Shown here: one piece after another, positions 1 through 49,755 of the stretch
Layout of the letters: every line of letters starts with the position of its first letter
How positions within the stretch are numbered: position 1 is the stretch's first letter
NCBI GenBank assembly: GCA_016176555.1
Contig: JACOWY010000002.1
Coordinates: 1 to 49,755, forward strand
Direction of reading: 5' to 3'
Length of the DNA: 49,755 nucleotides
Source: Candidatus Chisholmbacteria bacterium
GTDB taxonomy: Bacteria; Patescibacteriota; Microgenomatia; UBA1400; JACOWY01
Notes under the pieces: generated by a model
The model's database searches: none
What the model was told of the DNA's origin: nothing
What the model saw: the letters and a program-made list of their open reading frames with translations, nothing else
Made by a program: the position numbers and the translations under genes

Positions 1-157
1 CAGAACGAGAGACAACGATACAATTTACTGCGTAATCGATACATACATGAGAAGCCTTAAATATTATTTTCCAGTCGCTTTTATAAAGGCGCATTTCCGC
101 CAAATTCTTAGTGTTTGGAGGCAGCCGTAGGGAGGGCATAAGAGACTTGAAATGAGA

Positions 158-183
158 CCCTCCCCAGCGGAGGGATTTTTTAT
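158..183 (+). terminator. Rho-independent terminator-like hairpin
   Basis: GC stem CCCTCC (158-163) / GGAGGG (169-174) followed by ATTTTTTAT. Upstream GGGAGGG (130-136) could pair with the same CCCTCC instead. Confidence 0.45.
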
Positions 184-233
184 GGCAACCTGGGGTTGCC
201 GTAACGCTAATTAGATGTTTTGGATTTCTTGTT

Positions 234-596
234 ATGGCTAATGTCGAAACAGCATTAAGACGATATGGTTTGGACGTACGGGGCATGGAACCTCCACCCG
301 ACGGGCGAACGTGCCAACGATGGCTTCAAGAATGTAGGAATACAGTAACTCCTCTAGTCCAACTTGACGAGTTGCTCGGTCAAGAAATTCCGAGATTTGA
401 TGATTACGGTGTTTACGAGCATGGTACTAACCGAGGCGTTCCTTACACGATGGTCGGAGGAATAATGATGAAGGATAACAGTCCTGTCTTCACTCACGTC
501 GCGTTCTCTTTTGGTGAGACTTTAAATGTAGATCAAGTCAGAGCATTAGGACCATCTATTCCCTTCGATAAATGGATTTCCGTAGAGAAAGTTTAG
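234..596 (+). CDS. hypothetical protein (120 aa)
   Basis: Intact ORF with no motif I recognise. It converges on the recJ stop with a 3-nt gap. Confidence 0.45.
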   Translation: MANVETALRRYGLDVRGMEPPPDGRTCQRWLQECRNTVTPLVQLDELLGQEIPRFDDYGVYEHGTNRGVPYTMVGGIMMKDNSPVFTHVAFSFGETLNVDQVRALGPSIPFDKWISVEKV

Positions 597-599
597 ATT

Positions 600-2291
600 T
601 CAGGCCTGAATATCTTTTATTTTTAATTGCAGTTCCTTTTTGCCATTCCATTGGTTGAGATCGAGAGTGTAGGCGAGGTCGACTGAAGCATGGGGCTTTC
701 CGCCTCTCACGGCGGATCCGCCTGTGGCGGAGAGTTTGGCGGCGTACTCCCCTAGCCTAAAGCCGATGGCGGGGAAAATATCTTTACCCTGACTGATGGT
801 GAGTTTGAGATGACTCTTGTCGCTGCCGACGGCGCGGGAGTCCAAAACGGTGACGTTTTTGGTGGCAAAAACCGGCCGCTGGTTGTCCATGCCAAAAGGC
901 TCAAATTGGGTAAGTTCGTGATGGAGAGTTTGAGTAATGTCGGCCAGATTGATTTCGCAATCGATATTGAGAGTACGTTGGAGCATGTCCCAGGTTAAGA
1001 TTTTTCTGGCGTGGCCTTGAAGTTTTTTGGTTAAAGTAGCGATTTTCCGAGCTTCGATGGTGAAGCCCGCTGCCATGGGGTGACCGCCGACGTTGACAAA
1101 GAGGTCGTTAAATTGGCGGAGAGCAGCGATGATGTCGTAGCCGGGGATAGAGCGAGCCGAGGCTTTGGCCGTCAGGCCATTGAGGCTTAGCACAATGGCG
1201 GGGCGCCAATAGATTTCGGTCAACTTACCGGCGATGAGGCCGATGACGCCCTCGTGGTAACTCTCATGAGCCACGACGAGGACTTTATGGGTAGCGAGTT
1301 GTTTTTTAGCTAAATTTTGGGCGTGAAGGAGTTGCTCTTCGGTGAGAAGCTGGCGGTCGCGGTTGGTCACTCCCAAGGTCGTGGCTAGCTCACGAGCCCG
1401 AGTGAAATTCGTAGTGCACAAAAGTCTTAAAGAATCGAGGGCGTGGCCCAAGCGCCCCATGGCATTGAGGCGAGGGGCGACGATGTAGTTAATTTGGTAT
1501 GTATCAATAATTTTTGGATCTACTTGGGCCTCTTGGAACAAGTGCTTGAGGCCGATGCGGGTAGTGTGCTTCAGGCTCTCCAAACCGTGCTTGACGAGAT
1601 TACGATTGGCACCAAGTAACGGCACCATGTCGGCCACGGAGCCGATGGCGGCTAATTCGAGGGTGTCGGGGATAGGCTTCTTTAGTCTTTTGGCGATAGC
1701 TTGGGCAAAAAACCAAGCGACGCCGGAGCCCGCTAGTTTAGTGGTGTGGACGAAACTGTGGGCTTTGGGTAGAGATTTAGCGGCGACGTGGTGATCAGTG
1801 ATGACTACGTCTATACCTTCTTGGTTGGCATAGTCGACAGCTTCGTGAGCGACGATGCCGTTATCGACGGTAATAACTAGCGGTTTGGCTGAAATTTCTT
1901 TGAGGGCGTCCTTGAGGCCAGCGACTGATAATCCATAGCCGTGTTTGAGGCGATGCGGTAAAAATGGTAGTGCCTTGGCACCAAGTTGGTGGAGCGTTTC
2001 CCACAGTATGGCAGTGGCGCAAATACCATCGGCGTCGTAATCACCGTAGACGATGATAGGTTCTTGGGACTTTATCGCTAGGACGACTCGGTCTATGGCA
2101 CGGCGGAGATTTTTGGCGTCAAACTCAAGTTCTTTGGCTGCTAACTTAGTGGGAAGCGGGGGCTGAAGAAATTGTTTTTGTTTTTCGAGCGTCGTCAAGC
2201 CTCGCTCTTTGAGAAGCCAATTAATGATAAGCTGGCGGCGTTTTTCCGCAGATGCCGAGGAAATTTTTTGGTGTATTTTCCATACCTTCAT
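600..2291 (-). CDS. recJ: single-stranded-DNA-specific exonuclease RecJ
   Basis: 563-aa ORF with DHH-family motifs (VYGDYDADGICATAIL, VVITDHH) and a DHHA1 motif (GGHPMAAG). Confidence 0.9.
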   Translation of the reverse strand: MKVWKIHQKISSASAEKRRQLIINWLLKERGLTTLEKQKQFLQPPLPTKLAAKELEFDAKNLRRAIDRVVLAIKSQEPIIVYGDYDADGICATAILWETLHQLGAKALPFLPHRLKHGYGLSVAGLKDALKEISAKPLVITVDNGIVAHEAVDYANQEGIDVVITDHHVAAKSLPKAHSFVHTTKLAGSGVAWFFAQAIAKRLKKPIPDTLELAAIGSVADMVPLLGANRNLVKHGLESLKHTTRIGLKHLFQEAQVDPKIIDTYQINYIVAPRLNAMGRLGHALDSLRLLCTTNFTRARELATTLGVTNRDRQLLTEEQLLHAQNLAKKQLATHKVLVVAHESYHEGVIGLIAGKLTEIYWRPAIVLSLNGLTAKASARSIPGYDIIAALRQFNDLFVNVGGHPMAAGFTIEARKIATLTKKLQGHARKILTWDMLQRTLNIDCEINLADITQTLHHELTQFEPFGMDNQRPVFATKNVTVLDSRAVGSDKSHLKLTISQGKDIFPAIGFRLGEYAAKLSATGGSAVRGGKPHASVDLAYTLDLNQWNGKKELQLKIKDIQA

Positions 2292-2400
2292 GGTAGGATC
2301 ATCTTATCACCAACTTCATAGGCACCAGACTGTCCCCGCGTGATCCAGTTAAGACTTTGAGAGTTTTAAACACTGCGGCCTAACACAGATTTACGCAGAT

Positions 2401-3834
2401 ATGAAAGCTACATTTATCCGAGAATCGTTACCACAACAAATGGCAGGAAATATTCCCGAAGAGATACATGAGTTTTTTCGTCGGTTTGCGACCCAGGGGT
2501 TTGACATTTGGCTCGTGGGGGCGGGGGTGCGGGCGCTTTTGATGGACCAGCTAATGGTCAATCCCGATTTCACCACTAATGCGACACCTCAGGAGATGCA
2601 AAAGTTATTTCCAGATAGTTTTTATGACAATACTTTTGGCACGGTGGGAATACCTCAGAAAATCGTGCGGGGCGGCGACGAACGTGAAGAAGTGTTTGAG
2701 GTGACGACCTATCGGACTGAACATGGGTACAGTGACAAACGCCGGCCAGACAAGGTGGTATGGGGGAAAACTTTGGAGGAGGATTTGTCGCGGCGCGACT
2801 TTACCATTAATGCCATGGTCATTGGTTTAGATAAAAATCAAAAATCAAAAATAAAAAAGCAAAAATTATTATTGGTTGACCCTTTCAACGGTCGGGGAGA
2901 TTTGGAGAAGAAATTAGTCCGGGCGGTGGGTGAGGCGAGCGAACGCTTCCAAGAGGATGCGCTCAGGATGATGCGGGCGATTAGAATCGGGACCCAACTG
3001 AAGTTTACTATCGAAGAAAAGACGCTGGCGGCAATTCAAACAAATGCTCAGCTTTTAGAGCACGTGAGTAGAGAACGAGTGCGAGGGGAACTTTTAAAAA
3101 TTTTGGCTTCGGATCAGCCGGCGGATGGGGTGCTGTTACTTCGGGCTTCGGGACTTTTGCAGTACATCGTGCCCGAGATGCTCGCCATGCAAGGGGTAAA
3201 ACAAATTGGCCATCATATTTATGACGTATGGACACATGCGATTGAGTCTTTGAGAGGCTGCCCGAGCAAAGATCCGATCATCAGACTGGCGACGCTGCTA
3301 CACGATATTGGGAAACCCAAAACGGCCCAACCCCGTGATGGCAAAGAAGTAACGTTTTATGGCCACGAAGTGGTGGGAGCGCGGATGGTTAAGGATATGG
3401 CCGAACGGTTGCGATTTTCAAGGAAGGAAATTGAGCGACTGACGACTTTGGTGCGCTGGCACATGTTTGCTTATGATACGCAGATGACCGATGCGGCGAT
3501 TCGGCGGTTTATTCGCCGGGTGGGGGTAGATAATATTAACGATATGATGATGCTGCGGGTTGGTGATCGGGTGGGTGGAGGGAGTAAATCAACTAGTTGG
3601 AGGCTTCGGGAATTGCAGCAGAGAATCGGGGAACAATTGTATGAGCCTTTGACGGTGAAGGACCTGAAGATCGATGGGCACGACGTGATGAAGCTAGTTG
3701 GTATTAAGCCCGGTCCCGAAGTGGGGAAGATTCTGAATAAACTTTTTGAGGAAGTGATTGAAGATACGCGGAAGAATGAACGGGAATATTTGCTTAAACG
3801 AACGGAAGAGTTGCACAAAAACTCTAATAATTAA
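2401..3834 (+). CDS. cca: CCA-adding tRNA nucleotidyltransferase / poly(A) polymerase family protein with HD domain
   Basis: Head-domain motifs LVGAGVRALL and RRDFTINAM, plus the HD motif LLHDIGKP and GHEVVG. Confidence 0.85.
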   Translation: MKATFIRESLPQQMAGNIPEEIHEFFRRFATQGFDIWLVGAGVRALLMDQLMVNPDFTTNATPQEMQKLFPDSFYDNTFGTVGIPQKIVRGGDEREEVFEVTTYRTEHGYSDKRRPDKVVWGKTLEEDLSRRDFTINAMVIGLDKNQKSKIKKQKLLLVDPFNGRGDLEKKLVRAVGEASERFQEDALRMMRAIRIGTQLKFTIEEKTLAAIQTNAQLLEHVSRERVRGELLKILASDQPADGVLLLRASGLLQYIVPEMLAMQGVKQIGHHIYDVWTHAIESLRGCPSKDPIIRLATLLHDIGKPKTAQPRDGKEVTFYGHEVVGARMVKDMAERLRFSRKEIERLTTLVRWHMFAYDTQMTDAAIRRFIRRVGVDNINDMMMLRVGDRVGGGSKSTSWRLRELQQRIGEQLYEPLTVKDLKIDGHDVMKLVGIKPGPEVGKILNKLFEEVIEDTRKNEREYLLKRTEELHKNSNN

Positions 3835-4417
3835 GTTGTTGCCAGTCTGTTAGTTTTTCTTTGGCGAAGACGAGTTTGATGATGCCGCCCATGGGAACGT
3901 AGGGGTAGCGCCTTTGAACATATTTTTCGAGATCGCCGTCGACGAGGCCGTAGAGGAGGAGCATGATGGGGTCACCGTGAGAGACGACGACGATATTTTT
4001 GCCAGTGAATTGAGATCTAAGATGAGTGATGAGACGATGCATTCTTTTGAATATGGCAGTCATGGTTTCGCCGCCCCCGCCAAAATAATCAGGATGGAGG
4101 TAGATTACTTGAGCCAAAGCGTTGATTTTCTCTCTACTTTGACCCTCTAAGGTGCTTTTAATTTCGATAGCCAGCGGCGAAACTCTTGGCTGTAACTTTA
4201 AGGTCTTGGCAATGATGGCGGCTGTTTCTTTGGTGCGGGTGATGGGGCTGGTATACAAATGGTTAATGTTTTTGTCTTTAAAATAGTGACCTAAATCTTT
4301 GGCACATTTCCTACCGTTAGATGAAAGTGGGAAACCTGGCAGGCGGCCGGGAATGATGCCTTCCGTATCTTCGTACTCGCAGTGGCGAACAAGATAGACC
4401 GTTGTTTCAATGGGCAT
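3824..4417 (-). CDS. histidine phosphatase family protein (phosphoglycerate-mutase-like)
   Basis: VYLVRHCE (RHG-type catalytic motif), TSPITRTKETA and VVVSHGDPI. Its 3' end overlaps the cca 3' end by 11 nt (convergent genes). Confidence 0.75.
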   Translation of the reverse strand: MPIETTVYLVRHCEYEDTEGIIPGRLPGFPLSSNGRKCAKDLGHYFKDKNINHLYTSPITRTKETAAIIAKTLKLQPRVSPLAIEIKSTLEGQSREKINALAQVIYLHPDYFGGGGETMTAIFKRMHRLITHLRSQFTGKNIVVVSHGDPIMLLLYGLVDGDLEKYVQRRYPYVPMGGIIKLVFAKEKLTDWQQLNY

Positions 4418-5327
4418 GTTTTCTTTTTTCGAAGATGACTAAGAGAGGCGCTGCCGTGAACGTGCTGCTGTAGGTACCGGTGATGGTGCCGATGAGAAGA
4501 GCCAAGGCAAAATTTTTAGTGGTGTCGCCGCCTAAAAGATAGAGAGAAAGGAGCATGAAGATGATAGTCATGGAGTTATTGATCGAGCGGGCGAGGGTTT
4601 CGACGACTGATTTGTTGACTAAGGCTTCGAATGAGGCTTGGGGATATAAACGCCTGCTTTCCCGGATGCGATCAAAGACGACGATGGTGTCGTGGACTGA
4701 GAAAGAAAGAACGGTGAGAACGGCGGTGACAAACAGGGTGTCAACTTCTATACCTTTGACTACACCTAAAATACTGAAGACGCCCGCGAGAATGAAGGTA
4801 TCATGAAACATAGCGATGAGGGCCGCTAGCCCGAAGGTCAGTTCCCGGAAGCGCCAGGCAATAAAGAGCAAAATAAAAGTGGCGGCAATGGCAACGGCGA
4901 TGAGAGTTTTTTGCAAAAGTTCTTTGCCCAAGGTCGGGCCAACAGTCTCGAAACGAATTTCTTCAATCTCGCCGACTTTTTCTTCGAGTGTTTGTTTTAG
5001 TTCAAGGTGCTCTTCTTGACTCAGGGGTTTGGCGTGGATAATAAATGAACTTGCCCGCCCCTCGATCGTCACAATTCTATCGTCAGATAAAGACTCTTCT
5101 AGTGAAGGCTGTGGTTTTTCAGTATTTATTTTTATTTCCCAGACTGTACCACCCGTAAAATCGATCGAGGGTTTGAGGCCAAATTTGAGCAGGGAGATGA
5201 CGCCGGGAATGATGACCAATAGCGACAGGGCAAAGTAGATGAGGCGGTATTTCATGGGATGGGTTAACATTCTGAGTGAAACGAAGAACGTCGGCTGATT
5301 CGGCAGCTGCCGAAGAAGCGTAGACAT
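4407..5327 (-). CDS. secF: protein translocase subunit SecF
   Basis: Typical SecF multi-TM C-terminal half (HDTIVVFDRIRE). The ATG at 5327 lies 2 nt after the secD stop, but codons 1-20 are a copy of the hairpin repeat family. Alternative starts are at 5270 and 5255. Confidence 0.85.
   Translation of the reverse strand: MSTLLRQLPNQPTFFVSLRMLTHPMKYRLIYFALSLLVIIPGVISLLKFGLKPSIDFTGGTVWEIKINTEKPQPSLEESLSDDRIVTIEGRASSFIIHAKPLSQEEHLELKQTLEEKVGEIEEIRFETVGPTLGKELLQKTLIAVAIAATFILLFIAWRFRELTFGLAALIAMFHDTFILAGVFSILGVVKGIEVDTLFVTAVLTVLSFSVHDTIVVFDRIRESRRLYPQASFEALVNKSVVETLARSINNSMTIIFMLLSLYLLGGDTTKNFALALLIGTITGTYSSTFTAAPLLVIFEKRKHAH
5266..5323 (-). repeat. hairpin-repeat family copy (CTACGCTTCTTCGGCAGCTGCCGAATCAGCCGACGTTCTTCGTTTCACTCAGAATG)
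   Basis: Near-identical architecture to the copies at 9023-9079 and 40784-40839: CTACGC, then a CGGCAGCTGCCG hairpin, then ATCAGCCG, then a GTT..TTCGTT module. Confidence 0.7.
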
Positions 5328-5329
5328 AG

Positions 5330-6688
5330 TTATTTTTTACCTCTGACGGCAAAACGGATGAGAGAACGGGAGATGACGACACCGGTGAATAAACTGACGA
5401 TGATACCGAGGCCTAAAGTGATGGCAAAGCCCCGAACCAGTCCGCTTAAGGGGAGAAAGCTCCAATTCAGGGGATTAAACAAAATGAAGGCGGTGATGAG
5501 AGTGGCGAGGTTGGCGTCTTTAATGCTATCCCAAGCGCGGCCAAAGCCGAGCTCGACAGCCAGCGCCCAGGGTTTACCTAAGCGGAGCTCTTCTTTGAGG
5601 CGTTCAAAAATCAAAATGTTACTGTCAACTGCCATGCCAACGGAGAGAATAAAGCCCGCGAGACCCGGCAAAGTAAGGGTAATGGGGATGAGGCGGTAGA
5701 GACTTAAGGTAATGAGGCCGTAGATAAGGAGGCTTGAAGCGGCCACTAAACCTAATTTGCCGTAATAGGCGACCATAAAGATCACGACGACCGTGAGACC
5801 AATTAAACCGGCGCTGATACTTTTTTGCACTGATTCGGCCCCGAGGGTGGGGCCGACACTACGCTCGCTCACAATTTCTATAGGAGTGGGGAGAGCTCCG
5901 GCGTTGAGTTGAACGGCAAGCTCGCGCGCTTGTTCAGTGGTAAAGCCACCGGTGATGACGGCGTTGCCATCAGTTATTTCTTGTTGGACGATGGGGGCCG
6001 AGAGGGGGATGTCGTCAAGAAAAATGGCGACTGGTTTGCCGATATTTCTTTGGGTAATGTCAGCAAATTTTTTGGCCCCATCCTCGCTAAATTCTAGTCC
6101 GACCAAGGCTTCACCGGTGCCCCTTTGATCAAATTGCACTTGGGCCCGACGCAAGTCTTGACCGGTGAGACCAGTGGGGATGAGGTTAGTTAATAATTCG
6201 GCCGCGGAGCTCGCTTCGGGCAAATCGGGGTTAAGTTCACGGAAGTCAAGCTGAGCAGTTTGGCCGATGAGGGAGAGAGCACTGTCTATATTTTTGATCC
6301 CGGGGAGCTGGACACTGAGGCGATAGTCATCTTTTTCTTTGATTCTTTGGATGACTGGCTCGGCGACGCCGAAGAGATCAACCCGGCGGCGAATGACTTC
6401 TTCGGCGCTTTTCCAGGCGCTGTCTCGATCAGAATCTGGTATGTTGGTCATATCCAACTTTAAGACAACTTCAGTCCCTCCCTGGAGATCTAGACCTTGT
6501 CTGATGGTGGTGTCGCGGCTGAGGTGCCAAGGGCCGAGATCAAATTTGAGGGGGGGGCGGCGAATGGTGGTAGAGAGATTAATTGGCCCTTGGTGGATAT
6601 TGACTGGAAGATTTTCAGGCAGATTGAGGAGAACAACACTGACCAACAACAACAAGAACGCTACTAGGGCGATCGGTCTCAACTTCAT
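5330..6688 (-). CDS. secD: protein translocase subunit SecD
   Basis: 452-aa ORF with an N-terminal TM helix, a periplasmic domain, and a C-terminal 5-6 TM block containing MAVDSNILIFERLKEE. Confidence 0.9.
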   Translation of the reverse strand: MKLRPIALVAFLLLLVSVVLLNLPENLPVNIHQGPINLSTTIRRPPLKFDLGPWHLSRDTTIRQGLDLQGGTEVVLKLDMTNIPDSDRDSAWKSAEEVIRRRVDLFGVAEPVIQRIKEKDDYRLSVQLPGIKNIDSALSLIGQTAQLDFRELNPDLPEASSAAELLTNLIPTGLTGQDLRRAQVQFDQRGTGEALVGLEFSEDGAKKFADITQRNIGKPVAIFLDDIPLSAPIVQQEITDGNAVITGGFTTEQARELAVQLNAGALPTPIEIVSERSVGPTLGAESVQKSISAGLIGLTVVVIFMVAYYGKLGLVAASSLLIYGLITLSLYRLIPITLTLPGLAGFILSVGMAVDSNILIFERLKEELRLGKPWALAVELGFGRAWDSIKDANLATLITAFILFNPLNWSFLPLSGLVRGFAITLGLGIIVSLFTGVVISRSLIRFAVRGKK

Positions 6689-6751
6689 CAGTTTACTTTA
6701 CCACGATACCAGTCCCGCTTGGCGGGACTGTACGTGGTTTCGGGAAAGACC

Positions 6752-6940
6752 TCACGTTTTTGGGGGTGGTTTTAAAAGGCGAAGCTGTCTGACGCCCGCG
6801 AAAGTGTAGGTGATCTTCCCTTTCTCCGGATAGGTGCTGACCGTAGTGGTATCCCCGACTTTGACGCCGACCATGCGGACAAATTCTGCCGGCACCGTGA
6901 CGGCAGTGGAGTTGCCTGCCCTGATCACTTTTTGTTTCAT
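6752..6940 (-). CDS. AbrB/MazE/SpoVT-type DNA-binding domain protein (62 aa)
   Basis: MKQKVIRAGNSTAVTVPAEFVRMVGVKVGD matches the swapped-hairpin AbrB-like fold signature. It starts 4 nt after the upstream regulator gene stops. Confidence 0.6.
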   Translation of the reverse strand: MKQKVIRAGNSTAVTVPAEFVRMVGVKVGDTTTVSTYPEKGKITYTFAGVRQLRLLKPPPKT

Positions 6941-6943
6941 CTT

Positions 6944-7525
6944 TCACGAGACGAGGGTGTCTTCGTCGCCCAAGAGCATGACTTTGCTATTTTGCAAAAT
7001 GCCGACCACAAAGGGATCGCGGCGGCGTTTACGGAAGTCAAATTCGTCTTTAGACATGACGGTATAATTGACTTCTTTCTCCCTCCGAGATTCTTCGGCG
7101 CGAACCAGCGCCGCGAGCTCGGGCATGACGACGGTGCCGACGACGAGTAAATCAACTTCGTCGCCTTCGCGGGGGCGATGGCGCACGAATTTGCCCGAGA
7201 GACAAGCAAAATTGATTTTGCCCAGTCTAGCTTTATTTTTGACGATGGCCCCCCCAAGGCCGGTGGTTTTGGCTACCAGGGCGAGAAGCTCGGGATAAAA
7301 GAGGTAGTCTTTACGGAAGAAATAGTAGACGCGGTTGCCTCGGTTTTCAGATTTGAGCATGCCTTTTATACTCAACCGCTGGAGTTCCCGGCGGACGGCG
7401 TTAATCTCTTCACCGACGAGCCTCGTCAACTCACGCACGTAGTACATTTCTTCTGGTTTATCGAGAAATACTTTGAGGAGTTTGCTTCTCACCCGTGAGA
7501 CCATGAAGTCCTGCAATGCTGCCAT
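6944..7525 (-). CDS. winged-helix (ArsR-like) transcriptional regulator with uncharacterised C-terminal domain
   Basis: The N-terminal segment RSKLLKVFLDKPEEMYYVRELTRLVGEEINAVRRELQRL is wHTH-like. Confidence 0.6.
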   Translation of the reverse strand: MAALQDFMVSRVRSKLLKVFLDKPEEMYYVRELTRLVGEEINAVRRELQRLSIKGMLKSENRGNRVYYFFRKDYLFYPELLALVAKTTGLGGAIVKNKARLGKINFACLSGKFVRHRPREGDEVDLLVVGTVVMPELAALVRAEESRREKEVNYTVMSKDEFDFRKRRRDPFVVGILQNSKVMLLGDEDTLVS

Positions 7526-7705
7526 TTTGATTACTTTCGGGCACTAAGTTTGTACAAAACGAGCTTAAATTGTACTCATACCTTACTACGAGTAGAAAAT
7601 GTTTTCAATACGTAAAATTAACTCTGGAAAACAAAGATTCAAGGTCGCCTGCAGAACACAATAGAGTTAAAACCGACTCTTTTTGGCTATCTTCTCATTA
7701 AGGTT

Positions 7706-7772
7706 GTCATGCTGAGGGCAAAGCCCGAAGCATCTCAAGAGATCCTTCTCCTTCGGCTGCGCTCAGGATGAC
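7706..7772. repeat. imperfect palindromic element with GTCAT...ATGAC termini
   Basis: Arms are GTCATGCTGAGGGCAAAGCCCGAAG and CTTCGGCTGCGCTCAGGATGAC. It shares its termini with the element at 13497-13560. Confidence 0.7.
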
Positions 7773-7818
7773 AGCGAGCTACAATTTTGTACCTGAGGTG
7801 AGCAACAAACTACGGGGG

Positions 7819-9000
7819 TTAGTATTCAACGTCCTGCCCGGCAGGAACAATCTCGACCCAAATTTGACCGCGGACAAATTCGACTTCTTTCTTTTTGGCA
7901 TCGACAAACAGGGTGCGATCGGTGCGGCTTTTTTTACTCCAAGTACCTTCTACTACTGCCCCATTTTGAAAGATGAGCAATTTACCGCCTTTGGTGGTGC
8001 CGTATATCATGTGCTTGAGATCATCGACCGGGCCTTCTTCCTGGGTAAATTGGACGACGACTACTTTCGCTTCGATAAGGCTCTCGTCATTGCGATCGCG
8101 CTGTGGCTCACCGCCATTGGTGCGGCGGTAGACGTTGGCTTCCTTATCGTAATTCCAGACGACCTCATAGTCTTCATAGTCAGACCAAAAGTCAAAAGAA
8201 ATCTCAGCGACACTGCCACGATCCCCAGTATCGGATTCATCTGCGAACTTCCAGGGGGTGAAGTCGTCCAGCCAATCTTCGCCATCAGGGTCTTCGTTGG
8301 TAAAGTCGCGCTTGTCTTTGGCAAATGCCCAGAGTTTTTCTGAAGTGGAATACATGGTGTGCTCGGTAGCCACAGTCCTGCCAAGGCGCTCGTAATCACG
8401 CCAGAAGGTGGGAAAACCGATACCAGCTTGGTCGAGGTCGTTGGCGGCAGACCAGCCGTATTGGATGATTTGTTCTTTGGCTCGAGCGCGAACATCCGTC
8501 ACTCCATCAGAGGCGTGGGCACCACCGACGTGGACATAGAGGGGAAAGACATATTCAGATGCCCAGTCTAGGTAGTAGGTGCGGGCAGAACGAATGGGGC
8601 CTAATTGGGTTTCTTCAGCTTGGACTTGGCAATAAAACAGAGTCAGGAAACGGGTGATGGCGCCTTCGGCCACGGCTTCGTAGACCACGTCGGCTCTGGA
8701 AAGACCCGATTGAGGCCGAGCTTCGGTGTGATTTTCAATCATCACCGCCAAGGGGCGGCGTTGCTCCCAGGATTTTTTCTCGGTTTTGGTAAACTTTTTG
8801 CCGTTTAAGGGGCACTCTTCCGTCTTCGGCTCACCAGGGTCAATTTGCAATCTGCCTTCGGCCCGAGGAATTGGCGTAACTGCCCCGCCACTTAAACCGA
8901 CTCCAAGAGAGTTAAAAATAGCGTAGGAAACCCCTGTAGCAAAGAGGTAGAGACCGAGGCCCGCGATGAGGGGTAAGGCTTTTGATTTGACTATATCCAT
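7819..9000 (-). CDS. DUF3048-family secreted protein (YerB-like)
   Basis: N-terminal TM/signal sequence, plus RPLAVMIENHTEARPQSGLSRADVVYEAVAEGAITRFLTLF, which is characteristic of DUF3048. Confidence 0.75.
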   Translation of the reverse strand: MDIVKSKALPLIAGLGLYLFATGVSYAIFNSLGVGLSGGAVTPIPRAEGRLQIDPGEPKTEECPLNGKKFTKTEKKSWEQRRPLAVMIENHTEARPQSGLSRADVVYEAVAEGAITRFLTLFYCQVQAEETQLGPIRSARTYYLDWASEYVFPLYVHVGGAHASDGVTDVRARAKEQIIQYGWSAANDLDQAGIGFPTFWRDYERLGRTVATEHTMYSTSEKLWAFAKDKRDFTNEDPDGEDWLDDFTPWKFADESDTGDRGSVAEISFDFWSDYEDYEVVWNYDKEANVYRRTNGGEPQRDRNDESLIEAKVVVVQFTQEEGPVDDLKHMIYGTTKGGKLLIFQNGAVVEGTWSKKSRTDRTLFVDAKKKEVEFVRGQIWVEIVPAGQDVEY

Positions 9001-9022
9001 TAGGCAGTAGCTTTCTTAATAT

Positions 9023-9150
9023 CTACGCCTCTCCGGCAGCGGCCGGATCAGCCGATGTTACTCACTTCGTTCGTAATGGACTACGGTCGCCTAAGGCGAC
9101 CCGTCGTTATGTCTGAGCCTCGCTGACGCTCGGCCGACGTAACTCGCTAA
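9023..9150 (+). repeat. composite of GC-hairpin repeat modules
   Basis: Module A is at 9023-9054 (CTACGCCTCTCCGGCAGCGGCCGGATCAGCCG). Module B is at 9055-9079 (ATGTTACTCACTTCGTTCGTAATGG). Module C is at 9081-9110 (CTACGGTCGCCTAAGGCGACCCGTCGTTAT). The modules recur at 19097-19145, 40297-40327, 40784-40839, 5266-5323 and 35222-35280. Confidence 0.75.
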
Positions 9151-9156
9151 AGCTCG

Positions 9157-9630
9157 TTATCCGGTAGCCCTGGTAATCACAGCACGCTCTTCTTTGGAGA
9201 GCGTGTATCCCGGGCTTTTGCCGCGACTGATTTTTTTGGCGTAGATTCTGGTTTGGTCGCGACTGTGTAAAGAGCTTATCACAACCCCGTTATCCTGTCC
9301 ATCAAGTAGAGCGAGACAAAAACTCTGATCCCCCCCAGTATCGCTAAAGGGATTGTAACGGATGAAACCTATTTTTTGAATGTGAGGCAGAAGACGGATA
9401 TGCAACTCTTTCATAGCTTTCTTAAGCTCGTCTATTTCGCTGGCGGTAGTTTGATGGTCTTTTCTGAGGGTTTCTAAAACGGAGCGAAGGTCTCTTTTAT
9501 CCTTCCCATCAAACAGGGTGCGGAAACGAGCCTCACTCCGAACCAGCCAAAAGGTGACTAAACTCAGCCATAAAGTGAAGATGACTAGTATAGCTATAAA
9601 GGTAGGTGTTGATAACAAACCAGCGGACAT
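9157..9630 (-). CDS. DUF4446 family protein
   Basis: N-terminal TM helix, a coiled-coil segment, and GFIRYNPFSDTGGDQSFCLALLDGQDNGVVISSLHSRD, which is typical of DUF4446. Confidence 0.75.
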   Translation of the reverse strand: MSAGLLSTPTFIAILVIFTLWLSLVTFWLVRSEARFRTLFDGKDKRDLRSVLETLRKDHQTTASEIDELKKAMKELHIRLLPHIQKIGFIRYNPFSDTGGDQSFCLALLDGQDNGVVISSLHSRDQTRIYAKKISRGKSPGYTLSKEERAVITRATG

Positions 9631-9689
9631 GTGGGTCGATTGTATCTATGGAGTCGTTTTATGTGCAAGAGACAGGATTTTTCTGTTAA

Positions 9690-9831
9690 CTCTACGCCTC
9701 TCCCGCCGATTCGGCGGGCTCGGCCGAGGTAGCGCTTTATTAGAATTTTTACGGATCTCTTGCTATCTCTACGTGTTGCTTCGCAACGCCGAGGTAGCGC
9801 TTTATTAGAATTTTTACGGATCTCTTGCTAT
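9690..9831 (+). repeat. tandem duplication: two units, each CTCTACG + hairpin + identical 43-nt core
   Basis: The core CCGAGGTAGCGCTTTATTAGAATTTTTACGGATCTCTTGCTAT occurs at 9724-9766 and 9789-9831 with 43/43 identity. The hairpins differ: CCCGCCGATTCGGCGGG versus GTTGCTTCGCAAC. Confidence 0.9.
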
Positions 9832-9840
9832 ATTGGCACT

Positions 9841-10080
9841 GTGACAAAGCGGCGGCGAACCAGAACGCAAAAACAGCAGGCTCGACACGAATTTATCTTT
9901 AAGGTGGGAGGAAAGAGTATTAGTGCACCGCTCGCCTCAACTAAAAAACCACCTTCCAGCCAGAGCAAGGATTTGTTTCACTACGACCCTAAACTCGTTA
10001 AAGCTGACTTGACAAAGACGCTGATTCTTTCCATACTGGCTATAGGAGCGATAGTTTCGCTTTTTTTAATGGGTAGATAA
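9841..10080 (+). CDS. small basic protein with C-terminal TM helix
   Basis: The ORF-track entry 9760-10080 begins inside the repeat. The GTG at 9841 lies 6 nt after a TATATT box. The C-terminal segment LILSILAIGAIVSLFLM is hydrophobic. Confidence 0.4.
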   Translation: MTKRRRTRTQKQQARHEFIFKVGGKSISAPLASTKKPPSSQSKDLFHYDPKLVKADLTKTLILSILAIGAIVSLFLMGR

Positions 10081-10123
10081 AGGAGGGTCCCGAAGAACGA
10101 GGTGACAAATTAAATCATATATA

Positions 10124-10171
10124 GCTATGCTTCGCTGAGGCTCAGCCGCTCTTTTTCGCGAAGCTCAAAAT
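10124..10171 (+). repeat. hairpin-repeat family copy (3' module GCCGCTCTTTTTCGCGAAGCTCAAAAT)
   Basis: Its 3' half matches 40809-40839 at 29 of about 30 positions, and also matches the complement of 35222-35250. Confidence 0.8.
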
Positions 10172-10254
10172 AAGAAATCATAAATCATATATCTTATATA
10201 TATGATATATGATATTTGATATTTGATATTTATCTTGATTGGGGGTGAGAGCGA

Positions 10255-10398
10255 ATGGAATTCTATTGTGTAAAGTGTCGCACCAAGCGACAAACTGACG
10301 ATTTTCAAGAAGTGACGACGAGGAACAATCGCAAAGCAGCTAAGGCTAAGTGCCCCGTGTGTGGTACGGGCATGTATAGGATAATGGGGAAGGCCTAG
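10255..10398 (+). CDS. small zinc-ribbon protein (47 aa), DUF5679-like
   Basis: The ORF is below the track cutoff. It reads MEFYCVKCRTKRQTDDFQEVTTRNNRKAAKAKCPVCGTGMYRIMGKA, with two CxxC pairs. A strong SD (GGGGGTGA) lies at 10241-10248. Terminators follow downstream. Confidence 0.7.
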   Translation: MEFYCVKCRTKRQTDDFQEVTTRNNRKAAKAKCPVCGTGMYRIMGKA

Positions 10399-10486
10399 GC
10401 TAGACTAGCCACTAGCGACTAGTGGTTAGTTACTTTTAGAAATAAACTTCCGAGGGCTGACGCCCATGGTATTCTGCCAGGCTCGA

Positions 10487-10517
10487 ATAAAAACCCGATC
10501 GCGAGGTCGGGTTTTTG
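10487..10517. terminator. bidirectional rho-independent terminator
   Basis: AAAAACCCGA-TCGCGAGG-TCGGGTTTTT, with an A-run on one side and a T-run on the other, located between convergent genes. Confidence 0.6.
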
Positions 10518-10527
10518 GTGTCATGTT

Positions 10528-10582
10528 ACATCACTGGCAGTAAAAGACCGGGTCTTTTGGCAAGACCCGGTCTTGAAGCCTA
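10528..10582 (-). terminator. 55-nt repeated double-palindrome hairpin, copy 1
   Basis: AAGACCGGGTCTT-TTGGC-AAGACCCGGTCTT forms a 13-bp stem. On the minus strand it is followed by TTTTAC. It lies about 95 nt 3' of the 10677 gene and is near-identical to 15105-15159. Confidence 0.5.
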
Positions 10583-10676
10583 ACGGAGATACTTTGTTTG
10601 CACACCTAAGCGCTTAAAAATCGAAGGCCTGTATTCCAGAAACAATCGCGACCCCAAACCCTGCTCGGATACTTAT

Positions 10677-11360
10677 TCACTCGTTTGGCGATGGAACGTC
10701 TATCATCCTAAATGTTTGAAGAATTGAATAGATTGTTGGTAAATCTAGCGAATACAGATAGTAGTCAGGATCATCGACTCCGTTTGAATCCACCGGATAA
10801 TCATTGCCGTACATTATCATTAAGGGAAGATCTTCGTCTAACTTAGGGCTGTACCAAGTTTTATCCACTAACTCAAGTGTAACTACCCTTGTCTCTGGCT
10901 GAATATCTATGCTTGTTTCAGACCCATTATATTGCTTGCCACCAACAGTGACAGTTACTTTTTTCTCAGGAGTAGGTTTGTATGTCTCACCGTATCCATG
11001 GGGATTATCCCATTTTGCTCCTATAAACAGAGAGGCCGATTTCTTGGGAGAATACAATCTTATTACCTGGGGAAATCCTGTTTGACTAGAGACCCGTTGG
11101 GGTAAACTTACTGTCCAATCTGATGGAGCAGAAATTGAATAAACCTCCCCTACATAAGTTTTCCACCCTTTCCTGTCACTTTCTAACACCTGTATATCGG
11201 GGTTTACTTCAGCAACTGGAATTGTGGGTGAATTTGAAGTTGCTTTTTTATCTCTTACCCACATCCCCAATCGTGGGTAAATCAAGATTGCAAATCCGAC
11301 CAATAACAGCAGTACAATAATTTTATTGTTATTGTTTGAATTCTTAGATTTTCTGGTCAT
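10677..11360 (-). CDS. hypothetical membrane-anchored protein (227 aa)
   Basis: N-terminal TM helix (IIVLLLLVGFAILIY). By eye it is more AT-rich than its neighbours. No motif recognised. Confidence 0.55.
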   Translation of the reverse strand: MTRKSKNSNNNNKIIVLLLLVGFAILIYPRLGMWVRDKKATSNSPTIPVAEVNPDIQVLESDRKGWKTYVGEVYSISAPSDWTVSLPQRVSSQTGFPQVIRLYSPKKSASLFIGAKWDNPHGYGETYKPTPEKKVTVTVGGKQYNGSETSIDIQPETRVVTLELVDKTWYSPKLDEDLPLMIMYGNDYPVDSNGVDDPDYYLYSLDLPTIYSILQTFRMIDVPSPNE

Positions 11361-11487
11361 TATCTTTGCAAAATTGGCTTATGGTTAAACAATATAAATT
11401 ATACTCCGTATTCTCAAAGATCCTGCGACATAAGGGGTGAAACTAGTGTTATACTACCTCATGTTTGAGGAATAATAGCGGAGCTTT

Positions 11488-12690
11488 TTGATGTATCAGC
11501 CCAGTAAAATCATCCTGACCCGGTACGCCGATGTTTTAGTTAACTTTGCGCTTAATTCAGGTAAAGGGGTAAAAAGGGGTGAAGTGGTACAGTGCATTGT
11601 GCCAGATGTGGCTAAACCGCTACTCGCTTCGTTGCACGAAGCGATTTTGCGAGCAGGAGCCCATCCGCTGGTACGGCTAATGCCGACGGGGCTGGATAAG
11701 ACTTTCTATAGCTTGGCTTCTGATAACCAACTAACTTTTTTCCCGAAATCATACCACCGGGCACGAGTGGATCTCATAGACCACTCGATAGGGATTATTG
11801 CTGAGCATGATTTACACGAATTGGAAAAAATAAACCCAGCGAAAATAATTAAGTCTCAAGAAGCGAGAAAGCCATTGCGGGAATGGCTTAACCAGAAAGA
11901 GTACAAGGGTAAATTTACGTGGACTTTGGCTTTATACGGGACACCGGCAATGGCTAAAGAAGCAAATTTAACCGTTGAGGAATATTGGCAGCAAATCATC
12001 AGTGGTTGTTTTTTGGACGAGAAGGAGCCGATTAGGGAATGGAAAAAGGTGTTTGCGGAACAGGAGCGAGTCAAAAAACGTTTGAACACTTTACCAATTG
12101 AGCGACTGCATATTAAGGGTAAAAAGACTGATCTCTCAATACTTTTAGGCAAAAAGCGGCAGTGGGCTGGGGGGAGTGGCAGAAATATTCCGAGTTTTGA
12201 GCTTTTCGTGTCGCCCGACTGGAGAGGGACGGAAGGGTTTATCGAATTTAATCAACCCCTGTATCGCTATGGTAATTTGCTGCAGAACGTGCGCCTGGAG
12301 TTTAGAGGCGGGGTAGTGGTACGAGCGACGGCCGCAAAGGGCGAGAAACTGCTGCGAGAAATGATTAAGCGACCAAATGCCGATAAAGTGGGTGAATATA
12401 GCTTGACTGATGCACGGCTGTCGCGGATTAGCAAATTCATGGCCAATACTTTGTTTGACGAAAATATTGGGGGGAGATTTGGCAATACCCATTTGGCTTT
12501 GGGAATGTCGTATAAAGATACCTATGATGGGGATCCCAGTCAAGTGACGAAAAAACAATGGGCGAGACTTGGTTTCAATGATTCGGGTGAGCACTGCGAT
12601 ATTATTTCGACTGAAGATCGGACGGTGACAGCCGTCCTTCAAGGTGGTCAAAAGAAAGTCATTTACGCCAACGGGAAGTTTACCATTTGA
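11488..12690 (+). CDS. aminopeptidase, peptidase M29 (AmpS/PepS) family
   Basis: 400-aa ORF. FDENIGGRFGNTHLALGMSY and EHCDII are typical of the M29 family. Confidence 0.85.
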   Translation: MMYQPSKIILTRYADVLVNFALNSGKGVKRGEVVQCIVPDVAKPLLASLHEAILRAGAHPLVRLMPTGLDKTFYSLASDNQLTFFPKSYHRARVDLIDHSIGIIAEHDLHELEKINPAKIIKSQEARKPLREWLNQKEYKGKFTWTLALYGTPAMAKEANLTVEEYWQQIISGCFLDEKEPIREWKKVFAEQERVKKRLNTLPIERLHIKGKKTDLSILLGKKRQWAGGSGRNIPSFELFVSPDWRGTEGFIEFNQPLYRYGNLLQNVRLEFRGGVVVRATAAKGEKLLREMIKRPNADKVGEYSLTDARLSRISKFMANTLFDENIGGRFGNTHLALGMSYKDTYDGDPSQVTKKQWARLGFNDSGEHCDIISTEDRTVTAVLQGGQKKVIYANGKFTI

Positions 12691-12738
12691 ATTGTCTCAT
12701 TCATCCGATGCTCTAATTCCCAGTCCCGGGCAATCTGA

Positions 12739-13164
12739 TCAAATCCCTAGGCTACGAAGATATTGGAGAAATAATCCGGGCTTCATGACGCTGACTCCAA
12801 AGTCATTTCTAATTTTGGCCACCTGATAATGCTTCAAATTGTGTGTCAATAAGAATTTAACTTTCGTTTTGTGGGCGCCGGCTAGCACATGTGAATCTTC
12901 CTGGTCTAAAACATAGGGGAAATACCTTTGGGAAAGTCTTGGTTTCTCCAGTTTGAGAGTAATAATTTTTAGGCTTTGGAATATGTCTTTAGAAGGGAGA
13001 TTGATGTTTGAGCGCGTGGCTACATCAATAATTTCTTTTTTAATTGTCTTGGAGATGATTTTAGTAATTTTGGAGTTTTGAAGTATTTTAAACGAGGCGC
13101 CTGTTTTTGAAAGTAAGGCCGAGACTAAAACGTCGCTATCTAGAAAGACTTTGACTTGGCCCAT
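12739..13164 (-). CDS. PIN-domain toxin (type II TA, VapC-like)
   Basis: VFLDSDVLVSALLSKTG N-terminal acidic motif, plus QEDSHVLAGA and LLTHNLKH. It overlaps the upstream HTH gene by 25 nt. Confidence 0.8.
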   Translation of the reverse strand: MGQVKVFLDSDVLVSALLSKTGASFKILQNSKITKIISKTIKKEIIDVATRSNINLPSKDIFQSLKIITLKLEKPRLSQRYFPYVLDQEDSHVLAGAHKTKVKFLLTHNLKHYQVAKIRNDFGVSVMKPGLFLQYLRSLGI

Positions 13165-13430
13165 AGCTCTTTGCGGACGTCTCTGATAACTTTTGCCACT
13201 TTTTTAATATTTTTTTCATCTTCCATTTGAGCTCTATAGATATCCTCATCCATGCCGGTAAACAAAAAAGAGAGAGAGACTGCAGGAATTCGGTAGACTC
13301 TACCGATTTTTTTAGCCACGATTTCTCCACGATTGATGAGTTCATAGACCGTGTTTTTGGAAAGTTGCAGCATTTGAGCTACTTGACTGGGAGTGTAGGC
13401 TTTTATAGGCTCCATATTTGTGTTTAACAT
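13140..13430 (-). CDS. excisionase-family helix-turn-helix antitoxin
   Basis: YTPSQVAQMLQLSKNTVYELINRGEIVAKKIGRVYRIP is an excisionase/MerR-type HTH. Confidence 0.75.
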   Translation of the reverse strand: MLNTNMEPIKAYTPSQVAQMLQLSKNTVYELINRGEIVAKKIGRVYRIPAVSLSFLFTGMDEDIYRAQMEDEKNIKKVAKVIRDVRKELWAKSKSF

Positions 13431-13436
13431 AACTAA

Positions 13437-13476
13437 ATGTTAACAAACATGACTATATTTGTCAATATTGTGACAA
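13437..13476 (-). promoter_or_regulatory. candidate promoter with overlapping palindromic operator for the TA operon
   Basis: On the minus strand: TTGACA, 17 nt, TAACAT, 6 nt, then ATG. The palindrome TTGTCA-N6-TGACAA (13459-13476) covers the -35 box. Confidence 0.4.
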
Positions 13477-13496
13477 ACGAGATAGTTGAATAAATC

Positions 13497-13560
13497 GTCA
13501 TTCTGGCTTGACCAGAATCAGATCCTGGATGCGCTCGTCTGACTCGCTTACCAGGATGAC
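13497..13560. repeat. palindromic element with GTCAT...ATGAC termini
   Basis: GTCATTCTGG..CCAGAATC and GATCCTGG..CCAGGATGAC form two nested hairpins. It belongs to the same family as 7706-7772. Confidence 0.65.
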
Positions 13561-13590
13561 TTAGGAGAACGTATGGTTCAACGCTCTCTT

Positions 13591-14492
13591 CTATTCTAAG
13601 AGCTTGAGGGAAACGAGAGTTTGGGCGATTGTTTGGGCGATAAAATTTTGACCGGCTGCGGAGGGGTGGATGTGATCATGGGGGCTAATGAGGCGCAATT
13701 GGCCGTTGCCTTCACTATCTTGACTGGGGTGGAAGACGTCGATGACCGGAATGCCCAAAGCGTTCCCAGTATTAATAGTATTTTCTAAATAAGCGTGGAT
13801 GGCTTGGGTGTGCTCGGCCACGGCTCCCCCTTCCCAATTGACGCCACCGGGGCCGGTGCCAAAGAGTTCGTGATGAGGAGCGATGGTAGCCATGAGGAGC
13901 ACGGGAGCGGAGGTTTGGGATTGGACTTGGCGCACCATTTTTTCAAGTTGGAAGCGATGATGAGCTAGATTAGCCTCAGAGAGCGGTAAGGGGTTATAGG
14001 CAAATGACTCGATGATGACCGCGTCGACTTCAGCTTGGAGAAGTGGCGGATAAGAGCGATTTTGGTAGTTAAAAGGCTGACTTAAACGAGCCAGCCCATC
14101 ATCTATATTGGTACTGCCGACGCCGAAATTCAGCAAGAAGAAATTAGTGGCAGGGTAGTTATTTTTTAGAGCTTTTTCAAGATAGGGCAGGCCGGTGCCC
14201 ATAGTGTCGACCATGGAATCGCCAATGGAGGCGTGGGGGTCCCGCCTCTTTCGGCGGGCAAGGGGGTGGCGACAGCTTTTTTGAGTAGCTCGGCAAATAG
14301 ATTTTGGGGTTGAGGAGTGGTGGAGACAACCGGGGTTGGTGGCGGCTGCATATTGGCGATGATGACGGCTTCCGGTTGAGGAATGACTAGATCCTGTAAG
14401 TCATTCTCGGAGAAACTTTGGGCTTCAAGCGGGAGAGATAAGCCGATGATGAGGCTCAAAAAAAGAACAATCCGTTTCTGTCTGTTAGTCAT
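13591..14492 (-). pseudogene. secreted SGNH/GDSL hydrolase split by a frameshift
   Basis: The signal peptide and Pro-rich linker are in ORF 14166-14492. The catalytic block I motif IGDSMVDTMG and the rest of the domain are in the frame of ORF 13591-14214. That second frame stays open up to 14400 but has no start codon or signal peptide. Confidence 0.65.
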
Positions 14493-15084
14493 CTTCGGCT
14501 ACCAATTGTCTCAGGAAGATGCGGACTTTGGCAAGGGCCAGACCTCTGGCGCTGGAGGTGAGTTTTTCTGCCAACGTAGCTTGGGCAAAGGTTTTTTGAA
14601 GATCAGTGGAGAAAAAAATGGGATCGTAGCCAAAACCATGTGTGCCTTGGGGTTGGTCGATGATGAGACCGCGAGAGATACCAGTGAATGTTTTTAAGAG
14701 TTTGGTGTGGGGATGGTAAAGAGCGATGATGGCCTTAAAGTAGGCGGATTTATCTGTGTGTTTTTTCAGTTCTCCAATTAATTTTTTATTTCTATCTTCT
14801 GGTGTGGGGGCGTAACGGCGGGAGAGAACTCCCGGTCGGCCGTGAAGAGCTTTGACGAATAAACCGGTGTCGTCGGCGAGGGTCAACAGCCCGGTTTTTT
14901 GACTGAACCCTTTAGCTTTAAGTGTGACGTTTTCTCTCAACGTCTTACCTGTTTCGGCGATGTCAAAACCGGGAGGGACGCGGGCATCTTGAAGAGAAAG
15001 CAGATTAAAATCGATTTTACCCAAGGCGGCAAAAATTTCTTGGAGTTTGCCACTGTTTCTGGTGGCGACGAGAAGTTTTTGCAT
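14485..15084 (-). CDS. rdgB: RdgB/HAM1 non-canonical purine NTP pyrophosphatase
   Basis: LLVATRNSGKLQEI, TLADDTGLFVKAL and GFGYDPIF motifs. Confidence 0.9.
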   Translation of the reverse strand: MQKLLVATRNSGKLQEIFAALGKIDFNLLSLQDARVPPGFDIAETGKTLRENVTLKAKGFSQKTGLLTLADDTGLFVKALHGRPGVLSRRYAPTPEDRNKKLIGELKKHTDKSAYFKAIIALYHPHTKLLKTFTGISRGLIIDQPQGTHGFGYDPIFFSTDLQKTFAQATLAEKLTSSARGLALAKVRIFLRQLVAEDD

Positions 15085-15104
15085 GATTTACGAATTTCAC
15101 TTTA

Positions 15105-15159
15105 ACATCATTGGCTGTAAAAGACCGGGTCTTCTGGCAAGACCCGGTCTTGAAGCCTA
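15105..15159 (-). terminator. 55-nt repeated double-palindrome hairpin, copy 2
   Basis: It differs from 10528-10582 at 3-4 positions. It lies 3' of the 15283-15528 ORF and 21 nt upstream of the rdgB start. Confidence 0.5.
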
Positions 15160-15282
15160 TCATAGTCATCTTGCCTTCACATAGTGACTTCAAAACGAAA
15201 GTGAATTGCGAAATTCGGGTGATTTTCCGGCAAAGAGAAGGACATGAAGTTCATGTCTTTCTCTCTACTTTCTTTGATTGGG

Positions 15283-15528
15283 CTACATACCTGGAGTGGC
15301 GGGTGCAGGTGGTGCCCCTCCTGGTTCACCGCTTGGAACCGGTTCGTCACCAGCCGGTGCTTCTGGAGCGGGGTCTGGGGCTGGTGGTGGACTACTTGGC
15401 TCAGGAGTAGGACTCGGCATAGGGGGGGTTGGCGCTGCGGGGTCGGGCGAGGGAACTACCGGAGGAGTAGGTGTTGTTGGGTCGGGAACAGATCCACCAC
15501 TTGTTGGATTCATTGGTTGATCGGTCAT
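15283..15528 (-). CDS. Pro-rich low-complexity protein (81 aa)
   Basis: Preceded by the extended SD AAGGGGGTGA with a 7-nt spacer, the same SD seen at pilA, the DUF5679-like gene and the 32719 gene. Several other frames are open here because of the GC-rich composition. Confidence 0.45.
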   Translation of the reverse strand: MTDQPMNPTSGGSVPDPTTPTPPVVPSPDPAAPTPPMPSPTPEPSSPPPAPDPAPEAPAGDEPVPSGEPGGAPPAPATPGM

Positions 15529-15739
15529 TATCGCTCACCCCCTTTCGAAAGATTACTTGCTTAAATTGACGTACTTCCCACCTTATCATGAAAAATCGTT
15601 GGGGGGCAAGAGGGAGTTAGAGAAGTATGGAAAGTATGGAAAGTACTGAGTGTATGGAGGGTATCAAAGGTACAAGAAGTACCCCGAAAAGCGCAAGCGC
15701 CACGGGGCAGGCAAAAAGTACAATAGGTACAAAAGGAAA

Positions 15740-16318
15740 TTACTGATGTTTATTTTCGATTTGGGCGAAGAGCTTGAGGAGGAAGGGGAATCTTTTATAT
15801 TTCGGGTTGTACTTGACATTGAAGTGGCCCTGGTTTTTTTGGAGGATCAATTTTTGGTGGAGGTTTTGGGCGAGTAATCTGGCCTCTGAAACGGGGATGT
15901 AGGGGTCATTATCGGAATTGATGACAAAGAATTGATTGGAGCTACGGCGAATCTTGGGCCAACTCCATGGTGGGGTGAGAAAGGCGACGAGTTCTTTGGA
16001 GTCGATTTTAACGTCGGAGCTTAGAAAACCGGCGACTAAGATGGCGGCCTTAATTTTTTTATCCTGGGGTAACGTTTCTAGATAGCGTAAAACGGTGACT
16101 GCTCCCAGGCTATGGCCAATGAGAATGAGATTTTTGTCTGGAATGCCGATTGTTTCTCTCAGGGTTCTTAACCATGGTTTGAGTTTGGGGAAATAGCTAT
16201 TAGGCAGGTCAGGGACGTAAGCGACATAGCCATTTTTTTCTAGTTTTGCCTTGAGCCAAGGGAACCAGTTTTTCTGGGAGTGGCCGGTCCAGCCGTGGAG
16301 GATGACAACGCGTTTCAT
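15740..16318 (-). CDS. alpha/beta serine hydrolase (YdeN/RBBP9-like)
   Basis: VVILHGWTGHSQKNWFPWL, the nucleophile elbow LIGHSLGA, and a C-terminal GHF motif. Confidence 0.8.
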   Translation of the reverse strand: MKRVVILHGWTGHSQKNWFPWLKAKLEKNGYVAYVPDLPNSYFPKLKPWLRTLRETIGIPDKNLILIGHSLGAVTVLRYLETLPQDKKIKAAILVAGFLSSDVKIDSKELVAFLTPPWSWPKIRRSSNQFFVINSDNDPYIPVSEARLLAQNLHQKLILQKNQGHFNVKYNPKYKRFPFLLKLFAQIENKHQ

Positions 16319-16325
16319 GGTTTAC

Positions 16326-17861
16326 CTAAGCTTGACTATCTTGAGGGCGGTATTGGATGGCTTCGGCCAGATGAGTGCGGGTGATACTTTGACTGCCAGC
16401 CAGATCAGCAATGGTGCGGGCGACTTTGAGCATTTTGTAGTAACTTCGGGCGGTGAGGCCTAAGGCGGCGGTAGCTTGAGTGAGAAAGGCGCGATCTGCG
16501 GGCTCTAGAGGGCAAAAGTCGCGCACGTCTTTGGGGGACATTTCGCTGTTGTTGACAATATTGGTTTTTTTGAATCGTTGGCGTTGGAGATCGCGAGCTG
16601 ACTGGACTCTTTTTTGAATTTTGACGGAAGGTTCGCCGGAAAGTTTGGGGTTGGTGAGTTTAGCTAGTTCCACTTCGGGAACGGTGACGTGAATGTCAAT
16701 GCGGTCAATGATGGGGCCGGAAATTTTTTTCTGATAGCGATCAATGGCCGAGGGCAGGCAGGTGCAGGGTTTTTTCTTAGAGCCATAGTAACCGCAGGGG
16801 CAGGGATTGGCAGCGGCGACGAGCATAAAATGAGCGGGGAAGAGCATGGTGCCAGAAGCGCGGGAAATTTGGACGATGCCATCTTCTATGGGTTGCCTTA
16901 AAGATTCGAGGACGTGGCGAGGAAATTCGGGAAATTCGTCGAGAAAGAGGACGCCACGGTGAGCAAGCGATATCTCGCCGGGCTTGGGTTTGGTGCCGCC
17001 GCCAATCAGGCCGATTCTGGAAGTGGTGTGATGGGGGCTGCGGAAGGGGCGCTCGGTAACGATTGATACACCCAGGGGCAAATTACCGCTGACGGAGTAG
17101 ACTTTGGTGACTTCAAGGGCCTCACTTTCTGAAAGCATGGGCAAAATGCCGGGGAGGGCGCGGGCGAGCATGGTTTTGCCGGCGCCGGGGATGCCTTTGA
17201 GAAAAATGTTGTGGGAGCCTGAGGCGGCGATTTCTAAAGCGCGTTTGGCGTGTTCTTGGCCTTTGATTTCGGCCAGGTCAAAACTCACCAGGCTACCCTG
17301 TTTTAAGCTTGAGAAAGCTACGTGTTTTTGGGGAATGATTTTTTTGAGGCCGGTGAGGTGACTGTGGAGATCTTTAATGGTAGAGAGCGGAAATATTTTT
17401 AGGCCACCGACAATGGCGGCTTCTTTTCTGTCAATTTCCGGGATAAAAAGCTGACGGAATTTCCTTTCTTTGGCCATCAGGGCAATGGGCAGAATGCCGT
17501 TGGTATGGCGGAGACTGCCATCGAGCGAAAGTTCGCCCATAACTAGGGTGTGGTTGAGCTTAAGATTTTGGGGCAGTTGGCCAGAGGCAATGAGCAAACC
17601 TAAAGCGATCGGCAGATCGTAGGCCGGGCCTTCTTTGGGTAAATCAGCGGGAGCCAGATTAATAGTGACCCGGCGGGCGGGGAATTCTGCGCCAGAGTTT
17701 TTCAGTGCCGCTCGAACTCGTTCTTTAGCTTCTTCAACGGCTTTATCGGGGAGGCCAACAATAGTGATAGAGGGCAGACCGGTGGGGGCGACGTCGACTT
17801 CAACTTCGATGGGGAGAGATTCTAAACCGAAGGTGCTGCCGGAAAAGATTTTGGCGAGCAT
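16326..17861 (-). CDS. comM: YifB/ComM family Mg-chelatase-like AAA+ ATPase
   Basis: N-terminal Lon-protease-like domain, Walker A GIPGAGKTMLA, Walker B VLFLDEFPEF, and a Cys cluster NPCPCGYYG..CTC. Confidence 0.9.
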   Translation of the reverse strand: MLAKIFSGSTFGLESLPIEVEVDVAPTGLPSITIVGLPDKAVEEAKERVRAALKNSGAEFPARRVTINLAPADLPKEGPAYDLPIALGLLIASGQLPQNLKLNHTLVMGELSLDGSLRHTNGILPIALMAKERKFRQLFIPEIDRKEAAIVGGLKIFPLSTIKDLHSHLTGLKKIIPQKHVAFSSLKQGSLVSFDLAEIKGQEHAKRALEIAASGSHNIFLKGIPGAGKTMLARALPGILPMLSESEALEVTKVYSVSGNLPLGVSIVTERPFRSPHHTTSRIGLIGGGTKPKPGEISLAHRGVLFLDEFPEFPRHVLESLRQPIEDGIVQISRASGTMLFPAHFMLVAAANPCPCGYYGSKKKPCTCLPSAIDRYQKKISGPIIDRIDIHVTVPEVELAKLTNPKLSGEPSVKIQKRVQSARDLQRQRFKKTNIVNNSEMSPKDVRDFCPLEPADRAFLTQATAALGLTARSYYKMLKVARTIADLAGSQSITRTHLAEAIQYRPQDSQA

Positions 17862-17870
17862 GGGATCTTA

Positions 17871-17900
17871 AGTATAACAAAACCCGCTTAAAGCGGGGGA
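17871..17900 (-). terminator. rho-independent terminator
   Basis: On the minus strand, CCCGC-TTTAA-GCGGG is followed by TTTTGTTATAC. It lies 3' of the LytR_C gene. Confidence 0.6.
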
Positions 17901-18075
17901 ATTTCGAAGCACCAAGCACCAAAAACTAAATAAGCACTAAATAACAAGCACTAAATCACAAACATATAAACCGTTTTGAGTTTGGAATTTTGATATTTGA
18001 ATTTGTTTGGAGTTTGAGATTTGGGATTTGGGATTTGGGGTTTTGCGGGGTGAGGGGCTGAACTTTCGCCGGGGG

Positions 18076-19035
18076 TTAGTTGTTCTCGCCGGAACTAGTG
18101 GCTGCTTCGGTATCTTGATCGGTGTCGGGGGTTTCATCTTGTGCCCCTAAAATGTCTTCGTCGCCCGGCTGTGAACCACGGATGACGACGACGGCAAATT
18201 CTGAATCCGCGTCGAGGGTATCGTCGATGTCTATATCTTCATAATCATCTCTAAGATCAGATTCGACAAGCTCGGCAATCTCGTCTTCACCTTCTTTGAC
18301 TTGAATGGTGATGCCGGTGTAGTCGTAGTTTTGGGCATTCCCGGTGTCTATGTCTTCGAAACCGGCCGCCTCCAGGATGGCGGCTAACTTGCCGGCTTCA
18401 CCAGCAATACCTGAGCCGTTGAGGACTTGGACTTTGATATCCTCCCGCTTGAGCTCTTCTTGAGGCTCAGGTGACGGTGAAGCAGAGGAGGTGGCGGGGG
18501 GTTCGATCAGGATGTCGGTAACTGAGGGTTGATTTTGGGGTTCCCTTGAGGAAGCGAAAAAGAACCTCCACGCGCCGACGCCAATGAGGGCGAGGGCGAG
18601 GAGAATAATGACAATCCACCAAGGGAATTTTCGTTGCGGTTCACGGTTGAAACGAAAGTCGTGTGGGGCTGATTGATTTGGATTTGAGTCGGTCATACTC
18701 GCTCCCTCGTGAGTAAAACCTGATGTTTGGTACGGATTGGCCATAGATGGTCGTTGAGGGTTTCCGTCAGAGGCGCCCGCCTGCCGGTCGGGCAGGGACC
18801 AGCCTTTGGCTGGGGTTTCTTCAGCTGGTGCTTCTTGGGGCTCAAGTGGTTCATTCCTTTCTGATTCGCTACTCAGGTTTTCAGCTTCTTCTACTACCTG
18901 AAACTGTGGTCGAGCCGTTTCAGGCTCCAGGGCATCTGATTCTAATGTGTCTTCGGGGGCAGGAGTACTGTGGTCAAGTGAGGCAGGTTCTTTATTGGCA
19001 GCGGGATGTTTTGATTTTGATTTCTTGTCGGGCAT
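18076..19035 (-). CDS. LytR_C domain membrane protein with long disordered N-terminus
   Basis: One TM helix (WWIVIILLALALIGVGAW) and a C-terminal segment KVQVLNGSGIAGEAGKLAAILEAAGF typical of LytR_C. Confidence 0.7.
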   Translation of the reverse strand: MPDKKSKSKHPAANKEPASLDHSTPAPEDTLESDALEPETARPQFQVVEEAENLSSESERNEPLEPQEAPAEETPAKGWSLPDRQAGASDGNPQRPSMANPYQTSGFTHEGASMTDSNPNQSAPHDFRFNREPQRKFPWWIVIILLALALIGVGAWRFFFASSREPQNQPSVTDILIEPPATSSASPSPEPQEELKREDIKVQVLNGSGIAGEAGKLAAILEAAGFEDIDTGNAQNYDYTGITIQVKEGEDEIAELVESDLRDDYEDIDIDDTLDADSEFAVVVIRGSQPGDEDILGAQDETPDTDQDTEAATSSGENN

Positions 19036-19176
19036 GACTGACAGAAGCTTTAAGTAGGTGGCAGTTTAGCAGATTAGGTGCACTCTCTGCAATGGTCTAC
19101 GGTCTCCTCAGGCGACCCGACGTTACTAACTCTCGTTCGTGATGGCAACAGGGATATACTATCATAAACGTATCTA

Positions 19177-20532
19177 TTGAGCATCTCTATGTTGCGGCTG
19201 CCCGGATATTCTCCACAACACGGAAGTATTTTCTTGGAAATTATTATTGCCATCGGGATTTTGGCGGCACTCATTGGAGCCATCGCGAGTTTAGTGGTGG
19301 CTTCTTATGATTTAGTGGGTTACTCGCGGACGCGGATCACGGCTCGGCATTTGGCGACGGAGAAGATGGAGATAATCCGCAACCTGCCTTACAGTGAAGT
19401 GGCGGTGTTGGGGGGAGTGCCAGCGGGGAGCTTGCCACAACTTGAAACTATAGAGCGGAATGGGCTGCCCTATACCATAAGGACGAATGTGGTGTACATT
19501 GACGATCCGTTTGATGGGTTAGCGCCCGCGGATATGCTACCCATTGATTACAAACGGGCGCGGGTGGATGTGAGTTGGACGGGGACTTTTGCCTCTGATG
19601 CGACGATAACGATGATCACCGACATTGCGCCCAAAGGCATTGAATCGGTGGGTGAAGGGGGGACTTTGTCGATTTTGGTTTTCGATGCTTTGGCCCAAGT
19701 TGTGCCTCAGGCGGAGGTACGAATTCAAAACGCGGAGGTGAATCCGGCGATTGACTTAACCGTTTTATCTGACAGTAACGGGCGGGTGATGCTGCCAGGA
19801 TCGCCAGTGTGTTTTGAATGCTATCAGATTACGGTGACAAAGGAGGGTTTTAGTCTCGACCGGACTTACACCACAGCGGAAGTGGCTCATCCGGCGAAGC
19901 CGCCGGCGACGGTTAACGATCAATCCATCACTGAAATTAGTTTTGCCATTGACAGGGTGGCAACGCTGACTGTGTATTCGACTCGGGGTCGGGAAGATGG
20001 CTATGCGTTTTTGTCCAATCAGTTCTTTCAGTTGACGGGGACGAAACAGATTGGGACCGACACACTCGAAGATCCGGTATTCAAGTATGACGTTTTGAAT
20101 AAAACTGACAATGGGGGTTCGGTGACTCTCTCTAACATGGAATGGGATATCTACACTTTGACGATTCCGTCACCAGATTGGGATTTTGCCGGGAGCAACC
20201 CGTTTTCTCCCTTGGCTCTTTTACCCGGAGGTTCACAAATCTGGCAATTCGTGACGGTACCCCACCAAGATTACACCTTGCTTTTTAAAGTCACCGAGGC
20301 GAGTGGCAGTGCCATCCCCGACGCTACTCTTCACCTTTTGGGTCCAGGTAATTATGATGAAGCACTGTTTTCTGGTCCAGCTGCGGCGCCAGATTTTGGC
20401 CAGGCATTTTTTAGTCCGCTCACCGCGGGAACGTATAGCGGAGAAGCGACGAAGAGTGGTTATTTGACGACGTCGTTTGAGGCGACTGCATCAGGAAATG
20501 TGACTAATACTCTGATTCTTAATCCGCTATGA
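19177..20532 (+). CDS. large pilin-like protein (prepilin-type N-terminus)
   Basis: QHG/SIFLEIIIAIGILAALIGAIASLVV resembles a class III signal peptide and hydrophobic helix. The likely start is the ATG at 19189. The C-terminal region is rich in beta-strand repeats. Confidence 0.6.
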   Translation: MSISMLRLPGYSPQHGSIFLEIIIAIGILAALIGAIASLVVASYDLVGYSRTRITARHLATEKMEIIRNLPYSEVAVLGGVPAGSLPQLETIERNGLPYTIRTNVVYIDDPFDGLAPADMLPIDYKRARVDVSWTGTFASDATITMITDIAPKGIESVGEGGTLSILVFDALAQVVPQAEVRIQNAEVNPAIDLTVLSDSNGRVMLPGSPVCFECYQITVTKEGFSLDRTYTTAEVAHPAKPPATVNDQSITEISFAIDRVATLTVYSTRGREDGYAFLSNQFFQLTGTKQIGTDTLEDPVFKYDVLNKTDNGGSVTLSNMEWDIYTLTIPSPDWDFAGSNPFSPLALLPGGSQIWQFVTVPHQDYTLLFKVTEASGSAIPDATLHLLGPGNYDEALFSGPAAAPDFGQAFFSPLTAGTYSGEATKSGYLTTSFEATASGNVTNTLILNPL

Positions 20533-21161
20533 AGGGTCACAGAAAACGGCAGTTTTGGGGTCAATATGGCTTTACCTATTTAGAGCTTTTGGTGGGATTG
20601 GGAATTGTCCTGACCGTCATCGCGTTTCTAGTAGGCATGCAAGTGATGCTGCAACAATCATACCGTTTTTCATTCAATCTTTCGGCAACGACTGATCAGG
20701 CTAATAGTGTGGCTGCCGACATGGTGAGGGCTTTAAGAGGGGCCCTGCCTTCAGAAACCGGAGCTTATCCTTTAGAAGTGCTCGATGATCAGCAAATCGT
20801 TTTTTATAGTGATGTGGATGCGGATGGCCGAACAGAACGAGTGCGATTTTTTTTGGAAGGAGTAGAGCTTAAACGGGGGATCATCGAACCGACTGATTTT
20901 CCGGTTAGCTATCCCACAGAAAACGAGACGGTTAAAGTGTTGAGTGATTATGTGCAAAATGGGGCTCAACCTCTCTTTTATTATTACAATGGGGCCTGGC
21001 CGACCGACGCGGTGAATAACCCGCTTAATGTCGAATCTCGATTGAGTGACACTCGATTTGTGCAACTTTTCATGACTTTGAATGTTGATCCCACGCGACC
21101 AGAATCTAATTTCAACCTCTCTCCTTATGTGCAGCTACGGAATCTTAAGGAGAACCTATGA
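20529..21161 (+). CDS. prepilin-type N-terminal cleavage/methylation domain protein (minor pilin)
   Basis: The G/FTYLELLVGLGIVLTVIAFLV motif. Its start overlaps the upstream gene stop by 4 nt. Confidence 0.75.
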   Translation: MKGHRKRQFWGQYGFTYLELLVGLGIVLTVIAFLVGMQVMLQQSYRFSFNLSATTDQANSVAADMVRALRGALPSETGAYPLEVLDDQQIVFYSDVDADGRTERVRFFLEGVELKRGIIEPTDFPVSYPTENETVKVLSDYVQNGAQPLFYYYNGAWPTDAVNNPLNVESRLSDTRFVQLFMTLNVDPTRPESNFNLSPYVQLRNLKENL

Positions 21162-22567
21162 GACAAAATCCAAATTACAAATTACAAATTACAAATTACC
21201 CTGGGAGCGCGGGGTCGGTGATGGTGGGGTTGGTGTTTATGGTGGCGACGTTTTCAATCGTGGTCTATGCCCTGCTTTTAACCGTGGGTTCGCAGTTGGA
21301 GTTTACTTTTCGCCAGGTGGCTTTGGATCAAGCGCTGAATATTGCCGAAGCGGGAGTAAATTACTACCGCTGGCATTTAGCTCATGCTCCTTCTGATTTT
21401 GTAACTGATACGGGGGTTCATGATTACCGAGATCCTCAGGGCGATCTGATGGGTGCGTTCGATCTTAATATCACCCCTCCCATTGATGGCTCAACTATCG
21501 TCACCATTACCTCGACAGGATGGGCGGCTGATTTTCCCGAGGTCTTAAGAACTATTACGGCTCAATATGGTCAACCTTCTTTGGCGAGTTTTTCTTTTTT
21601 AAGCGACTCCAGCTTATGGTTTGGGAATGGGATTGTTGTCGGGGGACCGGTGCACTCCAACAACGGGATACGGATGGACGGCACTAACCAATCAACGGTG
21701 ACGAGCAGTAAAGAAACGTATACCTGTGGGGTTGAAACTGGTTGCTGGCCTAAGACGCAAATTAAACCAGGAGTGTGGGGTAATGGCGGGCCTCAAGCTT
21801 TGTGGAGTTTTCCGGTGCCGGCCACCGACTTTGATAGCATCAGTGTCGATTTTGCCCAAATGCGGACTGCGGCGCAAACTTCGGGGGTATATCTTGGCCC
21901 TTCAGATGCGGCTGGCTACCATTTAGTTTTTAACAGCGGTGGAACTGTGGCCGTATACCAAGTGACTGCCACTACTTATAAGCGAGGTTACACGTTGGAA
22001 GATGGGTGCCAGAACCTTTATCAAACTATTGTGACTGAAGCGCTGCTTGACACCTATGAACTCGCAGATATTTCCCTGCTTTTTGCTGAGGACATTTTGT
22101 GGGTTGAGGGAGTCGTTAATGGTCAGATTACCGTGGTGGCGGTCCGTTTTCCCATCGGGACGTTTGAAACTAATATTTGGATTCCGGACAACATCACCTA
22201 TTTAGCTAAAGACGGTCAACACAAACTAGGATTGATGGCCCAGAATGACATATATTTTGCCTTGGATGTACCCGATTATTTTGAAATTGATGCAGCCATG
22301 GTAGCTCAAAATGGACGGATTTCTCGGCATCACTATAACCGGCAGGGGTGCAGCCACTATAACCAATCCCAGAGGAATGAAATCACTATTTATGGGACGG
22401 TTATCAGTCGAGAAAAGTCTTACTGGAATTTCGGTAGTGGTCCGGGCCAACCTGCTTCAGGGTTTGTAAAACGGACGATACTGTATGACCAATCATTGAT
22501 TTACACACCCCCACCTTACTTTCCGACTTTGGGTAATTATGAGCTGATTTCATGGCGCGAGGAGTAG
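21158..22567 (+). CDS. pilus-associated large protein with N-terminal hydrophobic helix
   Basis: ATGA overlap with the upstream pilin gene. Hydrophobic helix VMVGLVFMVATFSIVVYALLL. An alternative start is at 21221. Confidence 0.5.
   Translation: MRQNPNYKLQITNYPGSAGSVMVGLVFMVATFSIVVYALLLTVGSQLEFTFRQVALDQALNIAEAGVNYYRWHLAHAPSDFVTDTGVHDYRDPQGDLMGAFDLNITPPIDGSTIVTITSTGWAADFPEVLRTITAQYGQPSLASFSFLSDSSLWFGNGIVVGGPVHSNNGIRMDGTNQSTVTSSKETYTCGVETGCWPKTQIKPGVWGNGGPQALWSFPVPATDFDSISVDFAQMRTAAQTSGVYLGPSDAAGYHLVFNSGGTVAVYQVTATTYKRGYTLEDGCQNLYQTIVTEALLDTYELADISLLFAEDILWVEGVVNGQITVVAVRFPIGTFETNIWIPDNITYLAKDGQHKLGLMAQNDIYFALDVPDYFEIDAAMVAQNGRISRHHYNRQGCSHYNQSQRNEITIYGTVISREKSYWNFGSGPGQPASGFVKRTILYDQSLIYTPPPYFPTLGNYELISWREE
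21171..21198 (+). repeat. heptanucleotide microsatellite (CAAATTA)x4
   Basis: Four perfect tandem 7-mers immediately after the upstream stop codon, lying inside codons 5-14 of ORF 21158. Confidence 0.9.
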
Positions 22568-22568
22568 G

Positions 22569-23273
22569 ATGGAATTATTTGAGCGAGTTCGAGCCTCAAA
22601 GAATATTTTATACATGCTGGCTGGAGCGGTTTTGCTCTTACTTTTATTCGGCGGAGTCTTTCTTTCAGGCAGATCACCGAAGCCGTCTCCATCGCCGACG
22701 AGAGGCACAATTTCAGAAGTAACGATCGATAACGGCTCGACACGCCTGACCGTGAAGCGGAATGGGGTGGTTAGAGTAGCCCATGGCGATAGGGTTTTTT
22801 ATCAATTCTGGGAAGAGGAAAGAGTAGAAGAGCTGTTTAGCAGACTAGAAACTTTGGATTTGAGTAGTTTTGATTCTCAGTTAAAGCCGGGGGAAGTGGG
22901 ATATGTTTTAACCTTGACTACAAGTCAAGGGGTAATCACCATTGCTATACCTCAAGATGCCTTAGATTTACCTGACGTAATACAAGAGTTGATTGAGACA
23001 GTTGATGAGCTGACCGAGCAATTTGATGAAGATGAGGCAGCAGGGGGGGCGGCAGCGTTGTTATCCTCACCCTCTCCTTCGCCTTCGCCTCTAGCGAGCT
23101 TCACACCCACACCCGTGCCTGCGGTTTTACCTTCTGCCGTGCCGTCGCCGACTCCGACACCAACTTCGGGTTCAGGGGGAGGATTACCGACGCAGCAAAT
23201 ATTTGCGTGTGAGTTTGCTGGAGCAACCAGAATCCGGGTACTGTCGGAAACAATTTGTGATTTGCTAGAGTAA
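22569..23273 (+). CDS. hypothetical membrane-anchored protein with Pro/Ser/Thr-rich linker
   Basis: TM helix AGAVLLLLLFGGVFL. It is the last gene of the plus-strand pilin operon. Confidence 0.5.
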   Translation: MELFERVRASKNILYMLAGAVLLLLLFGGVFLSGRSPKPSPSPTRGTISEVTIDNGSTRLTVKRNGVVRVAHGDRVFYQFWEEERVEELFSRLETLDLSSFDSQLKPGEVGYVLTLTTSQGVITIAIPQDALDLPDVIQELIETVDELTEQFDEDEAAGGAAALLSSPSPSPSPLASFTPTPVPAVLPSAVPSPTPTPTSGSGGGLPTQQIFACEFAGATRIRVLSETICDLLE

Positions 23274-23295
23274 TTGTCGTTTGAAAGCTTGAGCA

Positions 23296-23330
23296 CCACA
23301 AACCGGGCCACATGGGCCCGGAATGTTTTT
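23296..23330. terminator. bidirectional terminator between convergent pilin operons
   Basis: CCGGGCC-ACATG-GGCCCGG (23303-23321), flanked by an A-rich segment (CACAAA) on one side and a T-run (AATGTTTTT) on the other. Confidence 0.6.
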
Positions 23331-23346
23331 CGACTAACTTAAATGC

Positions 23347-23793
23347 CTAGCGGGTGACCGTAATGGTGGCAGTTAACTCACCACTAGCAGAGGCGACGAC
23401 CCGGCCATTGGCATCTTCGTAGATAGAGTATTGGGTGTCGGCCGGAGAGCCGGTGTTCGGATCTTCAGGCATAGCGGCAATGTAGGTAGGCACGAGATCA
23501 GCGGAAAGATCAAAACAACCTGCCCCTGTGCCTACACATGTCGCTGTGGTCGGAAAGTTGGCATCATCGGGCAAGTTGCCGTTGTTTTCGGCGGCGAACT
23601 GATAGATGGCGTTGGTGAGAGAGTAGAGATCTGCTCGTCGTTGGGTGTCGCGGGCGCTAGAAAATTGACGACCAGGGTTGACAGCGACCAAGACGATGGC
23701 TGCCAAAATGGTGATGACGCCGATGACGACAAGAAGCTCAATGAGGGTAAACCCTCGAATACCGGCAGGCAAGCTCTTGTACAGTTTTTTCAC
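23347..23793 (-). CDS. pilA: type IV major pilin
   Basis: Leader (V)KKLYKSLPAGIRG, then mature N-terminus FTLIELLVVIGVITILAAIVLVAV. The GTG at 23793 has the strong SD GAGGGGGTGA 5 nt upstream. The track start at 23802 is probably too far upstream. Confidence 0.85.
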   Translation of the reverse strand: MKKLYKSLPAGIRGFTLIELLVVIGVITILAAIVLVAVNPGRQFSSARDTQRRADLYSLTNAIYQFAAENNGNLPDDANFPTTATCVGTGAGCFDLSADLVPTYIAAMPEDPNTGSPADTQYSIYEDANGRVVASASGELTATITVTR

Positions 23794-23898
23794 TCTTCTC
23801 ACCCCCTCTCAACTTTGGATGAATCTGATGTATAAAAACCGGTGATATATTAAGTTAAGCAACTCCTCTAGTGCTTGTCAATGACTCCAGCACTCTGG

Positions 23899-24093
23899 TT
23901 ATGGTTCTTGTGGGGTGATTTTTTCTATGGCTTGGTCGAGGGTGCGAGTGTCTAATCTGGTGGTAAGATTTGAGACTAAGGCTTCATCGACTGTTTGGCT
24001 TTTTTGATATTGAGTCAATGAAAACCAAAGGGTGGCGGCGATGAGAGCGGTTAAAAAGATGAGGGCAATGATTTTGACGAGGCTATTTATCAT
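23899..24093 (-). CDS. small single-TM protein in the pilus operon
   Basis: 64 aa with one TM helix. ATGA coupling to the upstream pilO-like gene. Confidence 0.45.
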   Translation of the reverse strand: MINSLVKIIALIFLTALIAATLWFSLTQYQKSQTVDEALVSNLTTRLDTRTLDQAIEKITPQEP

Positions 24094-24665
24094 TCTCCTC
24101 CTTTGGCAAAATCGGCGGCCACAAACAAGACGCCGGAAATTCTGGCGGTAACCAAACTACTTTCAAGACCGGCAGGGGCCTCTACCTCGAGATGCTCGAA
24201 GCGGATTTGGAAGCTGCCTCGCTTGATTTTTTGCAAGAAATTCATCAGGTTATCATTGGCGCCAGTGATGGCAAGGCTGAGGGGAATAAACCACAACTTA
24301 TCTTTATTGGCGCTCGGGACGTTGCTGGTGAAATTAAGAGTGGCAGTAACTTCCTCAGTTTCGGCAGTAGTGGTGACAGACTCAATGAAATCGGGGATAT
24401 CTGCTTCTTTGGGAAGCGCTTCATTGAGCTGGGTGATCTTTCCGGAATATGTTTGTAGATTTTGCTCTAAACTCTGGCTGTTTTGGCGGTTACGCTTTAA
24501 GGCTTCAAGATGGCTAGTCTCCACTTGACCTTGGGAAGCGGTGTTAGTCAAAAGCAGGCCGGTAACTAAATTAATGCCGATTAGGGCTACGGCGGCTATG
24601 GGGGTGACTAAGGCCCCAAAATGAATTTTGGGAGTTGGGGGAGAGGGTTGAGGCGTTTGGCTCAT
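24090..24665 (-). CDS. pilO: PilO-like pilus biogenesis protein
   Basis: N-terminal TM helix, then a coiled coil, then a C-terminal alpha/beta region. Positioned after pilM-N with a 4-nt overlap. Confidence 0.6.
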   Translation of the reverse strand: MSQTPQPSPPTPKIHFGALVTPIAAVALIGINLVTGLLLTNTASQGQVETSHLEALKRNRQNSQSLEQNLQTYSGKITQLNEALPKEADIPDFIESVTTTAETEEVTATLNFTSNVPSANKDKLWFIPLSLAITGANDNLMNFLQKIKRGSFQIRFEHLEVEAPAGLESSLVTARISGVLFVAADFAKGGE

Positions 24666-26083
24666 GACGGTTTGGCGAGATCAACGGCGATTGAATATGG
24701 GATATCTTGTTGTTTTTCTAAGGTGGGTAAGGGAATGGTGACCACATCAAATACTTCTTTCGTTTCGAGATTGGCTTTAAAAAGGAGTAATGCGTCTCTA
24801 GTTGTGGCCAGGCCCCCGACCAACAAAACCTGCTCGGGTAGATCGAGGGTGTAAGTGACGACGCTCACCCCCTGGGGAATGGCGGCCTCAAGCTCTTTGA
24901 TGACTACGACGAGGAGATCGGGCGAGGGCAGGCGGCTCACCGTCCGCGCTTGAGCGTTGGCGGCTTCGGCGGTTTTGGCCAAACTGGTATAGGAAGCTTG
25001 GGTGGTTGATTGTTCTTCGGCCTCAATTTGTGACTGAAGTCCCCTGAGGTTAATTTTGATGAGAATAAATGTGGTCGCCATGATAATGGCGGTAAGAGTC
25101 AGCGCAGTGAGGGCAAATTTAACGCCGAAAGACAGGCTCTTTTTCTCGGATAGTTTTTCGTACATAGTTTGGACTTCTTCTGGGAGGAGATTGATTGATT
25201 TGGTATCTTTTGGAGGAGTAGTTTCAGCTTGAACGAGAGAAAATGAGACAGCAAAAGCGTGAATTTTCGGGGGGAGGTTTTGGGCTATGGGCAAGGAAAC
25301 GAGAGCTCCCGTTAATTGGGTGTTTTGGCTGACAAACTTAACCCACTCGGGTGTGGCACCTTCGCCGCAGAGAAAAACTGTCTCGGCTCGTTGCTGGTAT
25401 TTTTGGGTATAAAACGAATTGAGGGCGATGATTTTTTTCACTACCTCTTCGGGGTTTTCGACTAGGCTACTTAAGCAAACAGTGCCAACTTCATTGACCA
25501 AGATAATGGTGGATTGTGTTTGGCGGATTTCGGCGACAAAGCATAGCTTCCCGGGGGGGGCGAGCCTAGCCAGAGAGATTGACGTGGGCTCACAAGCCAG
25601 TGGTCTTAAACCGCTTTGGATGACGGCGGAGATAATCGGATTAAGATACGTTTTGGGAGCGGCGACGATGACTATTTCAGAGGTATCTAGATCAGTTGAA
25701 GCAGGCCGGAGTTTTTTCCAATCGAAGACGTAGTCCTTTGGGTCTGCTGGCAGTTTTTCCTCAGCTTGCCAACGGATAGACTCAGCAAAATTACCGTTAT
25801 CAAGCGCGGTGGCTGTGAAGGTGGTGGTAAAGGTTTTATCGTCGGGAAAGCCAATGATAGCTGGCGCTCCTTGAGCTTTGGCTTGGGCAACGGCAACTTT
25901 AAGAGTGGCGACAAGCTTTTGGGGGTCTTTGATGTTCCCAGGTTCGATAACTTTCTCGGGTAAGGGGTGTTGGTAGAGATTTAAAACCCGATTATTTTTT
26001 TTGTCGAACTTAAGAATGGTGATGTCACTGCCAGTGACCCTGACGCTAGTAACGATGTTCTCTGGTGCATCAAAAAGTGCCAT
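24662..26083 (-). CDS. pilM: PilM (actin-like ATPase fold) fused to a PilN-like TM/coiled-coil segment
   Basis: About 300 aa of PilM-like N-terminal domain, followed by the TM helix FALTALTLTAIIMATTFILI and a PilN-like tail. Confidence 0.8.
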   Translation of the reverse strand: MALFDAPENIVTSVRVTGSDITILKFDKKNNRVLNLYQHPLPEKVIEPGNIKDPQKLVATLKVAVAQAKAQGAPAIIGFPDDKTFTTTFTATALDNGNFAESIRWQAEEKLPADPKDYVFDWKKLRPASTDLDTSEIVIVAAPKTYLNPIISAVIQSGLRPLACEPTSISLARLAPPGKLCFVAEIRQTQSTIILVNEVGTVCLSSLVENPEEVVKKIIALNSFYTQKYQQRAETVFLCGEGATPEWVKFVSQNTQLTGALVSLPIAQNLPPKIHAFAVSFSLVQAETTPPKDTKSINLLPEEVQTMYEKLSEKKSLSFGVKFALTALTLTAIIMATTFILIKINLRGLQSQIEAEEQSTTQASYTSLAKTAEAANAQARTVSRLPSPDLLVVVIKELEAAIPQGVSVVTYTLDLPEQVLLVGGLATTRDALLLFKANLETKEVFDVVTIPLPTLEKQQDIPYSIAVDLAKPS

Positions 26084-26155
26084 GGGCAGAAAGTGGCTAC
26101 ATTTAATTTCACCGGTTGACTCGGTGATACATTTAATTGTAGCGCACCGTTTACC

Positions 26156-27370
26156 CTACTGTATACCTTGGAGGCTCGAAACGAGGCTGTAGACTGGCGC
26201 GATGACTGACAGCACCATGCCGCCGACACCAATGCCAATGATGAGCATAATTACGGGCTCTAAGATGGCCGTAAAATTTTTAATTTCGCTCTCTAGTTCT
26301 TGTTCATAAAAGTCGGCGACCTCAAAAAGAATCTTATCGAGACTACCGGTTTTTTCTCCGGTCGAGATCATGCTGATGAGCATTTGGGGAATGTGCTCAG
26401 AATGACGGCGGAAGATGCTGGCCATTGATTCGCCTTTTTTAATATCCTCGGTTAAGGCAAGGGTGAGGGGCTTAAATTTTTTTTGGGTTAAGGTGTTGGT
26501 CGCCACGGTGAGGGATTCGGTAATCGGCACGCCACTTTGCATCAGGGTCGCCAGCGTTCGGGCGAAGCGGGCGATGTCAAGTTTCTCAAAAAGATTTTTG
26601 ACTCCGGGCACTTGTTTGACGAGGCTCAGCAATACTTCTTTGCCTTTATTGGTGCGTGAAGCTATAACAACGCTTACCACTACTAAACCGAAGGCCGCGC
26701 CAATAAACGGTAAATTTCGATTAAAGTTAAGTACAAATTCAAACACTGTTTTAGTCATAGCAGGAACGGGCAAGGAAGAGTTGAGAAAAACTTTGGCTAT
26801 TTGAGGAATGACAAAGACGATTAAGACTGTGCCTACCGCAAACATGGTGGCGATGATGACGGCGGGGTAGATGAGGGCACCCTTGACTTTTTGAGACAGG
26901 TTATGACTAGCCAGGAGTTGGTCTTCAAGATATTTAAACGATTGTTGCAGCGAGCCACTTTGATCGCCAGCCCGAACAATGGTGATAAAGATCTTGCCGA
27001 AGATCCCGGGGTAGCGGGCGAAAGCATCGGAAAGTGATTCTCCTTGATTGAGGCGGTTTTGGGTATCCTGAAGCAGTTTCTTTAAGGTGGGGTTGCGGGT
27101 ATCTTTGACTATGGTATCGAGGGCTTCGGAGAGGGGTAAGCCGGCGTTGATCATTGTGCTTAGGTAACGACAGAGGTTGGCTTTGTCGATGGTTGAGACT
27201 GAGCCCCCGACGGAATTTAGGATAGTTGGGTTTTTGCGCTCGGTGAGCTTAAGAATTTGGTAGCGCTGAGAGCGAAGCAGATTGGCCGCATCGTCGAGGT
27301 TTCCGGCAGAAAGAGTTTCGGAGATAATGGTGCCTTGGGTGTCGCGAGCGGTATAGTCAAAACGAGCCAT
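26156..27370 (-). CDS. pilC: type IV pilus platform protein PilC (GspF family)
   Basis: 404 aa with the duplicated GspF domain architecture and 3 TM segments. Confidence 0.9.
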   Translation of the reverse strand: MARFDYTARDTQGTIISETLSAGNLDDAANLLRSQRYQILKLTERKNPTILNSVGGSVSTIDKANLCRYLSTMINAGLPLSEALDTIVKDTRNPTLKKLLQDTQNRLNQGESLSDAFARYPGIFGKIFITIVRAGDQSGSLQQSFKYLEDQLLASHNLSQKVKGALIYPAVIIATMFAVGTVLIVFVIPQIAKVFLNSSLPVPAMTKTVFEFVLNFNRNLPFIGAAFGLVVVSVVIASRTNKGKEVLLSLVKQVPGVKNLFEKLDIARFARTLATLMQSGVPITESLTVATNTLTQKKFKPLTLALTEDIKKGESMASIFRRHSEHIPQMLISMISTGEKTGSLDKILFEVADFYEQELESEIKNFTAILEPVIMLIIGIGVGGMVLSVIAPVYSLVSSLQGIQ

Positions 27371-27374
27371 ATGT

Positions 27375-29063
27375 CTATTCTCTGGCTACGCGGAGGACTT
27401 CCTCTAAGGTAGTGGTGCCTGAAGCAATTTTCTGAAATCCATCTTGGATTATGGTAGTCATGCCAGCTTTGATAGCAGCTTGTTGAAGCTGGTCGGCAGA
27501 CGAACGCTGGATAGTCAGGTGACGGATTTCATCATTTAGTTCTAGAACTTCATAAACCCCGACTCTGCCGGCGTAGCCTTTTTCGCCTGCGGGGAGGTTG
27601 TCTTTTGGTTTGTAATATTTTTGTTTGGTAATGTCGCTGCCAATTTCTTTCGAAATCCGCTCCAAGAGCGCCGGATCTGGGGCGTATTCGGTGAGGGCTC
27701 CCGCGGCAATTTTACGAACTAATCTTTGGGCAATGATGACGTTCACGGTAGAAGCGACGAGATACGACTCAATGCCCATATCTAATAACCTGGGGATGGC
27801 GCTGACGGCATCGTTGGTATGGAGGGTGGAAAGCACCAGGTGGCCAGTGAGGGCAGCGTGAATGGCAATTTTCGCGGTTTCTTTATCCCGAATTTCTCCC
27901 ACCATGATGATGTTGGGGTCGTGCCGCAATAGGGCCCGAAGACCTTTGGCGAAAGTCAGGCCTGTTTGGGTATTGACCTGGATTTGGTTGACACGCCTAA
28001 TGCCATACTCAATGGGGTCTTCGATGGTGCAGACTTTGACTTTGGAAGTATTTAAGATATTGAGGAGAGAGTAAAGGGTGGTGGTTTTGCCGGAGCCGGT
28101 GGGGCCGGTGACCAAGATCATGCCGTGGGGCTTTTTAACGTTTTCTTGGACTATTTTGAGGTTAGCTTGACTTAAGCCTAATTCTTCAAGGCCAAGGGGG
28201 CGGGCAGTTTCTGTCAGGAGCCTTAAGACAATGTTTTCACCGTAGAAACCGGGGATAATGGAAACCCGCAGGGCCACGAAAGAGTCGTCAATTTGAAATT
28301 TAAAGCGACCATCTTGAGGAATGCGGTGTTCGTCGATTTTTAAGGAGGCGAGAATTTTGATGCGGGCGACGATGGCGGGCTGGATGCGTTTGGGGAGGCT
28401 GATGATATCCCGCAAGATACCGTCGACCCTAAAGCGAATGAGGACGCTGTCTTCAAGGGCTTCGAGGTGAATATCTGAGGCGCGTTCGGCGTGAGCATAT
28501 TCTAAAAGCGTATTGAGAATTTTTATGACCGGCAATTCGGTGGCGGAACGCGAGATGTTTTCCGGGGAATCGGCGTCGACTTTGGCCTCTTGGACGTTCT
28601 CTTCGATGATGGGGGCAAATTCTTTTTTAATGCTTTGCTTGTATTGAGCGAGTCCAGTTTCAATGTCTTTACCAGTCGTAAAGTAAGGGACTATTTCGAG
28701 GCTAGTGTGACGATGGATCATTTCCACAGCTTCTAAATCTTGGGGGTCTTCCATGGCTAGGTGGAGTTTTGCATCTTCGATTTTCAGGGGGACGACTCGG
28801 TATTGTCGCGCTAGTTTTTCGGGCAGACTTTTGAGAGTTTCGGGGGCGAGGCTACCGGGTTTAACGGGGGCAAACGGAAAGCCAATTTTCTCGGCAACGA
28901 GTTTACCGAGGGCATCTTCGCTAATGAGGCCACGGAAAATGAGAATGTCAGCAATGGACTTGCCTTGTTCTGCGGCGGTAGTCGCCGCGTCTTGGAAATC
29001 TGACCCGCTGACAAAGCCGCCTTGGACGACGATGTCTTTAAGCGTTTGAGCAGGTACCTTCAT
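27375..29063 (-). CDS. pilB: type IV pilus assembly ATPase PilB (GspE family)
   Basis: N-terminal GSPII_E_N/MshEN-like domain, Walker A GPTGSGKTTTLYS, Asp box, Walker B IMVGEIRD and His box TGHLVLSTLHTN. Confidence 0.92.
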   Translation of the reverse strand: MKVPAQTLKDIVVQGGFVSGSDFQDAATTAAEQGKSIADILIFRGLISEDALGKLVAEKIGFPFAPVKPGSLAPETLKSLPEKLARQYRVVPLKIEDAKLHLAMEDPQDLEAVEMIHRHTSLEIVPYFTTGKDIETGLAQYKQSIKKEFAPIIEENVQEAKVDADSPENISRSATELPVIKILNTLLEYAHAERASDIHLEALEDSVLIRFRVDGILRDIISLPKRIQPAIVARIKILASLKIDEHRIPQDGRFKFQIDDSFVALRVSIIPGFYGENIVLRLLTETARPLGLEELGLSQANLKIVQENVKKPHGMILVTGPTGSGKTTTLYSLLNILNTSKVKVCTIEDPIEYGIRRVNQIQVNTQTGLTFAKGLRALLRHDPNIIMVGEIRDKETAKIAIHAALTGHLVLSTLHTNDAVSAIPRLLDMGIESYLVASTVNVIIAQRLVRKIAAGALTEYAPDPALLERISKEIGSDITKQKYYKPKDNLPAGEKGYAGRVGVYEVLELNDEIRHLTIQRSSADQLQQAAIKAGMTTIIQDGFQKIASGTTTLEEVLRVARE

Positions 29064-29123
29064 ACATTCTGAAGGGGAAAACCCTAGGTTTTCCCCTTCA
29101 GGTCTCCCCTTTCCTTAAATGGT

Positions 29124-29155
29124 ATGCTCCTGCGCGCGAAGCTTGCTCGGAGCAT
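29124..29155 (-). terminator. hairpin with conserved loop (third copy)
   Basis: The 7-bp stem ATGCTCC/GGAGCAT encloses TGCGCGCGAAGCTTGCTC, between the RR stop and the pilB start. The loop is nearly identical to those at 32988-33005 and 31983-32021. Confidence 0.5.
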
Positions 29156-29171
29156 GATTTAAAAAAGAAAT

Positions 29172-29783
29172 TTACTGTGGATTACTTTTGACTGGTTGGG
29201 CACCTAAATGCTGTTTGATTTTTTCAACCACTTGCGTGGGGGTGAGGTTAGCTTTGACTAAAAATTCTTTGGCTCCGAGTTCCATAGCTTCTTTTTGCTT
29301 GGCTATTTCAGAAAGATTGGAAAGCATGAGGATGGGGACGTCTTTGAAGCTGGGGTCATTTCGCAAGCGGCGAAGCACATCGATGCCGTCCATTTTGGGC
29401 ATCATGATATCGAGAATGATGACGTCGGGTTTTTCGGCTTTGGCCAAGGTCAAGCCGGCTTCACCGTCGGTGGCGGTGTAGACTTGAAAGCCTTCGTTAG
29501 TGAATTTAGTTTGGTACATATTGATGAGCAAAGGATCGTCTTCGACAAGCAGCAACACTTTGGTCGAGGTGCGGCCACCTGCCGCGATTGAGGGATTGGC
29601 ATGTGTGGCGGGAGGCAGGGGGGGTGAGGTGGGGACTGCCGGGGTAGGAGGTGGTGGAGGTGGAGGGGGAGGTGGAGGGGGGGGCGAAGTCGGCGTAACT
29701 TGGGGGGCAGATGGGCTCACAGGCTTTGGAGAGACTGGGGAAGAGTTTGGTGGCGGTGGATTAAGGGGGTTATGGCTAGTCAT
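29172..29783 (-). CDS. single-domain response regulator with about 75-aa Pro-rich N-terminal extension
   Basis: Receiver motifs LLVEDDPLL, ILDIMMPKMDG and a conserved Lys region. There is no output domain. By my count there is a run of 13 consecutive Pro codons. Confidence 0.85.
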   Translation of the reverse strand: MTSHNPLNPPPPNSSPVSPKPVSPSAPQVTPTSPPPPPPPPPPPPPTPAVPTSPPLPPATHANPSIAAGGRTSTKVLLLVEDDPLLINMYQTKFTNEGFQVYTATDGEAGLTLAKAEKPDVIILDIMMPKMDGIDVLRRLRNDPSFKDVPILMLSNLSEIAKQKEAMELGAKEFLVKANLTPTQVVEKIKQHLGAQPVKSNPQ

Positions 29784-29794
29784 TGGGGTTAATT

Positions 29795-31120
29795 TTAGCT
29801 TTTTCTCAGGGGCAAAGAAATAGTAAAGGTGCTGCCTTTCCCCAGTTCGGACTTGACCATAATGTCGCCGCCAAATTCGTGAATAATGATTTTAGAAAGA
29901 TAGAGGCCTAAACCTGAACCGCCACTTTTGCCGTGTTTCAATCTCGCTTGAGTGAATTTTTGAAATAAATTGGGAAGATCATATGAGGAAATACCCGGCC
30001 CAGTGTCGGTAACGTGGGTGAGGATAAGGCCGTCTTTTTCTTCGTGGCTTAAGACAATGCTGCCTTGGTCGGTAAATTTAATGGCGTTGCCGACGAGGTT
30101 GTTGATGACTTCACGCAGGCGGTCGGGATCGATCTGGAGTTGCGGCAGAGGTGAAGGGGGTTTGAGGTATTCCAGTTTGAGTTGTTTTTGCGAGGCTAGA
30201 ATTTTTAAGCTGTCGACTTCGCTTTGGATGATGTCTTCGAGGCTCACCGGGACGATATTGAAAATGAGCCGACCAGATTCGATACGGGAGATGTCGAGCA
30301 TGTGATTGACTAAGCGAATCAGCCTGTCGTTGCCCTCGTAGGCGCCTTGGAGAAACCCTATCGCTTGAGGAGTGATTTGACCCGCGTTTCCTTCCAAAAC
30401 CATGGAAAGGTAGCCTTTAATGGCGGTCATCGGCGAGCGGAGAGCATGAGCAGCGGTGGAGACAAATTCGTCTTTGAGGCGATCTAGCTCTTTGAGTTTG
30501 TCGTTAGCTACGGCTAGCTCCCCTCTCGCGCTGTCGAGACTAGAATAGAGCCTGGCATTTTCCACGGCGATGGCGACGATGTCTGAGAAACCTTCCATCA
30601 GCTCCTCTTCTTCTGCCGTAATCAGCTCTTGACCTTTGGCGACAGCGAACATTAATACGCCTAAAGTTTTGCCTTTGGCACTAATAGGCACGAGGAGGGT
30701 GGTTTGGATGCCCGAAGCTTGTTGGGCGGCGGTGGCGGAAGAGGGGGAAATCGAGGTAAAGATTTTTGACCAATCAGAAATCTTTTGCGTAGATTGAAGT
30801 CGGGTAAGGGAAAGGGGGGAATTTTCGGTATCACCGAGCGATACTTCGAGCCTCGAAAGAGGGATTTTGGTTTGGTCGATGGCTTTTTGGGCTTCCGGAG
30901 TTTGAGAGTTGGCCACAATTTCAATTTTGCCTTCTTTTTCGTTTACCAGTGCCAACATGACCAATCTGTAGCTTAAGTCCAAAAAATAGAGTTCGTTTAA
31001 GATGCTGTCGCAAATTTTTTGCACGAGCTGGCGAAAATCAAGAGTATCGAGGACTATTTTCTCGAGTCTTTGCAGGGCTTCGAGGGTGTTACGCGACTGG
31101 GCAACGGGGCTCGTGGTCAT
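29795..31120 (-). CDS. GAF-domain sensor histidine kinase (cytoplasmic)
   Basis: H-box STAAHALRSPMTAIKGY, N box NLVGNAIKFT, G boxes DTGPGIS and GSGLGLYLSK. No obvious TM helices. Confidence 0.88.
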   Translation of the reverse strand: MTTSPVAQSRNTLEALQRLEKIVLDTLDFRQLVQKICDSILNELYFLDLSYRLVMLALVNEKEGKIEIVANSQTPEAQKAIDQTKIPLSRLEVSLGDTENSPLSLTRLQSTQKISDWSKIFTSISPSSATAAQQASGIQTTLLVPISAKGKTLGVLMFAVAKGQELITAEEEELMEGFSDIVAIAVENARLYSSLDSARGELAVANDKLKELDRLKDEFVSTAAHALRSPMTAIKGYLSMVLEGNAGQITPQAIGFLQGAYEGNDRLIRLVNHMLDISRIESGRLIFNIVPVSLEDIIQSEVDSLKILASQKQLKLEYLKPPSPLPQLQIDPDRLREVINNLVGNAIKFTDQGSIVLSHEEKDGLILTHVTDTGPGISSYDLPNLFQKFTQARLKHGKSGGSGLGLYLSKIIIHEFGGDIMVKSELGKGSTFTISLPLRKS

Positions 31121-31173
31121 TCTATTCCCTACTATATCAGAGCCTGCGGGCTCAGGTAACGAGGACTCCAGGT

Positions 31174-31917
31174 TTAGAGGAGGAGGCCAAAGAGGAGAAC
31201 AAGGGTAAGGAGGGCGGTATAGATACCAAAGCGGTAAAAGTGATGGTGGAGGAGGATGTTTCTGAGAAGCTTAAGGGTTAAAAATCCAGTGATGGCAGCG
31301 GTGATAAAACCAACCCCGAGAGAACTTAGATCTGGGGGGGTAGAAATCTCGCTGAATTTCAGCAGGGTGGCGGCGGTGATGGCGGGAACTGATAAAAGAA
31401 ATGAAAAGCTAAAGGCCGTCTCAGGTTTGAGGCCTCGAAGGAGGGCGACAGCGATGGTGCTCCCCGAACGGGAAAGCCCAGGCATGATGGCAATGCCTTG
31501 AGTGGTGCCGATAATGAGGGCTGTAGATAGACTCAGGGCATTTTTCTTTGGGGAGGCTTTTTGGTTTCTTAAGTAGAGAAGCAAGATGCTGGTAAGGACA
31601 AAACCAACCATAGTAATCGGGAGCGACTGAAACAACGTTTCGGTATATGGATTTAAGAGTAAGCCGATAATGCCAGTGGGGATGGTGGCGGCTACTAGTT
31701 TTTTGATTAACGATATATTGAGATGAATAATATCTTGAGCGAAGAAGAAGATGACGGCAGCGAGAGTACCAAAGTGAACCACCACATCAAATAACACGGG
31801 CGGTTCGGTCATGCCGAAGAGGTGTTGAGCGATGACGAGGTGGCCGGAACTGGAGATGGGTAGAAACTCAGTCAATCCCTGAATTAAGCCAAGGATAAAG
31901 GCCTGTATGAGGGTCAT
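31174..31917 (-). CDS. uppP: undecaprenyl-diphosphate phosphatase
   Basis: LPISSSGHL and PGLSRSGSTI BacA motifs, with 7-8 TM segments. Confidence 0.9.
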   Translation of the reverse strand: MTLIQAFILGLIQGLTEFLPISSSGHLVIAQHLFGMTEPPVLFDVVVHFGTLAAVIFFFAQDIIHLNISLIKKLVAATIPTGIIGLLLNPYTETLFQSLPITMVGFVLTSILLLYLRNQKASPKKNALSLSTALIIGTTQGIAIMPGLSRSGSTIAVALLRGLKPETAFSFSFLLSVPAITAATLLKFSEISTPPDLSSLGVGFITAAITGFLTLKLLRNILLHHHFYRFGIYTALLTLVLLFGLLL

Positions 31918-31922
31918 AAACT

Positions 31923-32032
31923 CATGCGTACTTTTTCTTTGGAAAAGAAAAAGCTACGGCAAAAAGAAAGCTGGAGAAACTCTGCGCGCCCGCCCGCCGG
32001 CGAGGCAGGCAAAGCTTGCTCGAGTTTCTGAT
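31923..32032 (-). repeat. about 90-110-nt two-hairpin module, copy 1 (with 21-nt insertion)
   Basis: CATGCGTACTTTTTCTTTGGAAAAGAAAAAGCTACGGCAAAAAGAAAGCTG.AGAAACTCTGCGCGC[ins]AAAGCTTGCTCGAGTTTCTGAT. Apart from the insertion and 1 mismatch it matches 32928-33016. Confidence 0.9.
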
Positions 32033-32044
32033 TTGTATCTGTTT

Positions 32045-32719
32045 TTACTTTTTCCTCCCCATGTACCACTCGTCCATCATTTTGGCGACTATGTCTTTGC
32101 TGCCCAAACCAAGAGCCAGGCCAAAGCCAAGGCTTAAGGCGCCGACGACGCCAAAGAAGATGGCTTGAATAAACTCGCTGGCAATGTTTAGCTCGGCGAT
32201 GGCCGCCAGGGTGACAAACACCATGATGGTGTAGCTAGTGACTTTACCCAGCAATCGGGCCACTTTGGGATTGACGTTACTGACTGCTCCTTTGACCATG
32301 CCTTCAAGCACTCCGGCGATGATAATGCCTAAGGCAATAATGACCACCGCCGAAACAACGTTGGGGATGTAACTTAAGATATTTTTGAGAACTTCTGAGA
32401 CAGCGGTGAGGCCAAGTTGGTTTAACGTGGCGATGACAAAGATGAGCAAAATGATCCAACGAACTATTTGGCCAATTATTTTTTCTATGGTGTGGGGTAT
32501 TTCTGCCTGCTTGAGAAATTTTTCGACGCCGGTGTTTTGGAGTAATTTTTCTAATCTGATTGTTTGCAAAAACGACACGGTCAGCTTGGCTGCCCAGTTG
32601 GATAAAATGAGACCAACGAGAAAAATTACTAAGGCCCACAATAACGAGGGGACAAAATTAGCTAGCTCCTGTAACACGGAACTTCCGGCGCTAAATACAA
32701 TACTTTGTGTGCTTTCCAT
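32045..32719 (-). CDS. membrane protein with conserved TM-helix repeats (CmpX/mechanosensitive-channel-like)
   Basis: Repeated P(S/N)LLWALVIFLVGLIL-type helices. Strong SD GAAAGGGGGTGA upstream of the ATG. Confidence 0.55.
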   Translation of the reverse strand: MESTQSIVFSAGSSVLQELANFVPSLLWALVIFLVGLILSNWAAKLTVSFLQTIRLEKLLQNTGVEKFLKQAEIPHTIEKIIGQIVRWIILLIFVIATLNQLGLTAVSEVLKNILSYIPNVVSAVVIIALGIIIAGVLEGMVKGAVSNVNPKVARLLGKVTSYTIMVFVTLAAIAELNIASEFIQAIFFGVVGALSLGFGLALGLGSKDIVAKMMDEWYMGRKK

Positions 32720-32744
32720 TTACTTTTCACCCCCTTTCTAGCCA

Positions 32745-32926
32745 ATCTTACACTGTTTACCACAGTACCAGAAAGCCCCGCGTCAGACGCGGGGATGAAT
32801 GGGGGTCTTTTTGGGGCTTTCGGTACGTGGTTTCAGTCTCATATATGAATGAAGCCCCCGCCGATTTGGCGGGGGAGACTTCACTCTTAGACTGAAAAGC
32901 CCCAAGGGGTTAGCTTGGGGCTGATC
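32745..32926 (-). promoter_or_regulatory. highly structured leader / candidate cis-regulatory RNA upstream of the 32719 gene
   Basis: Four nested GC hairpins, plus mutually exclusive pairings (terminator-like 32776-32794 versus a long stem 32765-32779/32813-32826). Confidence 0.35.
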
Positions 32927-32927
32927 A

Positions 32928-33016
32928 CATGCGTACTTTTTCTTTGGAAAAGAAAAAGCTACGGCAAAAAGAAAGCTGTAGAAACTCTGCGCGCAAAGCT
33001 TGCTCGAGTTTCTGAT
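32928..33016 (-). repeat. about 90-nt two-hairpin module, copy 2
   Basis: Immediately 3' of the RNase P RNA on the minus strand. Hairpins are GTACTTTTTCTT-TGGA-AAGAAAAAGCTAC and AGAAACTC-loop-GAGTTTCT. Confidence 0.9.
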
Positions 33017-33027
33017 CTAAAGTGCGG

Positions 33028-33364
33028 GTGGTCTTTTGAGCGTGTAAGCCAGATTCTGTTTCCGGCAGTTGCCGGATTGCAGTCATTTATCTGGTGCCCT
33101 CATGCCTTAGTGTGTAGAGGGAAGCTGCTCACACTGGTCGGAGGTTGCAGCAGGGAGGATTGCCTCCCGCCAAAATAGGCGGGACCTCGATCTGATTACT
33201 CAGACGTCATCGGCGTTTCACTCCCGCCGAATAGGCGGGACTCGTCTCTGTTGCTCTGACTGGCGGTCACCCGCTCCGGCTTGCGCCGGACACCTTGCTT
33301 CCGGCTGTCTGGACTTTCCTCCCCGCCTCTGCGGCGGGGCGACTGCACCGGTTCAAAAGACCTA
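33028..33364 (-). ncRNA. rnpB: RNase P RNA, bacterial type A
   Basis: On the minus strand, GGAGGAAAGTCCAGAC (P4 5' strand) pairs with ACAGAATCTGGCTTAC (P4 3' strand), compensatory relative to E. coli CCGGG/CCCGG. GCAACAGAGA and AGATAAATGACTG blocks are present. P1 is GGTCTTTTGA/TCAAAAGACC. Confidence 0.9.
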
Positions 33365-33367
33365 CAT

Positions 33368-33396
33368 ATATTGTACACTACCTGTTACTTCGTCAA
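33368..33396 (-). promoter_or_regulatory. candidate rnpB promoter
   Basis: On the minus strand: TTGACG, 17 nt, CAATAT (or 15 nt, TACAAT). The predicted transcription start coincides with the P1 5' end near 33362. Confidence 0.45.
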
Positions 33397-33436
33397 ACGT
33401 GGGGATGCATTACTGAATACTATAGTTTTGGGTAAA

Positions 33437-34420
33437 TTACGGTTTCTTGGAGGTAAATTTTTCTTGGTAAAAATGGCCGATGAGAATTTCGGCGACGAGA
33501 ATGGTGGGAATGGAGAGGACGGCACCACCAATGCCGCCTAGGGTAAAGCCGGCAAGGAGCGCCATAATGGTAACAAGAGGATTAAAACCAATGGCGTGGT
33601 GCATGACATTGGGGGTAATGATTTGAGCCTCTACTTGTTGAACGATAAAGTAGAGTGCAGCTACACCAAGAGCGAGAGTTGGGGCGGTAGCCAAAGCAAT
33701 GATGACGGCGGGCACGGCGGAAACGAGCGGACCAATGTTGGGCATAATTTCAAGAAGAGCTGCTAAAATGGCCAGCGGCAGGGCGAAGTCAACCTTGAGG
33801 AGGGTAAGGCCAGCATAAGAAAGGAGGCCGACGAGGATCATAGAAAAAATTCTGCCTCTGACCCAGCGACCAAGTTGGTGTTCGATTTTGTCAACGATAG
33901 CTTCAGCTACCGTCTCGCTATCGCCAAAAGCGAAGGTTAAATGCTGTTTGAGTTTCCTGCGTTCGAGCAATAGATAAAAAGTGAACACCAGTACGCTAAA
34001 GACGACGATGACATTGGCGACGGCATTGAGAGCAAAGCGCAGGACGTTAGAAGGTAAAGACCCAAGTTGTTGAATGATGATTCTGGAGTCGACTCCCAAA
34101 ACGCCGAGATCGTTTAAGAGCCTGGGAGTGCTGTCGATGAGCCGAGAGGTTTGCTCAACCAGGGGCGGGATGAGAGCGGCAACAATACTTGAGAAAATGG
34201 CGATGACTAACCCATAAAACACGAGGATGGAAATGAAGCGGGGGATTTTAAAACGCTCAAAAAAGTCGACGCCAGGATTTAAGGCAGACATGAGGATGAC
34301 GGAAATGAAAACTAAGATGATGACGCCACGAATTTGATACAGTAACCATAGACCAATGAGGAGGGAGACGGTAAAAATGACGGTGCGATGGGAAATTTCT
34401 ATTTTGTGGGCGTCATTCAT
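33437..34420 (-). CDS. AI-2E family transporter (PerM/UPF0118)
   Basis: 327 aa with 7-8 TM segments, and a typical LEIMPNIGPLVSAVPAVIIAL segment. Confidence 0.85.
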   Translation of the reverse strand: MNDAHKIEISHRTVIFTVSLLIGLWLLYQIRGVIILVFISVILMSALNPGVDFFERFKIPRFISILVFYGLVIAIFSSIVAALIPPLVEQTSRLIDSTPRLLNDLGVLGVDSRIIIQQLGSLPSNVLRFALNAVANVIVVFSVLVFTFYLLLERRKLKQHLTFAFGDSETVAEAIVDKIEHQLGRWVRGRIFSMILVGLLSYAGLTLLKVDFALPLAILAALLEIMPNIGPLVSAVPAVIIALATAPTLALGVAALYFIVQQVEAQIITPNVMHHAIGFNPLVTIMALLAGFTLGGIGGAVLSIPTILVAEILIGHFYQEKFTSKKP

Positions 34421-34438
34421 GGTTCAATGGTTTAAGTG

Positions 34439-35470
34439 TCAATGTAGTTTAGGGTACCAGTTTTTTATTTCGGCCACAACTTTGTTTGGGTAGCCAACTT
34501 CACTGACGTCAGACCAGTGAATTTTTTGGGTTTTTCTAAACCAGGTGAGTTGGCGGCGAGCATATTGTTTTTCAGAGGTGACCCAGAGTTTAAGCGCTGC
34601 CTTTTGACTCAATTTTCCTTCTAGATATGCTCTCCAAAATTGGTAGCCGGTAGCAGAAAAGGCTGGGAGTTGTTGCCAATTGCTATATTGCCTGATTAGG
34701 GTCCGCACTTCTTGGTCCATGTTCTTTCCTGCTCTTTTTCTAACCCTTTCTTCTATCAAAGCATCGAGGGTTTTTTGGGGGGCAACTAAGCCTATCCACA
34801 AGGGGTTATATGTAGGGCTCGTAACCTTAGGTGGTGGGTGGTGGCGGAGATAGAGAGCAACTTCTATGCTTCTCACGAGACGGCGAGGGTTGTTTTTATC
34901 TGAAGAGTTTAATTGATTAAAGTGCTTTCGATTCACCTTTTTTAATTCCTGCTGCAACTCAGTGACACTTTTTGATCCTAGAGTTTGGCGGAGGGTTTTA
35001 TTTTGGGGGATAAAAATAGTCTGCGGACTTTTGAGAAGACTATTAATGTATAGGCCGGTGCCGCCAACAATGATGGACAGCTTATTTCTTCTTTGGATGT
35101 CATTTATGACCGCTGATGCAATGCGGACAAAATGGCTAACGCTAAACTCCTGATTGGGCTTGGCAAGATCGTAGCCCCAGATTTTCGTGCCGTTACCATA
35201 AAACGGAATTTTTTTATTTTTATTTTGAGCTGGCGAAAAAGAGCGGCCGATCCCGCCGCTTGAGGCGGGGGAGGCGTAGCTATATTTGATATTTGATATT
35301 TGATATTTGATATTCCGAGGGATGTCTTTGCCCGTGCCGACATTCATACCTTTATACACCTGCCGTGAGTCAGCAGAGATAATTTCACCGGAAAACTTAT
35401 GAGCGAGTTTGAGGGCGAGGGAGGTTTTGCCGGTGGCGGTGGGGCCGCAAATGATGAGAACTTGACGCAT
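34439..35470 (-). CDS. miaA: tRNA dimethylallyltransferase
   Basis: P-loop GPTATGKTSLALKLA, plus SADSRQVYKGMNVGTGK and IIVGGTGLY. It carries an about 35-aa repeat-derived insert. Confidence 0.9.
   Translation of the reverse strand: MRQVLIICGPTATGKTSLALKLAHKFSGEIISADSRQVYKGMNVGTGKDIPRNIKYQISNIKYSYASPASSGGIGRSFSPAQNKNKKIPFYGNGTKIWGYDLAKPNQEFSVSHFVRIASAVINDIQRRNKLSIIVGGTGLYINSLLKSPQTIFIPQNKTLRQTLGSKSVTELQQELKKVNRKHFNQLNSSDKNNPRRLVRSIEVALYLRHHPPPKVTSPTYNPLWIGLVAPQKTLDALIEERVRKRAGKNMDQEVRTLIRQYSNWQQLPAFSATGYQFWRAYLEGKLSQKAALKLWVTSEKQYARRQLTWFRKTQKIHWSDVSEVGYPNKVVAEIKNWYPKLH
35222..35314 (-). repeat. hairpin-repeat family copy plus (ATATTTG)x4.7 microsatellite inside miaA
   Basis: The minus-strand sequence CTACGCCTCCCCCGCCTCAAGCGGCGGGATCGGCCGCTCTTTTTCGCCAGCTCAAAAT (35280 down to 35222) matches the intergenic copies at 40784-40839 and 10124-10171. 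The 7-mer tract is at 35282-35314. Confidence 0.85.
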
Positions 35471-35476
35471 GCTCGC

Positions 35477-36691
35477 TTAGACGATATAGGGGCGATTGGC
35501 GAAGTTTTGTCGGTTGATTAAGTGGTCAAGCACAAGCCAACGGCGTTTTTTTTCAGCAGGGGTAATGTCGTCAGGGTAAATGCGCCACGAAGCAGTGCCG
35601 GGACGAGGCGAGTAGCGAGCGACAAACCCGACTTTCCAGTCAACTTTTTTGGCCAGCGAGACGGTAGCCAGAAAGTCTTTTTTGGTTTCGCCAGGAAAGC
35701 CGACGATAATGTCGGTGCCTAAAACCACTTCGGGAATTTTGGCGCGGATTTTTTTGACTAACTCTAGGTAACTTTCCCGGGTGTATCCCCGATTCATTTT
35801 CTTTAACATTTTGTTGCTGCCTGATTGGATGGGTAAGTGAATGAAGCGATCAATTTTGGGGTTTGAGGCAATTTCATCAATCAGTTCATCGTAAAAATCC
35901 CACGGGTTACTAGTGAGAAAGCGGATTTTGGTAATGCCTTTGATGCGGGAGATTTTCTGTAAAAGCATGACAAAGGGGGGAGTACCATCGGGTTTTAAAT
36001 ATTGACTCTGATTGGTGGGCAAATCGCTTCTGGCGAATTTTTTGTCTTTATCCATGAGGAGCTTGCGGAAACCGATGCCAACTTTTTCCAGACCCCACGA
36101 ATTGACGTTCATGCCCAAGAGCGTTATTTCTTTATAGCCTTGGAGGGCGAGGTCTTTGACTTCTTTGAGGATTTCAGTCATCGAGCGAGATTTTTCGCGG
36201 CCGCGGGAGTAGGGCACGATGCAAAAGGTACAGAAACTGTTACAACCGGTGGAAATGGGTACCCAAGCGTGCTGCTTGTCGCGACGCACAGCGGCCTGAT
36301 TAAAACCGACTTCACCAATGGGGAGGATCTCGTCAACCATGGGCAATAACTCATAGAGTTTTTGTTGGCCGTGGTGGGTCATGCAGCCGGTGAGAATGAT
36401 TTTGGGTTTTCGGCTAGAGGCTTCATCCAGAGGATGATAGGCTTTTGGCCTAGATCGGCCCTTGGCCGAGGGGTGATTTTCAAAATGATTTTGGACATTG
36501 AGTAAAAATCCTCTAGCTCGATCCTCGGCGCTTTGGCGGACGGCGCAGGTATTGACGACGATTTCCGAAGCTTTCTGCCAGTTATTTATTTCTCGGTATC
36601 CTCTAGCTTCGTAGTCGCCGGCGATGCGTTCAGAATCAGACTTATTCGATTGACAGCCAAAGGTTTTGATGAAGTATGTTTGTTGCATCAT
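35477..36691 (-). CDS. miaB: MiaB/RimO-family radical SAM methylthiotransferase
   Basis: UPF0004 N-terminal domain (FGCQSN, VVNTCAV, GCM) and radical SAM motif CNSFCTFCIVP. It is adjacent to miaA. Confidence 0.8.
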   Translation of the reverse strand: MMQQTYFIKTFGCQSNKSDSERIAGDYEARGYREINNWQKASEIVVNTCAVRQSAEDRARGFLLNVQNHFENHPSAKGRSRPKAYHPLDEASSRKPKIILTGCMTHHGQQKLYELLPMVDEILPIGEVGFNQAAVRRDKQHAWVPISTGCNSFCTFCIVPYSRGREKSRSMTEILKEVKDLALQGYKEITLLGMNVNSWGLEKVGIGFRKLLMDKDKKFARSDLPTNQSQYLKPDGTPPFVMLLQKISRIKGITKIRFLTSNPWDFYDELIDEIASNPKIDRFIHLPIQSGSNKMLKKMNRGYTRESYLELVKKIRAKIPEVVLGTDIIVGFPGETKKDFLATVSLAKKVDWKVGFVARYSPRPGTASWRIYPDDITPAEKKRRWLVLDHLINRQNFANRPYIV

Positions 36692-36744
36692 ATCTTCTTA
36701 CTATTACTATTACTATTTTACCAGGTGAGACTTCCATGGCTTTG

Positions 36745-36778
36745 CACAACTACCACACACTGTAGCGTGGTAGTTGTG
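36745..36778. terminator. perfect 12-bp hairpin directly after the HAD gene stop
   Basis: CACAACTACCAC-ACACTGTAGC-GTGGTAGTTGTG. There is no U-tract on the minus strand, so its function as a terminator is uncertain. Confidence 0.35.
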
Positions 36779-36779
36779 T

Positions 36780-37544
36780 TTATTGATTGAGGATGAATTT
36801 TTCGATGACGGTGGCCACGCCGTCTTCGTCAACTGACGGGGCGACAAAGTCGGCGATGGCTTTGAGCTCTGGGACGGCGTTGCCCATGGCGATTTTGAGA
36901 CCGCAAGCCATGAGGAGAGGGTAGTCGTTGTAGCCGTCGCCGACGCCGATGATTTCTTGGGGCTTAATTTTCAGTAATTTGGCAACGTGCACCATGGCAT
37001 GATGCTTGGTAGCTTTGATGTCGGTAATATCGAATTCTGTCATTTGTTTATTTTCAGTTACCAAACGAGTTACGGCGACGTCGTTAATTGATGATAAATC
37101 TTTGAGTATGTTTTCGAATTGGGAGAAAGGAACATGGTGAAAGAAAATATTAATTAGCTTGGCGCTTAAAGCTTGGCGGGAGAACTGGAAAGCTGGGATG
37201 CAAAAACCATCATTGGCCAAGGCGACCAATTTATATTTTTTGGCTACAGTATAAATCTTCTCTTTTGCAGGCTTCGATATAGGTTTGAGCCAGACTGTTT
37301 TTAGCGTCCGCGAGTGAGCGATTTGAGGGCCACCTAGAAAAATCGAGTACCCGTTGGCATTAATTGTTTCTAAGATATGACGCGTTTTATAGATGGGACG
37401 GCTAGTGGCCACGCCGATGCGGATAAGTTTTTTGGCTTTTTTGAGAGCCGCCAGAACCTTTGGAGATGGATTTCCGGCTTTTTCCATATCTCCTTGGGGG
37501 CACAAGGTGCGGTCGACATCCATCATGATGGCTTTGTATTTCAT
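36780..37544 (-). CDS. Cof-type HAD-IIB family hydrolase
   Basis: IMMDVDRTL (DxD motif), GVATSR, and GVGDGYNDYPLL. Confidence 0.8.
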   Translation of the reverse strand: MKYKAIMMDVDRTLCPQGDMEKAGNPSPKVLAALKKAKKLIRIGVATSRPIYKTRHILETINANGYSIFLGGPQIAHSRTLKTVWLKPISKPAKEKIYTVAKKYKLVALANDGFCIPAFQFSRQALSAKLINIFFHHVPFSQFENILKDLSSINDVAVTRLVTENKQMTEFDITDIKATKHHAMVHVAKLLKIKPQEIIGVGDGYNDYPLLMACGLKIAMGNAVPELKAIADFVAPSVDEDGVATVIEKFILNQ

Positions 37545-37595
37545 AGATGTAGAAGCGGAAGGACGCGGATTTGAGACGCGGAATTCCGCAGATCA

Positions 37596-38372
37596 TCAGC
37601 TTGAAGCTGAGGAATACTTGGTGAGGGCGAAGCGCCAGAGAATGAGGCTTAAGAAGAACGAGGCGATGGCGATGGCGATGGATATGAGCGCAGTCTGGAT
37701 GCTGACTAAGCCTAAGAAGGCTTTGGCGGGGATGGTGTAGGCAATGCCGATAGGAATGATGAAGGTGAGAAAAGTGCGGATGGAGCTGCCGTAGATGTCG
37801 ATGGGGACTCTGGCCATGGCGGAGAGATCGCGATAGATCATCATGGTGTGATCGACTTCGGTGGTGAGCACCCCCAAAGCAGCCACGGCAATGTGCACGG
37901 CGGTGATAACGACTAAACCCGCCAGAGTTAAGGCCACAAATAATCCCCAAGGAATGGGGGCAAAGGCAGCGGCGTTTTTAGCCAGATAAATGATGATGAG
38001 AATAAAAAGAGGCAGATCGAGAATGTCGGTCTGGCGAGTGAGAGCTTGGAAGAGGGCGCTCATGGGTTTGGTGAGGCGAAAGTCAAATTCGCCGGTGACG
38101 ACTTGTTGGCGAAACCAATAAATGCCGCGGAAAAAAATTTGGCCAAACATATCGAGAAGATTAAACAGGAGAAAGAAAATGATCATTTGATTGAGGCTGT
38201 AGCCGGTGGTGCTACTCACCCGATCGCCAATGACTATTAGAAGGACGAGGAAAAAGCCGAAGCGAATCAGTTTGCCGGTAATAAAAAGAATAGCCCCGAA
38301 CCTTTGGGTGAGATTCGATTGAGTGGAGAGTGAGGCCGATTTGAGCCAAACGATGAAGTATTTGCGCAGCAT
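37596..38372 (-). CDS. ABC-2 family transporter permease
   Basis: 258 aa with 6 TM segments. Third gene of the ATPase-permease-permease operon. Confidence 0.65.
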   Translation of the reverse strand: MLRKYFIVWLKSASLSTQSNLTQRFGAILFITGKLIRFGFFLVLLIVIGDRVSSTTGYSLNQMIIFFLLFNLLDMFGQIFFRGIYWFRQQVVTGEFDFRLTKPMSALFQALTRQTDILDLPLFILIIIYLAKNAAAFAPIPWGLFVALTLAGLVVITAVHIAVAALGVLTTEVDHTMMIYRDLSAMARVPIDIYGSSIRTFLTFIIPIGIAYTIPAKAFLGLVSIQTALISIAIAIASFFLSLILWRFALTKYSSASS

Positions 38373-38449
38373 AAATGAGTAATGAGTAAGAAGTAATGAG
38401 TAATGAGTTTAGTTAATTCATTATTTCTTATTTCCTAATCATTATTTCC

Positions 38450-39265
38450 TCAACGGCCAAAGGCGGCGTAGACTTTAAGACCTTTTTGCCAGAGGAATTG
38501 GCCAATTATATATAAAACGATGATCCAAAATACTAAAACAGTGTAGCCGGTAGCGATTTCTTCGTCCCCTAAGCGCTCGAGATAAATTTGCATGGGGAAA
38601 TAAATAAAGTAGGCAGTGGGAAGGCTGATGAGGATTTTGGCAAATAGGGGGGGGAGAATATCTAGTGGAAAGAGGGAACCCGCTAACGATTCGACGATGA
38701 CAAAACTTAAAAATCTTTGGGCCCAGCCGTTGTATTGGTAATACCAAAAGGTAGTCATGCTGATAATAAAACTGAACATAAAAAAGAGTGCGGTAGCAAG
38801 CGAGACACTGAGCGCAAACAGAAACCAAGTGGAGGGATGCTGGGGAAAGATGATGGGGGGCTTGAGGATGAGGTAGAGCAGCACGAGCTCGACGATGGCG
38901 AAGGCGATGTTGAGGGCTTTGTCCGCAATATCCCGAGCTGCCCAGTAGACAAAGTAGTTGAGAGGTTTGATGAGAAAGTTGTTGAGGTCGCCGGTGGCGA
39001 TATCGACCTGAGAGTCGATAGAGCGAACGGAGAGAACGATGGCCCGAATGAGGGAGGAGCCGAGAACATAAGTGAGGAGGGCCGCTTGAGAATAGGAGAA
39101 GATTGATTCCTTTGGCCCGGAAACTGCCAACCAAAGAAAATACAAGGTGAGGAGTTGCACGACGTTGCGGACGCGCCACATGATGAAATTGAAGCGATAG
39201 ACAAAACCGCTCTGCCAACTGATTTGGACTACTGACCAATATTTTTTGAGGACGCTGTAGTTCAT
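38450..39265 (-). CDS. ABC-2 family transporter permease
   Basis: 271 aa with 6 TM segments. 4-nt overlap with the ATPase gene stop. Confidence 0.65.
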   Translation of the reverse strand: MNYSVLKKYWSVVQISWQSGFVYRFNFIMWRVRNVVQLLTLYFLWLAVSGPKESIFSYSQAALLTYVLGSSLIRAIVLSVRSIDSQVDIATGDLNNFLIKPLNYFVYWAARDIADKALNIAFAIVELVLLYLILKPPIIFPQHPSTWFLFALSVSLATALFFMFSFIISMTTFWYYQYNGWAQRFLSFVIVESLAGSLFPLDILPPLFAKILISLPTAYFIYFPMQIYLERLGDEEIATGYTVLVFWIIVLYIIGQFLWQKGLKVYAAFGR

Positions 39266-40167
39266 TCTTTACCCGAAAAGATCTCGCGAATGATGGCTTC
39301 GATGGGTGGCTCTTCGATAGTGAGGTCGGCGACGGGAAATTCTTTGAGAAGGGTTGAGGCTTTTTGAGACGTGTCTTGGCGCTTGACATTAATGACTGCC
39401 TGAGGAAATTGATATGAGGTGACCTCGCCTAATTCGGCCAATTTTCTTTGATTGGGCTCTGCTCCAAAGGTGACGGTGAGGATTTTGTTGCGGGCGTACT
39501 TGTCGATGACGGCCGAGAGCTTCCCGTCGTAGAGAATTTTACCGGTGTCAATGATGATGATTCTTTTGGCGAGCTCTTTGACATCATCCATATAGTGGGA
39601 GGTTAAGATAATGGTGGCTTCAAATTTTTCGTTGTAAGTTTTGATGAAGTCCCGCATGACTTTTTGCATGACGACGTCCAAGCCAATGGTGGGCTCGTCG
39701 AGGAAAAGAACTTTGGGGTTGTGTAAGAGGGCGGCGACGAGCTCACACTTCATCCTTTGGCCTAAGGAAAGTTTGCGCACGGGCACGGTGAGAATTTTGC
39801 TGATGTCCAGGAGTTTGACGAGTTCGGAGACAGTCTTGTGGTATGCGGCGTCTTCGATTTCATAGATTTCCTTATTGAGAAGAAATGTTTCTTGGGGGGG
39901 TAAATCCCACCATAATTGGTTTTTTTGGCCCATGACCAGGGCGAACTGTTTTTGGAAGGCCCTTTTTCTCTGCCAAGGTGTAAACCCCAAAACTTTTACT
40001 TGGCCGCTTGAGGGATATAAGAGCCCCGAAAGCACTTTGAGGGTAGTAGTTTTGCCTGCACCGTTGGGGCCGATAAAGCCGACGAGCTCGCCTTCTTTGA
40101 TGGAGAAAGAGATATTATTGACTGCTTTGACGGTTTCGTACTTTCGATTGAGGAGCGATTTTATGTT
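39262..40167 (-). CDS. ABC transporter ATP-binding protein (5' end atypical or truncated)
   Basis: Walker A GPNGAGKTTT is encoded at 40045-40071, upstream of the track start (GTG at 40035). Signature LSLGQRM and Walker B LFLDEPT are present. The frame is open only to 40167 and has no ATG, GTG or TTG. Confidence 0.8.
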   Translation of the reverse strand, partial: NIKSLLNRKYETVKAVNNISFSIKEGELVGFIGPNGAGKTTTLKVLSGLLYPSSGQVKVLGFTPWQRKRAFQKQFALVMGQKNQLWWDLPPQETFLLNKEIYEIEDAAYHKTVSELVKLLDISKILTVPVRKLSLGQRMKCELVAALLHNPKVLFLDEPTIGLDVVMQKVMRDFIKTYNEKFEATIILTSHYMDDVKELAKRIIIIDTGKILYDGKLSAVIDKYARNKILTVTFGAEPNQRKLAELGEVTSYQFPQAVINVKRQDTSQKASTLLKEFPVADLTIEEPPIEAIIREIFSGKE

Positions 40168-40394
40168 TTATTACAAGACAGCCGAATACCACGTTCATGT
40201 AAACTGAACGTGGATGAAGGCGGTCTTAATAGCATGATCCGCCAACTGGCGGAGAATACAAAGCGTAACATACTTCTTCTCTCGAAGAGAGAATATCTAC
40301 TCCTTCGGCCGATGTTACTGACGTAATACCCCGGCCTCTCAGGCCGGGGAAGTTTATTCAGGCTCGGACGAGAGCGAAAGAGTCACAACGAAGA

Positions 40395-40669
40395 CTACCA
40401 AACAGATTTCTTGAGCGGTTTACCGGGCTTAAATAGGACCACACCATGGCCTTTGATGGTTTGACGTTTTTCTTCCATGCCGAAGGGCACGACTTGTTTG
40501 TCTTTGACCCGGGAGCGGACAAAAGTGCCAAAGCCAGAGATAACTACTTTTTCGCCTTTCTTGACGCTTCTTTGGATTTCATCAAACACGGCTTCAACTG
40601 CTTCCAGGCTAGCTTTCTTGGTGAGGTGGGCTTTTTTGGAGATGATGCTGATGAGTTGTGATTTGGTCA
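40395..40669 (-). CDS. hup: HU family DNA-binding protein
   Basis: MTKSQLISIISKKAHLTKKASLEAVEAVFDEI...GFGTF...KPGKPLK. The ATG at 40669 is preferred over the TTG at 40679. Confidence 0.85.
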
Positions 40670-40783
40670 TTCTAAACAACTAATCTTGACTACACAGGTT
40701 TTACCATGTAAGTGCCTATAGTTCAAGTTATTTTAAAAGTGAGATCTAGAAATTGGTTGTATGGAGAATGGAAATTAGTAATA

Positions 40784-40839
40784 GCTACGCCTCCCCGGCA
40801 GCTGCCGGATCAGCCGCTCTTTTTCGCGAGGCTCAAAAT
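40784..40839 (+). repeat. hairpin-repeat family copy
   Basis: GCTACGCCTCCCCGGCAGCTGCCGGATCAGCCGCTCTTTTTCGCGAGGCTCAAAAT, flanked by GGAAATT-type periodic tracts. Confidence 0.8.
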
Positions 40840-40888
40840 GGAAATTGGAGATTGGAAAGTAGCTAGATTCTATACAGCCAATTTCTAA

Positions 40889-42400
40889 CTAGGTGGCGGT
40901 TTCGCTGGCACGGACTTCGCGAATGACGTTGATTTTGACGACGCCAGGGTAGGTGAGCTCTGTTTGGATTTTTTGTTTGAGATCGTGGGCCAGCTTAGTA
41001 GTTTCGCTGTCCGAGATTTTCTCGGGATTGACTAAAACTCTAATCTCTCTGCCGGCTTGGATGGCGTAGGCTTCTGAGATGCCGGCGAAAGATTTGGCGA
41101 CTTCCTCAAGCTTGGTAAGGCGTTTGACGTATTCTTCATAATCTTCGTAGCGGGCCCCGGGACGAGCGCCGGAAATGGCGTCGGCGATGTAGACGAGAAC
41201 GGCTTCGTTGGAGGTGAAGGCCGTGTCTTCGTGGTGTTGGGCGACGCAGTCGATGACTTCTTGAGGGAGATTATATTTTTTGAGGAGCTTGATGCCGAGC
41301 TCGACGTGACTGCCTTCTTCGTCGCTCACCACTTTGCCGATGTCGTGAAGGAGGCAACCAAGGCGAACGGTGTCGACGTTGGCCCCGACTTCTCGAGCGA
41401 GAGAGAGGCCAATTTTCGTTTCCTCCAGGGTGTGGGAAATCATGTTTTGGCCGTAGGAGGAGCGGAATTTAAAGCGGCCGAGGATAGTTAGAAGTTCACG
41501 GGGAAGGGAATAGACGCCGACGGCGTGGGCGAGTTTTTTGCCTTCTTCGAACATGATGCGCTCGACTTCGTTTTTGGCTTTGGCGACGTATTCCTCGATG
41601 CGACTGGGTTGAATCCGGCCATCAGCGATGAGGCGTTCTAAGGCCAAGCGGGCAATTTCGCGGCGGACTGAATCGAAACTTGAGAGCCGCACTTCCCCTG
41701 GGGTTTCGTCCATATCGAGGTCGACACCAGTGGCTCTCTCAAAGGTGCGAATGTTTCTGCCTTCCTTGCCGATGATCCGACCTTTAACATCTTCATCAGG
41801 GATTTTGACGGCGGAGACGGTGTATTCGGCCACGTAGTCGGTGGCGCCGTGCTTCATGGCGTCGACTAAAATATTTTGGGCTTGGCTTTCGGCTTCTTCT
41901 TTGGCTTTATCTTCGGCGTCGCGGATGCGGCGGGCAGTTTCTTCGGCGATTTCCCGGTCGATTTGAGTGAGGAGTTCTTTTTTAGCTTCTTCACGAGTAA
42001 ATGAAGCCACTTTTTCGAGCTTGGCAATGCCTTTTTTCTTGATTTCCCTGAGTGACTCGCGCTCGGCCTCAATTTCTTCTTTGAGCTGTCTCACTTCTTC
42101 GAGGCGTTCGTCGGCGTGACGGAGTTTTTCGTTGAGCACGGCTTCGGCTGCGCCGATTTGGCGGGTTTTAGTGGTGACTTCTTGGCGAAGGCTCGCTAAT
42201 TCGCGGTCGGTAAGCTCACGGAGTTTCAAGGCCTCGTCTTTGGCTTGAAAAATAATTTCATGAGCTTGGGCCTGGGCTTGGGCTAACAGAGCTGGGGCAG
42301 CTGGGGCAATTTTGGCTTTGGAGCTGGGTTGGGGTTTGGGAGAGGGGGCGGCAGCTTTTTTAGCGCTGAACCTCCTGGAGAAACTACTGAATAACGACAT
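40889..42400 (-). CDS. rny: ribonuclease Y
   Basis: Coiled-coil region, KH domain (GRIIGKEGRNIRTFE) and HD domain (LLHDIGK). The ATG at 42400 has AGGAGG 5 nt upstream, so the track start at 42433 is probably too long. Confidence 0.9.
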   Translation of the reverse strand: MSLFSSFSRRFSAKKAAAPSPKPQPSSKAKIAPAAPALLAQAQAQAHEIIFQAKDEALKLRELTDRELASLRQEVTTKTRQIGAAEAVLNEKLRHADERLEEVRQLKEEIEAERESLREIKKKGIAKLEKVASFTREEAKKELLTQIDREIAEETARRIRDAEDKAKEEAESQAQNILVDAMKHGATDYVAEYTVSAVKIPDEDVKGRIIGKEGRNIRTFERATGVDLDMDETPGEVRLSSFDSVRREIARLALERLIADGRIQPSRIEEYVAKAKNEVERIMFEEGKKLAHAVGVYSLPRELLTILGRFKFRSSYGQNMISHTLEETKIGLSLAREVGANVDTVRLGCLLHDIGKVVSDEEGSHVELGIKLLKKYNLPQEVIDCVAQHHEDTAFTSNEAVLVYIADAISGARPGARYEDYEEYVKRLTKLEEVAKSFAGISEAYAIQAGREIRVLVNPEKISDSETTKLAHDLKQKIQTELTYPGVVKINVIREVRASETAT

Positions 42401-42579
42401 AGGCCTCCTGTAATTTAAAGGCCTGCACGACAAAAGAGAACCAGGGATTTACTGGTCTTTCGGGGAAAGTAGTCGGAGCTTAGGTACTGTCATAAAAAGC
42501 TTCATGAAGACTTTTTCCTTTATTGTCGTGCAGCTAATTTCTACTGGTATTTTACCCTGGAAATCCGCCGAGGTCAACG

Positions 42580-43032
42580 TCACCTTTGTGGCTTGATCAC
42601 TTGACTAATGGTATCCCAAGAAAAACCACGACTGGCGAGAAAGCGAATGACTTTGGCTCTGTTTTGAGAGAGATCTCGATTGGCGTATTTTTTCTGTAGA
42701 GCCAGGCTGGCGCGGGTTTTCTCTGTTGCGGTTGAGGTGTCAATAGCTGCTTCAATAATGGCGCGGTCGACTCCTTTTTGCCGCAACTCTAGTTTCAGAA
42801 TGCGGCTTGAGCGCGGCCGGTGTTTGTCTCTGACTTCCTGCCACCACAAACAAAACTCCTGGTCATCGAGGAGTTTCATGTCTTTTAAAGTGTTAATGAT
42901 GGTGTCAATTTCTGCGGCGGGAATTTGTTTGCGTTTGAGGCGGAGGCGAATTTCGGCTTCTGAGCGAGGACGATAGGAGAGGAGGTTGACGGCGTAGTCG
43001 AGAAGTTTGGGTGAGGGATTAGGGTTGGGCAC
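42580..43032 (-). CDS. recX: recombination regulator RecX
   Basis: 150 aa with the three-helix repeat pattern ([20 protein letters not shown]). It overlaps the recA 3' end by 14 nt. Confidence 0.85.
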
Positions 43033-44089
43033 TGGGGGCAGCCTTTTGTTTAATTTGTCTCCAAATATCAGCTTCGATTTCTTTAGCCAGTCGGTGATTT
43101 TCCGAAAGTGTCACTTTGGCGGCTTCTCTGCCTTGGGCGATGACCTGATCTTTGTATTTAAGAAAGGCGCCAGATTTTTCGATGACGTTAAGGTCGGTAG
43201 CGACATCGATGATGCCACCAGTATGAGAGATGCCGCCTTCGTTCATGATGTCGAATTCGGCGGTGCGAAAGGGGGGAGCGACTTTGTTTTTGACGACTTT
43301 GACGCGATGGCGACTACCAATGATGACGTCGCCATCTTGGATGTTGCCGATTTTGCGTACATCTAGGCGCACTGAGGCATAAAACTTGAGGGCTTGGCCA
43401 CCGGTGGTAGTTTCGGGGTTGCCAAACATGACGCCGATTTTCATCCGCAGCTGATTGGTGAAGATGATGACTGTTTTGGAGCGAGAGATGGCCCCAGCGA
43501 GTTTACGCATGGCTTGGCTCATGAGGCGGGCCTGAACGCCAATGATGGAATCTCCCATCTCGCCTTCGATCTCGGCTTTAGGAACCAGCGCCGCGACAGA
43601 ATCTATACAGATGACGTCAATGCCGCCGGAGCGAATGAGGGTTTCGGTGATTTCCAAAGCTTGCTCACCAGTATCGGGCTGAGAAACCAAAAGATCGTCG
43701 ACATTGACGCCGATCCCTTCGGCGCGCTGCGGATCGAGGGCGTGTTCGGCGTCGATGAAGGCGGCGGTGCCCCCCATCTTTTGAGCTTGGGCAATGGTGT
43801 GCAGACACACGGTGGTTTTGCCTGATGCTTCGGGACCAAAGATTTCCACGATGCGGCCGCGCGGTAGACCACCGACTCCTAGGGCAATATCTAGGGCAAT
43901 GGAGCCGGTGGAAATGGTGGAGATGTGGGCGTCGGCGGCGCTACGGTCGCCCAAGCGCATGATGGAACCTTTTCCGTAGGATTTTTCGATTTGTTCCATG
44001 GCGATGCGGACGGCTTGGAGACGTTCATTAATTTTGGGGGCGGGGGCGGAGGTGGCTGGATTTATTTTTTTGGGTCGTCCTCTTGCCAT
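43019..44089 (-). CDS. recA: recombinase RecA
   Basis: [10 protein letters not shown] Walker A, IDAEHALD and [24 protein letters not shown]. The likely start is MARGRPKK at 44089. Confidence 0.95.
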
Positions 44090-44202
44090 AGAAGCTAGCA
44101 CACTCTTACCACACAAAACCTGAAAAGACAATAGGAGTTCAGCCTCAAGTTAGCGGCCTAAATATTTGTTGACAAGATGAAAAAAGTGTTAAGATACCCT
44201 TC

Positions 44203-44946
44203 ATGACACTGTTGCTTTGGATCATTTTAGGCGTCGCCGCTTTACTGTTATTGTCGGGGCTAAAAGTTATCGATCAATATGAGCGAGGCATTGTGCTGAC
44301 TTTGGGCTCCTACTCGTATACGCTGCAGCCGGGATTGAGAGTGGTCGTGCCAATTTTCCAAAGAGTGATTAGGGTGGACATACGGATTTCCACCTCTGAT
44401 ATTCCGCAACAGGAGGTGATCACCAAAGACAATGTGCCGGTGGGGATCAATGCGGTAGTTTACTTTCAGGTGACTAAGCCAGAAGATGCGGTATTGAAGA
44501 TTCAAGACTATACTTATGCGACGACTCAGTACGCCCAAACTGCTCTAAGGGATGTCATTGGCGGAGTGGAATTGGATACCCTGCTTACCGAGCGGCAGAA
44601 GATTGCCAACGAGATAAAATCCCTTGTAGATAAGGAGACGGTTGACTGGGGCATCGACGTCACTTCAATTAAAATTCAAGACATTGAGCTGCCGGCGGAT
44701 ATGAAACGCGCCATGGCCAAACAGGCCGAAGCAGAGCGGGAGCGAAGAGCGACTATCATTCGCTCGCAAGGAGAACTGGCGGCTTCCAAAAACTTGCAAG
44801 AAGCGATGAAACAAATGGCTGGCTCGGGAGCCATTTCGCTCAGAACACTGCAGACGATTGAAGCCACGACTGCCAATCCGGCTAATACGATCGTCTTTGC
44901 CCTACCCACAGAAGTGCTTGAGGGATTGAAACGGCTTGCCCGTTAA
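44203..44946 (+). CDS. SPFH/band 7 (stomatin-like) membrane protein
   Basis: N-terminal TM helix, YERGIVLTLG, and the EAERERRA coiled-coil tail. Confidence 0.88.
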   Translation: MTLLLWIILGVAALLLLSGLKVIDQYERGIVLTLGSYSYTLQPGLRVVVPIFQRVIRVDIRISTSDIPQQEVITKDNVPVGINAVVYFQVTKPEDAVLKIQDYTYATTQYAQTALRDVIGGVELDTLLTERQKIANEIKSLVDKETVDWGIDVTSIKIQDIELPADMKRAMAKQAEAERERRATIIRSQGELAASKNLQEAMKQMAGSGAISLRTLQTIEATTANPANTIVFALPTEVLEGLKRLAR

Positions 44947-44952
44947 TTAGGT

Positions 44953-45300
44953 ATGGACTTAGCGAAACAACCTGATGATTCTCAGGTAGTGTCACGCCTT
45001 TTGGGATGGATAATTTTAGGGGCTAATATTTGGCTGGTTTATCATCTGATTATTTTTGTGGGTAAAACCAGTTTCGAAGCGGGTCTGGGCGAATACACGT
45101 ATCTAAGGAATATGTTTTATTTGGGCTACGCGTTGCTGCTTGGATTTTTCGGAATTCTCACGATTTTAGGCTACAAAGAGAAAGTGCAAAATTTTATACC
45201 TCGAATTGTCATCGGCCTCATCCTGACTACTTTCGCCTACGCTTTAGTCGGCGTAGCGATTGATAGCTATTATTGGCTCATTAGATTATTGGCGAACTAA
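44953..45300 (+). CDS. small multi-TM membrane protein
   Basis: 115 aa with 3 predicted TM helices. It starts 6 nt after the SPFH stop. Confidence 0.5.
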   Translation: MDLAKQPDDSQVVSRLLGWIILGANIWLVYHLIIFVGKTSFEAGLGEYTYLRNMFYLGYALLLGFFGILTILGYKEKVQNFIPRIVIGLILTTFAYALVGVAIDSYYWLIRLLAN

Positions 45301-46109
45301 TGGACATACGCGAACTTATTTTCCCCAATAACCACTGGGTACGTTTAGGGCTCTACTTGGTATTTATTCTCATCCTGGGTAGATTCAAATCTATGTTTAC
45401 CGCCAGAATTTTTTGGGCGGCATTTTTTTTAGTGCCAGCTGTTATCATTTTATATGGCCTTGCCACTGGAAGAGTTCAAAATGCGGGGACATGGTGGAAT
45501 ACCCTGTCATTAGTGATGGGGTTGGGCATGGGAGTATTGGGGCTATTGGTCCTTTTCCCTCAACTGGCAAAATTGTTGCCTCAACCGAAGCCAAAAAAAT
45601 GCAAAGTGTGTGGCCAGCCAGCAGATGATGTTTTTATTGTGGATGGTGGAAAAGCGGAAGGGATTTACTGCCGCCGGCACGTGATGGAAAATTTTGAGCG
45701 AGCTTTTAAAGCGTTTATGTATCCATTTGTAGTTTTTCATCCTGAGCAAGAACGAGCAGGCTGCGCGACGATGTATCCTTACTATGCTTTAGATGAAATG
45801 GTCAATAAATTTCATTTTGAAAAACAGGCCCGTGACAACGTCCAAAGGTGCATTGAGAGAATATCGGGAAAGTGTAACAAGTGTGGCGAGAATAAAGCTC
45901 AGGTCGCCTATTTTCGCAAGGGCATATTAACGTGGGCCGGTTCGGGCCCGCAGTTAGCTAAAGTGAACGCTGTGCCTCAGCTCTTATGCTTGGAGTGCAC
46001 TTTAAAACAGATCACTCCCGCATTAGCGGCGAATAAAGAACATTATTCTGATAACGGTTTGTTTGCCCCCTATAAACAAGCTGGGGTGTACGTTAATACT
46101 TACCTTTAG
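45300..46109 (+). CDS. membrane-anchored Cys-rich (zinc-ribbon-like) protein
   Basis: TAATG stop/start overlap. Three TM helices, then CKVC...C..H and CNKC...CLEC pairs. Confidence 0.5.
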   Translation: MDIRELIFPNNHWVRLGLYLVFILILGRFKSMFTARIFWAAFFLVPAVIILYGLATGRVQNAGTWWNTLSLVMGLGMGVLGLLVLFPQLAKLLPQPKPKKCKVCGQPADDVFIVDGGKAEGIYCRRHVMENFERAFKAFMYPFVVFHPEQERAGCATMYPYYALDEMVNKFHFEKQARDNVQRCIERISGKCNKCGENKAQVAYFRKGILTWAGSGPQLAKVNAVPQLLCLECTLKQITPALAANKEHYSDNGLFAPYKQAGVYVNTYL

Positions 46110-46112
46110 GAA

Positions 46113-46760
46113 TCATTTGATAGCTTGTAAAAACTCTTCAGCCAACCTCCCGGTATCGGCGCTCGCCTGATAAAACTCTTTCCACACCACTACGATGTTG
46201 GCGTCGTTAAAGACTGAGCGCTGAACTTCACGGATGGTATCGCCGCCGGCGATAGAAATCATGACGTCGTAGCTGGAGCGAATTTTGTTGATTTGTAAGT
46301 AGGGAATGGGTTTGTCTTTGTTAAAGGTTTCTTCGTCCACGCCGCGGTGCAAAATAACCACGGTGGGAAGTTTTCTGAGTTTTCTTAAAATCTTGATGGG
46401 TTGATCCACGTTCATCATATCCACCATGCTGTCGAGGCCGAACTTGGCGCAGGCGGCAATAAAGGCATTAATGGTCTCAACCGGGGCTTGACCCAAGGCA
46501 ATGGCCCCTTCGGCGCCGGCTTCTTGGGCAATGAGGGCTTCTGTCTCTCCCCTATCCATGGTTTTTAAATCGGCCACGACGTAGCCGGCCCACAACTGGC
46601 GCAGATGGCTGATGGCCTCGGCGCCATATCTTTTGATGAGGGGAGTGCCGGCTTCAAGTAAAATTCTGTCGCTTTGAGGAAGTTGGGCAATGATCCCACT
46701 CGCTTCTTCTAGGGTGTTGTTGAGGGCCACTTGTAAATATTTGACTTTGCGGTTTAACAT
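46113..46760 (-). CDS. OMP decarboxylase/HUMPS family protein, 3-hexulose-6-phosphate synthase-like
   Basis: LQVALN...LEAGTPLIKRYG...VVADLKTMDRGETEA...GGDT pattern. Confidence 0.7.
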   Translation of the reverse strand: MLNRKVKYLQVALNNTLEEASGIIAQLPQSDRILLEAGTPLIKRYGAEAISHLRQLWAGYVVADLKTMDRGETEALIAQEAGAEGAIALGQAPVETINAFIAACAKFGLDSMVDMMNVDQPIKILRKLRKLPTVVILHRGVDEETFNKDKPIPYLQINKIRSSYDVMISIAGGDTIREVQRSVFNDANIVVVWKEFYQASADTGRLAEEFLQAIK

Positions 46761-46860
46761 CTTCCATCAGATTAGATTACCTACCTTAGGATTACAAGTT
46801 TGAAAAATTGTAGGCCCAACATCAGGTTTACCAAGCATGCATGGTAGAATACTACTGCCC

Positions 46861-47082
46861 ATGAAAGCAAAATACGATCCGGTGGCTGACGCCATGTATA
46901 TTTATTTTTCGGAGAGAAAAAAGAGCACTCGAACCGAAGAGGTAAGTGAGGATATTTTGGTGGATTACTCGGGGCGCGAGATGGTGGGGATCGAAATTTT
47001 GGATGCTTCGAAAAAGCTGCCAAGGAAGAACTTGGCATCTCTCAAAACTCCTGCAATTTTTGGCACTGTTTCAGCTCATTGA
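46861..47082 (+). CDS. DUF2283 domain protein
   Basis: MKAKYDPVADAMYIYFSE...VGIEILDAS. The ATG at 46861 is preferred over 46837. Confidence 0.7.
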   Translation: MKAKYDPVADAMYIYFSERKKSTRTEEVSEDILVDYSGREMVGIEILDASKKLPRKNLASLKTPAIFGTVSAH

Positions 47083-47111
47083 GAGAGGCCTATCAACATA
47101 ATTTAAACTAT

Positions 47112-47185
47112 CGGGGAGTAGTATAGTGGTAGTACGTGCGCATGGGGTGCGCATAGCGGGAGTTCAATTCTCCCCTCCCCGACCA
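47112..47185 (+). tRNA. tRNA-Pro (anticodon GGG), CCA encoded
   Basis: The cloverleaf folds by hand. Acceptor stem is CGGGGAG/CTCCCCG. Anticodon stem is TGCGC/GCGCA with loop ATGGGGT (U33, G37). T arm is GGGAG-TTCAATT-CTCCC. Discriminator is A, followed by CCA. Confidence 0.92.
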
Positions 47186-47211
47186 ATTCGGGCCAGCCGC
47201 CATCATAATTC

Positions 47212-47919
47212 TTAATCGTGAACCACGACCCTTACCCCTGGATTATCCGAACTTGAACTCAGTGCTCCTAGGCCTTCTGGCATGGATGGCCCGGCCCAAT
47301 TATAGAGTTGCTCGGCATCGGGAATTCTAAGGTTCACACAACCGCTGCTTCTATTCTTAATGCCGAAGTCATCGTGCCAGTAGGCACCATGAATGGCATA
47401 GCCTCCGTGGAAAAAAAGGGAATAGGGGACATTTGGCAAATAGTAGTAATCTCCTCTTTCTTTTGACCCGCCTCGGTACGCTTGATTCCTTACTTTTCTC
47501 CAAACCCTAAACTCACCAGTAACAGTCTTGTATCCTGGCCTGCCTGAAGAAATTGAAAACTCAAAAACCTTTCGGTTTCCCTCCCAAGCATTGAGTCTAA
47601 AATCAGATAGGTCTACTTCGATCCATTTTTCGCTCCCATCGGCAGCAATATGGGAACCTAAAACTACCGCAGAATCTCCTGCAACAATTCTTCGGGGTTT
47701 GACGGCAAGCTTTTCATTATCAAAAACTGGGTTGCCTGCATTTTCTACCCATGCGCCAGAGCTTAATTTAACTTGTTCCAGGAAACTATCGGTTCCGTCG
47801 TGTTCTAAAGCAATTGCATCCTCGGGCAAAATCTGTTTTCTGGCCATGGAAACAAATAATATTACCAACAAAAAACCAACACCTATCCACAAATATTTAC
47901 GAGCTAGTTTACTGATCAT
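47212..47919 (-). CDS. L,D-transpeptidase (YkuD family)
   Basis: Catalytic motif HGAYWHDDFGIKNRSSGCVNL and an N-terminal TM anchor. The ATG at 47919 is preferred over the GTG at 47940. Confidence 0.85.
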   Translation of the reverse strand: MISKLARKYLWIGVGFLLVILFVSMARKQILPEDAIALEHDGTDSFLEQVKLSSGAWVENAGNPVFDNEKLAVKPRRIVAGDSAVVLGSHIAADGSEKWIEVDLSDFRLNAWEGNRKVFEFSISSGRPGYKTVTGEFRVWRKVRNQAYRGGSKERGDYYYLPNVPYSLFFHGGYAIHGAYWHDDFGIKNRSSGCVNLRIPDAEQLYNWAGPSMPEGLGALSSSSDNPGVRVVVHD

Positions 47920-48352
47920 AATAGATCTCAATCTTATCACCGTCTTTCATTAAATAATTTTCAAAATCTTGGTTTTCTTGGCCATTGACCGTCATTTTAG
48001 GGACACCGTTGGCACTAAAATCTTTTCCCCAAACCTTGAAAAAATTACCCATTTTAGTCTTCTCTATAGTGACCAAGCCGCTCATTTCCAGATGAAGAAC
48101 CCCGCTTGAGTCGTGGGTGTGGATCGGTTGATGGATGGCGCCTATACCTATATCTTTAGGAATTTCTTGCTTCTGGCCCTTGATGTAGATTGAGAGTTGG
48201 GGATGCCAATGCAACCCTCGGCGGGAAATGACTTGCTCCTCTGGTACTGAGGCCTCTGGCGACGATTGCCTGGAAAATAGCCAGGCGCCGCCTGCAAGGA
48301 TAACTAAGCTAAAGATAATGATGCCCCCGAAAATTTTGGCATTGGGACTCAT
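47909..48352 (-). CDS. membrane-anchored His-rich extracytoplasmic protein
   Basis: TM helix, then HWHPQLSIYIKGQKQEIPKDIGIG..IHTHDSSGVLHLE. ATGA coupling to the upstream ORF. Confidence 0.5.
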   Translation of the reverse strand: MSPNAKIFGGIIIFSLVILAGGAWLFSRQSSPEASVPEEQVISRRGLHWHPQLSIYIKGQKQEIPKDIGIGAIHQPIHTHDSSGVLHLEMSGLVTIEKTKMGNFFKVWGKDFSANGVPKMTVNGQENQDFENYLMKDGDKIEIYYDQ

Positions 48353-48714
48353 ACGCCACAACTACCACCCCCCTGGTTTTTAGGCAGAAGGCCGGGAATT
48401 CTGGCTATTTCTGTTTGGACATTTTGGGACCAGGGGCTCACGGCTGAGTAGTCGTAACCTAAGACTAGCCGCGCATCGACATATTCCCAGTCAGTATTGT
48501 TAGCGACTTTGAAATAAAGGGCGGTTTGAATATAGTTATGGGGAAACCAGAAAGAGTTGAAAGCTAAAGCCTCTTGATATAACTGGGCCTCAGTTAACCC
48601 TTGACTTGCCCCCAACTCAAGAAGTCCCAAAAGCGCAGAGCCATGATTACAGTCTTGGTAAAAAGTCGAGTTGTTGCAACAAGGTCGATAGGTATTTTGG
48701 GCAATCTTGGTCAC
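48349..48714 (-). CDS. Cys-rich domain protein, or the C-terminal part of the upstream ORF
   Basis: RPCCNNSTFYQDCNHG motif. Its GTG start is in the same frame as ORF 48718-49743, 3 nt after that ORF's TAG. Confidence 0.45.
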   Translation of the reverse strand: MTKIAQNTYRPCCNNSTFYQDCNHGSALLGLLELGASQGLTEAQLYQEALAFNSFWFPHNYIQTALYFKVANNTDWEYVDARLVLGYDYSAVSPWSQNVQTEIARIPGLLPKNQGGGSCGV

Positions 48715-48717
48715 TAA

Positions 48718-49755
48718 CTACTCCTGCTGGGGATTCAGTTCAACGATTCTAAATTTATTAAAATACTCGCCCCCATTTTCTTCTTGGCCTAAATTCCAGC
48801 CTCCAGTTGAAGCAAAGTTAAAGAGCGTTTTGCCATTCACCGGGCTTTGATTGTTGGTCGACATATAATTTGAGAGGCCTAATGGCCAGAGAAGGTTGAC
48901 ATAATAATTGGCATTGGCTTTTGTCAAAAGTATTGGTTGATACGAAGTCTCAATTAAAACCTCCTCAAGCTCGGGTGGAAGTCCGCCTCTGCCTTGATAA
49001 ATACCGGCGAATTTCTGCCGATCAATCACCCCCTCGGCTACAAGTTTGACCACACTGTCTCCTAAATAAATTTTACTTTGGAAGCCGGCCTCCGGTAGAA
49101 CCTTAGCGACTACCTCGCCGTAAATTGGATTATTGCCTGCTTGGACCTGGCTGGCCTCATAAAGACGGTTGTCGGCGGGATTGATAAGAGTGGTCTTCTT
49201 CGGAAATATAGAGAAAAAAATTGGATCGGTGGCAAGCAGCTTGACCGCGAGGTAGCCGAGAATCGCTATCCCAACTACGAGGGCGGCAAACCAAGATTTC
49301 TCTTTGGTTTTAAAAGAGGCATTCTTGGGGACGGGGCAAGCTTCGGCGCCACTGGCAAATCTTTTTAATTGTCTGGTGGTGACAATAAGTGGCACTGCCA
49401 TCAAGCCAAAAGAAAGCGCTTTAAGCTCCAAGCCGCCGAGGGGAAATGCAGCCAATCCGCCGGTAATACCGATGGCCGAAAGAAGAGTTGAACCACAGAC
49501 AGGACACGCCGAAGCAAAGACGCCAACGATGCTGCCCAGGCCGGTTAAGCCTCGGACCTTAAACTTGGGAAAACCGTATTTACGCAGGCGGTAAACAAAG
49601 AGAGGCACATTGATAGCAAAGAGAATCAGGGTGCCTAAGGTCAAAATGACATAGGGCCAAAAATATAAAGGCAGAGACAATGAATAATTCGTAACCAGGT
49701 TATAAATGCTGGCGTTAAGCCTCAAGCTCCAATAGAAAGCCAAAAATAGAGCCAG
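48718..49755 (-). CDS. multi-TM protein with intramembrane CxxC plus extracytoplasmic domain (5' end may lie beyond the window)
   Basis: TM segments, ASACPVCGSTLL, and a soluble C-terminal region. The frame is still open at the window edge. Confidence 0.5.
   Translation of the reverse strand: MALFLAFYWSLRLNASIYNLVTNYSLSLPLYFWPYVILTLGTLILFAINVPLFVYRLRKYGFPKFKVRGLTGLGSIVGVFASACPVCGSTLLSAIGITGGLAAFPLGGLELKALSFGLMAVPLIVTTRQLKRFASGAEACPVPKNASFKTKEKSWFAALVVGIAILGYLAVKLLATDPIFFSIFPKKTTLINPADNRLYEASQVQAGNNPIYGEVVAKVLPEAGFQSKIYLGDSVVKLVAEGVIDRQKFAGIYQGRGGLPPELEEVLIETSYQPILLTKANANYYVNLLWPLGLSNYMSTNNQSPVNGKTLFNFASTGGWNLGQEENGGEYFNKFRIVELNPQQE

Follow-up and report, generated by a model that had tools for sequence, protein, structure and literature searches.

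The hairpins analysed here are taken to belong to a lineage-specific family of short (approximately 90–110 nt), non-coding, modular palindromic intergenic repeats in the genome of an uncultured groundwater member of the Patescibacteria (CPR), an assignment given a probability of roughly 0.62. The family is best read as new and as REP/BIME- or BOX-like in its behaviour. Its elements are present in multiple copies, have been inserted into intercistronic or trailer spacers that are very short, point in the direction of the genes on either side and are other than canonical terminators; they are probably selfish or weakly regulatory DNA and not the natural ends of transcription units. As dispersed, modular, multi-copy repeats that are absent from the corresponding sites of relatives, they constitute first of all a repeat or mobile-DNA phenomenon. 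The stretch surveyed, referred to below as the window, is 49,755 nt of DNA from Candidatus Chisholmbacteria and makes up a complete contig.

Along the gene strand, which is the minus strand of the window, an element runs from a left flank UUUA(A/G)AUCA through hairpin A and a spacer to a second hairpin, B or B', that ends 2–11 nt ahead of the next start codon. Hairpin A (32–34 nt, or 55 nt in its long form) has variable arms of 7–8 bp around the conserved core C-GAGCAAGCUU(U/C)GCGCGCA-G with an optional GC-rich apical stem; hairpins B and B' measure 30 nt and 33 nt. An earlier note on this DNA had described three look-alike hairpins with a common 18-nt core, TGCGCGC(R)AAGCTTGCTC, and both coordinates and sequences agreed with that description: the core was found as TGCGCGCGAAGCTTGCTC at 29131–29148, as TGCGCGCAAAGCTTGCTC at 32988–33005, and in split form (TGCGCGC, 21 nt, AAAGCTTGCTC) at 31983–32021. 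With up to three mismatches allowed, the core pattern has three matches in the window against 0.13 expected, a number reached in none of 100 shuffles. A fuzzy search (five substitutions at most, stem of 5 bp or more) of the window and approximately 60 kb of relatives returned no extra copies. A vector, phage or plasmid source for the restriction-site-rich core was considered and rejected, no meaningful matches being found.

The arms around the core are AGAAACTC/GAGTTTCT at 31975–32029 and 32980–33013, and ATGCTCC/GGAGCAT at 29124–29155. The stems differ and are yet compensated, as had been proposed: five of the six loop-proximal pairs are changed on both sides and 100% of the cells pair, compared with 22–56% for these six pairs in slid registers, the arm covariation being fully documented for two arm types only. 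No G-U pair occurs among the approximately 42 stem pairs of hairpins A, B and B', all of them Watson-Crick, a composition expected for palindromes at the DNA level. The proposed conservation of the loop was borne out, but the conserved part is larger and takes in the closing C-G pair and the left flank TTTA(A/G)ATCA (gene strand), while the CTCGAG described at the stem junction holds in the module type and not elsewhere. A conserved unpaired core between freely varying, always paired arms is a genuine, non-random pattern.

Two of the three hairpins lie, as previously claimed, within a duplicated module of about 90 nt, here termed type 1, in which 31923–31989 and 32928–32994 are 99% identical and the next 24 nt are 100% identical. 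The two copies, 1005 nt apart, are separated by housekeeping genes, and in each the order on the gene strand is hairpin A, spacer, hairpin B. Copy 2 (32928–33016, minus strand; 99–100% identical to copy 1) separates the 3' end of RNase P RNA from the terminator belonging to that RNA. It bears the short form of hairpin A (32980–33013, minus strand; arms at 32980–32987 and 33006–33013, 18-nt core at 32988–33005), with an RNA fold of -12.2 kcal/mol, followed by the spacer (32963–32979, minus strand; GGCAAAAAGAAAGCTGT on the plus strand, ACAGCUUUCUUUUUGCC on the gene strand) and by hairpin B (32933–32962, minus strand), whose AU-rich stem has 12 pairs and a single bulged base, position 32959, that is C, or T in 15–34% of depth. 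This second hairpin, GTACTTTTTCTT-TGGA-AAGAAAAAGCTAC, had also been noted before and is real, allowing for the one bulged base (fold z = -5.2). The spacer and hairpin B form the most repeated part of the module, and other copies diverge past 32974.

Copy 1 (31923–32032, minus strand) occupies the space between the stop codon of an MS-channel-like gene (32045) and the start of uppP (31917). Its hairpin A (31975–32029, minus strand) is the long form, which has the same arms and core and an extra 21-nt GC-rich apical stem-loop at 31990–32010 (-30.4 kcal/mol, z = -3.2). This insertion is present in the loop as reported but is not unique to copy 1: a near-identical segment, CCGCCTTGCCGGCGAGGCAGGCAAAGCGTG, follows TGCGCGC in another metagenome copy, and hairpin A therefore exists in short and long forms. 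The remaining module, type 2 (29064–29163, minus strand), lies between the stop codon of the response regulator (RR) gene (29172) and the start of pilB (29063). On the gene strand it comprises hairpin A (29124–29155, minus strand; arms ATGCTCC/GGAGCAT around TGCGCGCGAAGCTTGCTC; also termed hp3), a purine-rich spacer and hairpin B' (29069–29101, minus strand), a perfect 15-bp palindrome ending 5 nt before the pilB ATG (-24.7 kcal/mol, z = -5.4). Further type-2 copies in metagenomes end 2–6 nt ahead of a start codon.

Several additional roles for the module sequence were considered. A 28/35-aa ORF on the plus strand and an open frame on the gene strand of type 1 were rejected as coding sequences, as the start is absent in other copies and type 2 has stops, and a chimeric six-frame peptide query for such spurious ORFs gave no matches across other module copies. 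A pseudoknot between loop and spacer (AAGCU with AGCUU) was likewise rejected because it is possible in type 1 only. No sigma-70-like promoter site was found inside the module.

The corresponding sites in relatives argue for insertion. The order RNase P RNA, terminator, MS-channel gene, uppP, HK, RR and pilB is common to the syntenic relatives, in which UppP is 63–78% identical and RR is 66–88% identical over its aligned part. None of the three sites carries an element in the relatives examined, and spacers of 95–127 nt in the window correspond to spacers of 4–16 nt in relatives. The copy 2 site is empty in L181 and L183; at the copy 1 site the spacer is 4–15 nt (L181–L184, L268 and L269), and at the type-2 site it is 15–16 nt (L265 and L268), some relatives carrying unrelated inserts at the RR-PilB junction instead. 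Copy 1 and the type-2 copy interrupt junctions that are tight stop-start junctions in relatives. RNase P RNA (33029–33359, minus strand; bacterial type A, Rfam RF00010, 111.7 bits) is the upstream neighbour of copy 2 and lies outside the element, and its native intrinsic terminator (32894–32922, minus strand; AGCCCCAAG...CUUGGGGCU then UUUU; -15.3 kcal/mol), which is kept in relatives, is in the window now downstream of the module.

In the window, hairpin A lies 13–17 nt past the end of the upstream gene. The earlier note had placed the hairpins immediately 3' of minus-strand units, and this adjacency is true, but the elements lie equally immediately 5' of the next gene in two cases and of the RNase P terminator in one. 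Its broader claim, that they mark the 3' ends of transcription units, was not sustained, because all three positions have 4–16 nt or unrelated inserts in syntenic relatives and copy 2 stands upstream of the RNase P terminator. As to traces of the insertion event, a direct repeat, GATCAG, is present on both sides of copy 2 only, the empty site in L181 reading GATGAG; copy 1 and the type-2 copy have no matching target-site duplication. The element ends, ATCAGAAACTC... and ...AAAAGTACGCATG on the gene strand, are not mutual reverse complements, so that terminal inverted repeats are lacking. Pfam scans of 40 of the window ORFs did not reveal a mobilising enzyme, whether a transposase or an HUH protein.

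Seven groundwater metagenome runs from one study, six of them with coverage enough for usable ratios, provided depth data. In these six runs hairpin B plus spacer reached approximately 8–25 times the depth of its flanks, a copy number inferred from metagenome depth to which close strains could contribute. Each hairpin-A type stood at approximately 3–5 times flank depth (approximately 10 times for type-1 A in run X3), and the type-2 region 29075–29161 at approximately 3 times, with other type-2 copies existing. Many different loose-end flanks were observed, and Logan contigs end inside the module, i.e. assemblies break there. In other copies the spacer is followed by CTAATGGTAC-ACGCGC/AGGCGC-TGCG(C/A)(A/G)C(A/G)AAG(C/T)TT, hairpin B being combined with different hairpin-A arms and slightly different cores, and one contig has an hp3-like hairpin A joined directly to hairpin B. 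The units are combinatorial: hairpin B occurs with several hairpin A variants, and A-then-B adjacency is also seen. At least eight further metagenome copies (five type-1 and three type-2) have B or B' ending 2–11 nt from a start codon (CAT on the plus strand), and window and metagenome copies alike are co-oriented with the flanking genes. Within each type, the copies are near-identical recent duplicates.

Representative genomes in GTDB contain 55 exact matches to the core, about the chance number, with no convincing hairpin around it; the longest flanking complements were 5 bp, in two unrelated proteobacterial genomes. Among the at least 120 matches listed in a scan of JGI metagenome contigs there was likewise no convincing hairpin, the longest complement among them being six pairs, counting G-T wobbles, in one metagenome contig. 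IMG/VR yielded three core matches, none in a hairpin, and a 24-mer of hairpin B plus spacer had no match in GTDB or IMG/VR. Close relatives sought in GTDB by means of UppP and RecA were not found, the best RecA (including that of a Daviesbacteria MAG) being 67–71% identical. In the only RNA run, RNase P RNA from other organisms was present but the modules were not represented.

The modules probably spread as non-autonomous mobile DNA or through recombination. By analogy with REP/RAYT, IS200/IS605 ends and attC, the form most likely to be recognised would be a folded single strand. Enzymes that recognise single-strand hairpins read loops, bulges and flanks, and their stem contacts are non-specific (PMC8266576). 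A putative enzyme of this type would read the unpaired core and the flank in a sequence-specific manner and require only that the arms pair, which would account for arms that are exchanged yet perfectly Watson-Crick around a loop that stays conserved. Loop-specific recognition of the core, whether as RNA or as folded single-stranded DNA, is plausible. It is a more speculative proposal, and on balance an improbable one, that the 20-nt core and the left flank form the recognition site of a CPR enzyme that places or processes the modules precisely at operon stop-start junctions; candidates would be an RNA-binding nuclease, or a transposase or recombinase acting on single-strand DNA. Once inserted, the modules would be co-transcribed with the operon, and as a secondary effect their hairpins may influence how stable the mRNA 3' end is, how the transcript is processed or how translation of the downstream gene is coupled. 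Other small hairpin-repeat families were observed in the window and at different loci in relatives, a member of one lying in-frame inside miaA, and the lineage is thus permissive for such elements.

Hairpin A might instead be a functional RNA element at which mRNA 3' ends are defined or protected through loop-specific binding or processing, the partner being an RNA-binding protein, an RNase or an antisense RNA, with selection acting at each site and compensatory evolution maintaining the stems. This is possible but doubtful. It would account for a conserved unpaired core and flank with compensated arms, for the constant transcribed-strand orientation 13–17 nt past the upstream gene end in the window and for the position of other copies, likewise between a gene end and a start codon; the window also encodes RNase Y. 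Strict stop-start position together with co-orientation would also fit a selected RNA function. It sits poorly, however, with the absence of the element at the three orthologous sites in every relative examined, with the near-identity of copies within a type as recent duplicates, with the lack of G-U among the stem pairs and with the location of copy 2 in the RNase P RNA trailer, upstream of its terminator, where an mRNA function is unneeded. Nor was any Rfam family matched even at E = 10: at the gathering threshold only RNase P RNA and a tRNA were detected in the window, and at E ≤ 10 the type-1 modules had no matches and the B' region only chance-level ones (two miRNA families and Clostridiales-2). 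Effects on mRNA after insertion are known for REP, BOX and Correia elements, and a role in RNA is for that reason compatible with the hairpins being repeats. That they are ordinary Rho-independent terminators sharing sequence through duplication is very unlikely. They do lie past gene ends, and type-1 hairpin A is followed on the gene strand by CUUUCUUUUU 5 nt on; its stem, however, has G-C in only 3 of 8 pairs and carries an 18-nt loop, the U-run is 5 nt off in type 1 and absent in type 2, and a consensus scan that called nearby hairpins made no call on these. Genuine terminators in this genome have GC-rich stems followed directly by U-runs, and the relatives show the sites to be tight operon junctions. 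The earlier view of the hairpins as something other than generic intrinsic terminators is upheld by these weak AU-rich stems, by the missing U-run directly after the stem and by the scan.

The core contains several 6-bp palindromes (GCGCGC and AAGCTT) and one copy adjoins the HK/RR pair, which would suit a double-stranded DNA operator for a transcription factor, e.g. that of the adjacent two-component system. Such an operator is hardly credible here: the 21 nt of the long form split the core, which would destroy a site in duplex DNA whereas a hairpin is merely extended, the core as a whole lacks dyad symmetry, copies lie inside operons without promoter-like sites, and the RR adjoining the type-2 module matches in Pfam a receiver domain only, with no DNA-binding output domain. 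The least probable of the explanations weighed is that of guide-RNA-like units, whether an IS110 bridge RNA, CRISPR-like repeats or a TIGR stem-loop array. In its favour, the stem-loop arrays of TIGR systems, which occur in CPR bacteria, combine palindromic stems of variable sequence with short motifs conserved in the loops (PMC12045711). The present elements, however, form no tandem arrays and are dispersed among housekeeping genes, their conserved part is the loop rather than a pair of variable spacers of 8–12 nt, and the 40 window ORFs scanned with Pfam include no gene for Cas, IS110 or a Nop-domain (Tas) protein. Integron attC sites were also considered and rejected: the R''/R' core sites (RYYYAAC ... 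GTTRRRY) are absent at the ends of A and B, the flanking genes are syntenic housekeeping genes, and no integrase was found by Pfam among the same 40 ORFs.

The genomes of CPR/Patescibacteria are small and streamlined and are usually assumed to be poor in repeated or mobile DNA. A stretch of approximately 50 kb nevertheless shows several active hairpin-repeat families. Such elements can alter operon expression and serve as markers for strain-level evolution, and since Logan contigs end at the module, short-read assemblies are fragmented there and MAG completeness is affected. If recognition does take place at the core, an uncultured phylum would be expected to contain a new enzyme that mobilises or processes such modules; if the modules were indeed placed by it, they would represent a new class of mobile element that targets operon junctions, recognised by its loop and unconstrained in its stem.

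As repeats, the modules share features with several known families. Correia (NEMIS) elements of Neisseria and ERIC/IRU elements of enterobacteria are of similar size (approximately 100–150 nt), are co-transcribed, form processable hairpins that alter mRNA stability and vary in presence or absence at orthologous sites between strains. They are, however, MITE-like with long terminal inverted repeats, and Correia elements have a TA target duplication, whereas the modules lack terminal inverted repeats and show no duplication that is consistent between sites. MIRUs are likewise short repeats in the intercistronic spacers of operons, gene-oriented and abutting the upstream stop and downstream start, and the intercistronic, gene-co-oriented placement that marks them was found here; but they are tandem units of 40–100 bp with small ORFs overlapping the flanking stop and start codons, whereas the present units are hairpins, not in tandem in the window, with an open frame ending in an ATGA overlap in copy 1 only and stops in every frame of the type-2 copy. 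BOX elements (boxA-boxB-boxC) of Streptococcus pneumoniae and RUP are modular intergenic repeats of tens to hundreds of nt with interchangeable sub-units forming stable hairpins, lie near gene ends or starts and are transcribed. They show no sequence similarity to the modules and belong to a different phylum, and BOX has no unit with a conserved loop and variable stem; the present elements, moreover, lie strictly just upstream of start codons.

REP/BIME elements and their RAYT (TnpAREP) transposases are hosted by Enterobacteria, Pseudomonas and Stenotrophomonas. The present family differs from them in its CPR host, with no RAYT gene among the 40 window ORFs by Pfam, in its AU-rich or mixed stems where those of REP are GC-rich, and in having two unrelated hairpin types in fixed order. 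The inverted REP/iREP doublets have no counterpart, no inverted copy of A or B being found in the window, where the units follow in direct order A-spacer-B. The conserved GTAG head is also absent: hairpin A has no GTAG, and hairpin B opens with GTAG on the gene strand, but its GTA is paired and its G is the variable bulged base. The likeness lies in palindromic units of 20–50 nt in many intergenic copies, often within operons near stop codons, and in composite, co-transcribed clusters of units; palindromes of this size in many dispersed intergenic copies were found here as well (3–25 times flank depth, distinct flanks). It extends to the manner of recognition, given that the enzyme reading REP as a folded single strand relies on unpaired features and a motif in the flank, the stem needing only to pair (PMC8266576).

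Three matches to the hairpin A core, TGCGCGC(R)AAGCTTGCTC, were found in the window with up to three mismatches allowed, against 0.13 expected, and none of 100 shuffles reached three. The core is intact at 29131-29148 and 32988-33005 and interrupted by 21 nt at 31983-32021. Two copies (the long form at 31975-32029 and the short form at 32980-33013) have the arms AGAAACTC/GAGTTTCT, and the third (hp3, 29124-29155) has ATGCTCC/GGAGCAT. The six loop-proximal stem pairs were paired in every case, with five of the six changed on both sides, while slid registers of the arms gave only 22-56% pairing. The common core and compensated stems described in an earlier note on this DNA were thus both recovered. 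Conservation is not restricted to the loop; the copies also share a closing C-G pair and, on the left, the flank TTTA(A/G)ATCA (gene strand). The 21-nt GC-rich insertion reported from the loop of module copy 1 is present there but is not unique to it. Another copy, from the metagenome, has an almost identical segment after TGCGCGC, indicating that hairpin A comes in two forms, one short and one long, the latter with a rod-like fold (-30.4 kcal/mol).

The type-1 module (hairpin A, spacer and hairpin B) is duplicated at 31923-32032 (copy 1) and 32928-33016 (copy 2), with 99% identity over 67 nt and then 100% over the next 24 nt, bearing out the duplicated module of about 90 nt noted previously; its second hairpin, B, is AU-rich with one bulged base. 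The type-2 module (29064-29163) lies between the response-regulator (RR) gene and pilB, where hp3 and a purine-rich spacer are followed by B', a perfect 15-bp palindrome with no relation to B, whose end is 5 nt short of the next ATG. The two module types differ at 1 of 20 core positions, 1-3 of 9 left-flank positions and at least 5 of 6 positions in each arm, and are wholly unrelated to the right of hairpin A. Such uneven divergence cannot be reconciled with uniform drift. In A, B and B' together, all of about 42 stem pairs are Watson-Crick and none is G-U, which argues less for an old RNA helix than for DNA-level maintenance of palindromes or very recent copying.

The window is one entire contig from groundwater metagenomes. 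Comparison of RecA and UppP placed the host in the Patescibacteria (CPR) and found no close GTDB representative. All genes adjoining the elements lie on the minus strand (Pfam). In order of transcription, miaB, miaA and an AI-2E family transporter gene are followed by the RNase P RNA (33359-33029; Rfam), module copy 2, a GC-rich hairpin with a 3' UUUU, a structured stretch of about 120 nt, an MS-channel-like gene, module copy 1, uppP, a histidine kinase gene, the receiver-only RR gene, hp3 with B', and pilB, pilC and pilM. The 5' part of the RR gene (29560-29783) encodes a Gly/Pro-rich low-complexity N-terminal extension; the protein has 203 aa here, compared with 120-194 aa in relatives (one outlier of 268 aa), whose alignments cover only 52-89% of it. 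Plus-strand GC skew is strongly positive in all 5-kb bins (0.06-0.22), despite a gene complement lying about four fifths on the minus strand, so the coding strand is C-rich and A-rich.

Relatives' contigs, found via UppP (63-78% identity) and the response regulator (66-88% over the aligned part), have the same gene order as the window. The MS-channel stop and uppP start are 4-15 nt apart in six of them (L181-L184, L268 and L269) versus 127 nt in the window; a more distant relative, L267, has a 96-nt spacer with no similarity to the module. In L181 and L183 a conserved terminator hairpin, AGCCCC...GGGGCUUUUCAG, begins 12-14 nt past the RNase P RNA 3' end, compared with about 95 nt, module included, in the window. 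Similarly, 15-16 nt separate the RR stop and pilB start in L265 and L268 versus 108 nt in the window. This last junction is a recurrent insertion site, with unrelated, hairpin-bearing inserts in L266 (57 nt, 767-825) and L267 (a different hairpin, 10511-10562). No module copies were found in about 60 kb of relatives' DNA. The empty orthologous sites indicate that the three elements are lineage-specific, inserted into transcribed spacers that are otherwise very short, and are not conserved ends of transcription units; the earlier note had placed them at the 3' ends of such units.

Contigs from seven runs of the source study were compared with the elements; six had usable depth ratios, X7 being too thin. 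Depth was about 8-25x the unique flanks for hairpin B plus spacer (32931-32974; six runs), about 3-5x for the window-type hairpin A (about 10x in run X3) and about 3x for the hp3/B' module (29075-29161). Logan contigs stop within the module, a 1014-nt MS-channel contig spans one copy to the other, and the module is joined to many different flanks. After the spacer, other copies continue, for example, as CTAATGGTAC-ACGCGC-TGCGCACAAAGTTT or CTAATAGTAC-AGGCGC-TGCGAGCAAAGCTT, and one contig only (agreement 1) as CTTATTGTAC-AGGCGC-TGCGCACGAAGTTT; their 5' arms differ and the core varies at a few positions. Their AATGGTA motif also precedes hp3 in the window, and in one contig hairpin B directly abuts an hp3-like hairpin A, which ends in ...GAGCATGATTTTAA. 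In at least eight further copies a start codon lies 2-11 nt past the end of B or B' in the same orientation (e.g., ...GGACAT AAAACTAG|GCGTAC and ...GGCCAT AAATCATTCTGA|AGGGG), and on the A side several copies adjoin TTA, which the gene strand reads as a TAA stop. The elements thus form a repeat family that is both modular and dispersed.

Hairpin A is not an intrinsic terminator, in agreement with the earlier note. Three of its eight pairs are G-C, the loop is 18 nt, type 1 has its U-run 5 nt off and type 2 has none, and a terminator scan made no call; real terminators of this genome have GC stems with a U-run directly after. The modules have no Rfam assignment, searches ruled out vector, plasmid or phage sequence, and attC sites, a duplex operator and TIGR (features from PMC12045711) or CRISPR-like arrays were all rejected. 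A Pfam scan of 40 window ORFs turned up no transposase.

The elements are thus inserted, multi-copy and modular, with one orientation, no terminator features and perfectly compensated arms. They are probably non-autonomous mobile DNA whose folded single strand would serve as the substrate. RAYT/TnpAREP, IS200/IS605 TnpA, attC-acting integron integrases and relaxases are specific for loops, bulges and flanking motifs, and their stem contacts are non-specific (PMC8266576), a mode that would fit arms free to vary as long as they pair, beside a core conserved together with its flank. Recognition of the core by a putative junction-targeting enzyme is rather unlikely. The earlier note took the conserved core and covarying stems for a loop-specific recognition site for protein or RNA. 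The observation was confirmed and the interpretation is supported in part: an RNA site is a live rival, partly compatible with a mobile repeat, yet rather improbable. Template-switch 'correction' of quasi-palindromes could be a further mutational route to double, compensated changes. Once inserted, mobile modules would have to be co-transcribed with host operons. By analogy with REP, BOX and Correia elements, they may then act on mRNA ends, by stabilisation or processing, or uncouple downstream translation.

Other repeats were also observed. A second insertion relative to L181 and L183, about 122 nt long (32761-32882) and flanked by the RNase P terminator on one side and the MS-channel gene 5' UTR on the other, carries two GC-rich hairpins, CCCCCGCCAAATCGGCGGGGG and CCCCGCGTCTGACGCGGGG; depth about 2x its flanks (runs X4 and X2) and variant contigs suggest that it is probably another repeat family. 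A further small family (9017-9080, 9686-9766 and 40779-40842) consists of CTACGCCTCTCC, a GC hairpin with copy-specific arms, and GGATC(A/G)GCCGAGGTA(A/G)CGCTTTATTAGA. Its presence at a different locus in L184 (1240-1320, between uppP and the HK gene) indicates mobility across the clade. A 44-nt tandem duplication occurs at 9723-9766 and 9788-9831, and a 77-nt repeat (83% identity) in two intergenic regions (10528-10604 and 15105-15181) surrounds a strong terminator-like hairpin, AAAAGACCGGGTCTT...AAGACCCGGTCTT. Compared with L268, miaA (34439-35470, minus strand) has a 20-aa in-frame insertion, SYASPASSGGIGRSFSPAQN, at 35222-35314, whose DNA resembles the intergenic repeat 40781-40827 and a TATTTGA microsatellite (10197-10230). 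By its sequence this is a repeat placed in-frame within a gene, reminiscent of Rickettsia palindromic elements.

In behaviour the elements are closest to REP/BIME, BOX, MIRU and Correia/ERIC. They lack the GTAG head and REP/iREP doublets that define REP, the terminal inverted repeats of MITEs, and the tandem units with overlapping ORFs of MIRUs, and are therefore filed outside any named family, as a new one within the broad category of 'bacterial interspersed palindromic intergenic repeats'. What was found is genuine, a new repeat family and not a new class of 3'-end signal, and its unusual traits among such repeats are the read-the-loop/free-stem pattern, the strict placement at stop-start junctions and the CPR host.

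Follow-up and report, generated by a model that had tools for sequence, protein, structure and literature searches.

An intergenic-type palindromic repeat lodged in frame within a heptanucleotide microsatellite of a Patescibacteria miaA gene

The miaA gene of a Candidatus Chisholmbacteria bacterium contains, in frame and free of stop codons, a 60-nt GC-rich element of an intergenic type that abuts an array of 7-nt tandem repeats. In our judgement the element is probably a modular palindromic repeat of the REP/BIME, BOX or RPE type that inserted into a microsatellite of miaA and that is translated and probably neutral. On this account, a small GC-rich repeat without coding capacity of its own would have entered an existing heptanucleotide microsatellite, which would sit in a structurally permissive surface loop immediately downstream of the GTGK motif and supply one strand of an extra β-hairpin. 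With a length of 60 nt and an open frame, the inserted copy would be transcribed and translated together with miaA, yielding a Ser/Gly/Pro/Ala-rich and probably disordered hairpin tip of 20 residues, and it would persist because it is harmless there and not through any function.

The gene and the element were studied in a stretch of 49,755 nt, hereafter the window, in which miaB lies upstream of miaA and a permease gene downstream. The 343-residue product is identified as MiaA by its Pfam IPPT match (E=1.3e-46; IPPT/IPT) and by matches to MiaA proteins in the PDB. The features within the gene are as follows.

34439..35470, minus strand: miaA coding sequence, 343 aa, intact (open reading frame list, Pfam and PDB matches)
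35282..35314, minus strand: heptanucleotide array, (AATATCA)x4 and then AATAT on the coding strand, encoding N53-Y63 (NIKYQISNIKY)
35222..35281, minus strand: GC-rich repeat element, apparently inserted, 60 nt, codons S64-N83, SYASPASSGGIGRSFSPAQN
35271..35279, minus strand: head motif CTACGCCTC, with exact matches at 9023, 9692 and 40785, conserved in the seven-copy alignment
35252..35269, minus strand: central GC hairpin (CCCGCC, loop UCAAGC, GGCGGG) with a 6-bp stem in the RNA fold
35233..35250, minus strand: box TCGGCCG overlapping the 15-mer GCCGCTCTTTTTCGC, which is exact in three copies
35222..35230, minus strand: tail GCTCAAAAT, the 3' end of the T1-type element, identical in three T1 copies

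Read on the minus strand from 35281 to 35222, the element is AGCTACGCCTCCCCCGCCTCAAGCGGCGGGATCGGCCGCTCTTTTTCGCCAGCTCAAAAT; it is thus one nucleotide longer than the 59 nt given in the preliminary description, and the other two copies compared there are 57 and 49 nt long. Its GC content is 0.63, that of the array 0.12 and that of the window 0.48, so that the window is not AT-rich overall. In the sense orientation the 60 nt contain no stop in any of the three frames, and the tryptic peptides predicted from the translated insert are YSYASPASSGGIGR and SFSPAQNK.

Copies of the element recur elsewhere in the window. Those of type T1 are defined by the common tail GCCGCTCTTTTTCGC..GCTCAAAAT, and the 15-mer within it is present exactly three times, at 10145, 35233-35247 and 40813. 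In gapped alignments the miaA copy matches 40783-40839 at 51 of 61 positions (84%) and 10123-10171 at 43 of 61 (70%). Four partial relatives have the head CTACGCYTC, a GC palindrome and the box TCRGCCG in common. Judged from these sequences, the repeat family exceeds chance. Its members outside miaA are the following.

40783..40839, plus strand: intergenic T1 copy, 57 nt, between an RNase Y gene (Pfam match) and an HU-like gene
10123..10171, plus strand: intergenic T1 copy, 49 nt, without the central hairpin
9021..9080, plus strand: related copy with head, palindrome and box and a different tail, 78% identical over 64 nt to 40779-40842
9690..9766, plus strand: related copy whose tail is of a third type; head, hairpin CCCGCC..GGCGGG and TCGGCCG as in the 5' half of the miaA copy
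5253..5324, minus strand: related copy located after the stop codon of secD and ahead of the likely start of secF, an inverted pair
40290..40322: partial related copy sharing head, GC palindrome and box

The miaA copy is a mosaic, its 5' half resembling the copy at 9690 and its 3' tail the copies at 40783 and 10123; its type of central hairpin recurs at 9690, and the remaining copies carry CCGGCAGCNGCCGG at that position. The CTAC head stands beside the palindrome in six of the seven copies, the one at 10123 reading CTAT. Intergenic copies keep an outer stem, GCCTC/GAGGC at 40783 and GCTTCGC/GCGAAGC at 10123 (a compensatory change relative to the former), which is broken in the miaA copy. The copies occur in both orientations relative to their flanking genes, and that in miaA is the one clear intragenic copy in 50 kb. 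All three T1 copies abut 7-nt arrays: the copy at 40783 is preceded by GGAAATT and followed by (AAATTGG)x3.4 at 40835-40858, the copy at 10123 is followed at 10175-10231 by (AAATCAT)n and (ATATTTG)x4.9 (the latter unit located by TRF at 10198-10231), and TRF reports (ATATTTG)x4.7 at 35282-35314 in miaA, with a period of 7 and 100% matches. What the preliminary description had read from the letters, namely the repeat copies, the 7-mer array, the in-frame position and the translation, is all borne out, as is its recognition of an intergenic-type, stop-free repeat inside miaA. A composite copy, in which array and element would have moved together from the ~10.1 kb locus, was considered and rejected, since the element has the opposite orientation relative to the ATATTTG array.

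Comparison with homologues separates the array from the element. The 20 codons of the GC element are missing exactly in all 25 of 25 aligned MiaA homologues. At the matching codons the closest homologue (L081, 62% identity) carries five uninterrupted 7-nt units and no GC element, and most close Microgenomates homologues encode a matching 7-aa-periodic peptide, such as FEFRISNFEFG or RYQISDIRYQ. These alignments indicate that the 60-nt GC block is a true insertion, that the array is not lineage-specific and that it pre-dates the insertion of the GC element. The ~111-nt block earlier treated as a single unit accordingly falls into two parts: an alignable conserved counterpart, named beforehand as the finding that would speak against an insertion, exists for the array half, at the same codons and length in L081, and the GC half has none. 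Only the GC part would therefore have been inserted, and the gap foreseen in homologues is present, at 20 residues and not ~35. AAAAATAAAAAAATTCCG is the sequence that the array would abut directly in a miaA without the element. Among the GTDB representative genomes scanned there was no close relative, the best MiaA match having 41% identity.

Arrays of the same period recur in this loop more widely. Across 119 miaA genes, the loop after GTGK has a canonical length of 10 or 14 aa and reaches 17-50 aa in 45; period-7 arrays lie in 13 of the post-GTGK loops (7.7 kb), and elsewhere in the 86 kb of miaA sequence they occur at a single further site, after the RAIEIA helix (5 genes). Tandem periods other than 7 were found in none of the 119 genes, and 7-nt arrays are also present in intergenic DNA. 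The loop appears to be a permissive hotspot, since unrelated hairpins fill it in L082, L011, L113, L117 and L108. Replication slippage is the most likely origin of the arrays, which would persist only between genes and where loops tolerate insertions.

At the protein level, the extra length of MiaA remarked upon in the preliminary description is real. A HMMER comparison with solved MiaA structures is split into query residues 4-49 and 98-322, so that ~48 residues stand where those structures have ~10. The AlphaFold model (mean pLDDT 90) finds its best structural matches in tRNA-bound E. coli MiaA, 3foz and 2zm5 (TM 0.77/0.86). A DSSP strand at residues 56-65, confidently modelled, covers the array-encoded residues and pairs with residues 84-91 as a β-hairpin. 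The insert forms the tip of this hairpin, and its residues 70-79 are the sole internal region with pLDDT below 50, a value that may simply arise because the other aligned sequences all lack the insert. Whether the insert is a surface loop had been put forward as a check; in the model it is a low-confidence β-hairpin tip at a surface position compatible with the fold. The family-invariant residues (the invariant alignment columns) are all kept, and sequence and model together are best explained by an enzyme that would stay intact despite the insert, whose effect on MiaA is most likely limited to a floppy extra loop of 20 residues.

How the element arrived is less apparent, and the lack of a visible mobility mechanism weighs against the insertion account. 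Terminal inverted repeats, a trait of MITEs, are absent, the ends AGCTACGCC... and ...GCTCAAAAT not being mutual inverted copies; among the element copies only the inner GCYTC/GARGC pairs, as an inner stem of 5-7 bp that is unpaired in the miaA copy. The dinucleotide AT precedes all three T1 copies and ends each of them, yet the flanks are AT-rich arrays, and this ambiguous signal has little weight. There was no transposase among the ten large ORFs scanned in the window, and no RAYT in the window; the one candidate placed suggestively, ORF 9157-9630 between two copies, is a DUF4446 gene, and the nine other large ORFs are housekeeping genes. Searches beyond the window added no copies: the element tail (GCCGCTCTTTTTCGC N2-3 GCTCAAAAT) was unmatched in JGI metagenomes, where the window itself also has no match, and none of 83 retrieved loci contained the head-box pattern. 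Probably the element came either by transposition that favours AT-rich heptamer arrays as targets or by an exchange of repeat modules through recombination.

Several known systems resemble parts of this arrangement. One is the group of Rickettsia palindromic elements, or RPEs (Ogata et al. 2000, summarised in PMC10969869), repeats of ~100-150 bp with a conserved peptide per family that are confined to Rickettsia. They share with the present element the character of a dispersed, non-autonomous palindromic repeat that occurs between genes and also in frame in housekeeping genes, which for RPEs are unrelated to one another, at a fold-compatible position (PMC10969869). RPEs are reported to be translated with the host protein (PMC10969869), whereas for the miaA insert we infer translation. 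In contrast to the RPEs, the element is only 49-60 nt long, modular, located in Patescibacteria and nested in a heptanucleotide array, with only one clear intragenic copy in 50 kb, and no sequence similarity to RPEs is expected. To have called the insertion unusual was fair for miaA, but the kind of event is already known from the RPEs (PMC10969869). The best reading of these comparisons would be an RPE-like insertion in a new phylum, nested in a heptamer microsatellite.

The family also recalls the REP/BIME elements of proteobacteria and modular repeats of the BOX/ERIC/RUP type, in being composed of short GC-rich imperfect palindromes with a head that carries the CTAC/GTAG tetranucleotide, and in forming a mosaic of interchangeable modules, in both orientations, mostly between genes within operons. 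It has no sequence relationship to any of these, and differs from REPs in the placement of the CTAC head, which precedes the stem on the 5' side of the same strand, and in that no RAYT or other transposase is visible. REPs are, moreover, extragenic by definition.

For the arrays, the closest parallel lies in the excess of heptamer simple-sequence repeats in many bacteria, which is attributed to slippage and exemplified by GGGAATC-type repeats of Xanthomonas and Nostoc and by cyanobacterial STRR sequences (PMC4692102). As in those genomes, there is a period-7-specific excess of short arrays that are mostly intergenic and variable between relatives (PMC4692102); unlike those repeats, the units here are A/T-rich with an AAAT core and not G-rich (PMC4692102), arrays also occur in coding sequence, where they are read in all three frames as 7-aa-periodic peptides, and they recur at two loops of one enzyme across a phylum. 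Preferential residence within simple-sequence arrays, in a nested order of array, element and array, is in turn known from microsatellite-targeting transposable elements of guayule and rice (PMC5907723) and from MITEs carrying tandem repeats. Those elements are eukaryotic and have defined TIRs and TSDs, whereas here any targeting would be deduced from only three copies.

A bolder reading is that of an undescribed, active Patescibacteria system in which heptamer arrays are continually made, short GC palindromes use them as landing pads, both remodel insertion-tolerant loops in conserved enzymes, and the miaA array, unstable within populations, turns i6A37 modification of tRNA on and off; taken as a whole, we regard it as unlikely. 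The sites it would involve are loop 1 of MiaA and the one that follows the RAIEIA helix, with a CCA-adding-type enzyme as a further candidate, and it would treat breaks in contigs of the region, together with a 91-nt divergent patch beside array and element in a second strain, as traces of ongoing rearrangement. The insert of L082 was considered as a member of the family and rejected, since beyond CTACGCC and a length of 60 nt its alignment is no better than that of shuffles (220/500). L082 has another CTACGCC, which sits in an apparent RNase P RNA (synteny with the window), and 21 kb of L082 hold no second copy of the insert. With only CTACGCC and length shared, the idea of one family targeting arrays across genomes is unsupported.

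We consider it quite unlikely that the element, with or without the array, instead controls miaA and the downstream permease gene as a functional cis-acting site, whether by terminating or attenuating transcription within miaA, by forming a hairpin for RNase processing or mRNA stability, or by binding a protein as DNA. REP and BOX elements elsewhere can influence mRNA stability, hairpins recur in the miaA loop of several lineages, an identical 20-nt palindrome is common to five unrelated genomes, and the coding strand of the element has a terminator-like stem, AGCGGC..GCCGCT, followed by CTTTTTCG (35260-35242). However, the stem of this single consensus match is not conserved among the other copies, and terminator-like matches are at the level of chance (2 found vs 1.6 expected from shuffles), the scan for promoters and terminators having yielded nothing beyond it. 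Single-sequence folds of both strands give z-scores of -0.1 to -2.0, not different from shuffles, the miaA copy itself scoring -1.4 in sense and -2.0 in antisense despite its 6-bp GC stem, and the best matches in Rfam 15 at gathering and permissive thresholds have E values of at least 1.4 and at most 17 bits, against gathering scores of 43-88. The occurrence of copies in both orientations relative to genes, the closest homologues that do without the element and the lack of sequence relationship among the hairpins of other lineages likewise argue against a regulatory site.

A unit length that is not divisible by three, in a tract spanning codons 53-63 of the ORF, raises the prospect of phase variation, in which gain or loss of a unit would shift the frame of miaA and switch i6A37 modification off. 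The tract is perfect over 4.7 units and that of L081 is degenerate (period score 0.76), which points to recent slippage or homogenisation; near-perfect arrays recur in the GTGK loop across many lineages, and Logan contigs of two runs end at one identical base inside the array. Heptamer tracts in coding sequence can drive such switching, as in neuO of E. coli K1, where a heptanucleotide tract of tens of units turns the gene on and off and where, as here, unit number must keep the frame. Yet 4.7 units is short beside neuO and other known phase-variable tracts, and loop length is constant among the full-length members of ten MiaA clusters at 90% identity, with no array length polymorphism in these related clusters. 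(In one deviant cluster member, P0124/L164, the contig runs out in unrelated sequence ~75 nt upstream of the array and is uninterpretable.) Frameshifted alleles were not encountered, the β-strand that the array encodes is modelled with confidence and conserved among the proteins, and arrays also occur between genes, where a switch is unneeded. The frameshift risk raised in the preliminary description is correct in principle; a phase-variable miaA appears very unlikely.

We give a similarly low probability to co-option of the β-hairpin, perhaps with its insert, as a functional feature such as a tRNA- or partner-binding arm specific to these bacteria. Its length and pattern are conserved across Microgenomates homologues, it is modelled with high confidence, and its Lys- and Asn-rich strands would suit RNA contact; the clade-wide conservation of the array-encoded hairpin could mean a hidden loop function, which would count against a purely neutral interpretation of the insertion. 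Against co-option, members of the same clade (P0026, P0040, P0048, L004 and L088) have loops of 8-9 aa and lack the hairpin, the DNA is a homogenised microsatellite, arguing against codon-level constraint, and the 20-aa insert is unique to this lineage and of low complexity.

Assembly data bear on whether a chimeric join could have placed an intergenic repeat in miaA. Two Logan contigs of other runs, L168 (100% identity) and L170 (99.5%, from a second, distinct strain), reproduce the junction of element and miaA, with the last 27-39 nt of the element at its 3' end continuing into downstream miaA, and upstream contigs run from miaB into the array with 100% identity. Contigs of several runs break at 35287 and at 35248/35260, so that 35261-35286 is bridged by no independent assembly and may be heterogeneous. 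Repeated k-mers were rejected as the cause of these breaks, since no 31-mer from 35190-35330 recurs in the window. With a miaA copy that differs from every other copy in the window, a join that is exactly in frame and stop-free, and analogous inserts in unrelated assemblies, an artefact is extremely unlikely. It is just as hard to credit that the segment is removed or skipped, as an intron, an intein or a translational bypass (T4 gene 60, yeast mitochondrial byp), despite a superficial likeness to byps, which are reportedly short GC-rich mobile inserts in coding sequence: 60 nt, a multiple of three, in frame and stop-free, need no removal and are too short for an intein or a self-splicing group I/II intron, Rfam is empty, and no matched take-off/landing codon pair with an intervening stop is evident.

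An RPE-like repeat inserted into the miaA microsatellite would extend the Rickettsia theme of "selfish DNA inside genes" to the Candidate Phyla Radiation (CPR), whose tiny genomes are usually seen as streamlined. It would add two features: the element sits in a host sequence that is a microsatellite, all three frames of which are used to build a β-strand, and across a phylum 7-nt arrays and unrelated hairpins have repeatedly settled in the same two loops of a single conserved enzyme. Arrays and insertions of this kind would explain why CPR proteins contain odd peptides of 7-aa-periodic or 'PAGRQ' type and why their orthologues are inflated in length, and they call for caution by annotators and assemblers, as contigs break at array and element. 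As naturally occurring markers, they may also show where MiaA tolerates insertions. Should the arrays turn out to be unstable within populations, microsatellite slippage would be tied to the control of a tRNA modification that tunes translation.

The ORF at 34439-35470 (-) encodes a 343-residue MiaA, the tRNA dimethylallyltransferase, with a Pfam IPPT match (E=1.3e-46) and further matches to MiaA entries in the PDB. The gene order at the locus is miaB, miaA, an AI-2E-type permease and RNase P RNA, and the nearest named relatives belong to Microgenomates-group Patescibacteria, including Chisholmbacteria and Woesebacteria. An AlphaFold model (mean pLDDT 90) has tRNA-bound E. coli MiaA (3foz/2zm5) as its closest structures, with TM scores of 0.77 (query-normalised) and 0.86 (target-normalised). 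Two adjoining repeats are translated within this gene, and their GC contents are 0.12 for the array and 0.63 for the block, compared with 0.48 for the window:

35282-35314, minus strand: perfect heptanucleotide array, (AATATCA)x4 then AATAT, miaA codons 53-63
35281-35222, minus strand: GC-rich block (the element) of 60 nt, AGCTACGCCTCCCCCGCCTCAAGCGGCGGGATCGGCCGCTCTTTTTCGCCAGCTCAAAAT, miaA codons 64-83

The preliminary description had recognized in miaA an in-frame repeat of intergenic type, and comparison within the window bears this out: the block shows gapped identities of 84% to a copy at 40783-40839 and 70% to one at 10123-10171. These three copies have a common tail, each is adjoined by a 7-nt array, and the window contains the 15-mer GCCGCTCTTTTTCGC exactly three times. 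The family plan consists of a CTACGCYTC head, a GC palindrome that varies in sequence and a TCRGCCG box, and four further copies follow the same plan with other tails:

5253-5324, minus strand: related copy
9021-9080: related copy
9690-9766: related copy
40290-40322: related copy

The miaA copy is a mosaic: the head, the CCCGCC..GGCGGG hairpin and the TCGGCCG box agree with the 9690 copy, the tail with the 40783 and 10123 copies. Family members lie in both orientations relative to adjacent genes. An outer stem can close in both intergenic copies with the common tail, with one compensatory difference (GCCTC/GAGGC vs GCTTCGC/GCGAAGC); in the miaA copy this stem is disrupted. Read in the sense orientation, all three frames are open in the miaA and the 40783 copy alike, so that a sense insertion needs only a length divisible by three, as is the case for both (60 and 57 nt). 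At 5253-5327 (-), a related copy fills the space from the secD stop (5330) to the probable start of secF (MKYR...). This 72-nt copy is stop-free and in frame with an upstream ATG at 5327, 2 nt past the end of secD, so that SecF may carry its translation as an N-terminal extension.

Other repeats also populate the window. The long non-coding stretch at 9631-10255 holds two repeat copies, several arrays and an exact 44-nt duplication (9723-9766 and 9788-9831, 65 nt apart). A 77-nt repeat with 83% identity (10528-10604 and 15105-15181), which carries the hairpin AAGACCGGGTCTT...AAGACCCGGTCTT, constitutes a separate family. A 67-nt direct repeat (31923-31989 and 32928-32994; 99% identity, 1,005 nt apart) lies on either side of ORF 32045-32719, and three Logan contigs all stop inside it, at 32949.

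The preliminary description treated array and GC repeat as one block within miaA, and only the GC half of that block stands as an insertion. In an alignment of 26 MiaA proteins, none of the 25 homologues has residues S64-N83 (or equivalently Y65-K84), a gap of exactly 20 positions. The DNA of the closest homologue (L081, 62% identity) carries a five-unit array at the matching codons, AAGTTCA AAGTGCA AAATTCA AAGTTAA AAATTAG, followed directly by the common ...IPYYGNGTKIWGYDL, with the GC element absent. The homologue gap and this uninterrupted array together indicate from sequence comparison that the 60 nt were inserted into miaA and that the array pre-dates them. A 7-residue-periodic peptide derived from the array is kept across the clade (e.g. 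FEFRISNFEFG, RYQISDIRYQ, KWQNSNVKWS), and wherever homologue DNA was in view it is again encoded by a 7-nt array, as in (ATTTCGA)x4 in L165, (AATTCGC)x4 in L010 and (AAATTCC)n in L085. A variant of the Chisholmbacteria-type MiaA P0124 (L164) matches its cluster from EFGGKK onward and has unrelated sequence upstream of the array (positions 1-80), in which the contig ends; the array may have been the site of a rearrangement or insertion, or the assembly may end there.

An assembly artefact was weighed with Logan contigs of other sequencing runs, picked by proteins identical to those of the miaA neighbours. Two of them (L166 and L167) match the window at 100% identity and extend from miaB to 35287, inside the array. 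L168 (100% identity) begins inside the element at 35248, and L170, which represents a second strain (1,924 nt at 99.5% identity), begins inside it at 35260; both continue through the 3' part of the element into downstream miaA, and the element-miaA junction is therefore independently reproduced. No independent contig spans 35261-35286, which leaves an artefact some room, but the reproduced junction makes it most improbable. No 31-mer of the element region recurs in the window, which leaves the coincident breaks (35287, 35248/35260) without explanation; possible causes are a loss of coverage, heterogeneity and additional copies in the genome. L170 departs from the window at 10 positions, all of them within 91 nt immediately downstream of the hairpin (35075-35165), where LAKPNQE becomes LVNPDQE; this patch resembles a short tract acquired by gene conversion or import.

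In the AlphaFold model, the array-encoded residues 56-65 and residues 84-91 form the two strands of one β-hairpin, and this loop comprises about 48 residues as compared with about 10 in solved MiaA structures. Internally, pLDDT falls below 50 only at residues 70-79, within the insert, a drop expected whether or not the segment is truly disordered because the other sequences in the model's alignment lack the insert. Strands, low-pLDDT stretch and loop length together place the insert, in the predicted structure, at the tip of an accessory hairpin, the most tolerant location. That hairpin or insert represents a co-opted protein feature is given little probability.

Period 7 dominates the repeats of the window, with 84 qualifying windows in a whole-window scan vs 18 for period 6 and none for periods 5 and 8-11. 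The arrays are mainly intergenic; one is situated at the beginning of ORF 21158, and an AAAAATC-type array at 2829-2864 is translated as KNQKSKIKKQK in ORF 2401-3834 (+), which on visual inspection resembles an enzyme of the CCA-adding/poly(A) polymerase type with an HD domain. Among 119 miaA genes from GTDB genomes and metagenomes, the loop after GTGK (loop 1) is 10 residues long in most Patescibacteria, 14 in Bacteroidota and 17-50 in 45 genes. Arrays that score at least 0.85 for period 7 across four units occur in 13 such loops (7.7 kb in total) vs 5 genes elsewhere (86 kb); periods 5, 6, 8, 9 and 10 gave none in this set. All five arrays outside loop 1 (L009, L011, L085, L096, L130) directly follow the NPRRLIRAIEIA helix, a second site at which the window carries GGTGGTG x2.1 (34830-34844, minus strand), translated HHPPP. 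Short CACACTC/TTCCACC-type arrays in loop 1 of Prevotella/Bacteroidota-type miaA (L138, L041, L077; period scores 0.67-0.95, 3-4 residues added) extend the hotspot beyond Patescibacteria. Loop 1 of other lineages also holds inserts, including GC hairpins unrelated to the window element:

L082: another insert of 60 nt, of different sequence, interrupting (AATATCG)n at 9 nt from the window insert position
L011, 2555-2575: 21-nt palindrome within (AGTGGAA)n
L113, 3087-3117: perfect 31-nt palindrome with 14-bp stems, translated in MiaA
L117, ~770-850: ~90-nt hairpin with GTCATCCTGAGCG..., translated in MiaA (whole 144-nt loop, -57.6 kcal/mol)
L108: GGGGG..CCCCC hairpin

The L082 insert was rejected as a relative of the window element, having only CTACGCC and length in common with it and aligning no better than shuffles. 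The core of the L011 palindrome, CCTGCCTGCCGGCAGGCAGG, is a perfect 20-nt palindrome that recurs in five unrelated Patescibacteria loci and lies in frame in miaA twice, in different loops (loop 1 of L011; 'YFEG-LPAGRQG-KIV' in L093):

L011: 2555-2575
L093: ~5966-5985
L007: ~2940
L018: ~17636
L126: ~4187

An active system of arrays and palindromes, or a miaA subject to phase variation, appears unlikely. The array as a phase-variable switch has a lower standing still, as the full-length sequences in ten related MiaA clusters (90% identity) do not vary in loop length. Hardly more can be said for a cis-regulatory site: the element matches no Rfam family, its copies fold no better than shuffles, and terminator-like matches are at chance level, the sole match not being conserved among copies. 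There is at most a slim chance that the segment is removed or bypassed. No transposase was found among ten window ORFs scanned and no terminal inverted repeats at the element ends; the junctions, 'AT' at both, are uninformative.

We consider a three-part account probable. Slippage would create heptamer arrays, abundant in these genomes, which would persist only in intergenic DNA and in loops that tolerate insertions; one MiaA array would have been incorporated into an accessory β-hairpin in Microgenomates; and a modular palindromic repeat resembling REP/BOX elements would, in this lineage, have inserted at the array end and been retained as a loop of 20 residues that is translated and probably neutral. 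In-frame insertion of this kind was first described for Rickettsia palindromic elements (PMC10969869), the period-7 excess agrees with the known over-representation of heptameric SSRs, ascribed to slippage (PMC4692102), and microsatellite-targeting elements are known from plants (PMC5907723). Neither phenomenon was found described for CPR/Patescibacteria in literature of limited coverage, which is weak evidence of absence. Unlike the known cases, the present one concerns another phylum and a small modular element nested in a coding microsatellite, with the same two loops of one enzyme used recurrently. If ORF 2401-3834 is of the CCA-adding type, MiaA would not be the only tRNA enzyme here with a coding heptamer array.
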